Origin: Actinomycetota bacterium
GTDB taxonomy: Bacteria; Desulfobacterota; Deferrimicrobia; Deferrimicrobiales; Deferrimicrobiaceae
NCBI GenBank assembly: GCA_050258195.1
Contig: JBLMYI010000052.1
Span: 1 to 45,150 of the forward strand
Direction of reading: 5' to 3'
Length of the DNA: 45,150 bases
Both the position numbers and the translations under genes were made by a program. The notes beneath the pieces are model-generated. The model was not told the DNA's origin, did no database searches, and saw nothing but the letters and a program-made list of their open reading frames with translations. Shown in pieces: positions 1 through 45,150 of the stretch (position 1 is the first letter of the stretch; every line of letters starts with the position of its first letter).

Positions 1-1147
1 ACAGCTCCTCCTCCCCGCAGAGGTAGCGGTGGAATCGGGTGAAGAGGTAGCGGGAGTCGTGCGGCCCGGGGGACGCCTCCGGGTGGTATTGCACGGAGAA
101 GCAGCGCATCGAGGGAACGGAGAGCCCCTCCACGGTCCCGTCGTTCAGGTTCACGTGGGTGATCCGGGCGGCGCCGCCGAGAGAGGCGGGATCGACGGAA
201 TAGTTGTGGTTCTGGCTGGTGATCTCGACCTTGCCGGTCGCCAGGTCCTTCACCGGCTGGTTGCAACCGTGGTGGCCGAACTTCAGCTTGAACGTCTTTC
301 CCCCCAGCGCGAGCCCCATGATCTGGTGTCCGAGGCAGATCCCGAACATCGGGACCTTCCCGAGGATCGCTCGGACCGTTTCGACGGCGTACGGCACACC
401 TTCGGGATCCCCCGGACCGTTCGACAGGAAGACGCCGTCCGGAGAGTAAGAGAGAATCTCCGACGGGCCGGCGCCGGCCGGAACGACGGTGACGTCGAAC
501 CCGTGGGAGACCATCATCCGGAGGATGTTCTGCTTGATGCCGTAGTCGATCGCGACGATCCGCGGGACGCGCCCGAACCTGGCCCGGAACGCGGCCGCCG
601 GCAGGTACCCCTTCTCGATGTCCCAGTCCCCGGTGGTCCAATGGACCGCGCGCTCGGAGGTGACCTCCTTCACCAGGTCGCGCCCCACGAGGGAAGGGAG
701 CCCGCTTGCTTTCCGCGCAAGGCGACCGACGTCGGCCTCGATCGACGAGAGGACCGCCATCTGGGAGCCGCCGTCGCGGAGGCGCCGTGTGAGGGCGCGG
801 GTGTCGATTCCCGCGATCCCGCAGACGTGATACCGCCGAAGGTACGCGTCGAGGGACTCGACGTGCCGCCAGTTCGAGGGCGGGCCCCAGGCCTCCCGGA
901 CGATGAACCCCTCGACCCAGGGCCGGTTCGATTCCACGTCCTCCGGGTTGATCCCCGTGTTCCCGATCTCCGGGTACGTCATCGTGACGATCTGGCCCTT
1001 GTAGGACGGATCCGTGAGCACTTCCTGGTACCCGGACATGGCGGTGTTGAAGACGACTTCGCCGGAGCACTCCCCCTCGTAGCCGAAGGCGGTCCCCCCG
1101 AAGGTCGTGCCGTCCGCGAGGACGAGAAGGGCTTTCCGGTCAGGCAT
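1..1147 (-). CDS. carA: Carbamoyl-phosphate synthase small subunit (3' end at window edge; not in ORF track)
   Basis: Both ends translated by hand: [53 protein letters not shown]... and ...[24 protein letters not shown] at 1147 overlaps the pyrC end. No stop codon is complete within the window. Confidence 0.96.
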
Positions 1148-2441
1148 CCGTCGGGACTCCCGCGATCGTCGCATGGCGGACCCGCCCTCCGCAGATCGTC
1201 GCGGCCGCGCGGCCGCGCATCTTCCATCCGAGGAAGGGGCTGTTCTTCGACTTCGACAGCACGTCCCCGGGGCCGAATTCCCATTCCGCCTCGGGGTCGA
1301 TGATCGTGACGTCGGCGTCGGCGCCGGCGGCGAGCGTTCCCTTCCCCCGCAGGCCGAGGATCCGCGCGGGGCCGGTGGACAGGAGGTCGACGAGGCGCAT
1401 CGGACCGACTTTTCCCCCCCCCAGCAGGGAAAGCGCGAGAGGGAGGGAAGTCTGCAGGCCGATGATGCCGTTGGCGGCGGCGGCGAACTCGCACTTCTTG
1501 ACGTACGCCTCGTGGGGGGCGTGGTCGCAGGCGATCGCGTCGATCGTTCCGTCCTGGATCCCTTCGAGGATCGCCATCCGGTCCTCTTCGCCGCGCAGCG
1601 GGGGGTTCATCTTCGCGTTCGTGTCGTACCCCTCGAGGGCCGCGTCGGTCAGGGAGAAGTATTGAGGGGCGGTTTCCCCCGTGACGTCGAGGCCCGCGCG
1701 GCGGGCCATTCGCAGGAGATCCACCCCCATCCGGGTGCTGATATGCTGGATGTGAAGCTTCCCCCCCGTCTGCCGGGCGATCAGGATGTCCCGGGCGATG
1801 GCGACCTCCTCCGCGGCGGAGGGGATCCCGGGGATCCCGAGCTTCCGGGCGGTCCACCCTTCGTGGGCCGCGCCGCCGCCGGCGAGGACCGCGTCCTCCG
1901 CGTGGGAGAGGATGCGGTACCCGAAGGGACGGACGTACTCCATCGCGCGGCGCATCAGGAGGGAGTTCTCCACCGGTTTGCCGTCGTCCGAAAACGCCAC
2001 CGCCCCGGCGTCGGCGAGCTCGGAGAAGTCCGCCATCTCCTTCCCTTCGAGACCGCGGGTCACGGCGGCCACGGGGAAGACGTTGGAATATCCTTCCCGG
2101 CGCGCTTTCTCGACGATATGCCGGGTGACCTCCGGGGAGTCGTTGACCGGATTCGTGTTCGCCATGCAGACGACCGACGTGAACCCGCCCGCGGCGGCGG
2201 CGCGTGTCCCGGTGACGATATCCTCTTTCCACTCGTACCCCGGATCCCGCAGGTGAACGTGCATGTCGATCAGGCCGGGCACGACCCACATCCCCTCCGC
2301 GGAGATCACCTTCCCCTGGAACCGCGCGGGGGGATCGCCCCCCAGGAATTCGCGAACCTTCCCGTCCTCCAGCACCAGGTGACCGATCTCGTCCCGACCG
2401 GACGCCGGGTCGATCACCCTCCCACCCTTAATGAGCACCAT
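1140..2441 (-). CDS. pyrC: Dihydroorotase (type I)
   Basis: Motifs [36 protein letters not shown]. Start trimmed to MVLIKGG at 2441. Confidence 0.96.
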
Positions 2442-3360
2442 GGGAACCTCCCGCGAGAAGGTAAAGAAGCGCCATCCGGACAGCCACCCCCGACTCGACC
2501 TGCCGCAGCACCAGGGAGCGTTCGCAGTCGGCCAACTCGTCGGACAGCTCCACGCCACGGTTGATCGGCCCCGGGTGCATGATCACCGCGTCATCTTTCG
2601 CGAGCGAGAAGGTCTCGCGGTTCAAGCCAAACCTTTGGGAATACTCCCTTAGTGACGGGAAATAGGACGTTTTTTGCCTTTCAAGCTGGATCCTGAGCAT
2701 GATGATGACATCGGCCCCCCGGACCGCTTCCCGAATGTCGCTCGTCACGACCGCTCCGGTCCGCTCCATCTCCCGCGGAACGAGGGTCGCCGGTCCGCAC
2801 AGCCATAGCTTCGCGCCCATCCTTCCGAGGGAGTGGAGGTCCGACCGGACAACCCGGCTGTGCAGGATATCGCCAACGATGGCGATCTTGAGCCCGTCGA
2901 TCTTCCCCTTCACCTTCAGGATCGTGTAGAGGTCGAGCAGGCCCTGGGATGGGTGCTCGTTCGCGCCGTCCCCCGCGTTGATGATCGAGCAGGAGACGTG
3001 GCGGGACAGGAAAAGGGCCGCACCCGACGCGGAGTGCCGGACGACGAGGATGTTGGGCTTCATCGCCTCGATGTTCCGGGCCGTGTCGAGGAGCGTCTCG
3101 CCCTTCGTTACGCTCGATGTGCCGGAGCTGAAGTTCACCACGTCGGCCGAGAGGCGCTTTCCGGCGATCTCGAACGATGTCCGGGTCCGCGTGCTGGGCT
3201 CGAAAAAGAGGTTGATCACGGTTTTCCCCCGCAGCGCGGGGACCTTCTTTATGTCCCGCGTGAGCACCTCCTCCATCGACCGCGCGGTGTCGATGACGAA
3301 CTCCATCTCTTCCGGGTGGAAGTCGGACAGCCCGAGGACGTGCCGGCGATGCCATTCCAT
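2428..3360 (-). CDS. pyrB: Aspartate carbamoyltransferase catalytic subunit
   Basis: Motifs [36 protein letters not shown]. Confidence 0.97.
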
Positions 3361-3363
3361 GGC

Positions 3364-3924
3364 CTATTCCCCCTTCCCTTGCGGATCTTCCTTCAAGAGG
3401 ACCGCCCATTCCTCCGGCGTCCCCTTCACCCGGACCATGACGGTCTCCGACCTGGACGTTGGAACGTTCCGCCCCACGAAGTCGGCGCGGATGGGCAGCT
3501 CGCGGTGCCCCCGGTCGATGAGGACCGCCAGCTGGATGTTCCGCGGTCGGCCGAAGTCGATCAGCGCGTCCATGGCAGCACGGATCGTCCTGCCCGTGTA
3601 GAGGACGTCGTCGACCAGGATCACCTTCTTGTCGTCGATCGAGAACGGGATCTCCGTCCGCTTCATCCGCGCCTGGTATCCCGCGCGGGCCAGGTCGTCC
3701 CGGTAGAGGGTGATGTCGACGAACCCGGTGGGTACGTCCACCCCTTCGATCACCTGGATCTTCCGCCGGATCACCTGGGAAAGGGGGATCCCCCCCGAGG
3801 CGATGCCGACGAGGACGATCTGCCCCGCCCCCTTGTTCTTCTCGATGATCTCGTGGGTCAGTCGGGAGAGGACGCGTTCCACGCCCTTGCCGTCCAGGAG
3901 CGTCTTCATGCCGGTTTTCTTCAT
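3364..3924 (-). CDS. pyrR: Pyrimidine operon attenuation protein / uracil phosphoribosyltransferase PyrR
   Basis: Motifs DITLYRDD, VDDVLYTGRTIRAA, DRGHRELPIRADFVG. Start placed at ATG 3924 (alternative 3909), downstream of the attenuator. Confidence 0.96.
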   Translation of the reverse strand: MKKTGMKTLLDGKGVERVLSRLTHEIIEKNKGAGQIVLVGIASGGIPLSQVIRRKIQVIEGVDVPTGFVDITLYRDDLARAGYQARMKRTEIPFSIDDKKVILVDDVLYTGRTIRAAMDALIDFGRPRNIQLAVLIDRGHRELPIRADFVGRNVPTSRSETVMVRVKGTPEEWAVLLKEDPQGKGE

Positions 3925-3967
3925 GGGGTAGGCCCTCTCGTCCCGGCCGGTGTGCCGGCGTCGGGCG

Positions 3968-4003
3968 AAAAAAAATGCCTCTCCGTCGTCGCGGAGAGGC
4001 ATT
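3968..4003 (-). terminator. Intrinsic terminator of the pyr leader attenuator
   Basis: mRNA AAUGCCUCUCCG-cgacga-CGGAGAGGCAUU followed by a U run (8 U in total), between the promoter and pyrR. Confidence 0.92.
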
Positions 4004-4025
4004 GTCGTGATCGGCAACTCTTCAT

Positions 4026-4058
4026 CCTTTGCTAACCTCACGGGATTAGCTTAAAAGG
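4026..4058 (-). promoter_or_regulatory. PyrR-binding RNA hairpin (anti-antiterminator)
   Basis: mRNA CCUUUUAAGCUAAUCCCGUGAGGUUAGCAAAGG contains UUUAA and AAUCCCGUGAGGUU, matching the ARUCCNGNGAGGYU PyrR consensus. Confidence 0.92.
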
Positions 4059-4067
4059 CCACTCCGC

Positions 4068-4096
4068 ATACTACCCTTACCCCCCTCCCGAGTCAA
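4068..4096 (-). promoter_or_regulatory. Sigma70-type promoter of the pyr operon
   Basis: TTGACT-N17-TAGTAT, ending 9 nt upstream of the PyrR hairpin. Confidence 0.8.
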
Positions 4097-4117
4097 CGGC
4101 AAAGGGAAGCCCGGGCG

Positions 4118-4789
4118 TTAATGCAAAACGCGTCCGATCCGATCCCAGCGGACGAGCTCGGGGTAGCGCCCCACGTCCGTCCATCCGATGCCGCGATTCC
4201 AGTCGATCGAGAAGTAGATGAACATCGCCTTGCCGATGACGGCGTCCATGTCGACGAACCCCCAGAAGCGGGAGTCGTACGACCGGTCGCGGTTGTCCCC
4301 CATCATGAAGATTTTCCCGGGAGGCACCCGCACGGGGGGCATGTCGTCCCTGCCGCGAACGTATTCGTCGGGGTCCTTCCCGTCCGCGAACCTCGTGTAT
4401 TTCTCCACGAGGGGGTCGCCGTTGATGTAGACGGTCTTCCGCCGGATCTCCACGACGTCCCCCGGGGTCCCGATGACGCGCTTGATGAAATCCTTGCTCG
4501 GATCCTCGGGGAAGACGAAGACGACGATGTCGCCGCGCTTCGGCGTGGTGAAGGCGAGGATCCGCCCTTTCGTGAAGGGCACGTGGTACCCGTAGATGAA
4601 CTTGTTCACGAAGATGTGGTCCCCGATCAGGAGCGTGTTCTCCATGCTTCCCGACGGGATCTTGAACGCCTGCAGGAAGAGGGTGCGGACGATCAGGGCG
4701 ATGATCAGGGCGACGCCGAACGCCTCCGCGTACTCCCGGGCCTTCCCCTTCTTCTTCGCCGTCACGCCCTCCGGAATTCGTTTCCGCAT
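4118..4789 (-). CDS. lepB: Signal peptidase I
   Basis: Transmembrane helix, then PSGSMENTL, DFIKRVIG and GDNRDRSYDSR. Start trimmed to MRKRIPEG, just after lepA. Confidence 0.96.
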   Translation of the reverse strand: MRKRIPEGVTAKKKGKAREYAEAFGVALIIALIVRTLFLQAFKIPSGSMENTLLIGDHIFVNKFIYGYHVPFTKGRILAFTTPKRGDIVVFVFPEDPSKDFIKRVIGTPGDVVEIRRKTVYINGDPLVEKYTRFADGKDPDEYVRGRDDMPPVRVPPGKIFMMGDNRDRSYDSRFWGFVDMDAVIGKAMFIYFSIDWNRGIGWTDVGRYPELVRWDRIGRVLH

Positions 4790-4794
4790 CCTGA

Positions 4795-6594
4795 CTACTC
4801 CTTGACCTTGAGGATCGAGAGAAAGGCTTCCTGGGGGATTTCGACGGAGCCGACCTGCTTCATCCGCTTCTTCCCTTCCTTCTGCTTCTCCAGGAGCTTC
4901 CGCTTCCTGGAGATGTCGCCGCCGTAGCATTTCGCGATGACGTTCTTCCGGATCGCCTTGACCGATTCCCGGGCGATGATCTTCCCCCCGATCGCGGCCT
5001 GGATGACCACCTCGAACATCTGCCGGGGGATCAGCTTCCGCAGGCGCTCCGTGACGTCCCGCCCCTTCGGGTAGGCGTTGTCCCGGTGGACGATGAGCGA
5101 CAGGGCGTCCACCTTGTCCCCGTTCAGCAGGATGTCGAGCCGCACCAGGCTGGACTCCTGGAATCGGAGGAATTCGTAATCCATCGAGGCGTAACCCCGG
5201 GAGGCGGTCTTGAGCTTGTCGTAGAAGTCGAGAACGATCTCGTTCAGCGGAAGTTCGTACTCGAGGATGACCCGGTTTGCGGATACGAACTTCATCTGCC
5301 GCTGAACGCCCCGCCGCTCCTCGCAAAGCTTGAGGACGTTTCCCAGGTATTCCGCCGGCAGGTGGATCGTCGCGTGGATGATCGGCTCCTCGATATGGTC
5401 GAGCTCGAGCGGTTCCGGAAGCCGGGCGGGACTGTCGACTTCCAGTACCGCGCCGTCGATCTTCGCCGCGCGGTACCCGACGGTGGGAGCCGTTGTGATG
5501 AGCTGCACGTCGTATTCGCGTTCCAGCCGCTCCTGGATGATCTCCATGTGGAGCAGCCCGAGAAATCCGCACCGGAAGCCGAATCCCAGCGCCACGGAGC
5601 TCTCCGGCTCCGCAGTGAACGAGGAATCGTTCAGCCGCAGCTTGTCGATCGCCGTCCGCAGCTGGGGATACTGGTCGGAGGCGAGGGGGTATACGCCCGC
5701 GAACACCATCGGCCGGACGACCTTGAACCCGGGGAGCGGGCTGGCGGCGGGATGGCGCGCATCGGTGATCGTGTCGCCTACCTTCGTCTCGGTCAGTTCC
5801 TTGATGTTCGCGATCACGAAGCCGACCTCCCCGGTTCCCAGCGCCGGGAGCTCCTTCGGGTGGGGAGAGAAGACGCCGACCTTCTGCACCTCGAACGAAT
5901 TCCCCGTCGCCATGAAGGTGACCCGCTGACCGGATCGGATCGCGCCGTCCTGCACCCGGGCGAGAACGACCACGCCGGCGTAATTGTCGAACCAGGAATC
6001 GATGATCAACGCCTTGGTCGGCGCGCCCGGATCCCCCTCGGGGGGAGGGATCACCCTGATCACCTTTTCCAGGAGCTCCGGAACCCCGGTCCCCTTTTTC
6101 GCGCTGACCGCGAGGATCCCGGAGGTGTCGAGGCCGATGACGTCCTCGATTTCCTGCCGCACCCGCTCGGTTTCGGCGTTCGGAAGATCGATTTTGTTCA
6201 GGACCGGGATGACCTCGAGGTTCAGGTCGAGCGCCATGTAGACGTTGGCCAGCGTCTGGGCCTCGACTCCCTGCGAGGCGTCCACGACGAGGACCGCCCC
6301 TTCGCAGGCGCTCAGGCTCCGGGATACCTCGTAGGAGAAATCGACGTGCCCAGGAGTGTCGATCAGGTTGAGGATGTATTCCTTCCCGTCCTCCGCGCGA
6401 TGGCTCATCCGGACGGTCTGGGCCTTGATCGTGATCCCCCGCTCCCGCTCGAGGTCCATCTTGTCGAGGAACTGGTCGACCCTCTCCCGGTCCGAAAGGG
6501 TGCCGGTGATCTCGAGGAGGCGGTCGGCCAGGGTGGACTTCCCGTGGTCGATGTGGGCGATGATGGAGAAATTGCGGATGTTCTCTATTCGCAT
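4795..6594 (-). CDS. lepA: Elongation factor 4 (LepA)
   Basis: Motifs [50 protein letters not shown]. Confidence 0.98.
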
Positions 6595-6596
6595 GT

Positions 6597-7535
6597 TTAC
6601 CAGGTTCCGGAGGATTTCACCTTGTCTCGGAAGTACGCCAGCGTGAGGGCGAGCCCGTCTTCCAACGAAACCTCAGGATACCATCCCAACTCGTTGAAGG
6701 CCATCCCGTTTTCGATGACCGACCGCCGCTGCTCCCCCGGCATCGCCGGCCCGTGGATCTCTTCCTGACGGCTCCCGGAGAGGTCCCGGAGCGCCCGGAA
6801 GATGGTGTTCACGTCGGTCTCGATCCCGGTGCCGATGTTGACGGAGAGTCCGTCCCCGCGGGCGAGCGCCGCGATGTTGGCCCGCACGACATCGCCGACG
6901 TAGACGTAATCGCGGGTCTGCAATCCGTCGCCGTTGATGAGGGCGGCCTGTCCCTTCAGCATCCGCTCGCAGAAGATGGCGACCACGCCCGCCTCCCCGT
7001 GGGGATCCTGCCGCGGTCCGTACACGTTCGAGTACCGCAGCGCCGTGTATTCCAGCCCGTACTGCAGCCGGTAGTAGCGGAGATAGAGTTCCACGGAGAC
7101 CTTCGCCACCCCGTAGGGGGAAACGGGCCGCAGCGGGTGCTCTTCGTCCGCGGGGAAGTACTCCTGCTCGCCGTAGCCGGCGCCTCCGGAGGAGGAGAAG
7201 ATCACCTTCCGGACCCCGTGCTGCCGCGCCGCCTCGAGGAGGACGAGCGTGTTCAGGATGTTCTCCCTGGCGTCGAAGACGGGATCGGCCACGGACCGGC
7301 GCACGTTGATCTGGGCCGCGTGGTGGCAGAGGACCTCCGGCCGGAAGGTCCGGATCGCCTCGACGGCGGTGTCCGAGCCCGCGTCCCCGAAGACGAACCG
7401 CGCGCCCTCTGGGACGTTCTCCTTCCTCCCGGAGGAGAGGTTGTCCAGCACGAGGACCTCGTGACCCGCCTCGACGAACGCCTGCGCGACATGGGAGGCG
7501 ATGAACCCCGCCCCCCCTGTGACCACGATCCGCAT
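6597..7535 (-). CDS. NAD-dependent epimerase/dehydratase (UDP-glucose 4-epimerase-like)
   Basis: [15 protein letters not shown] Rossmann motif, YGVAK (YxxxK), [19 protein letters not shown]. Start trimmed to 7535. Confidence 0.9.
6675..6683 (-). promoter_or_regulatory. Candidate extended -10 internal promoter for lepA-lepB
   Basis: TGgTATCCT about 80 nt upstream of the lepA ATG, in a patch of AT-richer codons. The -35 element is weak. Confidence 0.3.
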
Positions 7536-7573
7536 CGCATCCCCTCCCGGCCTCGATCTCGTCCGCCGCCTCT

Positions 7574-9721
7574 TCAGTTCCCCACGGAGCCGATCCCCTT
7601 CAAGCCGAACGTCAACTTCATGCTCGTGTCGTCGGGCTGGGTCTTCCGCTCCACCGTGAACCCGACGTTCCAGCAGTCGCTTCGCGGGAAGATCGATACC
7701 CCCACCTTCCCATCGGAAAGGTAGCCGTTCCTCATGGAGTAGCTCGCCTGCGTCTGAAGCCGAAGCCAGCGCATCAGCCGCCACGCGAAGACCCCCCGCA
7801 CGTCTTCCGCCAGCCCCCTGGAATAGCGGTACTCGGCCAGGATCCTGTGATCCTCGTCTCTCTTGTATTCCCCGCTGACGGCGCCGACCGTGAAGGAGCT
7901 CTCCACCGGATCGAAGAGCGCCTCCCCCTGGAATCGCCATCGCTCGACCGGGGTCAATCCGATGATCGTGTAGATGTCCGAGGCGGCGTTGTTCTTCTTC
8001 GGGGGGCGCCCGGCTCCCGTGTCGATCTGGTCCCTCAGGGCCCTCACGTAGGGGGCGAGCGGATCTACGTACGGGCTCGAGGGCGATTCGCTGCCTCCGA
8101 GATCATAAGCCCACTCGACGTGGAACGACAGGTACTCCTTCGGCGCGGCGCCCTCCTTCACCCCGAGAAGGCGCTGAGTAAGCGTCAAGAGAAACTGGCT
8201 CTGGGGGGCCACCCGCGACCAGCGGTCGGTGACGGGAAGATCGTCCTGGCCGATCTTCGGAACGTAGCGAAAGCCCGCGGAGGCCCTGGCCGTATGGACG
8301 AGACCCTTCCCGAGGATATCCTTGCGGGCATCCGCCGAAAGCGTCGCCCCGCCCCCGGGCACGAAACGACCGCGATCGGTCGGGTCCCCGGCGGCAGGGT
8401 CGAACCGGGTTCCGAGAACGTCCCCGAAAAGGTACGGCACGAGGGTGAAGGAACGGTACAGCGGAATCGCCCGTGAAACCTCCCCGAACCCCCTCGCGCG
8501 AAGTTCGTCGAAGCCGTTCCTGCGCTGGAACCGGGTCGCGGAGATCTCCCCGGAAAGATCGACCCCGGGGACCGGGATGCTTACGGGGAGAAGCGTCATC
8601 GTATACTCCGGCGCTCTCTGCGCGGTGTTGTCCGGACCCGGGATCTCCTGGAGGTCCTTGTTCCACAGAATCGAGACCGCGTGTTCCGTGTGCGCGCCCG
8701 TCGTGGACACGAACCCCTCCGACCGGGCGTGGCGCGCCGAGATGAGCGCGTTATTGTCGACCAGGTCGAGGTAATACCGGGGGTCCGACGGCATTTCCAG
8801 GGTCGCGTTCGCGGTGATGGGACCGGAACGGTAGACGTTTTCCCCGTAATATCGCGCCCGGTTCCGTTCTTCGACGCGGTCCCGGAAGATCGTCGCGCGG
8901 AACGCCCCCTCCGACTTCGGGTTCGGGACGAACCGGTACTCGGCTTCCGGGCGGTACCCGCGGCGGCTCATCGCTTCGAGCGTCACGGTGGCGTCGCTCC
9001 ATCGGTTGATCACCTGGTAGTACGGCACCTGCAGCGCAAATCCCCTGGACCGGTTGGAGGAGAAGTTCGGGAAAAGGAGTCCGCTCTGCCGCGTCATCTT
9101 GACGGGAAACGCTCCCCATGGCAGCCAGAGGACCGGGACGCCCCGGACGCGGAACGTGATGTCCTTCCCTACCGCGTACCGGTCGAGGGTGACCCTGGCG
9201 CGGCGCACCTCGAATTTCCAGTCCGGCTCGGGGTCGCACGGGCACGTGGTCAAGGTCCCCTTCTCGATCAGAAACGAGCTCTTCCCTGTCTTCGCGATCT
9301 TCTGGCTCGCGATGAGATAATTGCTGGTGCTGATCCGGATGGTGCCGTTGTAGAGGATTCCCGTCTCCGAGTCGAGGTTGATCGTGATCCGGTCGAACGC
9401 GAACTCCTCGTCGGCATCCTTGTACCGCACCTTCCCGGTCAGGTCCGCCTCCCCGGTCAACGAATCGTACCGGATCCGGTCGGCGCGCATCGTGCGGGTT
9501 CCGAACTCCAGTTCGACGTTCCCCTCCGCCACGGCGACCCCGGTCTCCTCGTCGTACGATAGCTTGTCGGCGGTCATGTGAACCGGGGCGTCGAGGCGGA
9601 TCCCCTGTTTCGAGAACCCTTTCATGGCCGATGGAAGGGGAAAACGCGCCTCCGCGGAGACGCCCGCGACGCCCGCGACGGTCAGCAGGAGGCCGATGAG
9701 GAGGCGCCGAAGGGAAATCAC
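7574..9721 (-). CDS. lptD: LPS-assembly outer membrane protein LptD
   Basis: Signal peptide (GTG start overlapping the folC stop, GTGA), OstA-like N-terminal domain (ADKLSYDEETGVAVAEGNV), TTCPCDPEPDW, RQSGLLFP, VPYY, and a C-terminus DCW...LKGIG. Confidence 0.88.
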   Translation of the reverse strand: MISLRRLLIGLLLTVAGVAGVSAEARFPLPSAMKGFSKQGIRLDAPVHMTADKLSYDEETGVAVAEGNVELEFGTRTMRADRIRYDSLTGEADLTGKVRYKDADEEFAFDRITINLDSETGILYNGTIRISTSNYLIASQKIAKTGKSSFLIEKGTLTTCPCDPEPDWKFEVRRARVTLDRYAVGKDITFRVRGVPVLWLPWGAFPVKMTRQSGLLFPNFSSNRSRGFALQVPYYQVINRWSDATVTLEAMSRRGYRPEAEYRFVPNPKSEGAFRATIFRDRVEERNRARYYGENVYRSGPITANATLEMPSDPRYYLDLVDNNALISARHARSEGFVSTTGAHTEHAVSILWNKDLQEIPGPDNTAQRAPEYTMTLLPVSIPVPGVDLSGEISATRFQRRNGFDELRARGFGEVSRAIPLYRSFTLVPYLFGDVLGTRFDPAAGDPTDRGRFVPGGGATLSADARKDILGKGLVHTARASAGFRYVPKIGQDDLPVTDRWSRVAPQSQFLLTLTQRLLGVKEGAAPKEYLSFHVEWAYDLGGSESPSSPYVDPLAPYVRALRDQIDTGAGRPPKKNNAASDIYTIIGLTPVERWRFQGEALFDPVESSFTVGAVSGEYKRDEDHRILAEYRYSRGLAEDVRGVFAWRLMRWLRLQTQASYSMRNGYLSDGKVGVSIFPRSDCWNVGFTVERKTQPDDTSMKLTFGLKGIGSVGN

Positions 9722-11001
9722 GGGACGAAACCGACGCGATGCCGGTAGGCGTCCCCGGCGGCGGCGAGCGAACCGCACACGAGCACGACGCCCTCTTTCC
9801 CGGCCCATCGGCGGGCGTCCCTCCATCCTTCCGGGAAGCTCCCCGCGAGTCGGAAGGCGATCCCCTCTGCCGCGCAGGCCTCCGCGAGGGCTTCCCCTTC
9901 CGCGCCGCGCGGGTGCGAAAGCGGATACGCCACGACCCCGGCGAGGTGCCGGCCGAGGATCCGCAGGTACCCCCGGGCATCCTTGTCGGAAAGCATGCTC
10001 CACAGGGCGACCACCCGCCTCCCCTTTCCCCAGGGAGGAGCCGCCGAAATCTCCCGCGCCAGGGCGAGCGCCGCCTCCGGGTTGTGCCCGCCGTCGACCC
10101 ACGCCCGCGCGTTCTTCCGGAGAGGGAGAGGACACCATCGACCGGGCCACCGGGAGGCAGGGAGCGCCTTCTCCGCCGCCGCGGCGAAAGCGGTGGGCCC
10201 GATCCCATCGCCGGACGCGAGGAGCCACGAGGCGGCCAGCGCGACGGCGGCGTTGTCGCGCTGGAATCCGCCGATCCTCCCCACCCTCAGCCGGTCGAGA
10301 TCGAGCCCGGGGAGCGACACCGAGAGGATCCCGTCTCGGCGTTCCCTCCAGTCGAAGGTGCGTCCGAGTTCCCAGGCGCGGCAACCGAGCTTCCGTGCGC
10401 GCCGAAGGACGACGGCGCGTGCGGCGGGCCGCAACCTTCCGGTGACGAGGGGGACGCCCTGGCGAAGGATCCCCGCCTTTTCCGCGGCGATGGCTCCCAG
10501 CGTGTTTCCGAGCCACTCCCGGTGATCATAGCCGACGGTGGTGATGACCGACACCGCGGGGCGGCACGCGCTGGTCGCGTCCCATCGTCCGCCAAGCCCC
10601 GTCTCCATGACGACGATCCGGACGCCCTTGCGCCGGAACCAGTCGGAGGCCGACCAGGTCATCTTCTCGAACCAGGTCAGCGGATCCCCGTCGGAGGAGA
10701 GACGCTCCGCGGCCCGGAATCCGTCACGAAGCGCACGGGGGGAGATCGTTTTCCCGTCGATGCGGACCCGCTCTTCCGGTGCGACAAGGTGGGGGGAGGT
10801 GTAGAGGCCGATGGGGCCGAGCGGCAAACCGCGCAGGACGTCGTACGCAAAAGAGGCGGTGGACCCCTTGCCGTTGGTCCCGGCGACGTGGAGGGTGCGG
10901 AACCCCTTCTCAGGGTGACCGGAGTGGGAAAACGCCGAAAGGATCCGGGACAGTCCGGGACGGACGTTTTCCGGGCCGGAAGGTCCGGTTCCCCCGATCA
11001 T
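9718..11001 (-). CDS. folC: Folylpolyglutamate synthase / dihydrofolate synthase
   Basis: Motifs [50 protein letters not shown] overlap with accD. Confidence 0.94.
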
Positions 11002-11852
11002 CGATCCCCGGAACCCGACAGGTATCGCAGGATCATCGAAAGCGTCGCCTTGAGGCGGCTGCGTTCCACGATCATGTCCACCATCCCGTGTTCGAGGAGA
11101 AACTCGGCGCGCTGGAACCCCTCCGGCAGCTTCTGCTGGATCGTCTGCTCGATCACCCGCGGCCCCGCGAACCCCACCAGCGCCCCCGGCTCGGAGATGA
11201 TCACGTCCCCCAGCATCGCGAAGCTCGCCGCGACCCCGCCGGTGGTCGGATCGGTCAGCACGCTGATGAAGGGAAGACGGGCATCGGAGAGACGCGCGAG
11301 CGCCGCGCTCGTCTTGGCCATCTGCATCAGGGAGAGGGTCCCTTCCTGCATGCGCGCCCCCCCGGAAGCGCTGAAGATGATGAGAGGGACGCGGGAATCG
11401 AGGGCGACCTCCGCCGCGATGGCGATCTTCTCTCCGACGACGCTTCCCATCGAGCCGCCCTGGAACTCGAAATCGAGCACCGCCAGGGCAACGTCGATCC
11501 CCTGGATCTTCCCCCTCCCCGTGATCACGGCCTCCTTGCGCCCCGTCTTCTTCTTCGCCTCCTTCAGGCGATCGACGTACTTCTTCGTGTCCGTGAAGTT
11601 CAGGACGTCCACGGACTCCATCTCCTCGCCGAACTCGACGAACGTCCCCTCGTCGATCACCGCGCGGATCCGCTCCCGGGCGGGGATCCGGAAGTGGTAG
11701 ACGCATTTGGGGCAGACGTTCAGGTTCCGTTCCACCTCGGGCTTGTAGATGATCTCGAGGCATGCGTCGCACTTGATCCACATCCCCTCGGGGATCTTGA
11801 TCTTCCTGTCGCTTTCGTCCTTTTTCCGGAAGAGTCGAATCGCCATGGTCAT
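10998..11852 (-). CDS. accD: Acetyl-CoA carboxylase carboxyltransferase beta subunit
   Basis: Zn ribbon CDAC...[40 protein letters not shown]. Alternative start at 11846. Confidence 0.97.
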
Positions 11853-11853
11853 G

Positions 11854-12648
11854 TCACCTCAGTGCCTTTTTGAGGGATCGGACGAACCGGGATAGCTCCG
11901 CGGGCCCCCGGGGGCCGCGGCCGTTCCTTTCGACGATCTTGACGCAGGCGCTCCCGACGACCGCCGCGTCGACATGCCGGGTGGCCGCCGCGGCCATCGC
12001 CGGCGAGGAGATGCCGAATCCGACGGCGACCGGCAACCGCGCCGCCTCCGCGACCTTCCTGGTCCACGACGCCATCTCCGGGGGGAGGGTTTTCCGGACG
12101 CCGGTGACCCCGGTGACGGAGATGAGGTACAGGAACCCGGATCCCTCGCGGTCGACCGCCCGGACCCGCGCCATCCCGCTCGTGGGGGCGGCCAGGGGGA
12201 TCCAGTCGAGCCCGGCCTTCCGGATCGACGGCAGCGCCTCCCCTCTCTCCTCGAACGGCAGGTCGACCACCAGGAATCCGTCGACGCCCTCTCTCCGCGC
12301 ATCTTCGCACAGGGAAGGCCAGCCGTACCGGTGGAACGGGTTGCAATATCCGAAGAGCACGACCGGGGTGGCGTGCGTGGCGCGGAATCTCCGCACCAGG
12401 TCGAGGGCCCCGGCGACATTCATCCCCGCCGAGAGCGCCCGCCGCGAGGCCGCCTCGATCGTGGGGCCGTCCGCCGTTGGATCCGAAAAGGGAACGCCCA
12501 CCTCGATGATGTCGGCTCCGGCGTCCGCGGCGGCCCGGAGGTACCGGAGTGACACCGGAGGCGTCGGGTCCCCAGCGGTCAGGTAGACCACGAGTCCCTT
12601 CTCCCCGGAGGCGCGGAGGCGTCGGAACGCGGCGTCAATCGCCGTCAC
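11854..12648 (-). CDS. trpA: Tryptophan synthase alpha chain
   Basis: Motifs [34 protein letters not shown] start. Confidence 0.96.
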
Positions 12649-13828
12649 GGCCGACCTCCCCCATTTCCATCAGGATCCCCATGTCCTTGTCGCCCCGCCC
12701 CGAGAGATTCACCAGGACCGTCCCTGACGGCCGCATCCTTTTCGCCAGCCGGAACGCGAACGCGACGGCGTGGGACGACTCGAGCGCCGGCTGGATCCCC
12801 TCGTACCGGGAGAGCAGGGTGAACCCCGAGAGCGCCTGCGCGTCCGTGACGGACACGTATTCCGCCCTGCCGGTCTCCTTCAACCACGCGTGCTCCGGGC
12901 CCACCCCGGGGTAGTCCAGTCCCGCGGAGATCGAGTGCGCCTCGAGGATCTGCCCGTCCGCATCCTGCAGCAGGAACGATTTGCTTCCGTGGAGCACGCC
13001 CACCTTCCCCCGGGAGAGCGTGGCCCCGTGTTTCCCGGAGGAAAGCCCCAGGCCCCCTGCCTCCACCCCGTAGAGCCGCACCCGTGGGTATTTCAGGAAG
13101 GCGCTGAAGATCCCCATGGCGTTGCTTCCACCCCCCACGCACGCCACGACGGCGGTCGGCAGCTTCCCTTCCGCCTTCCGGAACTGCGGCAGCGCCTCCC
13201 GTCCGATGACCGACTGGAAGTCCCGCACCATCTCCGGGTACGGGTGCGGCCCGGCCGTGGACCCGATCAGGTAATAGGTGGTGCGGACGTTCGTCACCCA
13301 GTCGCGAAGGGCCGCGTTCATCGCGTCCTTCAGCGTCCGGCTCCCGGAGCTGACCGGGTTGACGCGGGCTCCGAGCAGGCGCATGCGGAAGACGTTGTGG
13401 GACTGCCTCCGGACGTCCTCTTCCCCCATGTAGATCTCGCACGGGATCCCCATCCTGGCGCATACGGTGGCCGTGGCGACGCCATGCTGGCCCGCGCCCG
13501 TCTCGGCGATGATCCGCCGCTTCCCCATCCTTTGCGCAAGGAGCCCCTGTCCAAGCGTATTGTTGATCTTGTGCGACCCGGTGTGGGCGAGGTCCTCCCG
13601 CTTGATGTAGACCCTGGCGCCCCCCGCCTTTTCCGTCAACCGCTTCGCGAAGTACAGCGGGGTCGGCCGCCCGGCGTAGCTCTTCAGGAGGCCGTCGAGC
13701 TCCCGGTGGAAGGACCGGTCGCGCCATGCCGCGCGGTACGCCTTCTCCAGTTCGAACAGGGCGGACATGAGGGTCTCCGCGACGTATCTCCCTCCAAAGG
13801 GGCCGAAGTGGCCCGCAAGGTCCGGCAT
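12635..13828 (-). CDS. trpB: Tryptophan synthase beta chain (TrpB1)
   Basis: Motifs [61 protein letters not shown]. An SD (GGGGAG) precedes ATG 13828. Confidence 0.97.
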
Positions 13829-13838
13829 CCTGCTCCCC

Positions 13839-14501
13839 TTATCCTTCGGCAATGCGAAACCCCGCTTTCGCGCGTTCGATGAACGCTTTGACCTTCGACG
13901 GATCTTTCCTCCCCGGGGACGATTCCACGCCTGAGGCGACGTCAACGCCGTGCGGGCGTGCGGCGGAAATGGCCAAGTCGACGTTTTCCGGCGTGAGACC
14001 GCCCGCCAGAAGCCACGGTTTCCGTGCGCCCCCGGAGCCACGACCGCCAGCGACCCCAGGGAACCGTTCCGCGAGCTCTCCCCACGGCAGCTCCCGGCCG
14101 GTGCCGCCGTAGACGCCCTCGCGGCCCGCGTCGAACAGGAACGCCTCGCACGGGTACGCCAGGAGCGCCGGAAGATCCCGGGGCCGATCCGCATGGATCG
14201 CCTTCATCCGCCAGAGCGGGATGCGGGAGGCGTCCCCGGGGGGTTCGTCGCCGTGGAGCTGAACCCGGCGGATCCCGAGCCGCCCGCAAAGCGCCACGAT
14301 CTTCCCCGGATCCTCGTTCACGAACACCCCGACGACCTCCGCCCGCCCCGCAACCGCCGCCACGATCTCACGGGCCAGCCTTTCCTGGACGAACCGCGGC
14401 GACCCCGGGAAGAAGTTGATCCCGATCGCCTCCGCTCCGCACGCGACGGCGTGCGCCGCGTCCTCCGGCCGTGTCACCCCGCAGATCTTGATGCGGAACA
14501 T
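13839..14501 (-). CDS. trpF: Phosphoribosylanthranilate isomerase
   Basis: Motifs [37 protein letters not shown]. Confidence 0.96.
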
Positions 14502-14511
14502 CCCGGAAAAA

Positions 14512-15870
14512 CTAGCCCCCTACCTTGGGGAGGCGGTGAAGCGCCTCGGCGATCTTCTCCTCCGGATAATCGAAATCCTTCAGGCGTCCGTTGAGGTAGT
14601 CGTCGTAGGCGGTCAGGTCGAAGAATCCGTGTCCGCTCAGGTTGAAGAGGATGACGGCCCGTTTCCCTTCCTCGTCCGCGCGCTTCGCCTCGAGGATCGC
14701 CGAGTGGATGGCGTGCGACGACTCCGGCGCCGGCAGGATACCTTCCGTCCGCGCGAAGGTCATCGCGCTCTGGAAGACGGCGATCTGACCGTACGCCTGC
14801 GCCTCGAGCAGCCCCTCGTGGCGAAGCTGGCTGACCAGCGCCGAATCCCCGTGGTAGCGGAGCCCACCCGCGTGGATCCCCTCCGGCACGAAATCGTGCC
14901 CGAGGGTGTACATTTTGATCATCGGGGTGAGCTTCGCCGTGTCCCCGAAATCGTAGGCGTAGATCCCCTTGGTGAGCGTCGGGCAGGAGGACGGCTCGAC
15001 GGCGACGATTCGGGGGTTCTTCTTCCCCGCGATCTTGTCACGAAGAAAGGGGAAGCCGATCCCGGCGAGGTTGCTCCCCCCGCCGCAGCACCCGATGACG
15101 ACGTCGGGATACTCCCCCGCCAGCTTCATCTGCTCCTTCGCCTCGAGACCGATGACCGTCTGGTGGAGACAGACGTGGTTGAGGACGGACCCGAGGGCGT
15201 AGCTCGTGTCTTCGCGCGTCGCGGCATCCTCGACCGCCTCGCTGATCGCGATGCCGAGGGATCCGGGGGAGTCGGGATCGGCGGCAAGGATGGTTCGTCC
15301 CGAGTTGGTGTCGGGGCTGGGGGACGCCACGACTTTGGCCCCCCAGGTCTCCATGAGCATGCGGCGGTACGGCTTCTGGTTGTAGCTGACCTTCACCATG
15401 TACACCTTCACCTCGAGGCCGAAGAACGTCCCGGCGAGGGCCATGGCGGAGCCCCACTGACCTGCCCCCGTCTCGGTGGCGATCCTCTTCCGTCCCGCCA
15501 TCCTGTTGTAATACGCCTGGGGAATGGAGGTGTTCGGCTTGTGGCTCCCCGCGGGGCTCACGCCCTCGTATTTGTAGAAGATCTTCGAGTTCGTCCCCAG
15601 CGCCTCCTCTAGGCGGAGGGCCCGGAACATCGGGGTCGGACGCCATAGCGTGTAGATGTCCCGGATCGCCTCCGGGATCGGGATCTCGCGCTGCGACGAC
15701 ACCTCCTGCTCGATCAGGGCCATGGGGAACAGCGGGGCGAGATCGTCGGGGCTCACCGGCTTGCCGGTGCCCGGGTGAAGCACCGCGGCCGGCGGATTCG
15801 GCATGTCCGCCATCACGTTGTACCAGGTCTTCGGGATCTCGGAGTCCTTGAGGAGAAACTTCACTTTCAT
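14512..15870 (-). CDS. trpB2: TrpB2-type (TrpB-like) PLP-dependent tryptophan synthase beta paralog
   Basis: 452 aa with the long N-terminus IPKTWYNV, GSHKPNT, TETGAGQWG, YALGSVLNHV, HAGGLRYHG and NLSGHG, all typical of the TrpB2 family. Confidence 0.93.
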   Translation of the reverse strand: MKVKFLLKDSEIPKTWYNVMADMPNPPAAVLHPGTGKPVSPDDLAPLFPMALIEQEVSSQREIPIPEAIRDIYTLWRPTPMFRALRLEEALGTNSKIFYKYEGVSPAGSHKPNTSIPQAYYNRMAGRKRIATETGAGQWGSAMALAGTFFGLEVKVYMVKVSYNQKPYRRMLMETWGAKVVASPSPDTNSGRTILAADPDSPGSLGIAISEAVEDAATREDTSYALGSVLNHVCLHQTVIGLEAKEQMKLAGEYPDVVIGCCGGGSNLAGIGFPFLRDKIAGKKNPRIVAVEPSSCPTLTKGIYAYDFGDTAKLTPMIKMYTLGHDFVPEGIHAGGLRYHGDSALVSQLRHEGLLEAQAYGQIAVFQSAMTFARTEGILPAPESSHAIHSAILEAKRADEEGKRAVILFNLSGHGFFDLTAYDDYLNGRLKDFDYPEEKIAEALHRLPKVGG

Positions 15871-15912
15871 CGTTCCGGCTCCTTTGCGGCCAGGTCGATC
15901 CGCTTCATGCGC

Positions 15913-16686
15913 TCATTTTCCCATATACCCGCGGATCGTGTCAGCGGGGTCTTCGCTCCCCGCCAGGGATTCCCCGATCAGGAAGAGGCGGGCCCCTGCC
16001 TTGTGGAACGCCCGAACCTGGTCGGGCGTCGAGATCCCGCTTTCCACAACCGGGAACACCCCCGGAGGGAGAAGGGGGAGCAGCCGGGTCCCGATGGACA
16101 GGTCCACCGTCAAGGTGTCCAGGTCCCGGTTGTTGATCCCGATCAGCCGGGCACCGGATCGTGCGGCGATCGCGACCTCGGCCGCGTCGCGCGCTTCCAC
16201 CAGCGGCTCGAGCCGGTGCGAGAAGGCCCGGGCCGCCATCTCCCCCGTCCTCTCGCCGAGGACGGAAACCATCAGCAGGACGAGATCGGCGCCGTGCGCC
16301 CGGGACTCCGCCAGCATGTAGTCGTCCAGCACGAAATCCTTCCGGAGAAGCCTCGCCTCCGGAAACGCGGTCCGCACGGCCGAGAGGTCCGCGAGGGACC
16401 CCCCGAAACGGCGGCCCTCCGTCAACACGGAGACCGCCCAGGCGCCGCCGGTGAGATAGGTGGCGGCGGCGGCCACGGCATCGAGATCGCGGCGGATCCA
16501 TCCGCGCGACGGGGAGGCGCGTTTGATCTCTGCGATGATGCCCGGACCCTCCGGGATCGTCCCGAGGAGACCCTTCGCGGGCCCGCGCATCGACGCGGCC
16601 CGAAGAAGGTCATCGATCGGGACGAGCTCCTTCCGCGCGGAAAGATCCTCGCGTACGCCCGACAGGATGCGAGCGAGGTGCGTCAG
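15913..16686 (-). CDS. trpC: Indole-3-glycerol phosphate synthase (probable CTG start)
   Basis: Motifs [40 protein letters not shown]. The homologous N-terminal helix LTHLARIL begins at CTG 16686, overlapping the trpGD TGA. Confidence 0.92.
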
Positions 16687-18305
16687 CGCGTTTCCCTCTT
16701 TCCGAGGATGGCGAGGAACGCCTGGAGCCGCTCCATCGCAGCGCCGGAATCGATCGAGCGGGTCGCCGCCCGCACCCCCTCCCTCAGGTCCTCCGCGGCG
16801 CCGCCGGCGACCGCCGCGAAGGCGGCGTTCACGAGTACGGCCTGTCGCGCCGGACCCGGATTGCCCGACAACACCCCGGTGAGGATCTTCGCGTTGGCGG
16901 CGGCATCCCCCCCGCGAAGCGCGCCCAGAGGGACATACTCGAACCCGAACGGCCGCGGGTCGAAGAGGAAACGCTTCACCTTTCCCTCCCTCACCTCCCA
17001 GACGATCGTCGGCGCGGCAAGGGAGACCTCGTCCAGCCCGTCGGTTCCGTGAACCACGAACGCGTGCAGGTGGCCGGATTCCGCAAGGACCCTCGCATAC
17101 GTGTCCCCGAGCTCCTCGCTGAACACGCCGACGACCTGGCGTCGCACGCCGGCGGGGTTGCTGATCGGGCCGAGGATGTTGAAGATCGTCCTGATGGCGA
17201 TCTCCCGCCGCGGGCCGATGGCGTATTTCATCGCGGCGTGAAACCGGGGGGCGAACATGAAGGTGATCCCGGCCTCGTCGAGGGCGCGCTGCACCAGCGG
17301 GGGGTCCGCGTTCAGGTCCATCCCGAGCGCTTCCAGCACGTCCGCGCTGCCGGAACGACTGGTCACGGAGCGGTTCCCGTGTTTCGCCACGGCGATGCCG
17401 GTTCCCGCGGCGACGAACGCTACGGTGGTCGAAATATTGAACGTTCCGGCGCGATCCCCTCCCGTCCCGCACGTGTCGAGGACCTCCTTCCCCGCCGGAG
17501 GGACGATGCGGATCGCCTTCTGGCGCATCACCCCGGCGGCCGCGGCGATCTCGGTGATCGTCTCCCCCTTCATGGAGAGACAGGACAGGAACGAGGCGAC
17601 CTGGGCGGGGGTAGCCTCTCCCCCCATGATCATCCGCATCGCATCCCGCATCCCGTCGGCGGAAAGGTTCTTGCGCCCTGACACGGCGGCGATCGCCTCC
17701 CGGATGTTCCCGAATTCCCGAAGCACCGGCTGGGAGGGGTCGATCAACGAAAGAAAATTCTCGAGGAGCCGCATTCCCGACTGGGTCAGGATGGACTCCG
17801 GGTGGAACTGAACTCCGAAGACCGGTTTTTCGAGGTGGCGCACCCCCATCACCTCGCCGTCCTCGGCCTCGGCGCAAACCTCCAGTTCCGGGGGAAGGGT
17901 TCCGCGCTCCACGGCGAGGGAATGGTACCGCGTGGCGGTCATCGGGTTCTCGACCATCGAGAAGATCCCCTTCCCGTTGTGGCGGACGCGGGAGGTCTTC
18001 CCGTGCATCAACGACTGCGCGTGGACGATCCGTCCCCCGAACGCCTGTCCGATGCACTGATGCCCAAGGCAGACGCCGAGGATGGGGATCCGGTCCTCGA
18101 ACGCCCGGATCGCGTCGAGAGAGATCCCGGCTTCATCCGGCCCGCCCGGCCCCGGCGAGATCACCAGGCCGGTGGGGTTCCGGAGCGCCAGCTCCTTCAC
18201 CGTGATCGCGTCGTTCCGGAAGACCGTCACCTCGGCGCCGAGTTCGGAGATGTATTGCACGAGGTTCCACGTGAACGAATCGTAATTGTCGATGACGGCG
18301 ATCAT
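16683..18305 (-). CDS. trpGD: Fused anthranilate synthase glutamine amidotransferase (TrpG) / anthranilate phosphoribosyltransferase (TrpD)
   Basis: N-half [27 protein letters not shown]-half [22 protein letters not shown]. One continuous ORF with an ATGA overlap with trpE. Confidence 0.95.
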
Positions 18306-19792
18306 GGCGCCTCCAGCGTTTCCGGCGACACGCCGACCGCGCGGAAGAGGATCTTCGCCTTGCTCAGGATCTCGTCCCACTCCCGCGCGGGATCCGAATC
18401 CGCGACGATCCCGGCCCCGGCCTGGATCCTCGCCTCTCCCCCCGACATCACGATGGTCCGTATGGCGATGCAGAAGTCCATGCTTCCCTGCAGATCGAAA
18501 TACCCCACGGCCCCCGCGTAGATTCCGCGGCGGAACGATTCGAGTTCGGAGATGATCTGCATCGCCCGGACCTTCGGGGCCCCCGAGACCGTCCCCGCGG
18601 GGAACGCGGCCCGGAGCACGTCGAAGGCGGTGAGCCCCCCGCGAAGCTTCCCGACCACGTTCGACACGATGTGCATGACGTGGGAGTACCGCTCGATCCC
18701 CATCAGTTCGTCCGCTTTCACGGATCCCCAGGCGGCGACCCGGCCCACGTCGTTGCGGCCGAGATCCACGAGCATCACATGCTCCGCGAGTTCCTTCGGA
18801 TCCGACAGCAGCTCCCCCTCCAGCCGACGGTCTTCCTCGGGCGTGGCGCCCCGGGGGCGCGTCCCGGCGATCGGACGGAGCTGGATCTCGTCCCCCTCGA
18901 GCCGGACGAGGATCTCCGGAGAGGAACCGACGACCGACAGCTCCCCCATTCTCAGCAGGTACATGTAGGGGGAGGGATTCAGGGCCCGAAGGACGCGGTA
19001 CACCTCCGCGGGGGTCCGACGTGTCCGGACGGTCGCCCTGTTGGAGAGAACCGCCTGGATGATGTCGCCGTTCCGGATGTGCTCCTTGGCGCGGCGCACC
19101 GCGTCGAGGAACGTCTCGCGGGGCATCTCGAACGCGGGGGTCTCGCCGCCGTCGTCCCCGTCCGGGACCTCGGATCCTTCCAGCGGCACGCGGAGGATTT
19201 CCCGAACCTCCTCGATGGATTCGAGCGCACGGTCGTAGACTGCGCCCGGGTCTTCGCCTTCACGAACCGAACCGTGAGAGACGATGAGGATCGTGTGCCG
19301 GACATTGTCGAAGATCACGAGGCGGGAGGGAAAGAGGAACATCGCGTCGGGTTCGTCGGTCAACGGCCTGTCCCCGCCGACCTTTTCCAGGTACCGGACG
19401 TAGTCGTACCCGATGAAGCCGACCGCGCCCCCCGAAAGCCTCGGAAGTCCGGGCGCAGGACAGTACCGAACCTCCTTCAGGATCCCCGCGAGCGCATCGA
19501 GCGGGTCCCCCGCCACGGGGACGTTCCGCGTCTCCGCCCCCCGGCGGACCGTGATCCCCTCGGCGTCGGCCCGAAACCGGAGGTGAGGGTCGAATCCGAT
19601 GAAAGAGTACCGGGCCCATTTCTCTCCGCCTTCGACGCTCTCGAGCAGGAAGTGGTCGGTCCGGAACCGGGCCGATATCTTCAGATACGCGGAGACCGGC
19701 GTCTCGAGGTCGGCATGGAACTCCCGGAAAACGGGAATCAACGCGCCTTTCTCCGCCTGCCGGAGAAACTGTTCCTTGTCTGGGACGATCAC
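18302..19792 (-). CDS. trpE: Anthranilate synthase component I
   Basis: Motifs [54 protein letters not shown]. Confidence 0.96.
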
Positions 19793-19801
19793 GGATTCAC
19801 C

Positions 19802-20491
19802 TCATCCCTTCAGCAGGATAACGTCGATCTTCATCTCCGCCCGGATCGCCTTCATCGCCTTCGTCGCCGCGTCCCGGGATTCGAACGGCCCAACGCGGAC
19901 GCGGTACACCTCCCCATGCTTCCGGGTCGTCGCGTGGATCACCTTCGCCTTGTATCCGTTTCGGCCGAGCCGCTTCCGCAATGCGTCGGCCGATTCGAGG
20001 GTTTTCATCGCCCCCGCCTGCAGCATGAACTTCGCTTCCCCTGAGCGGAGGGGGGCCTTGGCCTTCTCCTTTTTCTTCGTCACCGGTACCGTTTTCTTCA
20101 CCATCGGTTCCGGGGAGGGATCCTTCCGGGAGAGCGATTCCGGGAAGGTGGCCTCGGATTCGGTTTTCCTCAGGTCGTCCCCGGCCGTCGGGGGGCTCAC
20201 CGGCGGGGCGGGCACCGCCGGGATCTTCGACGGCTCCTCCGAATAGGCCGAAATATCCTTTCGGATCTCCGCGGAAGTGGAGACGCGCGCACCGTTCTCC
20301 GCCGCGGGGGACCGGAGAGCCTCTCCTCCCGCAGCCTGCTTCCCCGAGCTCTTCTCGACGTATCTCCCCAGCTGGAAGCCGAGAAAAAAGGCGACCGCGA
20401 TCACGACGAAGGTTCCCACGACGAAGAATGCGAAGGAGTGGCCGTCGGGATCCCCGCGTCGATACCGAAGTTTGTGGCGGAGCGTTCTCAC
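19802..20491 (-). CDS. SPOR-domain cell division protein (FtsN/DedD-like)
   Basis: N-terminal TM helix, Pro/charged linker, C-terminal SPOR domain (FMLQAGA...YRVRVGPF). GTGA overlap with argS. Confidence 0.85.
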   Translation of the reverse strand: MRTLRHKLRYRRGDPDGHSFAFFVVGTFVVIAVAFFLGFQLGRYVEKSSGKQAAGGEALRSPAAENGARVSTSAEIRKDISAYSEEPSKIPAVPAPPVSPPTAGDDLRKTESEATFPESLSRKDPSPEPMVKKTVPVTKKKEKAKAPLRSGEAKFMLQAGAMKTLESADALRKRLGRNGYKAKVIHATTRKHGEVYRVRVGPFESRDAATKAMKAIRAEMKIDVILLKG

Positions 20492-22152
20492 ATCCGTTCC
20501 GGAGCCGTCACGCCGATCATCGAAAGCCCGGACGCGACCACCGTCTTCACGCCAAGGGCGAGCGCGAGCCGGGCCTGGGTCCGCTCGGGGGACTCCCCGA
20601 GAAACCGGTGCTGATGGTAGAAGGCGTGGAAGAGATCGGAAACCTCGAGGAGATAAAAAGGGATGCGGTGGGGCTCAAGGGTCTTCGCGCATTCCGAGAC
20701 GACGTCGGGAAACCGGGCGACCGCCTTCATCAGCCGCACCTCCTCGGGGAAGGTGAGGATGGAAAGGGGCGGGTGTCCGGCGAGGGATTTCCCCTGGGCC
20801 TCCGCCTCGCGGAAAACGGAGCAGATCCGGGCGTGCACGTACTGGACGTAATATACCGGGTTGGTCCGCGACTGGGTCTTCGCCAGAGTCAGGTCGAAAT
20901 CCAGGTGGGTGTGGTAACTCCGCAAAAGGTAGAAAAACCGGGCGGCGTCGACCCCCACCTCGTCGAGGACCTCGCGCAGCGTCGTGAACTCCCCCGACCG
21001 GGTCGACATCTGGACCGCCTTTCCTTCCCGGATCAGGGTCACGAACTGCACCAGAAGCACCTCGAGGCGGTTCTCGTCCTCCCCGAGCCCCCGGAGAGCC
21101 GCGCGCAGCCTCGGCACGTACCCGTGATGGTCGGCCCCCCAGATGTCGATCAGGCGGGAGAATCCTTCCCGCAGCTTGTGCCGATGATACGCGACATCCG
21201 ACGCGAAATAGGTGGATCGCCCGTCCGCGCGGACCAGGACGCGGTCCTTTTCGTCCCCGAGGGCCTGACCCCGGAACCAGGTCGCCCCTTCGGATTCGTA
21301 GATCTGCCCGCGATCCCGCAGGTCCGCGAGGGCGGCGACGACCAGGCCCCGGTCGTGCAGTTCCCGTTCCGCGAACCACCGGTCGTACGTCACCCGGAAC
21401 GAGGCGAGATCGTCCCGGATCCCGCGAAGGATGCGGTCTCCCGCCTCCTTCCTGAAGACGGGGAGAGCCTCCTCCTCCGGGGAATCCGCGTACCGGTCCC
21501 CCACTTCCCCCCGGAAGTCCCGCGCGAGCTCGATCATGTACTCCCCGCGATACCCGTCCTCGGGGAGATCGTCGCTGCGCCCGCACAGGACCCGGTACCT
21601 CGCGAGGAGCGAGCGCCCCAGGTTTTCCATCTGGTTGCCGACGTCGTTGATGTAATACTCGCGGACGACTTTGTGGCCGGTGAACTCGAGGATCCGCGCG
21701 AGCGCGTCTCCGACGGCGGCGCCTCGGCCGTGGCCGACGTGGAGCGGGCCGGTCGGGTTGGCCGACACGAACTCCAGGTGGACGGTCTGTCCCTCCCCGA
21801 CCTTCGAGGCGCCGAACCGCGGCCCCTTCTCCAGGGCGACCGTCAGAACTTCCCTCCAGAACTCCTCGGAGAGGACGATGTTGATGAACCCCGGGCCGGC
21901 GATCGTAAGGGACGCGATGCGGCCGCGCCGGTCCTCCTCGCGGAGCGCCGACACGATATCCTCCGCCACCGCACGCGGTCTCCTCCCGAGACGGCCGGCG
22001 AGCTGCAGCGCCGCGTTGGTGGAGAAATCCCCGTGCGATTCCTGCCGGGGGATTTCGAGGGAGACGGAAACCTCCGTGTCCTCCCCCCACTCCGCGATCT
22101 TTTTCCGCACCGCGGAGAAGACCAGGGATTCGACGATACGACGTGCGTCCAA
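20488..22152 (-). CDS. argS: Arginine--tRNA ligase
   Basis: Motifs HGDFSTN, AGPGFIN, SANPTGPLHVGHGRG (HIGH), WGADHHGY, MSTRSG, YVQYVHAR. TTG start. Confidence 0.97.
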   Translation of the reverse strand: MDARRIVESLVFSAVRKKIAEWGEDTEVSVSLEIPRQESHGDFSTNAALQLAGRLGRRPRAVAEDIVSALREEDRRGRIASLTIAGPGFINIVLSEEFWREVLTVALEKGPRFGASKVGEGQTVHLEFVSANPTGPLHVGHGRGAAVGDALARILEFTGHKVVREYYINDVGNQMENLGRSLLARYRVLCGRSDDLPEDGYRGEYMIELARDFRGEVGDRYADSPEEEALPVFRKEAGDRILRGIRDDLASFRVTYDRWFAERELHDRGLVVAALADLRDRGQIYESEGATWFRGQALGDEKDRVLVRADGRSTYFASDVAYHRHKLREGFSRLIDIWGADHHGYVPRLRAALRGLGEDENRLEVLLVQFVTLIREGKAVQMSTRSGEFTTLREVLDEVGVDAARFFYLLRSYHTHLDFDLTLAKTQSRTNPVYYVQYVHARICSVFREAEAQGKSLAGHPPLSILTFPEEVRLMKAVARFPDVVSECAKTLEPHRIPFYLLEVSDLFHAFYHQHRFLGESPERTQARLALALGVKTVVASGLSMIGVTAPERM

Positions 22153-22188
22153 ACAGCGCCTCGAAGGGAAAATGATTGTAAAGTTTGC

Positions 22189-22218
22189 AGTTTAGCCCCC
22201 CGGGAGGGGGGGTGTCAA
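22189..22218 (-). promoter_or_regulatory. Sigma70-type promoter upstream of argS
   Basis: TTGACA-N18-TAAACT, ending 36 nt upstream of the argS start. Confidence 0.7.
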
Positions 22219-22292
22219 CGCGCGGGGGCCTCCCAACCAATGGGCGCCCGTGACGCCTTCGCTTCTCCACAGGGGCGTCCCACGATCTGGTA

Positions 22293-24383
22293 TCACCCCG
22301 GGTAGACCGTCACACGGTCGCGGCCCCGCTGCTTGGAGAGGTAGAGCGCCTCGTCGGCCCGCTTCAGGAGCTCCTCGACCGCGTTGCCGTGTTGAGGAGC
22401 GCACGCGACGCCGAAGGAAGCGGTGACGGCGACTTCCTTCCCCGCGTGGGTGAAGCGGACCTGGCGGATCATCCGGCGAAACCTCTCGGCCCCCTCCCTG
22501 GCCCTCTCGGTATCCGCCAAGTGGAGATAGAGCACGAACTCCTCCCCCCCGTACCTCCCCGCCGTGTCGCCCTTGCGGACGCCCTTGCCGAGGACCGACG
22601 CCACGCCCCGGAGCACCTCGTCGCCGAATGGGTGTCCGTACTTGTCGTTGACCCCCTTGAAGTGGTCGATATCCAGCATCACGAGGCCGCAAGGGTGCCG
22701 GCCGTCGAGCCGTGCGAGATCCTGCTCCAGCCGCTCGAGGAACGCCTTCCGGTTCGACAGCCCGGTCAACCCGTCCGTTGTCGCCTTTTTCGTTAGGGAT
22801 TCGAGCCGTTCGACGTGGGAAAGCCCGAGCTGCATGACCTTCGTTATGTCGCGCGCGATCTCCGCGTGATGTTTCTGGAATCGTTTCTCCTGTGGGTGGG
22901 CGCAGACCAGCGCGCCCCGAAACCCAACCCTGCCTTCGACCGGGAGGACCATGAACGACCGCTCCCCCGCCCTTTCCCACGATTCCGGAAGCACGCCCTG
23001 GCTCCGCGGGGGGCCGGGGGTACCCGGAAAGATCCGCTGCGTCCCGGTTCGGATCACCCACCCGGCGTAGCTGTCCCCGAGCGGTTCGAATCCCTCCGGC
23101 CCCGGCCCGCAACCGTCCGGCGAAACCGTCCAGGCGACGCGGCCGATCCCGGGATTCCCCCCGGATTCGATGAGAAGGACCCTGTCCGCGTCGACCTGAC
23201 GGCGGACCTGTTCCGTGGTCTCCGCGTAAACCATATTTCGCCTGGAACGGATGCCGTCGACCGGTTCCGGATCCCCTTCCGTCCCCACCTCCGCCATCTT
23301 CCGGACCATCTTCTGGTACCACTCCCCGCGTAGAAAGTATCGATCCCCCTGGTGCAGTTCCCGCATCCGGCCGATATCGCGCCCCACGAAATGGCCCGCG
23401 AGCTCCATCGCCGGAATTACGGGTTCCCGCCACGGGCCCTCCTCGTCGCGGATCGCGAGGAGAACGCCTTCGACCACCCCCTCCCTGAAGACCGGGACGG
23501 CGGCGACCCCTGCGGGGGCGCTCCCCCGCCCGCTTTTCCAGGGTGCGTACCGCCTTGCACCCGGGCCGACCTCCAGGAACGGTTTCCTGAAAACGGTCGC
23601 CTCCCGAACGGGGACATACGTGTCGGGAAGGGAGATCTCCCGGAAGACCGTCGAGCCGCGGCTCAACAGGATCCCCTCGTGGAGAACCGATCCAGGCGAT
23701 ACGGACCGGGAGATGTAGGCCACGTCGGAAGCGCCGGTCAGCCCCAGCAGGCGATCCAGCGCCTCCCGGGTTCCTTCTTTCAGCTCCTCTCCCCTCCGGA
23801 GCAGGCTCGATTCCTCGGTCATTTCCCCGCCTGCGGGAAGACCGCCGTTTCCCGAATCCTCCCACGGGAGAACCAGCGTCCTGCTACGGGCGATCGTCTC
23901 CCGCACGTCGTTCCCCCCCTGTCGTTCCTTCCGATGCCATCGGCGCACGGCGGCGCCCGCTCCTCCCGCGGTCAGCGCCATCGCGGAAGTGTAGAGGATC
24001 CCTTGTCCGATCGGCCCCGGCACCGCGGCCAGCCACGCGTCCGCGCACAGGATGGCCGGAATGGAGACCGTCGCTGGAAACTTCAGGGCGAGGCCGAAGA
24101 AGAGGGCCGCCGGGACGACGCCGGTCCGGGATACCGGCGGGACGAAGGCGTGGATCTCCATGGCCGCGGCGCCTCCCCACGCGAGAAGGGGGAGGAGGTC
24201 GGGGACGCGGTCGTCCCGTTTTCGCGCGAGAAGGTACGCGACGAGAAAGTACGCGGCGGCAAGCGGTCCGATCGAGGCGGCGAGGAGGAAAGGAATTCCT
24301 CCCGGGATTCTCTCCTGAAGGAGGTAAAGGAGAAGAAGGTACGCCGGGGCGGAAATCGCGGCGGCGTGGCGGGAGAGCTTCAA
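22293..24383 (-). CDS. Membrane-bound diguanylate cyclase (TM region, GAF-like region, GGDEF)
   Basis: Several N-terminal hydrophobic helices. C-terminal TDGLTGLSNR, DIDHFKGVNDKYGH, and an RKGD I-site before RYGGEEF. TTG start is uncertain. Confidence 0.88.
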   Translation of the reverse strand: MKLSRHAAAISAPAYLLLLYLLQERIPGGIPFLLAASIGPLAAAYFLVAYLLARKRDDRVPDLLPLLAWGGAAAMEIHAFVPPVSRTGVVPAALFFGLALKFPATVSIPAILCADAWLAAVPGPIGQGILYTSAMALTAGGAGAAVRRWHRKERQGGNDVRETIARSRTLVLPWEDSGNGGLPAGGEMTEESSLLRRGEELKEGTREALDRLLGLTGASDVAYISRSVSPGSVLHEGILLSRGSTVFREISLPDTYVPVREATVFRKPFLEVGPGARRYAPWKSGRGSAPAGVAAVPVFREGVVEGVLLAIRDEEGPWREPVIPAMELAGHFVGRDIGRMRELHQGDRYFLRGEWYQKMVRKMAEVGTEGDPEPVDGIRSRRNMVYAETTEQVRRQVDADRVLLIESGGNPGIGRVAWTVSPDGCGPGPEGFEPLGDSYAGWVIRTGTQRIFPGTPGPPRSQGVLPESWERAGERSFMVLPVEGRVGFRGALVCAHPQEKRFQKHHAEIARDITKVMQLGLSHVERLESLTKKATTDGLTGLSNRKAFLERLEQDLARLDGRHPCGLVMLDIDHFKGVNDKYGHPFGDEVLRGVASVLGKGVRKGDTAGRYGGEEFVLYLHLADTERAREGAERFRRMIRQVRFTHAGKEVAVTASFGVACAPQHGNAVEELLKRADEALYLSKQRGRDRVTVYPG

Positions 24384-24492
24384 CGAAGAGCAACCGGAGT
24401 GCCGGTTTGTGGGTTGTGGGCAGGGGGATCAGGGGAAGAGTATCCCCCACTTCGGATCCATCGGTGGCTGGTGTCGCGGGATAACGGAAACA

Positions 24493-24873
24493 CTAGGGGC
24501 GATTTTGGCCGGGCTTGGGGGAAGATTGCGGGCGGGGGTCCTGCCGCGAGGGTACGACGATGACGTTCTCCCCCTGCTTGATGAGGCCGAGCCTGCGGGC
24601 CTCCTGCTCGATGACCGACGGGTTGCCGCGAAGATCCTCGACAGTGCGCTTCAGCAGCGCGTTCTCCTGTCGAAGCTTGTCGACCTCACCCCTGAGCTGG
24701 CGCTCCGTGCTGCGGAGCCGCCAGATGTCCACGACCCCCATGTCGCGGAACAGGGAGATGAAGACCGCCGCGATCACCAGGGCCGCCGCGATGAACAGGG
24801 GAAGGCGGCGCTTTTTCCGGTTCGGGTCCCTCAAAGGGACCGTCATGTCGGTCAGGCTCTTGTTTCGTCGCAT
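24493..24873 (-). CDS. ftsB: Septum formation initiator FtsB/DivIC family
   Basis: Basic N-terminus, TM helix, coiled coil, IEQEARRLGLIKQGE. Start is at 24873 or 24846. Confidence 0.85.
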   Translation of the reverse strand: MRRNKSLTDMTVPLRDPNRKKRRLPLFIAAALVIAAVFISLFRDMGVVDIWRLRSTERQLRGEVDKLRQENALLKRTVEDLRGNPSVIEQEARRLGLIKQGENVIVVPSRQDPRPQSSPKPGQNRP

Positions 24874-24885
24874 GGTCGGGTGAAT

Positions 24886-24891
24886 ATCATA
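24886..24891 (-). promoter_or_regulatory. Candidate -10 element upstream of ftsB
   Basis: TATGAT in an AT-rich intergenic gap. No convincing -35 element. Confidence 0.3.
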
Positions 24892-24919
24892 TCCGAAAAT
24901 GCCGGCTTCGTTCGATCAT

Positions 24920-26173
24920 CTAAAAATTCACCGCCACGGTCCCGCCCGAGGATCCGCCGGAACCGCCGCCCCCTCCTCCGCCGCCGATGGCGGCGGCCAC
25001 ACCCGCGATCAGGAGAACGCCCCAGAACCAGGGGCTCTTGTACCATGCCCTCTCCTGCCGTTCCGCTCTCGGCCACCCGTCCGCCGCGAGGGTGTCGGCG
25101 ACCCATTTCCCCGAGATCCTGGAGCCCTTCCCCCCGCCGGGAAACGACGTTTCCCCCAGGAGCGCCGGATCCTGGCCCGCCGGTCTGCCGGCGTAGAGCC
25201 GGGCGCGCAGCCTTTCGCCGGCCGGCTCCTTTTCCAGCATCAGGATCGCCACCCGCGAGGTTCCCGCCGCCGCCGAGAGTTCCCCGACCAGAGGGCCTGC
25301 GCCTCCGCCCTTTCCACGCGCGGCGCCAGCAAGAAGCTCCCCGAGACGGGCGACCCGGTCGCCGGGGAGGGAGAAACGCAATCTCTCCGTGTCTCCCGGA
25401 AGCCATTGTCCCGTCGTTTCCGCGTCCCGGTACCCCGGGTGGGAGACGCGGATCCGGACCGGCGCGATGTTCTTCATTCGAACCCTGGCCGGCGTGACTC
25501 CCCGCCGCTCCCCGTCGACGAAGATCGCCGCGCCGGAAGGGAGCGATTCGATCAGGAGTTCCGCCTCGGGGAGGGGGCGGCGCCCGCCCGCTTCCCAAGC
25601 GGCAAGCATCTGCGGGGGGAACAGGGCGGGGTCCGGGGAGAAGCCCGGACGCAACGCCCGTACGCGGGAGAAGAGCGTCTCGGCGTCGGACATCTTCCCT
25701 TCCCAGAGGCGGAGGATCCCGCGCCGCAGAAAGATCTCCGCGAGGAACGGTCGCGTCGCCTCCGTGAACCGGTACGACCGCGACTCCCTCTCCGCTTCAT
25801 CGAGAAGACGCTCCGCGGCCGCGCTCTCCACCCTGTCCATCAATTCGGAGGCGCGCGACACCTTCGAGGCGATCCGTCGCAAGGCCGCGTCGTCGGGAAC
25901 CGGGAGGACCCCGGCCGCCGGATCCTTCGCCGAAGGCTCCAACGGGACGGGGAGCCATCGGATCCGGAGCTCCTTCGCGACGATCGCCGGGATCGGGTCG
26001 AGAACAGCGCGGGCCGAAGGGTCGGGCAGATCCGGCGCGGCGTATTTCAGGAGCAGCGCGGGTTCCGTCGACACCGCGTCCTCCGCGAAGGCGACCGTGG
26101 GCGCCGACCGCCACAGCAGCGTCCCGCAAAGGAGAAGCGCGACGGCCCTACGTCGGCTTGACGTAGATTTCAT
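24920..26173 (-). CDS. Secreted PEGA-domain protein with a helical (TPR-like) region and a C-terminal Trp-rich TM / Gly-rich tail
   Basis: Signal peptide ending AFA, PEGA-like LLIESLPSGAAIFVDGERRGVTP...SHPGY, C-terminus WYKSPWFWGVLLIAGVAAAI-G8-SGGSSGG-TVAVNF. Confidence 0.75.
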   Translation of the reverse strand: MKSTSSRRRAVALLLCGTLLWRSAPTVAFAEDAVSTEPALLLKYAAPDLPDPSARAVLDPIPAIVAKELRIRWLPVPLEPSAKDPAAGVLPVPDDAALRRIASKVSRASELMDRVESAAAERLLDEAERESRSYRFTEATRPFLAEIFLRRGILRLWEGKMSDAETLFSRVRALRPGFSPDPALFPPQMLAAWEAGGRRPLPEAELLIESLPSGAAIFVDGERRGVTPARVRMKNIAPVRIRVSHPGYRDAETTGQWLPGDTERLRFSLPGDRVARLGELLAGAARGKGGGAGPLVGELSAAAGTSRVAILMLEKEPAGERLRARLYAGRPAGQDPALLGETSFPGGGKGSRISGKWVADTLAADGWPRAERQERAWYKSPWFWGVLLIAGVAAAIGGGGGGGGSGGSSGGTVAVNF

Positions 26174-26795
26174 CCGTGATGTCCCGGTCGACGGCGACCG
26201 TCGTCTGCCCGATCTCGAGCACGAAGGAGGGATTCCGCTGCAGAAGGCGAACCCGGCTTCCCGGGACGATCCCGAGGGCGGAGAGCTTCTCCAGCCGCTT
26301 CCTCGACCGCGGGGTGATGAAGACGATCCGCACCGTGGCCCCGAGGGACGCCTCGGTCATGCGCATGACGAGGGGGCGGATCTCCGTCCGGATCCGGTCG
26401 CAGCACTCCCCTCTCGGGATCGGGCGGCCGTGCGGGCAGGAGGGGGGGTGACCGAGAAAGGTGCAGACGCTCTCGACCACGGGCTCGGAGAGGATGTGCT
26501 CGAACTGGCAGGCGCTGTTTTCCATCTGCGTGTCATCCAGATCGAACAGATTCTGCAATAGCACTTCCGCGAGGCGGTGACGCCGGATGATCCCCCGGGC
26601 ACGGTTCTCGCCGCTCTTCGTGAGGAGGACCTCTTCCCCTGAGGCGTCGACCATGCCGCCCTCGACCAGCTCCTCGAGCAGGCGCTCCGGGCCCTGCTCC
26701 GCTGTGGAGCGAAGAACCTCCGCGCGATTCGCTTTCCGATCCTCCCGAAGCGTCCACAGAAGCTCGAGGATCTCGTCCTGGCCCTGTTCGGTCAT
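26148..26795 (-). CDS. DtxR/MntR-family metal-dependent regulator fused to a C-terminal FeoA (SH3-like) domain
   Basis: RRHRLAE, ACQFEH, LGHPPSCPHGRPIP, then FeoA-like LSALGIVPGSRV...IYV. ATGA overlap with the upstream mini-gene. Confidence 0.88.
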   Translation of the reverse strand: MTEQGQDEILELLWTLREDRKANRAEVLRSTAEQGPERLLEELVEGGMVDASGEEVLLTKSGENRARGIIRRHRLAEVLLQNLFDLDDTQMENSACQFEHILSEPVVESVCTFLGHPPSCPHGRPIPRGECCDRIRTEIRPLVMRMTEASLGATVRIVFITPRSRKRLEKLSALGIVPGSRVRLLQRNPSFVLEIGQTTVAVDRDITDEIYVKPT

Positions 26796-26980
26796 TTCCG
26801 GATTCCTTTCGTGAACAAACCCTTCACGAAGTTCACCACCTTCGACTCGGGCATGGGGAAAGAGTAACCGCATCGCGGACAACAGACAAGCGTGCATCCT
26901 TTTCCCATGGGGCACCCGGAGCGGCAGGCGTGATCCGTGGCGTCGATCTCAAACTGGCACAGCGGGCATCGGATCTTCAC
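26792..26980 (-). CDS. Small Cys-rich protein (62 aa, 8 Cys), putative metal/Fe-S binding, feoB-associated
   Basis: VKIRCPLCQFEIDATDHACRSGCPMGKGCTLVCCPRCGYSFPMPESKVVNFVKGLFTKGIRK fills the feoB-dtxR gap, and its TGA overlaps the dtxR ATG. Start is GTG 26980 or TTG 27001 (TTGA overlap with feoB). Confidence 0.8.
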   Translation of the reverse strand: MKIRCPLCQFEIDATDHACRSGCPMGKGCTLVCCPRCGYSFPMPESKVVNFVKGLFTKGIRK

Positions 26981-26997
26981 GCCGTTCACCACCCGTG

Positions 26998-28968
26998 TCA
27001 AAACGTGATCCCCGCCCAGCGCGCGAAGAAGTTCACGCCAGCTCCGACCAGCACGGCGAACGGGAAGATGAACAGGGACATCCCGATCGCCACCTTCGCT
27101 CCGTGCTCCTTGACGATCACGAGCAGGTTCGCGAGACACGGCATGAAAAGCGTCATCGTGACCAGGCTCACCACCACCTGGAGGTGTGTGAGCGTCCCGC
27201 CCTTTGCCATGCTGTACAGCCCCGCCGCCCCGTAGTCCCGGCGCAGGAAGCCGATCAGGAACGCCTCCGTCGCCTTCGGGGGCAGGTTCAGCAGATGGAC
27301 GACCACCGGTTCCGCCGCGGCCTGGATCTTCAGCAGCCAACCCAGCCGGTCGAAGGTGAAGAGAACGAGTGTTCCGACGAGGAAAAGGGGAACCGCCTCC
27401 CGCAGGTACCATTCGATCCGGGCCATCGTCTTTACGGCGAGGTTCCCCACCTGGGGCCAGCGGATGGGGGGAATCTCGAGGATGAAGTCCGACGACTCCC
27501 CCGGGATCACCTTCGAAGCGAGGAAGCCGACGGCGAGGATGACCCCCGCCATCAGGCCGGCCCACGTGATCGTGGCGACCGGACCGACGTCCGACAGCAT
27601 CCCGAGGATCACCCCCAGCTGCGCCGAGCACGGGATCCCCAGCGCCAGCAGCAGCGTGATGATCACCCTCTCCCTGCGCGTCTCGAGGATCCGGGTGGTC
27701 AAGGTCGCCATCGTGTCGCACCCCAGACCGAGGATCATCGGAAGCACCGCCTTCCCGTTGCAGCCGATCTTCTTGAAGAGACGGTCCACCATCACCGCAA
27801 GCCGGGGCAGGTACCCGGAGTCCTCCAGGATCCCGAACCCAAGGAAGAAGGTGCCCACGATCGGCAGGACGATCGCGACGGCGTACGAGAGGGCCATGGA
27901 GATCATCCCGTACGGCCCCACCAGGAAGTCCCGCAGGAACGGCCAGGGGACGAACCGGTCCAGCATCGCCGCGACGAAGGGGATGACCCAGCCTTCGAAG
28001 AGCGACTTCTGCAGGAAGTCGACGAGGGTGCCCGCGCCGAACACCCCGACGAAGCCGTAGGCGAGGGCCAGGACCCCGAACAGGATGGGGATTCCGTAAA
28101 CGGGGTCCATGGCGTACCGGCCGAACGCCTGCGCGACCTTTTTCGAGGAAGGGGCAGACGCCTCGACCCCGAGCTCGTTGAGCAGCCGATCGATCCAGGA
28201 CAGCCGCGCACGGTTCACGCGGGAGACGATCTCCTCCCCCGACTCCTCGATGAGCCGGTTCCGCACGTCGTTCATCTCCCGGATCCGTGCGGCGGAGACG
28301 TTCTCCGACAGCCACGGGGAGAGGGAGTCGTCCCCGCACAGCAGCATGATGGACAGCGCCCTCTTCCCGATCGTCGTCTGCGGCGGGAGCAGAGCTTCCA
28401 TCCGGTGGACGGCCGTTTCGATCCCGTTTCCGTAGTCCACCCGGACCGAGGACGGGGAGGGCCGCTCGAGGAGAGGAAGGAGGCGATCCGTCCCCTTCTT
28501 CCGTACCGCCACCGTGGCGAGCACCGGGACCCCGAGGCGCTCTTCGAGGGTCTCCAGCCGGGGCATCACCCCCCGCTCCCGGGCTTCGTCCGCCATGTTG
28601 ACGGCGAGAACGAGCGGAACCTCCATCTCGGCGAGCTGCGCGGTGATCATCAGGGAGCGGCGCATGTTCTTGGCGTCGCACACCTGCAGGACCCGCGCGC
28701 CGGGTTCCCGCATCAGGATATCCCGCGTGACCCGCTCGTCTTCGGACATGGGAAGCAGGGAGTACACCCCGGGGGTGTCGATCACCTCGAGGGCCGTTCC
28801 CCGGTCCCGCGCCTCGCCCCGGGTGATCTCCACCGTCGTTCCGGGGTAGTTCGACACGTTCACGTACCGGCCGGTGAGGGCCCCGAACACGACGCTCTTC
28901 CCTACGTTGGGGTTTCCCACCAGGATCACGGCGCCCAGCGGTTTCATGGAGACCTGCGCGAGGTTCAT
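26998..28968 (-). CDS. feoB: Ferrous iron transporter FeoB
   Basis: G1 GNPNVGKS, NYPGTTVE, DTPG, NMAD, LEDSGYLPR, gate cysteines LGCD / IPCSAQ / MPCLA. ATGA overlap with the fur stop. Confidence 0.96.
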   Translation of the reverse strand: MNLAQVSMKPLGAVILVGNPNVGKSVVFGALTGRYVNVSNYPGTTVEITRGEARDRGTALEVIDTPGVYSLLPMSEDERVTRDILMREPGARVLQVCDAKNMRRSLMITAQLAEMEVPLVLAVNMADEARERGVMPRLETLEERLGVPVLATVAVRKKGTDRLLPLLERPSPSSVRVDYGNGIETAVHRMEALLPPQTTIGKRALSIMLLCGDDSLSPWLSENVSAARIREMNDVRNRLIEESGEEIVSRVNRARLSWIDRLLNELGVEASAPSSKKVAQAFGRYAMDPVYGIPILFGVLALAYGFVGVFGAGTLVDFLQKSLFEGWVIPFVAAMLDRFVPWPFLRDFLVGPYGMISMALSYAVAIVLPIVGTFFLGFGILEDSGYLPRLAVMVDRLFKKIGCNGKAVLPMILGLGCDTMATLTTRILETRRERVIITLLLALGIPCSAQLGVILGMLSDVGPVATITWAGLMAGVILAVGFLASKVIPGESSDFILEIPPIRWPQVGNLAVKTMARIEWYLREAVPLFLVGTLVLFTFDRLGWLLKIQAAAEPVVVHLLNLPPKATEAFLIGFLRRDYGAAGLYSMAKGGTLTHLQVVVSLVTMTLFMPCLANLLVIVKEHGAKVAIGMSLFIFPFAVLVGAGVNFFARWAGITF

Positions 28969-29414
28969 CGAGAGGGCTTCGGGGATCCGCCGGACGCGCA
29001 TTTCCTGCAGAATCCGTAGATTTCGAGGCGGTGGGCCGTCGGACGGAACCCGTGCCGGCGGGTCACGAGATCCTGGAGATTCTCGATCTCCCTGTCCTCG
29101 AACTCGATGACCGTTCCGCATTGCCGGCAGACGAGATGGTCGTGGTGCGGAGAGAGGTTGCTCTCGTAGCGTCGCGCCCCCTCCCCGAAATCGAGCTCCT
29201 TCGCGTATCCGAGCCGTTCGAGGAGCTTCAGCGTCCGATACACGGTTACCGCGCCGATCCCGGGGGCGGACTCACGGACGGAGCGCGTCAGGTCCTCGAT
29301 CGTCACGTGCTCCCTTGCCCGGAAGAAACCTTCGATGACGACCGCGCGGCTCCGGCTCCTCTTGCCTCCGGCGGCCTGTATCTCCCGGTCGATCCGTTCT
29401 AGGAGCCGTTTCAA
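28965..29414 (-). CDS. fur: Ferric uptake regulator (Fur family)
   Basis: Motifs HVTIEDL, TVYRTLKLL, RYE, HHDHLVCRQCG, HRLEIYGFCRKC. Probable TTG start at 29414 after GGAGGG. The track's start at 29486 coincides with the -35 box. Confidence 0.9.
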   Translation of the reverse strand: MKRLLERIDREIQAAGGKRSRSRAVVIEGFFRAREHVTIEDLTRSVRESAPGIGAVTVYRTLKLLERLGYAKELDFGEGARRYESNLSPHHDHLVCRQCGTVIEFEDREIENLQDLVTRRHGFRPTAHRLEIYGFCRKCASGGSPKPSR

Positions 29415-29442
29415 CGGGCGGAGCGCCCTCCATTCCTGATCA

Positions 29443-29457
29443 TGAAATTCAATTTCA
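29443..29457. promoter_or_regulatory. Fur-box-like operator (perfect 7-1-7 inverted repeat)
   Basis: TGAAATT-C-AATTTCA overlaps the -10 element and expected +1 of the fur-feoB promoter. It resembles the 7-1-7 Fur core TGATAAT-N-ATTATCA. Confidence 0.82.
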
Positions 29458-29486
29458 ATATATCCCGGGGCCCCCGCCCCCGTCAA
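29457..29486 (-). promoter_or_regulatory. Sigma70-type promoter of the fur-feoB unit
   Basis: TTGACG-N18-TATATT immediately downstream of the rplQ terminator. Confidence 0.72.
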
Positions 29487-29516
29487 GCGGAACCTCCCGG
29501 CAGCGACGTGCGATCG

Positions 29517-29545
29517 AAAGAAAAACGGCCCCGAGGGGCCGTTTT
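29517..29545 (-). terminator. Intrinsic terminator of the ribosomal cluster
   Basis: mRNA AAAACGGCCC-cucg-GGGCCGUUUUUCUUU, about 30 nt after the rplQ stop. Confidence 0.9.
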
Positions 29546-29574
29546 CTCCTATCCGATCCGTTCGGGAAGCGTTC

Positions 29575-30129
29575 CTACCCCTGTCCGCCCTCCGGAGTCT
29601 TCTGCGTCTGCGCCCGTGAGGCGCGTGGTTTCGTAGCCTTCGGCGCGGCCTGTTTCACTTTCCGGGCGGCCGGCCTCTTCGTTTCCTTCTCTTCCTTCTT
29701 CTTTCCCGCGGTTTTCGCGGGAGCTTTCTTCGCCGCCGCCTTTTTCTTTCCCTTCGCGCCGACCTTCTTCTCCTCCGCCGGCAGGTACTCGATGATCGCC
29801 ATCTCGGCCCCGTCTCCGATCCGGAACCCCGTCCGGACGATCCGGGTGTACCCGCCCTGGCGCCCGGCGAACCGGCCCGCCAGCGTGGCGAACAGCTTGT
29901 CGGTGGCCCCCTTGTCGGTCAGGAGGGAAAAAACCCGCCGGCGCGAATGGAGCGTTCCGGCCTTCCCGAGGGTGATCAGACGGTCCGCAAGCGGCCGCAG
30001 CTCCTTCGCTTTCGAAATGGTGGTCTCGATCCGCTCGGCGTGAACGAGCGCGTTCATCATGTTCCGCAGCAGCGCCTTGCGGTGCGCGGGTTTCCTTCCC
30101 AGCTTCCTGTGGTCGATTCCGTGGCGCAT
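29575..30129 (-). CDS. rplQ: 50S ribosomal protein bL17 with a Lys/Ala-rich C-terminal tail
   Basis: MRHGIDHRKLGR, IETTISKAKE, GGYTRI, GDGAEMAIIE. Confidence 0.97.
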   Translation of the reverse strand: MRHGIDHRKLGRKPAHRKALLRNMMNALVHAERIETTISKAKELRPLADRLITLGKAGTLHSRRRVFSLLTDKGATDKLFATLAGRFAGRQGGYTRIVRTGFRIGDGAEMAIIEYLPAEEKKVGAKGKKKAAAKKAPAKTAGKKKEEKETKRPAARKVKQAAPKATKPRASRAQTQKTPEGGQG

Positions 30130-30154
30130 AAGAAATCCTCGTCTCTCCGATTGA

Positions 30155-31162
30155 TCAATCCTCTTTCCGCGGCGGGCTGAACTTTTCCGGGGCGAACTCG
30201 TCGATCTTCATCCCGAGCGAGAACCCCATCCCGACCAGGACATCCTTGATCTCGTTGAGGCTCTTCTTCCCGAAGTTCTTGGTCTTGAGCATCTCCTGCT
30301 CGCTTTTCTGGACGAGCTCGCCGATGTACTTGATATCGGCGTTCTTCAGGCAATTGTAGGCGCGAACCGAGAGCTCCAGCTCTTCCACCGGCTTGTAGAG
30401 ATTCTCGTTCGCCCCCCCCTCCTCGAGCCGCGCCGGCTCGTCGGGGATTTCCGCCTCGTCGTCGAAATTGATGAAGACGGTCAACTGGTCCTTCATGATC
30501 TTCGCCGCGTAGGCTACGGCGTCGGCGGGAAGGAGGGAGCCGTCCGTCCAGATCTCGAGCGTCAGGCGGTCGTAGTCGGTCTGCTGCCCGACCCGGGCGT
30601 TGGTCACGGAGAAATTGACCTTCCGGATCGGCGAAAAGATGGCGTCGATGGGAATCGTCCCGATCGGGGCGTTCTCCTCGAGATTCCGCTCGGCCGGGAC
30701 ATACCCTTTCCCCATCCGGACGGTCATCTCCATGCGAAGCTTCGCGTTCGCGGAGAGTTCGGCGATGTGGTGGTCCCGGTTCAGGATCTCCACCATCGGG
30801 TCCGGGGAGATGTCGGAGGCCTTTACCCGGCGGGGCCCCTTCGCCTCCAGCACGAGCGTGCGCTGCTCCGGCGAATGCATCCGGAGGCGGACCTCCTTGA
30901 GGTTGAGGACGACGTCGGTGACGTCCTCCACTACCCCCGTCATCGTGGAGAATTCGTGCTGCACCCCCTCGATCCGTACCGAAGTGATGGCGCCGCCCTG
31001 CAGGGAGGACAGGAGGATCCTGCGGAGGGCGTTTCCGAGGGTGGTTCCGAATCCCCGTTCGAGGGGCTCGGCCACGAATTTTCCGTAATTGAACGTCGCC
31101 GTGTCGGTCTGGACCTCGATGCGGCGCGGCTTGATCATCTGTTTCCAGTTTCGCTGAAACAT
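30155..31162 (-). CDS. rpoA: RNA polymerase alpha subunit
   Basis: [41 protein letters not shown]. Start trimmed to MFQRNW. Confidence 0.98.
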
Positions 31163-31192
31163 GCGTCCCCCTTCTCCTGCCCCCAAAGAGTC

Positions 31193-31819
31193 TTACTTCG
31201 AGTAGAGCTCGACGATCAACTGTTCCTGGATCGGCTCCTGGATGTCCGCCCGGGACGGCAGCGTTTTGATCTTCCCGCGGAAACTGTCGCGTTCGAGCTC
31301 GAGCCAGGGCGGAATGCCCTTTCGGACCACGGCGTCGAGCGACTCGTTCACGTTCGGGATCTTCCGGCTCTTTTCGCGCAGTTCGAGGACGTCTCCCGAA
31401 CGGACGAGAAAGGACGGGATGTTCACCTTCTTCCCGTTCACGAGGAAGTGGCCGTGCCGCACGATCTGCCGGCTTTCCCTGCGGGTCGGGGCGAATCCGA
31501 GCTTGTAGGCAACGCTGTCCAGGCGGCGCTCGAGGAGGATCAGCAGGTTTTCGCCGGTCTTCCCCTTCATCCCTTCCGCCTTCTCGAAATAGTTGCGGAA
31601 CTGGCGCTCCAGCAGACCGTAGATCCGCTTCGCCTTCTGCTTCTCCCGCAGCTGCACACCGTAGTCGCTATGCTTCGGGCGCCGCTGGCCGTGCTGACCG
31701 GGCGGGTAGCCTCTCCTTTTGATGGCGCACTTGTCGGTGAAGCAGCGATCTCCCTTGAGGTAGAGTTCGATCCCTTCCCGACGACAGAGCCTGCAGACGG
31801 CCTCACGATACCTTGCCAA
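31193..31819 (-). CDS. rpsD: 30S ribosomal protein uS4 (Zn-binding type)
   Basis: CRLCRREG...KGDRC...KC, PGQHG, LERRLD, IVELYSK. Confidence 0.98.
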
Positions 31820-31855
31820 AGAAAATTTCCTCCTTGTTCCGTTAGGTTGCGGTGG

Positions 31856-32245
31856 TCAGACGCGACGGCGCTTCGGCGGCCGGCACCCGTTGTGCGGGAT
31901 CGGCGTTACGTCCCGGATGAAGTTCACCTTCAGGCCGGAGGCCTGCAGCGACCGAAGGGCGGCCTCGCGGCCGGACCCGGGGCCCTTGATGTGGACGGTC
32001 ACGGTGTTCACGCCGCTCTCCATCGCCTTCTTCGCGACTTCCTCGGCGGCCACCGTGGCCGCGAACGGAGTGCTTTTCCTCGACCCCTTGAACCCCTTCG
32101 CGCCCGCGCTCGCCCACGCGAGGGTGTTGCCGTCCGGGTCGGTGATCGTGATGATCGTGTTGTTGAAGGTCGCCTGTATGTGGGCCACCCCTACCGGCAC
32201 GTTCCGGCGGACCTTCCTCTTGCCTTTCTTTTTCGGCGTTGCCAT
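31856..32245 (-). CDS. rpsK: 30S ribosomal protein uS11
   Basis: [29 protein letters not shown]. Confidence 0.98.
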
Positions 32246-32300
32246 CGTTCCTCCGCACCCGCCCAGCGGCGGGGGTTATCGCCGGCCGGATCAGCCGTCC

Positions 32301-32684
32301 TTATTTCTTCGTGGCTTCCTTCTTCTTTGCGACGGCGCCCTTGCGCGGACCCTTCCGGGTCCGGGCGTTCGTGTGGGTGCGCTGGCCCCGCGCCGGCAGC
32401 CCCTTGCGGTGCCGAAGCCCCCGGTATGCCCCGAGGTCCATCAGGCGCTTGATGTTCATCGATATTTCCTTGCGAAGGTCCCCCTCGACGCGGAAATTGG
32501 CGTCGATCACGTCCCGGATCCGGGCGACCTGGTCCTCGCCCAGCGTGCTCGTCCGCAGATCCGGCGAGACGCGGGCCTCCTCGAGAATCTTCATCGCGGA
32601 GGTCGGACCGATCCCGTAGATGTACGTAAGGGCCGTCCCGATCTTCTTCGTCTTCGGAATGTCCACTCCCGCTATGCGTGCCAA
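32301..32684 (-). CDS. rpsM: 30S ribosomal protein uS13
   Basis: [34 protein letters not shown]. Confidence 0.98.
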
Positions 32685-32732
32685 CCGAGTCCTCCTTAGG
32701 TCCGATCTGTTGCGGCGTCCGTCCCCGCGAGT

Positions 32733-32846
32733 CTATCCCTGGCGCTGCTTGTGCTTCGGGTTCTCGCAGATCACCCGGACGACGCCTTTCCGGCGGATGA
32801 CCTTGCACTTTACGCAGAACTTGCGCACCGACGGTCGTACTTTCAT
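32733..32846 (-). CDS. rpmJ: 50S ribosomal protein bL36 (37 aa; not in ORF track)
   Basis: Hand translation: [37 protein letters not shown]. Confidence 0.97.
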
Positions 32847-32859
32847 CTTCGTCCCCTCT

Positions 32860-33078
32860 TCACTTAGATCGGTAGGTGATCCGGCCCCGCGTCAGGTCGT
32901 ACGGCGTCAATTGAACGGTCACCCGATCCCCCGGCAGGATCTTGATGAAGTGCATCCGCATCTTGCCGGAGATGTGAGCGAGCACCTTCATCTTGTTGTC
33001 GAGTTCCACCCGGAACATGGCATTCGGCAACGGCTCGATCACCGTACCCTCGATTTCTATCGCCTCTTCTTTTGCCAT
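32860..33078 (-). CDS. infA: Translation initiation factor IF-1
   Basis: [11 protein letters not shown]...LPNAMFRV...AHISGKMR...[12 protein letters not shown]. An SD (AAGGA) precedes ATG 33078. Confidence 0.97.
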
Positions 33079-33099
33079 ATTCCTTCTTGCATCCGCCTG

Positions 33100-33135
33100 G
33101 ATATTACACAATATATCAAGGAAGACTTAATATTT
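33100..33135 (-). promoter_or_regulatory. Candidate internal promoter for infA-rpmJ-alpha genes
   Basis: AT island spanning the map stop, with TGaTATATT (extended -10) and an alternative TTAAGT-N18-TAATAT. Confidence 0.5.
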
Positions 33136-33865
33136 GGTGGCCATCTTCGGTGACTGCCACCGTGTGCTCGAAGTGGGCCGATCGGCTTCGGTCGCGGGTC
33201 ACGACCGTCCACCCGTCCGCGAGGACCTCCACGGGCCATCCCCCGGCGTTCACCATCGGCTCGATGGCCAGGACCATTCCGGGCATCAGTTTCGCGCCGA
33301 CCCCCCTCCTGCCGAAGTTCGGGATCTGCGGATCCTCGTGAAGCGACCTCCCGATCCCGTGCCCGACGAAGTCACGAACCACGGAGAACCCTTCGGCTTC
33401 CACCGTTTCCTGAACGGCCGACGATACGTCGCCCAGCCGGTTTCCTGGCCGGACCTGGCCGATCCCCGCTGCGAGCGACCGCTCGGTCGCCGCGAGAAGC
33501 CGGGAGGAAACGCCGTTCACCGCCCCCACGGGGAAGGTCATCGCGGAATCCCCGTAGAATCCGTCCCGCACGATCCCGAAATCGATGCTCAGGATGTCGC
33601 CTTCCCGAATGACCCGGTCCTTCGTCGGGATCCCGTGGACGACCTCTTCGTTGATCGAGGTGCAAAGATGCGCCGCGTACCCCAGGTACCCCTTGAAGGC
33701 GCTTCTCACGCCGTTCCGGGCGATGAACCGGTCGGCGAACAGCTCGAGCTCCCACGTGCTGACCCCGGGGAGAACCAACGACCTCACTTCCTCAAAGAAC
33801 CTTCCTACGACGGCGCCCGCGCGCCGCATCACCTCGATCTCGCGAGGCGACTTGATCAGAATCAT
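33116..33865 (-). CDS. map: Methionine aminopeptidase type I
   Basis: [15 protein letters not shown]...GDSA, GHGIG, IEPM, SAHFEHT. Start trimmed to MILIKS. Confidence 0.96.
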
Positions 33866-33867
33866 CC

Positions 33868-34512
33868 CTACCGCAGGATCTTCAGGATCCCGGCGTAGAT
33901 GGCGTCGATCTCGCCGGAAGCCATCACGGACCGGATTTTCCCCGTGTTCCTGTAATAATCGAGCAATGGAGCAGTGGCCTTGTTGTAGTTGGCCAGCCGG
34001 GTCTTGATCGTCTCTTCCTTGTCGTCGTCCCGCTGGATCAGGGCGGTTCCGCACTTGTCGCACTTCCCCTCGGCCTTGGGCGGGTTGAAGGTCACGTGGT
34101 ACATCGCCCCGCAGCTTGTGCAGGTCCGGCGCCCGCACAGGCGTTCCATCAGCTCGTTCTGGTCGACCTCGAGGGAGAGGACGAATCGGATCTCCTTCCC
34201 CAGCTCCTTCGCCACCCGGTCGAGCGCCTGGGCCTGCGGGATCGTTCGGGGGAATCCGTCGAGAATGAACCCCTTCCCGCAATCGCGCTCCGCGAGGCGC
34301 TCCTTGACGATCCCGATGACAACCTCGTCCGGGACCAGCCCCCCCGCGTCCATGAACGCCTTCGCCTGTTTCCCGAGCGCCGTCCCGTTCTTGACCGCCG
34401 CCCGGAGCATGTCCCCGGTGGAGATCTGCGGGATGGAGAACGCCTGGGTCAACTTCTTGGCCTGGGTGCCTTTCCCCGCGCCGGGGGGACCCAGAAGGAT
34501 GATTCCCATCAT
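33868..34512 (-). CDS. adk: Adenylate kinase (Zn-binding LID)
   Basis: [28 protein letters not shown]...CDKC. Confidence 0.97.
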
Positions 34513-34516
34513 CGAC

Positions 34517-35824
34517 TTATCCCCTCCTCCCCTTCATCTGTCCTTTCTTGAGGAACCCTTCGTAATGACGCGTGATCAGATGCGACTCGATCTGCTGGAC
34601 CGTGTCCATCGCAACGCCCACCACGATCAGGAGCCCCGTTCCCCCGAAATAGAAGGGGACGTTGAAGCGGGCGATGAGGATGCTCGGCAGGACGCAGATG
34701 ACGGACACGTAGATCGCGCCGCCCAATGTGATCCGCGTCAGGATCTTGTCGATGTACTCCGCCGTCTTCTTCCCGGGGCGGATCCCCGGGACGAACCCCC
34801 CGTACTTCTTCATGTTGTCCGCGACGTCGACCGGATTGAACGTCACGGCCGTGTAGAAGTAGCAGAAGAAGATGATGAAGGCGACGAAGAGGATCTCGTA
34901 CCCCACCCGACCCGGCGTCAGGACGTCGGAGATCGTGCGCGTAATCGGGTGCTTGATGAAGCTGGCGATCGTCGCGGGGAAGAGCAGGATGGAGGAGGCG
35001 AAGATCGGCGGGATGACGCCGGCCGTGTTCACCTTCAGCGGCAGATGGGTGCTCTGCCCCCCGTAGACTTTCCGCCCGACGATCCTCCGCGCGTACTGCA
35101 CCGGGATCCGCCGGTGCGCCCGCTCGAAGTAGATGATGACGGCGACGACGGCGACCATGAGCAGCAGCAGGAACAGCGCGGAGAAGATGTTCATTTCCCC
35201 CGTGCGGACCAGGGTGACCGTCCGCACCAAACCGCTCGGGAACCGTGCCACGATGCCGGCGAAGATGATGAGCGAGATCCCGTTGCCGATCCCGCGCTCC
35301 GTGATCTGCTCGCCCAGCCACATGAGGAACGCCGTTCCCGAGGTGAGGGTGATGACCGTCATGATCCGGAACGCCCACCCCGGGTGGTAGACGACGGATC
35401 CTGCTCCCGCGGACACGCTTTCCAGCCCGACGGCGATCCCCATCCCCTGGATGACGGACAGGACGATCGTTCCGTACCGGGTGTATTGCGTGATTTTCCG
35501 CCTCCCGAGCTCGCCTTCCTTGGAGAGTTTCTCGAGCTGTGGGATGACGACCGTCAGCAGCTGCAGGATGATCGATGAACTGATGTACGGCATGATGCCG
35601 AGAGTGAAGATGGAGAAGCGCGCGAGCGCCCCCCCGGAGAACATGTCGATCAGGCCGAAGAGGGTGCCCGCCTGACTCTCGAACACCGCCTTGAGCGCGA
35701 GGTTGTCGATCCCCGGCGTGGGGATGTGGATCCCGATCCGGTAGACGATGAGCAGGAGCCCCGTTACGAGGATCCGCCGCTTGAGCTCCGGCACCCGCGT
35801 GATGTTCTGGAAGCCGCCGAGCAC
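34517..35824 (-). CDS. secY: Preprotein translocase SecY
   Basis: [49 protein letters not shown]. Confidence 0.98.
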
Positions 35825-35828
35825 CGGT

Positions 35829-36269
35829 TCAGACCTCCACGGTCCCGCCGGCGGCCACGACTTTCACGACGGCGGACTTGCTTGCACGATCGACCTTCAC
35901 GGTGAGCTTCCGGGTCACCTCGCCGTTCCCGAGAAGCTTGATCCCCCCCGGGCAGGCGCCTTTCACGAGGCCCTCCCGCCGGAGCGCCTCGGCGTCGACG
36001 ACGGCGCCCGGTTCGAACCGGTTCAGTTCCTTCACGTTGACGAAGGCCGTCTCTTCCCGGAAGACGTTGACGAACCCGCGCTTCGGAATCCGGCGCTGGA
36101 GGGGCATCTGCCCGCCTTCGTAGCCGGGTTTCGTCCCGCCGCCGCTGCGCGCCTTCAGCCCCTTGTTCCCCTTGCCGGAGGTCTTCCCGAGCCCGGAGCC
36201 TTCGCCCCTGCCGACGCGCTTGCGCGCGCTTTTCGCCCCTTTCGCGGGGCGGAGATCCGTGAGTTTCAT
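35829..36269 (-). CDS. rplO: 50S ribosomal protein uL15
   Basis: [30 protein letters not shown]. Confidence 0.97.
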
Positions 36270-36460
36270 GACTTCTCTCCCACCTCTTCCATACTGACGA
36301 GGAACTTGACCTTCTCGACCATCCCGCGGATCTCCGGCGTATCCAGCCGGATGACGGGTCGGTTCAACCGGGTGATCCCGAGCCCCTGGACGACCTTGCG
36401 ATGGTATGCGGTTCTCCCGCTCAAACCCCGCAGGAGGGTGATCCGAAGTTTTCCGCTCAT
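36266..36460 (-). CDS. rpmD: 50S ribosomal protein uL30
   Basis: Size, position, and LGITRLN...DTPEIRGMV. Confidence 0.93.
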
Positions 36461-36957
36461 GCCGTCGCCTCTTCCTCTTTCGGGCCCCGGACCGCGAGGA
36501 TCTGCGCCGCGGTCCGCAACTGGGAAAGCCCCTCGATCGTCGCCTTCACGAGGTTGTGGGGATTGTTGCTCCCCAGGGATTTCGTCAGGATGTTCGAGAT
36601 CCCGCTGGACTCGATCACGGCGCGAACTCCGCCGCCGGCGATGACGCCGGTCCCCGGAGAGGCGGGACGGATGATGACCTTCGCGGCCCCGAACTCGCCG
36701 GTCACCCCGTGCGGGATGGTGCCGTCCACCAGCGGAACCACGATCAGCGAGCGCTTGGCGTTCTGCACCGCCTTGCGGATCGCGTCGGGAACCTCGTTCG
36801 CCTTCCCGAGACCCGTCCCGACGTGCCCGTTGGCGTCGCCGACGACGACGACCGCGCTGAAGGAGAACCGGCGTCCGCCCTTCACGACCTTGGCGACGCG
36901 GCTGATGTGCACGACGCGGTCCTTCAAATCAAGCCCTTCCGGATCGACTCTTTTCAA
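36457..36957 (-). CDS. rpsE: 30S ribosomal protein uS5
   Basis: [36 protein letters not shown] start at 36957 after GAGGAAGG. Confidence 0.96.
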
Positions 36958-36997
36958 GCCTTCCTCCCCGTCCCCTCGCGAAAGTGTGCGTTCATTG

Positions 36998-37366
36998 TCA
37001 GAACACCAACCCGGATTCGCGGGCTCCGTCCGCCAGGGCCTTGATCCGTCCATGGTAGAGGAAGCCGTTCCGGTCGAACACCACCTGCTGGATGTTTTTC
37101 TCCAGTGCCTTTTTCCCGATCCACTGCCCCACCTTCTTCGCCGCGCCGCTCTTGTCGAGGTCGCCGATCTCCGCCCGGAGATCCGGGGAGAGGGTTGACG
37201 CCGCGAGGATGGTCGACCCGGTGGAGTCGATCACCAACTGGGCGTATATATGCTTCGCGCTGCGGAAGACGGACAGCCGCGGACGCTGCTCGGTGCCGAA
37301 GATCCGCTTGCGGATCCGGCCTTTCCGGTTCTGTCGTGCGGTTTCCCGCTGGTTTTTCTGGCTCAT
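36998..37366 (-). CDS. rplR: 50S ribosomal protein uL18
   Basis: [24 protein letters not shown]. Confidence 0.97.
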
Positions 37367-37406
37367 GGTGTCCCGATCCCCATCGTAAGGAATTGCGCGT
37401 TGTCCA

Positions 37407-37940
37407 CTACTTGCCCGCCGCCTTCCCGACCTTCTTGATCAGCCGCTCCCCGCGGTAACGGATTCCCTTGTTCTTGTAAACATCCGGCTTCCGGAGGTTC
37501 CGGACGCGGGCGGCCGTTTCCCCGAGCAGTTCCTTGTCGAACCCGCTCAGCTTGATCACGGTGTTCGATTCCACCTGCGCGGTCACGCCCTTCGGCAGGG
37601 GGAAAACGACCGGGTGGGAATACCCCAGCGCCAGGTGAAGCGCCCCCCCCTTCGACTCCGCCTTGTACCCCACGCCGACGATCTCCAGGATTCGCTGGAA
37701 GCCGTCGGTCACTCCCCGCACCATGTTGGCCAGGAGCGTGCGGTACATGCCGTAGAGGTTCCGGGCGTCCGCGTCGAGAAGAATGACCGTCGCCGATCCA
37801 TCCTTCACTTCCACGGCCACTTTCGCGGGGATCGGTCGGGCTAGCCGCCCGTTCTTCCCGGAGACGGTCAGCACGCCGTTCACGGCCTCCACCTTGACTC
37901 CGGCGGGAAGGACCACCGGTTTTTTACCGATTCTCGACAT
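37407..37940 (-). CDS. rplF: 50S ribosomal protein uL6
   Basis: [31 protein letters not shown]. Confidence 0.97.
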
Positions 37941-37976
37941 CGTTTCGCTCCTCGTTGGAAAGAACCCCAAACACCC

Positions 37977-38381
37977 CTACCAGATCTCGCAGAGCAGCTC
38001 TCCGCCGATCGAAAGCTTCTTCGCCTTTTCCCCGGTCATGACGCCGCGCGACGTGGAGACGATCGCGATGCCGAACCCGTTCTTCACCGTCGGGATGTCG
38101 TCCTTCCCGACATAGAGACGACGCCCCGGCCGACTCATCCGGCGTATCCCCTTGATGGCGTATCCGGTCTCCGGAGTCGATTTCAGCGCGATGCGGAGGT
38201 GGCTCCCGTTTTTTTCGTTCACGACCCGGAATCCCTTGATGAACCCCTCCTCCTTGAGGATCTGCGTGATCCCCTGAAGGATGTTCGTCGATGGGATCTC
38301 CATCTGCTCGAAGCGCGCCTGCTGGGCGTTCCGCAGCCTCACCAGCAGATCCGATACGTGATCGTTGTTCGCCATTGACAT
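37977..38381 (-). CDS. rpsH: 30S ribosomal protein uS8 (divergent N-terminal half)
   Basis: Position, RLRNA, LKEEGFI, SRPGRRLY, STSRGVMT, GGELLCEIW. Start at 38381 or 38375. Confidence 0.95.
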   Translation of the reverse strand: MSMANNDHVSDLLVRLRNAQQARFEQMEIPSTNILQGITQILKEEGFIKGFRVVNEKNGSHLRIALKSTPETGYAIKGIRRMSRPGRRLYVGKDDIPTVKNGFGIAIVSTSRGVMTGEKAKKLSIGGELLCEIW

Positions 38382-38392
38382 GCTCGTCCCCC

Positions 38393-38578
38393 CTACCAGC
38401 TCGCCTTGGTCACGCCGGGAAGCTCCCCGCGAAGGGCGAGCTGCCGCAGGCAGATCCGGCACAACTGGAACTTCCGGTAGAAAGCGCGCGGCCTGCCGCA
38501 GCGCGGACACCGGTTGTATTTCCGGACGGCGAATTTCGGCGTCCGTTTCGACTTGGCGATGATCGATTTCTTGGCCAA
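38393..38578 (-). CDS. rpsN: 30S ribosomal protein uS14 type Z (Zn-binding)
   Basis: 61 aa with CPRC...CRIC and PGVTKASW. Confidence 0.97.
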
Positions 38579-38598
38579 CGTCTGCTCTCCTCTCTAGC

Positions 38599-39138
38599 TT
38601 ACGCCCGGAAGGGCATTCCCATGAGCCGCAGGAGCTCAAGGCCTTCTTCGTCGGTCCGGGCCGTGGTCACGATGGTGATGTTCATGCCGCGGATCTTGTC
38701 GATCTTGTCGTAATTCACCTCGGGGAACATGATCTGTTCCCGGATCCCGATGGTATAGTTGCCGCGGCCGTCGAATCCCCGCGGGGAAACGCCCTTGAAG
38801 TCGCGCACGCGGGGGAGGGCGATCGCGATCAGCTTGTCGAGAAAGTGGTACATCCGGTCCCGCCGCAGCGTGACCATGACGCCGATGGGAACCCCTTCCC
38901 GCAGCTTGAAGTTCGCGATGCTCTTGCGCGCCTTGGTCACCACCGGCTTCTGCCCCGTGATGATGGCGATCTCTCCGGCGGCGGTCTCGATCACCTTTGC
39001 GTTTTCGATCGCATCGCCGAGCCCCATGTTCACGACGACCTTGGAGAGCCTGGGCACCTGCATCACGTTCCGGTACCCGAATTTCTCCTTCAGCTTGGGA
39101 ACGATCTCCGCCTTGTACTGGTCCTGCAATCTCGCCAT
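38599..39138 (-). CDS. rplE: 50S ribosomal protein uL5
   Basis: [27 protein letters not shown]. Confidence 0.98.
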
Positions 39139-39179
39139 TTCCGATCACCCCCATCCGCCGTTCCGGCGGAGGCATCCTT

Positions 39180-39521
39180 TCACTTCTTTTTGGCTTCCAG
39201 AACGTCCCCGCACCGCTTGCAGACGCGGCTGCGCTTCCCCTCACCGTCGGCCGCCATCGCGATCCGTGTCGGCTTGTTGCATTTGTCGCACATGACGAGG
39301 ACGTTGGAGTAGGAGAGCGGCGCCTCCTTCTCCACGATTCCGCCCTGCGGGGTCGTCTTCCCGGGCTTCGTGTGCCGCTTTACCATGTTGAGTTTCTCGA
39401 CGAACACCCTGGCCTTTTCGCGGTCGATCTTGAGAACCCGGCCGACCTTCCCTTTTTCCCGCCCGGCGATCACCTTGACGATGTCGTTCTTGCGGATCTG
39501 CGTTTTGTTCGCGGATTCCAT
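39180..39521 (-). CDS. rplX: 50S ribosomal protein uL24
   Basis: KOW motif VKVIAGREKGKVG, GGIVEKEAP, CDKC...CKRC. Start trimmed to MESANK. Confidence 0.96.
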   Translation of the reverse strand: MESANKTQIRKNDIVKVIAGREKGKVGRVLKIDREKARVFVEKLNMVKRHTKPGKTTPQGGIVEKEAPLSYSNVLVMCDKCNKPTRIAMAADGEGKRSRVCKRCGDVLEAKKK

Positions 39522-39535
39522 TCCGCCCCTCCGGC

Positions 39536-39904
39536 TCACAGGACTTCCGGCGCCAGGGAGATGATCTTCATGTACTTCCTGGCGCGCAGCTCGCGGGCGA
39601 CGGGTCCGAAGATGCGGGTCCCGATCGGTTCCCCCTGAGGATTGACGAGAACGGCGGAGTTCTGGTCGAAGCGAAGGAAGCTGCCGTCCGCCCGGCCGAT
39701 CTCCTTCACGGTCCGTACGACGACCGCCTTGTGGACGTCCCCCTTCTTCACCTTGCCGTTGGGGATCGCCTCCTTGACGCTCACGACGATGACGTCGCCC
39801 ACCCCGGCGTACCGGCGCCGGCTGCCGCCGAGCACCTTGATGCAGCATAGACGCTTCGCACCCGAGTTGTCGGCCGCGTCGAGCATGGTTTGCATCTGGA
39901 TCAT
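39536..39904 (-). CDS. rplN: 50S ribosomal protein uL14
   Basis: [26 protein letters not shown]. Confidence 0.98.
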
Positions 39905-39932
39905 TTCGTTTTCTCCGCCGGAATTTGTCGGC

Positions 39933-40196
39933 TCACTGCTCGGCGACGCGCTCGATCAGCCGGACGACGCGCCACCTCTTGTCCTTGCTCATCGGCCGCG
40001 TCTCGACGATCTCGACGCGGTCGCCGAGCCGGAACTCGTTTTTCTCGTCGTGCGCCTTGAAGTTGACGCGGCGCCTCACGTATTTCTTGTAGACGTCGTG
40101 CGGCACAAGCCGCTCCACACGGACGACCACGGTCTTGTCCATCTTGTCGCTGATGATCGTCCCCACCTTCTTTTTCCGCGCACCGCGGGCTTCCAT
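39933..40196 (-). CDS. rpsQ: 30S ribosomal protein uS17
   Basis: [25 protein letters not shown]. An SD (GGAGG) favours ATG 40196 (alternative 40214). Confidence 0.96.
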
Positions 40197-40215
40197 CGCA
40201 CCCTCCGCCGTCATG

Positions 40216-40416
40216 TCAGTTCGCCTTCCCTTCCGTCTTCGCGTGGAGGAACGTCGCGACGCGGGCGAGGTCCCTGCGCCGGTTCCGGATCAGCATCTTG
40301 TTTTCCAGAGCCGACGCGGCACGCTTCATCTTCAAGCGGAAGATCTCGTCGCGCAGCTCCCGCTCCTTCTGGCGGAGTTCTTCCGGGCCGAGATCCCGCA
40401 CATCCTTTGTCTTCAT
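40216..40416 (-). CDS. rpmC: 50S ribosomal protein uL29
   Basis: Size, position, and EIFRLKM...LEN...RRDLARV. Confidence 0.93.
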
Positions 40417-40422
40417 CGCCGT

Positions 40423-40833
40423 CTATGCCTCTCTGGACAGGAATGTCGTTTGGATCGGCAGCTTGTGGGCCGCGAGGCGAAACGCCTCCCGCGCCGTTGC
40501 CTCGTCGACCCCCTCGATCTCGTAGAGAACACGGCCCGGGCGGACCACGGCGACCCACTCCTCGGGTGCGCCCTTCCCCTTCCCCATGCGGGTCTCCGCC
40601 GCCTTCTTCGTGATCGGCTTGTCCGGAAAGATCCGGATCCAGATCTTCCCGCCGCGCTTGATGAAGCGCGTCATCGCGATGCGCGCCGCCTCGATCTGCC
40701 GGGAGGTGATCCACGCGCCGTCCGCCGCCTTGACGCCGAAATCGCCGAAGTTGAGCGTATTGCCGGACTGCGCCTTTCCCCGGCGGCGGCCCTTCATCTG
40801 CTTGCGGAACTTGACCCGTTTGGGGGCGAGCAT
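40423..40833 (-). CDS. rplP: 50S ribosomal protein uL16
   Basis: [25 protein letters not shown]. Confidence 0.98.
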
Positions 40834-40846
40834 GATTCCCGTTCTC

Positions 40847-41503
40847 CTATTCGTTGGTGGCGGGGGAAGTGGGCGCCTTCGGCAGCACCTCGCCCTTGTA
40901 GATCCAGACCTTCACCCCGATGATCCCGTAGGTGGTGCGCGCCTCCGAGAAACCGTAGTCGATGTCGGCCCGCAAGGTGTGAAGAGGCACCCGCCCTTCG
41001 CGGTACCACTCGGTCCGGGACATCTCGGCGCCGCCGAGGCGGCCGGAGACCTGGATCTTGATCCCCTTGGCCCCCAGCTTCATCGAGGAGAGCACGGTCT
41101 TCTTCATGGCGCGGCGGAAAGCGACCCTCCGCTCCAGCTGCATCGCGACGTTTTCCGCGGTCAGTTGCCCGTCCGTCTCCGGGCGCCTGATTTCGATGAT
41201 GTTGATCGACACTTCCTTCGGGGTGAGCTTCTGGATCTCCTTCTTCAGGTTTTCGATCTCGGCGCCCTTCTTGCCGATCACGATCCCGGGACGGGCCGTG
41301 GCGATCAGGACGTTGATGCGGTTGCTGCGCCGCTCGATCTCGATCGAGGAGACTCCCGCGTGGTTCAGGCGGGCCTTGACGAAGCCCCGGATGCGCAGGT
41401 CCTCCTGCAGTTGCGATGCGTACTCCTTTTCGGAGTACCATCGCGATCGCCACGTCCGGATGGACACCAACCGAAATCCGTAAGGATGTGTCTTCTGTCC
41501 CAA
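40847..41503 (-). CDS. rpsC: 30S ribosomal protein uS3
   Basis: [34 protein letters not shown]. Confidence 0.98.
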
Positions 41504-41561
41504 AATCCCCTCCTATTTGCAGTTACTGTTGCTGGGCAGGCCTAAAATGGTCCGCGCCATT

Positions 41562-41894
41562 TCATGCCTCGTCGACCACGATCGTTATGTGACTGGTCCG
41601 CCGTTTGTACTTGTGGGCCCTTCCCATCGGCGCCGGCCGAAACCGCTTCTGCGAGGCCCCCTGGTTCACGCACGCGCTCTTTACGTAGAGGATCCCGACG
41701 TCGATCACGCCGGTCTGCCCGGCGTTGGCGATCGCCGAATCGAGGACTTTTTTCACGGTCACGGCGGCGGCCTTGTTCGCCAGGGCGAGGATCGTCCGTG
41801 CCTCGGAGATCTTCTTCCCGCGGATCAGGTCCACCACGAGGCGCGCCTTCCTCGGGGAGATGCGCATGAACTTGGCCGTCGCGGTTGCTTCCAT
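41562..41894 (-). CDS. rplV: 50S ribosomal protein uL22
   Basis: SPRKARLVVDLIRG, SAIANA, TSHITI. Confidence 0.97.
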   Translation of the reverse strand: MEATATAKFMRISPRKARLVVDLIRGKKISEARTILALANKAAAVTVKKVLDSAIANAGQTGVIDVGILYVKSACVNQGASQKRFRPAPMGRAHKYKRRTSHITIVVDEA

Positions 41895-41916
41895 CTGCTG
41901 CTCTCCTTCTCCGGTC

Positions 41917-42198
41917 TTACTTCTTTACCTTGGCCTTCCGGTCTCCCGAGTGGCCGTGGAACGTCCGCGTGGGCGAGAACTCGCCGAACTTGTGGCCCAC
42001 CATGTTCTCCGTGACGAAGACGGGCATGAACTTCCGTCCGTTGTGCACGGCGAACGTGTACCCCACCATCGCGGGAGTGATGGTCGAGCGCCGGGACCAG
42101 GTCTTGATGATCTTCTTGTCGCCGGTTTCGACGGCCTTGGTCAACTTCCGCGCAAGGCCTTCCTCCACGTATGGTCCCTTCTTGATGGATCGTCCCAC
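41917..42198 (-). CDS. rpsS: 30S ribosomal protein uS19
   Basis: [27 protein letters not shown]. Confidence 0.98.
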
Positions 42199-42216
42199 GT
42201 CGAAACCCCTTTTCCT

Positions 42217-43041
42217 TTATTTTCCGCGCCGCTTGACGATGTACTTGTCGGTCGACGGGTTCTTCCGCGTCTTGTAGCCCTTCGTCGGCTTCCCCCACGG
42301 GGTGCAGGGGTGCCTGCCTCCGGAGGATCGGCCCTCTCCGCCGCCGTGCGGATGGTCGACAGGGTTCATGACGACGCCCCGGACCGTCGGGCGGACACCT
42401 TTCCAGCGATTTCGCCCCGCCTTTCCGATCGCCACCTTTTCATGGTCGACGTTCCCGACCTGCCCGATCGTCGCCATGCACTCGATGAAGACGAGCCGGA
42501 CCTCGCCGGAGGCGAGACGAATGTGCGCGTACGCTCCCTCCTTGGCCAGAATCTGCGCGACCGAGCCGGCGGACCGGGCGATCTGGCCGCCCTTCCCGAC
42601 CTTGAGCTCGATGTTGTGCACGAGCGTCCCGACCGGAATGTTCCGGATCGGAAGGGCGTTCCCGGGCTTGATGTCGGCGCCGGCGCCCGAAAGGATCGTG
42701 TCTCCGACGGAAATCCCCACCGGGCAGAGGATGTAGCGCTTCTCCCCGTCCGCGTAGTTCAGCAGCGCGAGTCGCGCGGACCGGTTCGGGTCGTATTCGA
42801 TGGCCGCGACGGTCGCAGGCACGTCCATCTTGTTTCTCTTGAAGTCGACGATCCGGTACTTGCGCTTGTGCCCGCCGCCGCGGTGCCACACCGTGATCTC
42901 GCCGAGATTGTTCCTCCCGCCGCTTCCGGAAAGGCTCTCGGTCAACGCGCGTTCGGGCTTCTTCTTCGTCAGATCGTCCATCGTGAGGACGGTCATGCCC
43001 CTTCGCCCGGGGGAGGTCGGCTTGTAGTTCCGGATGCCCAT
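42217..43041 (-). CDS. rplB: 50S ribosomal protein uL2
   Basis: [21 protein letters not shown]. Confidence 0.98.
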
Positions 43042-43084
43042 CGCAGTCTCTCCTTGGTAAAGAAGGGCGCGTGCGCCGCGCCCG

Positions 43085-43372
43085 TCAGACGCCTTCGAAG
43101 AATTCGATCTTGTCGCCCGCTTTCAGCACGACAACGGCCTTCTTCCACCCCGGCCGAAGCCCAACCGTCCGGCCGCGGCGCTTCACCTTGCCGGCGACGT
43201 TCATCGTGCGGACGTCGTCGACCTTCACCTTGAACATCTTCTCCACGGCCTCGCGGACTTCCTTCTTGTTGGCGCGCTTGTCGACGGCGAACAGGACCGC
43301 GTTGGACATCGCCTTCTGCGAGGTCGCCTTTTCGGTGATCAACGGCCGCTTGATGACGTCGGATAGATTCAT
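43085..43372 (-). CDS. rplW: 50S ribosomal protein uL23
   Basis: PLITEKA, ANKKEV, WKKAVV. Confidence 0.97.
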
Positions 43373-43992
43373 TTCGCCAGCACCTCGGTGATTTTCTCGA
43401 GAGCCGCGCCGGTCAGGACGAGCTGGTCGTACGACAGGATGTCGTATACGTTCAACGCCTTCGCGGGGAGGGTCTTGAACCCTTTGAGATTGCGGACGCC
43501 GAGAGCCAGGTTTTCGGGGTCCCCGTCGATGACGATCAGGGCGTCTCGGAGACCTAGCGCGGACGCGACCTTGAGGAATTCCTTCGTCTTCGGGGACGGG
43601 AGGGAGAGGTCGTCCACGAGGACGATCTTGTTCTCGAGCGCCTTCGCGCTGAGGGCGCTGCGCAAAGCCGCCTTCATCTCCTTCCGGTTCACTTTCCCGT
43701 CGTACTTCCGGGGATGGGGTCCGAATACGGTGCCGCCGCCGCGCAGCAGAGGAGAGCGTGACGTTCCCATGCGGGCGCGCCCGGTTCCTTTCTGGCGGAA
43801 CGGCTTCTTTCCTCCGCCGGAAACGTCCTTGCGGGTTTTCGTGTCGTGCGTCCCCGCGCGGGCGGCCGCCAGCTTGGCGGTCACGACGTGGTGCATCAAG
43901 TGGGTCTTCACCTCGGCGCGGAAAATGGAGTCGGGAAGCTCGACGGTCCCGGTCCCCTTCCGTTCCTTGTTCACGATTTCCACGGTAGCCAT
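43369..43992 (-). CDS. rplD: 50S ribosomal protein uL4
   Basis: GGGKKPFRQKGTGRAR, GGGTVFGP. Confidence 0.97.
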   Translation of the reverse strand: MATVEIVNKERKGTGTVELPDSIFRAEVKTHLMHHVVTAKLAAARAGTHDTKTRKDVSGGGKKPFRQKGTGRARMGTSRSPLLRGGGTVFGPHPRKYDGKVNRKEMKAALRSALSAKALENKIVLVDDLSLPSPKTKEFLKVASALGLRDALIVIDGDPENLALGVRNLKGFKTLPAKALNVYDILSYDQLVLTGAALEKITEVLAK

Positions 43993-44007
43993 TTCGCGCT
44001 CCTCGCC

Positions 44008-44643
44008 CTAGGCCGTTTTCTTAACGGCCCGGCGTATGAAGACCAGGCTGTTTTTCGCGCCAGGCACGGCGCCGCGGATGAGCAGCAGATTCTTCTCGGG
44101 CTCCACCCCGACCACCCGCAGGTTGAGGATCGTGACCCGCTCGTTCCCGTACTGGCCCGCCATCTTCATGTTCTTGATGACGCGCGAGGGGTACGCCGAC
44201 GCGCCGATGGAGCCGGGGGCCCGATGGAACATGGACCCGTGCGTCGCGCGCCCGCCCTTGAAATTCCATCGCTTGATGACGCCCGAGAATCCGCGCCCCT
44301 TGCTGTGGCCCATCACGTCGACGACGTCGCCTTCCTTGAAGATGTCCACCTTGATCTCGGCGCCGATATCCAGCGGTGCGGCCGCTTCGACCCGGATCTC
44401 CTGGAGGGCGCTGAAGGCGCCCTTGCCGGCCTTCTGGAAGTGCCCCAGCATCGGCTTGCCGACCTTGCCGGCCTTCGTCTGCCGGAACCCGATCTGCACG
44501 GCGTCGTACCCGTCGGTCCTCGCGGTCTTCCGCTGTATCACCGTGCACGGGCCGGCCTCGATCACGGTGACGGGGATGACTTTCCCCTCCGTGTCGAACA
44601 CCTGGGACATGCCCAGTTTCTTTCCCAATATTCCGGTCGTCAT
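44008..44643 (-). CDS. rplC: 50S ribosomal protein uL3
   Basis: [36 protein letters not shown]. Confidence 0.98.
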
Positions 44644-44686
44644 GGTTTGCCCCTGCTTCCGTTCTCGTTCGTTTTCGTCGTTCCGG

Positions 44687-45001
44687 TCAGAGCTTGATCT
44701 CTACTTCGACCCCTGCGGGCAGATCGAGCTTCATCAGTGCGTCGATCGTCGCGCCGGGCGGCTCGTGGATGTCGAGAAGCCTCTTGTGGGTGCGGATCTC
44801 GAACTGTTCCCGGCTCTTCTTGTCCCCGTGGGGGGACCGGTTGACCGTGAACCGCTCGATATGGGTCGGAAGGGGAATCGGCCCCGCGACCTTGGCGCCC
44901 GTCTGCCGCGCCTTTTCGACGATGTCACCGGTCGCCTTGTCCAGAAGCCTGGAATCGAAGGCCTTCAGCCGGATCCGTATCTTCTGGTGCTCTATCGCCA
45001 C
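44687..45001 (-). CDS. rpsJ: 30S ribosomal protein uS10
   Basis: [33 protein letters not shown] start. Confidence 0.97.
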
Positions 45002-45031
45002 GTCGGTGTCCCCCCTTGACCTTTCCTCGCC

Positions 45032-45150
45032 CTACTCGATGATTTCCGAGACGACGCCGGCGCCCACGGTCCGTCCGCCCTCGCGGATCGCGAACCGAAG
45101 CTCCTTCTCCATCGCCACCGGTGTGATCAGCTCGACCGACATCTGGATGT
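45032..45150 (-). CDS. tuf: Elongation factor Tu, C-terminal fragment (runs in from the right edge)
   Basis: Hand translation: [38 protein letters not shown]. Confidence 0.96.

Follow-up and report, generated by a model that had tools for sequence, protein, structure and literature searches.

A putative Fur-controlled feoB operon encoding an eight-cysteine mini-protein and a DtxR-like protein that ends in a FeoA domain

Described relatives of the locus

Loci in which fur and a feoB without feoA are followed by a regulator-like gene were tabulated in 2004 for Geobacter sulfurreducens, G. metallireducens and Desulfuromonas, as fur / feoB1-R and fur2-feoB1-R loci with dFUR boxes (PMC545781). In that tabulation the dFUR box of delta-proteobacteria is a 17-bp palindrome, WTGAAAATNATTTTCAW, close 5' of a start codon; it lies just 5' of fur in these loci, and the same Geobacter and Desulfuromonas genomes also have a porin-feoA-feoA-feoB2 locus. 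All of these traits recur in the Deferrimicrobiaceae genome considered here (assembly GCA_050258195.1), of which 45,150 nucleotides of contig JBLMYI010000052.1, referred to as the window, were analysed. Unlike the loci tabulated in PMC545781, the window operon stands directly after rplQ and carries a PEGA gene. The tabulation gives only "feoB1 - R", with R undiscussed and a small Cys-rich gene unmentioned; the window has a gene for an eight-cysteine protein (8-Cys or Cys8) directly after feoB. The preliminary description had proposed an uncharacterised two-layer uptake system; this does not hold for the operon type, already listed as fur-feoB1-R (PMC545781). In the literature searched, no description was found of the 8-Cys family or of the Cys8 / DtxR-like::FeoA combination with FeoB, though the latter occurs in many bacterial phyla.

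The other close parallel is the PgMntR-FeoB2 operon of Porphyromonas gingivalis, in which a DtxR-family regulator is co-operonic with a FeoB that lacks a separate FeoA and has Mn(II) as its substrate (PMC4805248). As in the window genome, the DtxR-family protein ends in FeoA domain(s), the adjacent FeoB is a paralogue, and a second, canonical FeoB is present. PgMntR differs from the window protein in having two FeoA domains and a predicted DNA-binding domain and in binding promoter DNA in vitro, and the account of its operon mentions no Cys8 or fur gene (PMC4805248). A C-terminal FeoA/SH3-like domain is the usual third domain of DtxR/IdeR (PMC4805248), so the DtxR::FeoA protein has an ordinary three-domain DtxR architecture and is not the novel fusion it had been taken for. 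FeoA is likewise delivered as a domain of a larger protein, not as a free subunit, in the FeoA-FeoB fusion proteins of Bacteroides (PMC8980893); there the fusion partner is FeoB itself, whereas here a DtxR-type sensor takes that place, as the Cys8 domain does in other phyla.

FeoC and PF12669 are further families of small, Cys-rich proteins whose genes come immediately after feoB; they have been proposed, much as we suggest for the 8-Cys protein, to bind metal or Fe-S and act as modulators of FeoB. The 8-Cys protein has no match to either family, no winged helix and no transmembrane helix, and displays a nested Cys motif of its own. In other phyla it occurs fused to FeoA, whereas the accounts consulted mention no FeoA fusion of FeoC or PF12669.

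Gene layout, promoter and Fur box

The operon reads on the minus strand in the order fur, feoB, 8-Cys gene, a DtxR-like gene ending in a FeoA domain, and PEGA gene (Table 1). The five genes are co-oriented and tightly coupled, as the preliminary description had it, and the junctions were read from the sequence. The fur stop TGA (28967-28965) overlaps the feoB ATG (28968-28966) as ATGA; the 8-Cys stop and the dtxR-like ATG overlap in the same manner (26795-26792); and the end of the dtxR-like gene (26148) and the PEGA ATG (26173) define a 26-nt overlap. Around the feoB stop (27000-26998) the 8-Cys gene has three possible starts: TTG 27001, which gives a TTGA overlap with feoB, GTG 26992, and GTG 26980, which leaves a 17-nt gap. 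Since the Cys8 proteins of relatives begin 1 to 4 residues ahead of the first Cys, the last of these, with its 62-aa product, is favoured. For fur, the TTG start at 29414 is conserved, relatives having a GTG or ATG at this position; the mechanical ORF start at 29486 was rejected, as this position is that of the -35 hexamer itself.

Table 1. Features of the fur-feoB operon and its upstream boundary, in window coordinates
Feature	Coordinates	Strand	Remarks
rplQ intrinsic terminator	29519..29549	-	G+C hairpin and U-run; upstream boundary of the operon
Sigma-70-type promoter, TTGACG-N18-TATATT	29457..29486	-	10/12 match; hexamers conserved in relatives
Fur-box operator, 17 bp (putative)	29442..29458	.	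contains perfect 7-1-7 palindrome 29457-29443; conserved in relatives
fur, 149 aa from TTG 29414	28965..29414	-	Pfam FUR 116 bits; start conserved in relatives
feoB, 656 aa, FeoB1-type paralogue	26998..28968	-	TIGR00437 395 bits
8-Cys mini-protein, 62 aa from GTG 26980	26792..26980	-	zinc-ribbon-like; without named family
DtxR-like metal-sensor protein (predicted), 215 aa	26148..26795	-	divergent winged helix, Fe_dep_repr_C and C-terminal FeoA domain
PEGA-domain protein, 417 aa	24920..26173	-	PF08308 30.8 bits; signal peptide, C-terminal hydrophobic helix, Gly-rich tail

The position of the operon behind the rplQ terminator was borne out by the fold of the hairpin and U-run (-34.4 kcal/mol, z -2.79). 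The hairpin is kept in relatives of the genus, and a simple terminator pattern scan did not flag it. The order rpoA-rplQ-fur-feoB-Cys8-DtxR-like is retained across the genus. The two hexamers, at 29486-29481 and 29462-29457, constitute the sole promoter-like hit in positions 24400-29800, a span for which shuffled sequences average 0.4 hits. The perfect palindrome, TGAAATT-G-AATTTCA, takes as its first base the last base of the -10 hexamer, confirming the overlap reported earlier, and the box, which ends 27 nt ahead of the fur start codon, is likely to overlap the transcription start as well. In the genome of 2.3 Mb (66.5% GC) the palindrome is the single site at two or fewer mismatches to the 15-mer consensus of relatives, and 12 sites are found at three or fewer.

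Of 17 relatives examined, with protein identities down to about 40%, 16 retain both promoter and palindrome ahead of fur; the remaining one (L040) has a box-like repeat on a contig that stops short of any -35. Among these relatives the box is conserved while its flanks diverge, which constitutes a phylogenetic footprint. By a hand count, 15 of 17 positions of the site at 29458-29442 match the dFUR consensus as published in PMC545781. Because the palindrome both matches the dFUR box and stays conserved, the earlier proposal that Fur sets transcription of the operon is well supported. Inspection by eye of the region ahead of the second feo locus in the genome revealed no dFUR-like box. The fur product itself belongs to the Fur family (PF01475, 116.3 bits against a cut-off of 23.1); its best NCBIfam matches are Fur equivalogs at 102 bits, below their cut-off of 200, with the PerR and Zur models scoring lower.

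FeoB and its predicted partners

The window FeoB scores 395.2 bits with TIGR00437 (cut-off 315.65) and 173.6 bits with FeoB_N, and its Gate, FeoB_C and FeoB_Cyto domains are likewise above their cut-offs. It is 30% identical to the other FeoB of the same genome, versus 42-57% to Cys8-linked FeoBs of other phyla; the Cys8-linked FeoBs are thus closer kin to one another than to the paralogue. The latter is encoded on a second contig (C145) in a canonical porin-feoA-feoA-feoB locus, followed by a PF12669-like ORF (18.6 bits, under the cut-off of 27). A search of the genome for further feoA genes found these two stand-alone copies, and the statement that stand-alone feoA is missing accordingly applies to the window locus and not to the genome. 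The reported absence of a winged-helix feoC agrees with the lack of any FeoC family match among the proteins scanned.

How general the arrangement is was examined in 80 loci selected, by the Cys8 motif alone, from 125 relatives; these loci are not independent, and about 20 belong to one family. FeoB is encoded immediately 5' of Cys8 in 78 of the 80, from many phyla, and of the two exceptions one lies at a contig start and the other has no FeoB within 6 kb. Where enough downstream sequence was available, a FeoA domain is found 3' of Cys8 or fused to it in 73 of 75 loci, packaged as DtxR-like::FeoA (44), as an in-frame Cys8 fusion (24) or as a separate small FeoA (5). Plain or Cys8-fused FeoA, with no DtxR part, therefore occupies the gene position of the DtxR-like protein in 29 of the 80. 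The fused forms retain all eight Cys, and the nine fused ORFs scanned all have Pfam FeoA at the C-terminus and an N-terminus without a named domain. In further genomes of the phylum, feoB-Cys8-DtxR-like was present in 5/5, with fur in 4. Because the feoB-Cys8-FeoA-domain order is found repeatedly across phyla and 24 loci have Cys8 and FeoA in a single protein, comparative support is strong for the 8-Cys and FeoA-bearing proteins as probable partners of FeoB.

The FeoA domain of the DtxR-like protein matches the fused and separate FeoAs of Cys8 loci at 30-50% identity. With the canonical FeoAs of the genome as queries, no hit to Cys8 loci was obtained at E<=0.001, and in a quick, poorly resolved FeoA tree (73 columns) the canonical FeoAs sit on long outlying branches.

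No family match for the 8-Cys protein was returned by Pfam or NCBIfam (E<=0.01), including FeoC (PF09012), defined by a winged-helix fold with a Cys motif at its C-terminus, and PF12669, defined by a short transmembrane helix and then a Cys motif. The AF2 model (pLDDT 64.8) has two beta-hairpins and a C-terminal helix, and the protein is predicted to be zinc-ribbon-like. The eight Cys, P35, Y39 and F41 are invariant in 13 sequences with identities down to 40%. An ORF this short, with a GTG start and of a kind that annotation pipelines often leave unnamed, could be suspected of being a chance open frame in a G+C-rich spacer. Such an origin has practically no probability and is already refuted by the conservation data: besides the invariant Cys, there are 729 representative clusters matching at E<=0.001, in-frame fusions to FeoA, and a Cys8 gene in 47 out of 201 genomes sampled from the phylum. 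The gene was found in 22/24 other genomes of the genus, in 7/7 of a second family and in another family of the phylum.

The DtxR-like gene is the only PF02742 gene in the genome. Its product scores 85.1 bits with that family and 50.5 bits with PF04023 (residues 144-214), and in profile alignment its homology to DNA-binding repressors is clear along the entire protein, N-domain included; the closest PDB relatives are IdeR and DtxR (E 3e-27), with SloR and ScaR structures also matched. It shares with the repressors of PDB entries 7b1v, 1fx7 and 1bi0 the three-domain layout, the length, the SH3-like/FeoA C-terminal domain and the His/Glu and Cys/Glu/His residues of the metal site. The latter (H73, E77, C96, E99 and H100) are invariant in 19 sequences of the family and have as their counterparts in IdeR the RKHRLAE and AC.WEH motifs. 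Unlike DtxR/IdeR, the family has an additional invariant set, C111, H116, C120, H122, C131 and C132, and the window protein has no PF01325, which was absent by hmmscan and by a six-frame search at E<=1. The same domain was found in none of 10 family N-domains scanned (E<=10), nor in any of 120 listed homologues, all with PF02742 and PF04023.

Mean pairwise identity within the family is 0.19 in the helix2-turn-helix3 region versus 0.61 in the metal domain. The window protein lacks three residues ahead of helix 3, and at the positions aligned to DtxR DNA contacts it has A, E, V, G, E, E, E and one deletion (0/8 kept), in an alignment whose posterior confidence is low near the HTH turn. By these comparisons the winged helix is degenerate, a condition for which no description was found in the literature searched. 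Acidity of the N-domain is not diagnostic, since that of canonical IdeR is also net negative (hand count of the aligned segment), and some family members may still bind DNA, since 3 of 19 have neutral or basic N-domains. Annotation pipelines call the family "metal-dependent transcriptional regulator", and the Geobacter homologue is reportedly treated as the regulator IdeR.

Function of the operon and competing readings

We lean towards reading the locus as a Fur-repressed, autoregulated operon that provides a second ferrous-iron transporter, of FeoB1 type, and two cytosolic metal-binding proteins dedicated to it as accessories. Sequence and conservation suggest that, when iron is sufficient, Fur-Fe(II) would occupy the 17-bp box over the -10 hexamer and transcription start and so turn off the four genes from fur to the DtxR-like gene, and probably the PEGA gene as well. 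The DtxR-homologous protein would fill the role of FeoA for the window FeoB through its C-terminal FeoA/SH3 domain, because plain FeoA holds the equivalent position in other phyla. The 8-Cys protein would be a zinc-ribbon-like, two-site metal-binding module carrying Zn and/or an Fe-S cluster, and its gene fusions suggest that it works with the FeoA domain. In the least certain step, the DtxR-like protein may link cytosolic metal occupancy to FeoB activity rather than act as a classical repressor, because its metal-binding residues are kept and a further Cys/His set is present while the DNA-contact residues are lost.

The operon might instead consist of an ordinary regulator and transporter, with a bona fide IdeR/MntR-type DNA-binding metalloregulator whose FeoA/SH3 domain tunes only its own metal response, as in DtxR; FeoB would act alone or with FeoAs encoded elsewhere, and the 8-Cys protein would be a FeoC-like accessory. 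The full-length homology to IdeR, DtxR, SloR and ScaR, the pipeline name and the two stand-alone FeoAs of the genome, which could in principle serve the window FeoB, are compatible with such a scheme, as are the label "R" used by Rodionov in 2004 (PMC545781) and the DNA binding of PgMntR, functionally the nearest precedent, which is co-operonic with feoB2 and has a FeoA domain needed for structure (PMC4805248). We nonetheless regard it as rather doubtful: PF01325 is undetectable in the protein and in its listed homologues, conservation is lowest in the recognition-helix region and the window protein keeps none of the eight DNA contacts, FeoA without a DtxR part holds the same gene position in more than a third of the loci, and no second conserved palindrome is evident by eye in the promoter region of relatives.

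A question of substrate only, which could be combined with either mechanism, is whether the transporter imports Mn(II) instead of Fe(II), like P. gingivalis FeoB2, with the DtxR-like protein as a manganese sensor. This we consider unlikely. The best NCBIfam match of the protein is the MntR equivalog, although far under its cut-off (72 versus 350 bits), and an acidic residue stands opposite DtxR Met10 in the alignment, as in MntR-type sites; the Cys retained in the metal site, on the other hand, is typical of iron-sensing DtxR/IdeR. The canonical Feo locus would leave iron provided for separately, and PgMntR-feoB2, the only characterised DtxR-family/FeoB operon without a separate FeoA, transports manganese (PMC4805248), but the Fur-type box of the window is one common to iron-transporter genes of related lineages (PMC545781).

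The FeoB1-type ferrous-iron reading can tentatively be carried further. It is possible, though less likely than not, that the DtxR-like protein is a metal-sensing FeoA and no longer a transcription factor, its DtxR core serving as an allosteric switch that presents the FeoA domain to the FeoB N-domain, or withdraws it, according to cytosolic Fe(II) or Mn(II), and that the 8-Cys protein acts as a Zn or Fe-S co-sensor, its C-terminal helix docking at the place of the covalent FeoA link seen in other phyla. If so, ferrous-iron import would be under post-translational feedback beneath the transcriptional layer of Fur, and a new, widespread Feo accessory subunit would be defined. The regulation of FeoB and the actual roles of FeoA and FeoC are long-standing questions in bacterial iron uptake, and the Cys8-linked FeoB lineage is spread over many phyla of anaerobes and of soil or sediment. 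Its three natural packagings of FeoA (free, Cys8-fused and DtxR-type-sensor-fused) would tie FeoA directly to metal or redox sensing. The 8-Cys family is a concrete, unannotated protein family, worth annotating and testing as a Feo subunit, and many feoB-adjacent genes annotated as "DtxR family Mn-dependent transcriptional regulator" may not encode DNA-binding regulators.

The PEGA protein (PF08308 at residues 205-254, cut-off 20.8) had been counted in the Feo module. In the 80-locus survey the only loci to yield a match were those of Deferrimicrobiaceae type (39-85% identity) and those of two class-level relatives, where it was weak; loci from other phyla gave none. Because of this restricted distribution it falls outside the conserved module. 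Although probably co-transcribed with the operon, it is best read as a lineage-specific passenger. As a weak hint of expression, the Cys8/DtxR-like junction is bridged by contigs from three RNA libraries of close relatives (two studies).

Layout and transcription signals of the operon

Five densely packed genes on the minus strand follow rpoA and rplQ in the window (see table). Their junctions are as the preliminary description gave them: ATGA overlaps join fur to feoB and the 8-Cys gene to the DtxR-like gene, the DtxR-like and PEGA genes overlap by 26 nt, and feoB and the 8-Cys gene either overlap as TTGA or lie 17 nt apart. The gap, with a GTG start at 26980, is the likely arrangement, since related mini-proteins begin one to four residues ahead of their first cysteine. 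Comparison of upstream regions places the start of fur at a TTG codon (29414) where relatives have GTG or ATG; the mechanical ORF start at 29486 was dropped, as this is the -35 hexamer itself. On the 3' side the operon is followed by ftsB and a gene for a membrane GGDEF protein, an arrangement that is syntenic in relatives of the genus; a GGDEF gene is listed in the Desulfovibrio Fur regulon by Rodionov 2004 (PMC545781).

Coordinates of the operon, its signals and related loci (C, other contigs of the genome; L, loci of relatives)
Feature	Position	Strand	Description
fur	29414-28965	minus	Fur family regulator, 149 aa; FUR family match
feoB	28968-26998	minus	FeoB, 656 aa; TIGR00437, 395 bits against a cut-off of 315.65
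8-Cys gene	26980-26792	minus	cysteine-rich protein, 62 aa
DtxR-like gene	26795-26148	minus	215 aa; Fe_dep_repr_C and FeoA matches, without N-terminal Fe_dep_repress
Extra Cys/His set	about 26400-26465		residues 111-132 of the DtxR-like protein
PEGA gene	26173-24920	minus	417 aa; PEGA match; signal peptide, C-terminal hydrophobic helix, long Gly/Ser-rich tail
ftsB and GGDEF gene	22293-24873	minus	DivIC family protein; 696-aa membrane GGDEF protein
Promoter-like site	29486-29457		TTGACG-N18-TATATT
Palindrome	29457-29443		perfect 7-1-7
Weak Fur-box candidates	C71:12069, C100:9249		3 mismatches from consensus; AT-rich
Second feo locus	C145:5399-9792	minus	Alginate_exp-type porin, two feoA genes, 738-aa feoB, small ORF
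ArsR/SmtB-like gene	C145:10295-10714	minus	weak HTH match; family assigned by eye on the translated sequence
Second Fur-family gene	C152:5739-6011		PF01475, 82.5 bits
Cys8::FeoA fusion	L099:5941-6450		Anaerolineaceae MAG
DtxR-like gene upstream of feoB	L126:3462-3959		Bathyarchaeia MAG
DtxR-like gene upstream of feoB	L129:3378-3947		Chloroflexi MAG

After the rplQ stop codon comes a hairpin with a U-run, folding at -34.4 kcal/mol (z -2.79), which a simple terminator scan missed. The promoter-like site ahead of fur is the only one in 24400-29800, and the first base of the palindrome is the final base of its -10 hexamer. When the fur upstream regions of 17 relatives were compared (Fur identity to that of the window ranges from 96% to about 40%), both promoter hexamers and the palindrome were conserved in 16, amid flanks that are wholly divergent; the 17th, L040, has a box-like repeat on a contig that stops short of any -35. 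Within the 2.3-Mb genome (66.5% G+C), the operon palindrome is the sole site with two or fewer mismatches from the relatives' consensus. Its 17-mer matches 15 of the 17 positions of the dFUR box WTGAAAATNATTTTCAW, which Rodionov et al. derived for the delta-proteobacteria (PMC545781); for Geobacter and Desulfuromonas, Table 3 of that paper places the box ahead of 'fur', 'feoB1 - R' and 'fur2-feoB1 - R' (R is a regulator-like gene). Conservation, uniqueness and the match to the dFUR box together lend good support, by inference, to an operon controlled by Fur and a fur gene that regulates itself. That the operon answers to Fur, as the preliminary description proposed, is very probable on sequence grounds.

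The two weaker Fur-box candidates elsewhere in the genome may mark further Fur targets. Parts of fur, feoB, the 8-Cys gene and the DtxR-like gene, and the junction of the last two, are covered by metatranscriptome contigs (three libraries, two studies) with 90-99% similarity to the window. The contigs derive from relatives, carry neither strand nor transcript ends, may include DNA carry-over, and give a weak hint of operon expression; stretches that they leave uncovered carry no meaning.

The 8-Cys protein and its genomic neighbours

The eight cysteines of the mini-protein are arranged in a nested pattern (C-x2-C, x10, C-x3-C, x5, C-x3-C-C-x2-C) and are kept, with P35, Y39 and F41, in 13 sequences down to 40% identity. 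A profile search against 1.84 billion representatives gave 729 clusters at E<=0.001, with 105 of them reaching E<=1e-10; most are 55-95 aa long, and a smaller group is of 136-194 aa. The protein matches no family of Pfam or NCBIfam; identification as FeoC or as PF12669 was rejected, as neither family matches. Its closest clusters in the ESM Atlas are unnamed hypothetical proteins. The AlphaFold2 model, of modest confidence (pLDDT 64.8), has two beta-hairpins with outer CxxC knuckles and a C-terminal helix. A Foldseek comparison of this model with the PDB found no match at E<=0.001 and only weak zinc-finger or zinc-ribbon rows, such as the ZitP zinc finger at E 0.45, which speak to a generic fold class only. 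From the two-hairpin model and these weak matches, the predicted fold class is zinc-ribbon-like, with a second, inner four-cysteine site that is a candidate for Zn or an Fe-S cluster.

A scan of one genome per species, with a motif drawn from the mini-protein alone, found 125 relatives, and 80 loci were retained. One family contributes about 20 of these, which means that the counts are not independent, yet the pattern spans many phyla: Deferrimicrobiaceae and other 'delta' lineages, Verrucomicrobiota, Chloroflexota, Actinomycetota, Eisenbacteria, KSB1, Latescibacterota, Cytophagia, Dadabacteria and one Bathyarchaeia MAG. FeoB lies directly upstream of the mini-gene in 78 loci, and the Cys8-linked FeoBs across phyla are 42-57% identical to that of the window. 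The two exceptions are L115, where the contig starts, and L099, the only locus where a Cys8::FeoA fusion lacks a FeoB in the 6 kb to each side.

On the 3' side of the mini-gene there is a full DtxR-like::FeoA gene in 44 loci, a FeoA domain in one open frame with the Cys8 domain in 24, a separate small FeoA in 5, and nothing found in 7 (5 of which end within 200 nt of the mini-gene). The fused frames retain all eight cysteines and, in the nine that were scanned, each has a C-terminal Pfam FeoA and no named N-terminal domain. In 36 loci fur stands ahead of feoB; 34 of these belong to the DtxR-like type, and no fused locus is among them. Variants in position also occur: L126 has a DtxR-like gene upstream of feoB in addition to the downstream one, and L129 has it upstream instead, with no FeoA-domain match downstream of its Cys8 gene.

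In a first draw from the phylum, 22 of the 24 other genomes of the genus had the mini-protein, as did all 7 from a second family in the class; among the other families drawn, 2 of 9 had it. In a wider draw it occurred in 47 of 201 genomes (33 of 141 genera). The order feoB, Cys8, DtxR-like is kept in 18 of 20 fetched stretches, the others being L049, with no match to the module, and L048, a 3-kb contig with feoB and the DtxR-like gene and no mini-gene match. Wherever a fetched contig extends far enough, rpoA-rplQ-fur precedes the three genes. Five further contexts from the phylum, two of them single-contig genomes, all have feoB-Cys8-DtxR-like, and four have fur upstream. In some genomes of the phylum (G078, G098, G120, G055 and G131) the Cys8 gene is present twice, which suggests that the module is duplicated there.

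The PEGA gene, which the preliminary description included in the module, does not share this distribution. It is conserved only in the genus and family, with faint matches of 25-27% in two class-level relatives, and is therefore treated as a lineage-specific passenger.

Synteny and the fusions with FeoA together make it probable that the 8-Cys protein is a Feo accessory subunit that acts with FeoA. Small Cys-rich proteins encoded 3' of feoB are already known as FeoC and PF12669 (PMC8749426).

The DtxR-like protein and the role of its FeoA domain

A 19-member profile of the DtxR-like protein matches the structures of IdeR, DtxR, SloR and ScaR with a best E of 3e-27 and an alignment that begins at residue 4, which makes the protein a true DtxR homologue of ordinary three-domain build. 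Members of the DtxR family normally end in a FeoA domain (PMC4805248), so that the 'DtxR::FeoA fusion' to which attention was first drawn is not in itself unusual. What sets the subfamily apart is its N-domain. PF01325 has no match in it; among the 120 homologues listed, PF02742 and PF04023 occur in all and PF01325 in none. Mean pairwise identity is 0.19 over helix2-turn-helix3, as against 0.61 in the metal-binding domain and 0.47 in the FeoA domain. The DNA-contacting residues of DtxR are R27, A28, R29, T40, S42, R47, R50 and R60 (PMC7762939); in a profile alignment that is reliable for the latter half of helix 3 and of low confidence near the turn, the window has A25, E26, V27, G35, E37, E42, E45 and a gap, respectively. 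H73, E77, C96, E99 and H100 are invariant, as is an extra Cys/His set beyond the classical DtxR ligands (C111, H116, C120, H122, C131 and C132) which, with the CC pair of the 8-Cys protein, hints at an additional metal or Fe-S site.

Overall acidity of the N-domain was dropped as an argument against DNA binding: a hand count shows the canonical IdeR segment to be likewise net negative, so the property is not diagnostic, and 3 of the 19 family members have neutral or basic N-domains. A FeoC-like N-domain was also rejected, PF09012 having no match in 10 of 10 N-domains, which showed only sub-threshold resemblance to various winged helices, HemN_C among them.

The FeoA domain of the DtxR-like protein is 30-50% identical to the fused and free FeoAs of the other loci, and the genome's canonical FeoAs, which have no match in any of these loci, form long outlying branches in a quick and poorly resolved tree. 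Positional equivalence with the fused and separate FeoAs gives somewhat better than even support to the reading in which this domain serves as the FeoA of the window's FeoB. The boldest step is to propose that the DtxR-like protein has given up DNA binding and now acts as a metal-dependent gate on FeoB, a proposal to be held tentatively and at rather less than even likelihood. Its main rival is that the protein may be an ordinary repressor, by analogy with PgMntR of Porphyromonas gingivalis. A Geobacter homologue has reportedly been treated as a regulator, 'IdeR', and the normal three-domain layout is compatible with such a role; the degenerate helix-turn-helix and the place in the FeoA slot are the features from which the gate is proposed. 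A predicted complex of the DtxR-like and 8-Cys proteins scored 0.00 in a run without controls and counts neither for nor against.

The substrate is most simply Fe(II), as the Fur box would suggest. Mn(II) is a possible alternative by analogy with the P. gingivalis PgMntR-FeoB2 operon, whose FeoB2 transports Mn(II) (PMC4805248) and in which a DtxR-family gene is already known to be co-operonic with a FeoB that lacks FeoA. The operon type itself is in print, the gene order and Fur box having been described for Geobacter and Desulfuromonas (PMC545781). For the 8-Cys family and its FeoA fusion, and for the degenerate DNA-binding domain and FeoA-slot position of the FeoB-linked DtxR-like subfamily, no description was found in the searchable papers; supplements (the operon tables of PMC8749426, for example) and subscription papers fall outside this scope and may bear on the matter.

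A second feo locus in the genome

The operon's DtxR-like gene is the sole PF02742 gene of the genome, which has a second Fur-family gene on another contig. It was first noted that there is no stand-alone feoA; this holds at the operon but not for the genome, in which contig C145 carries two feoA genes in a second feo locus of canonical type. That locus resembles the 'X-feoA-feoA-feoB2 (porin)' locus of G. sulfurreducens (PMC545781). Its FeoB is only 30% identical to that of the operon, its small ORF matches PF12669 below threshold, and the first of its FeoAs has a His/Cys-rich insertion preceding the SH3 core. Inspection by eye showed no obvious Fur-box palindrome ahead of the porin-feoA-feoA-feoB genes. 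An ArsR/SmtB-like protein is encoded two genes upstream of them, and might be an alternative regulator of the locus.
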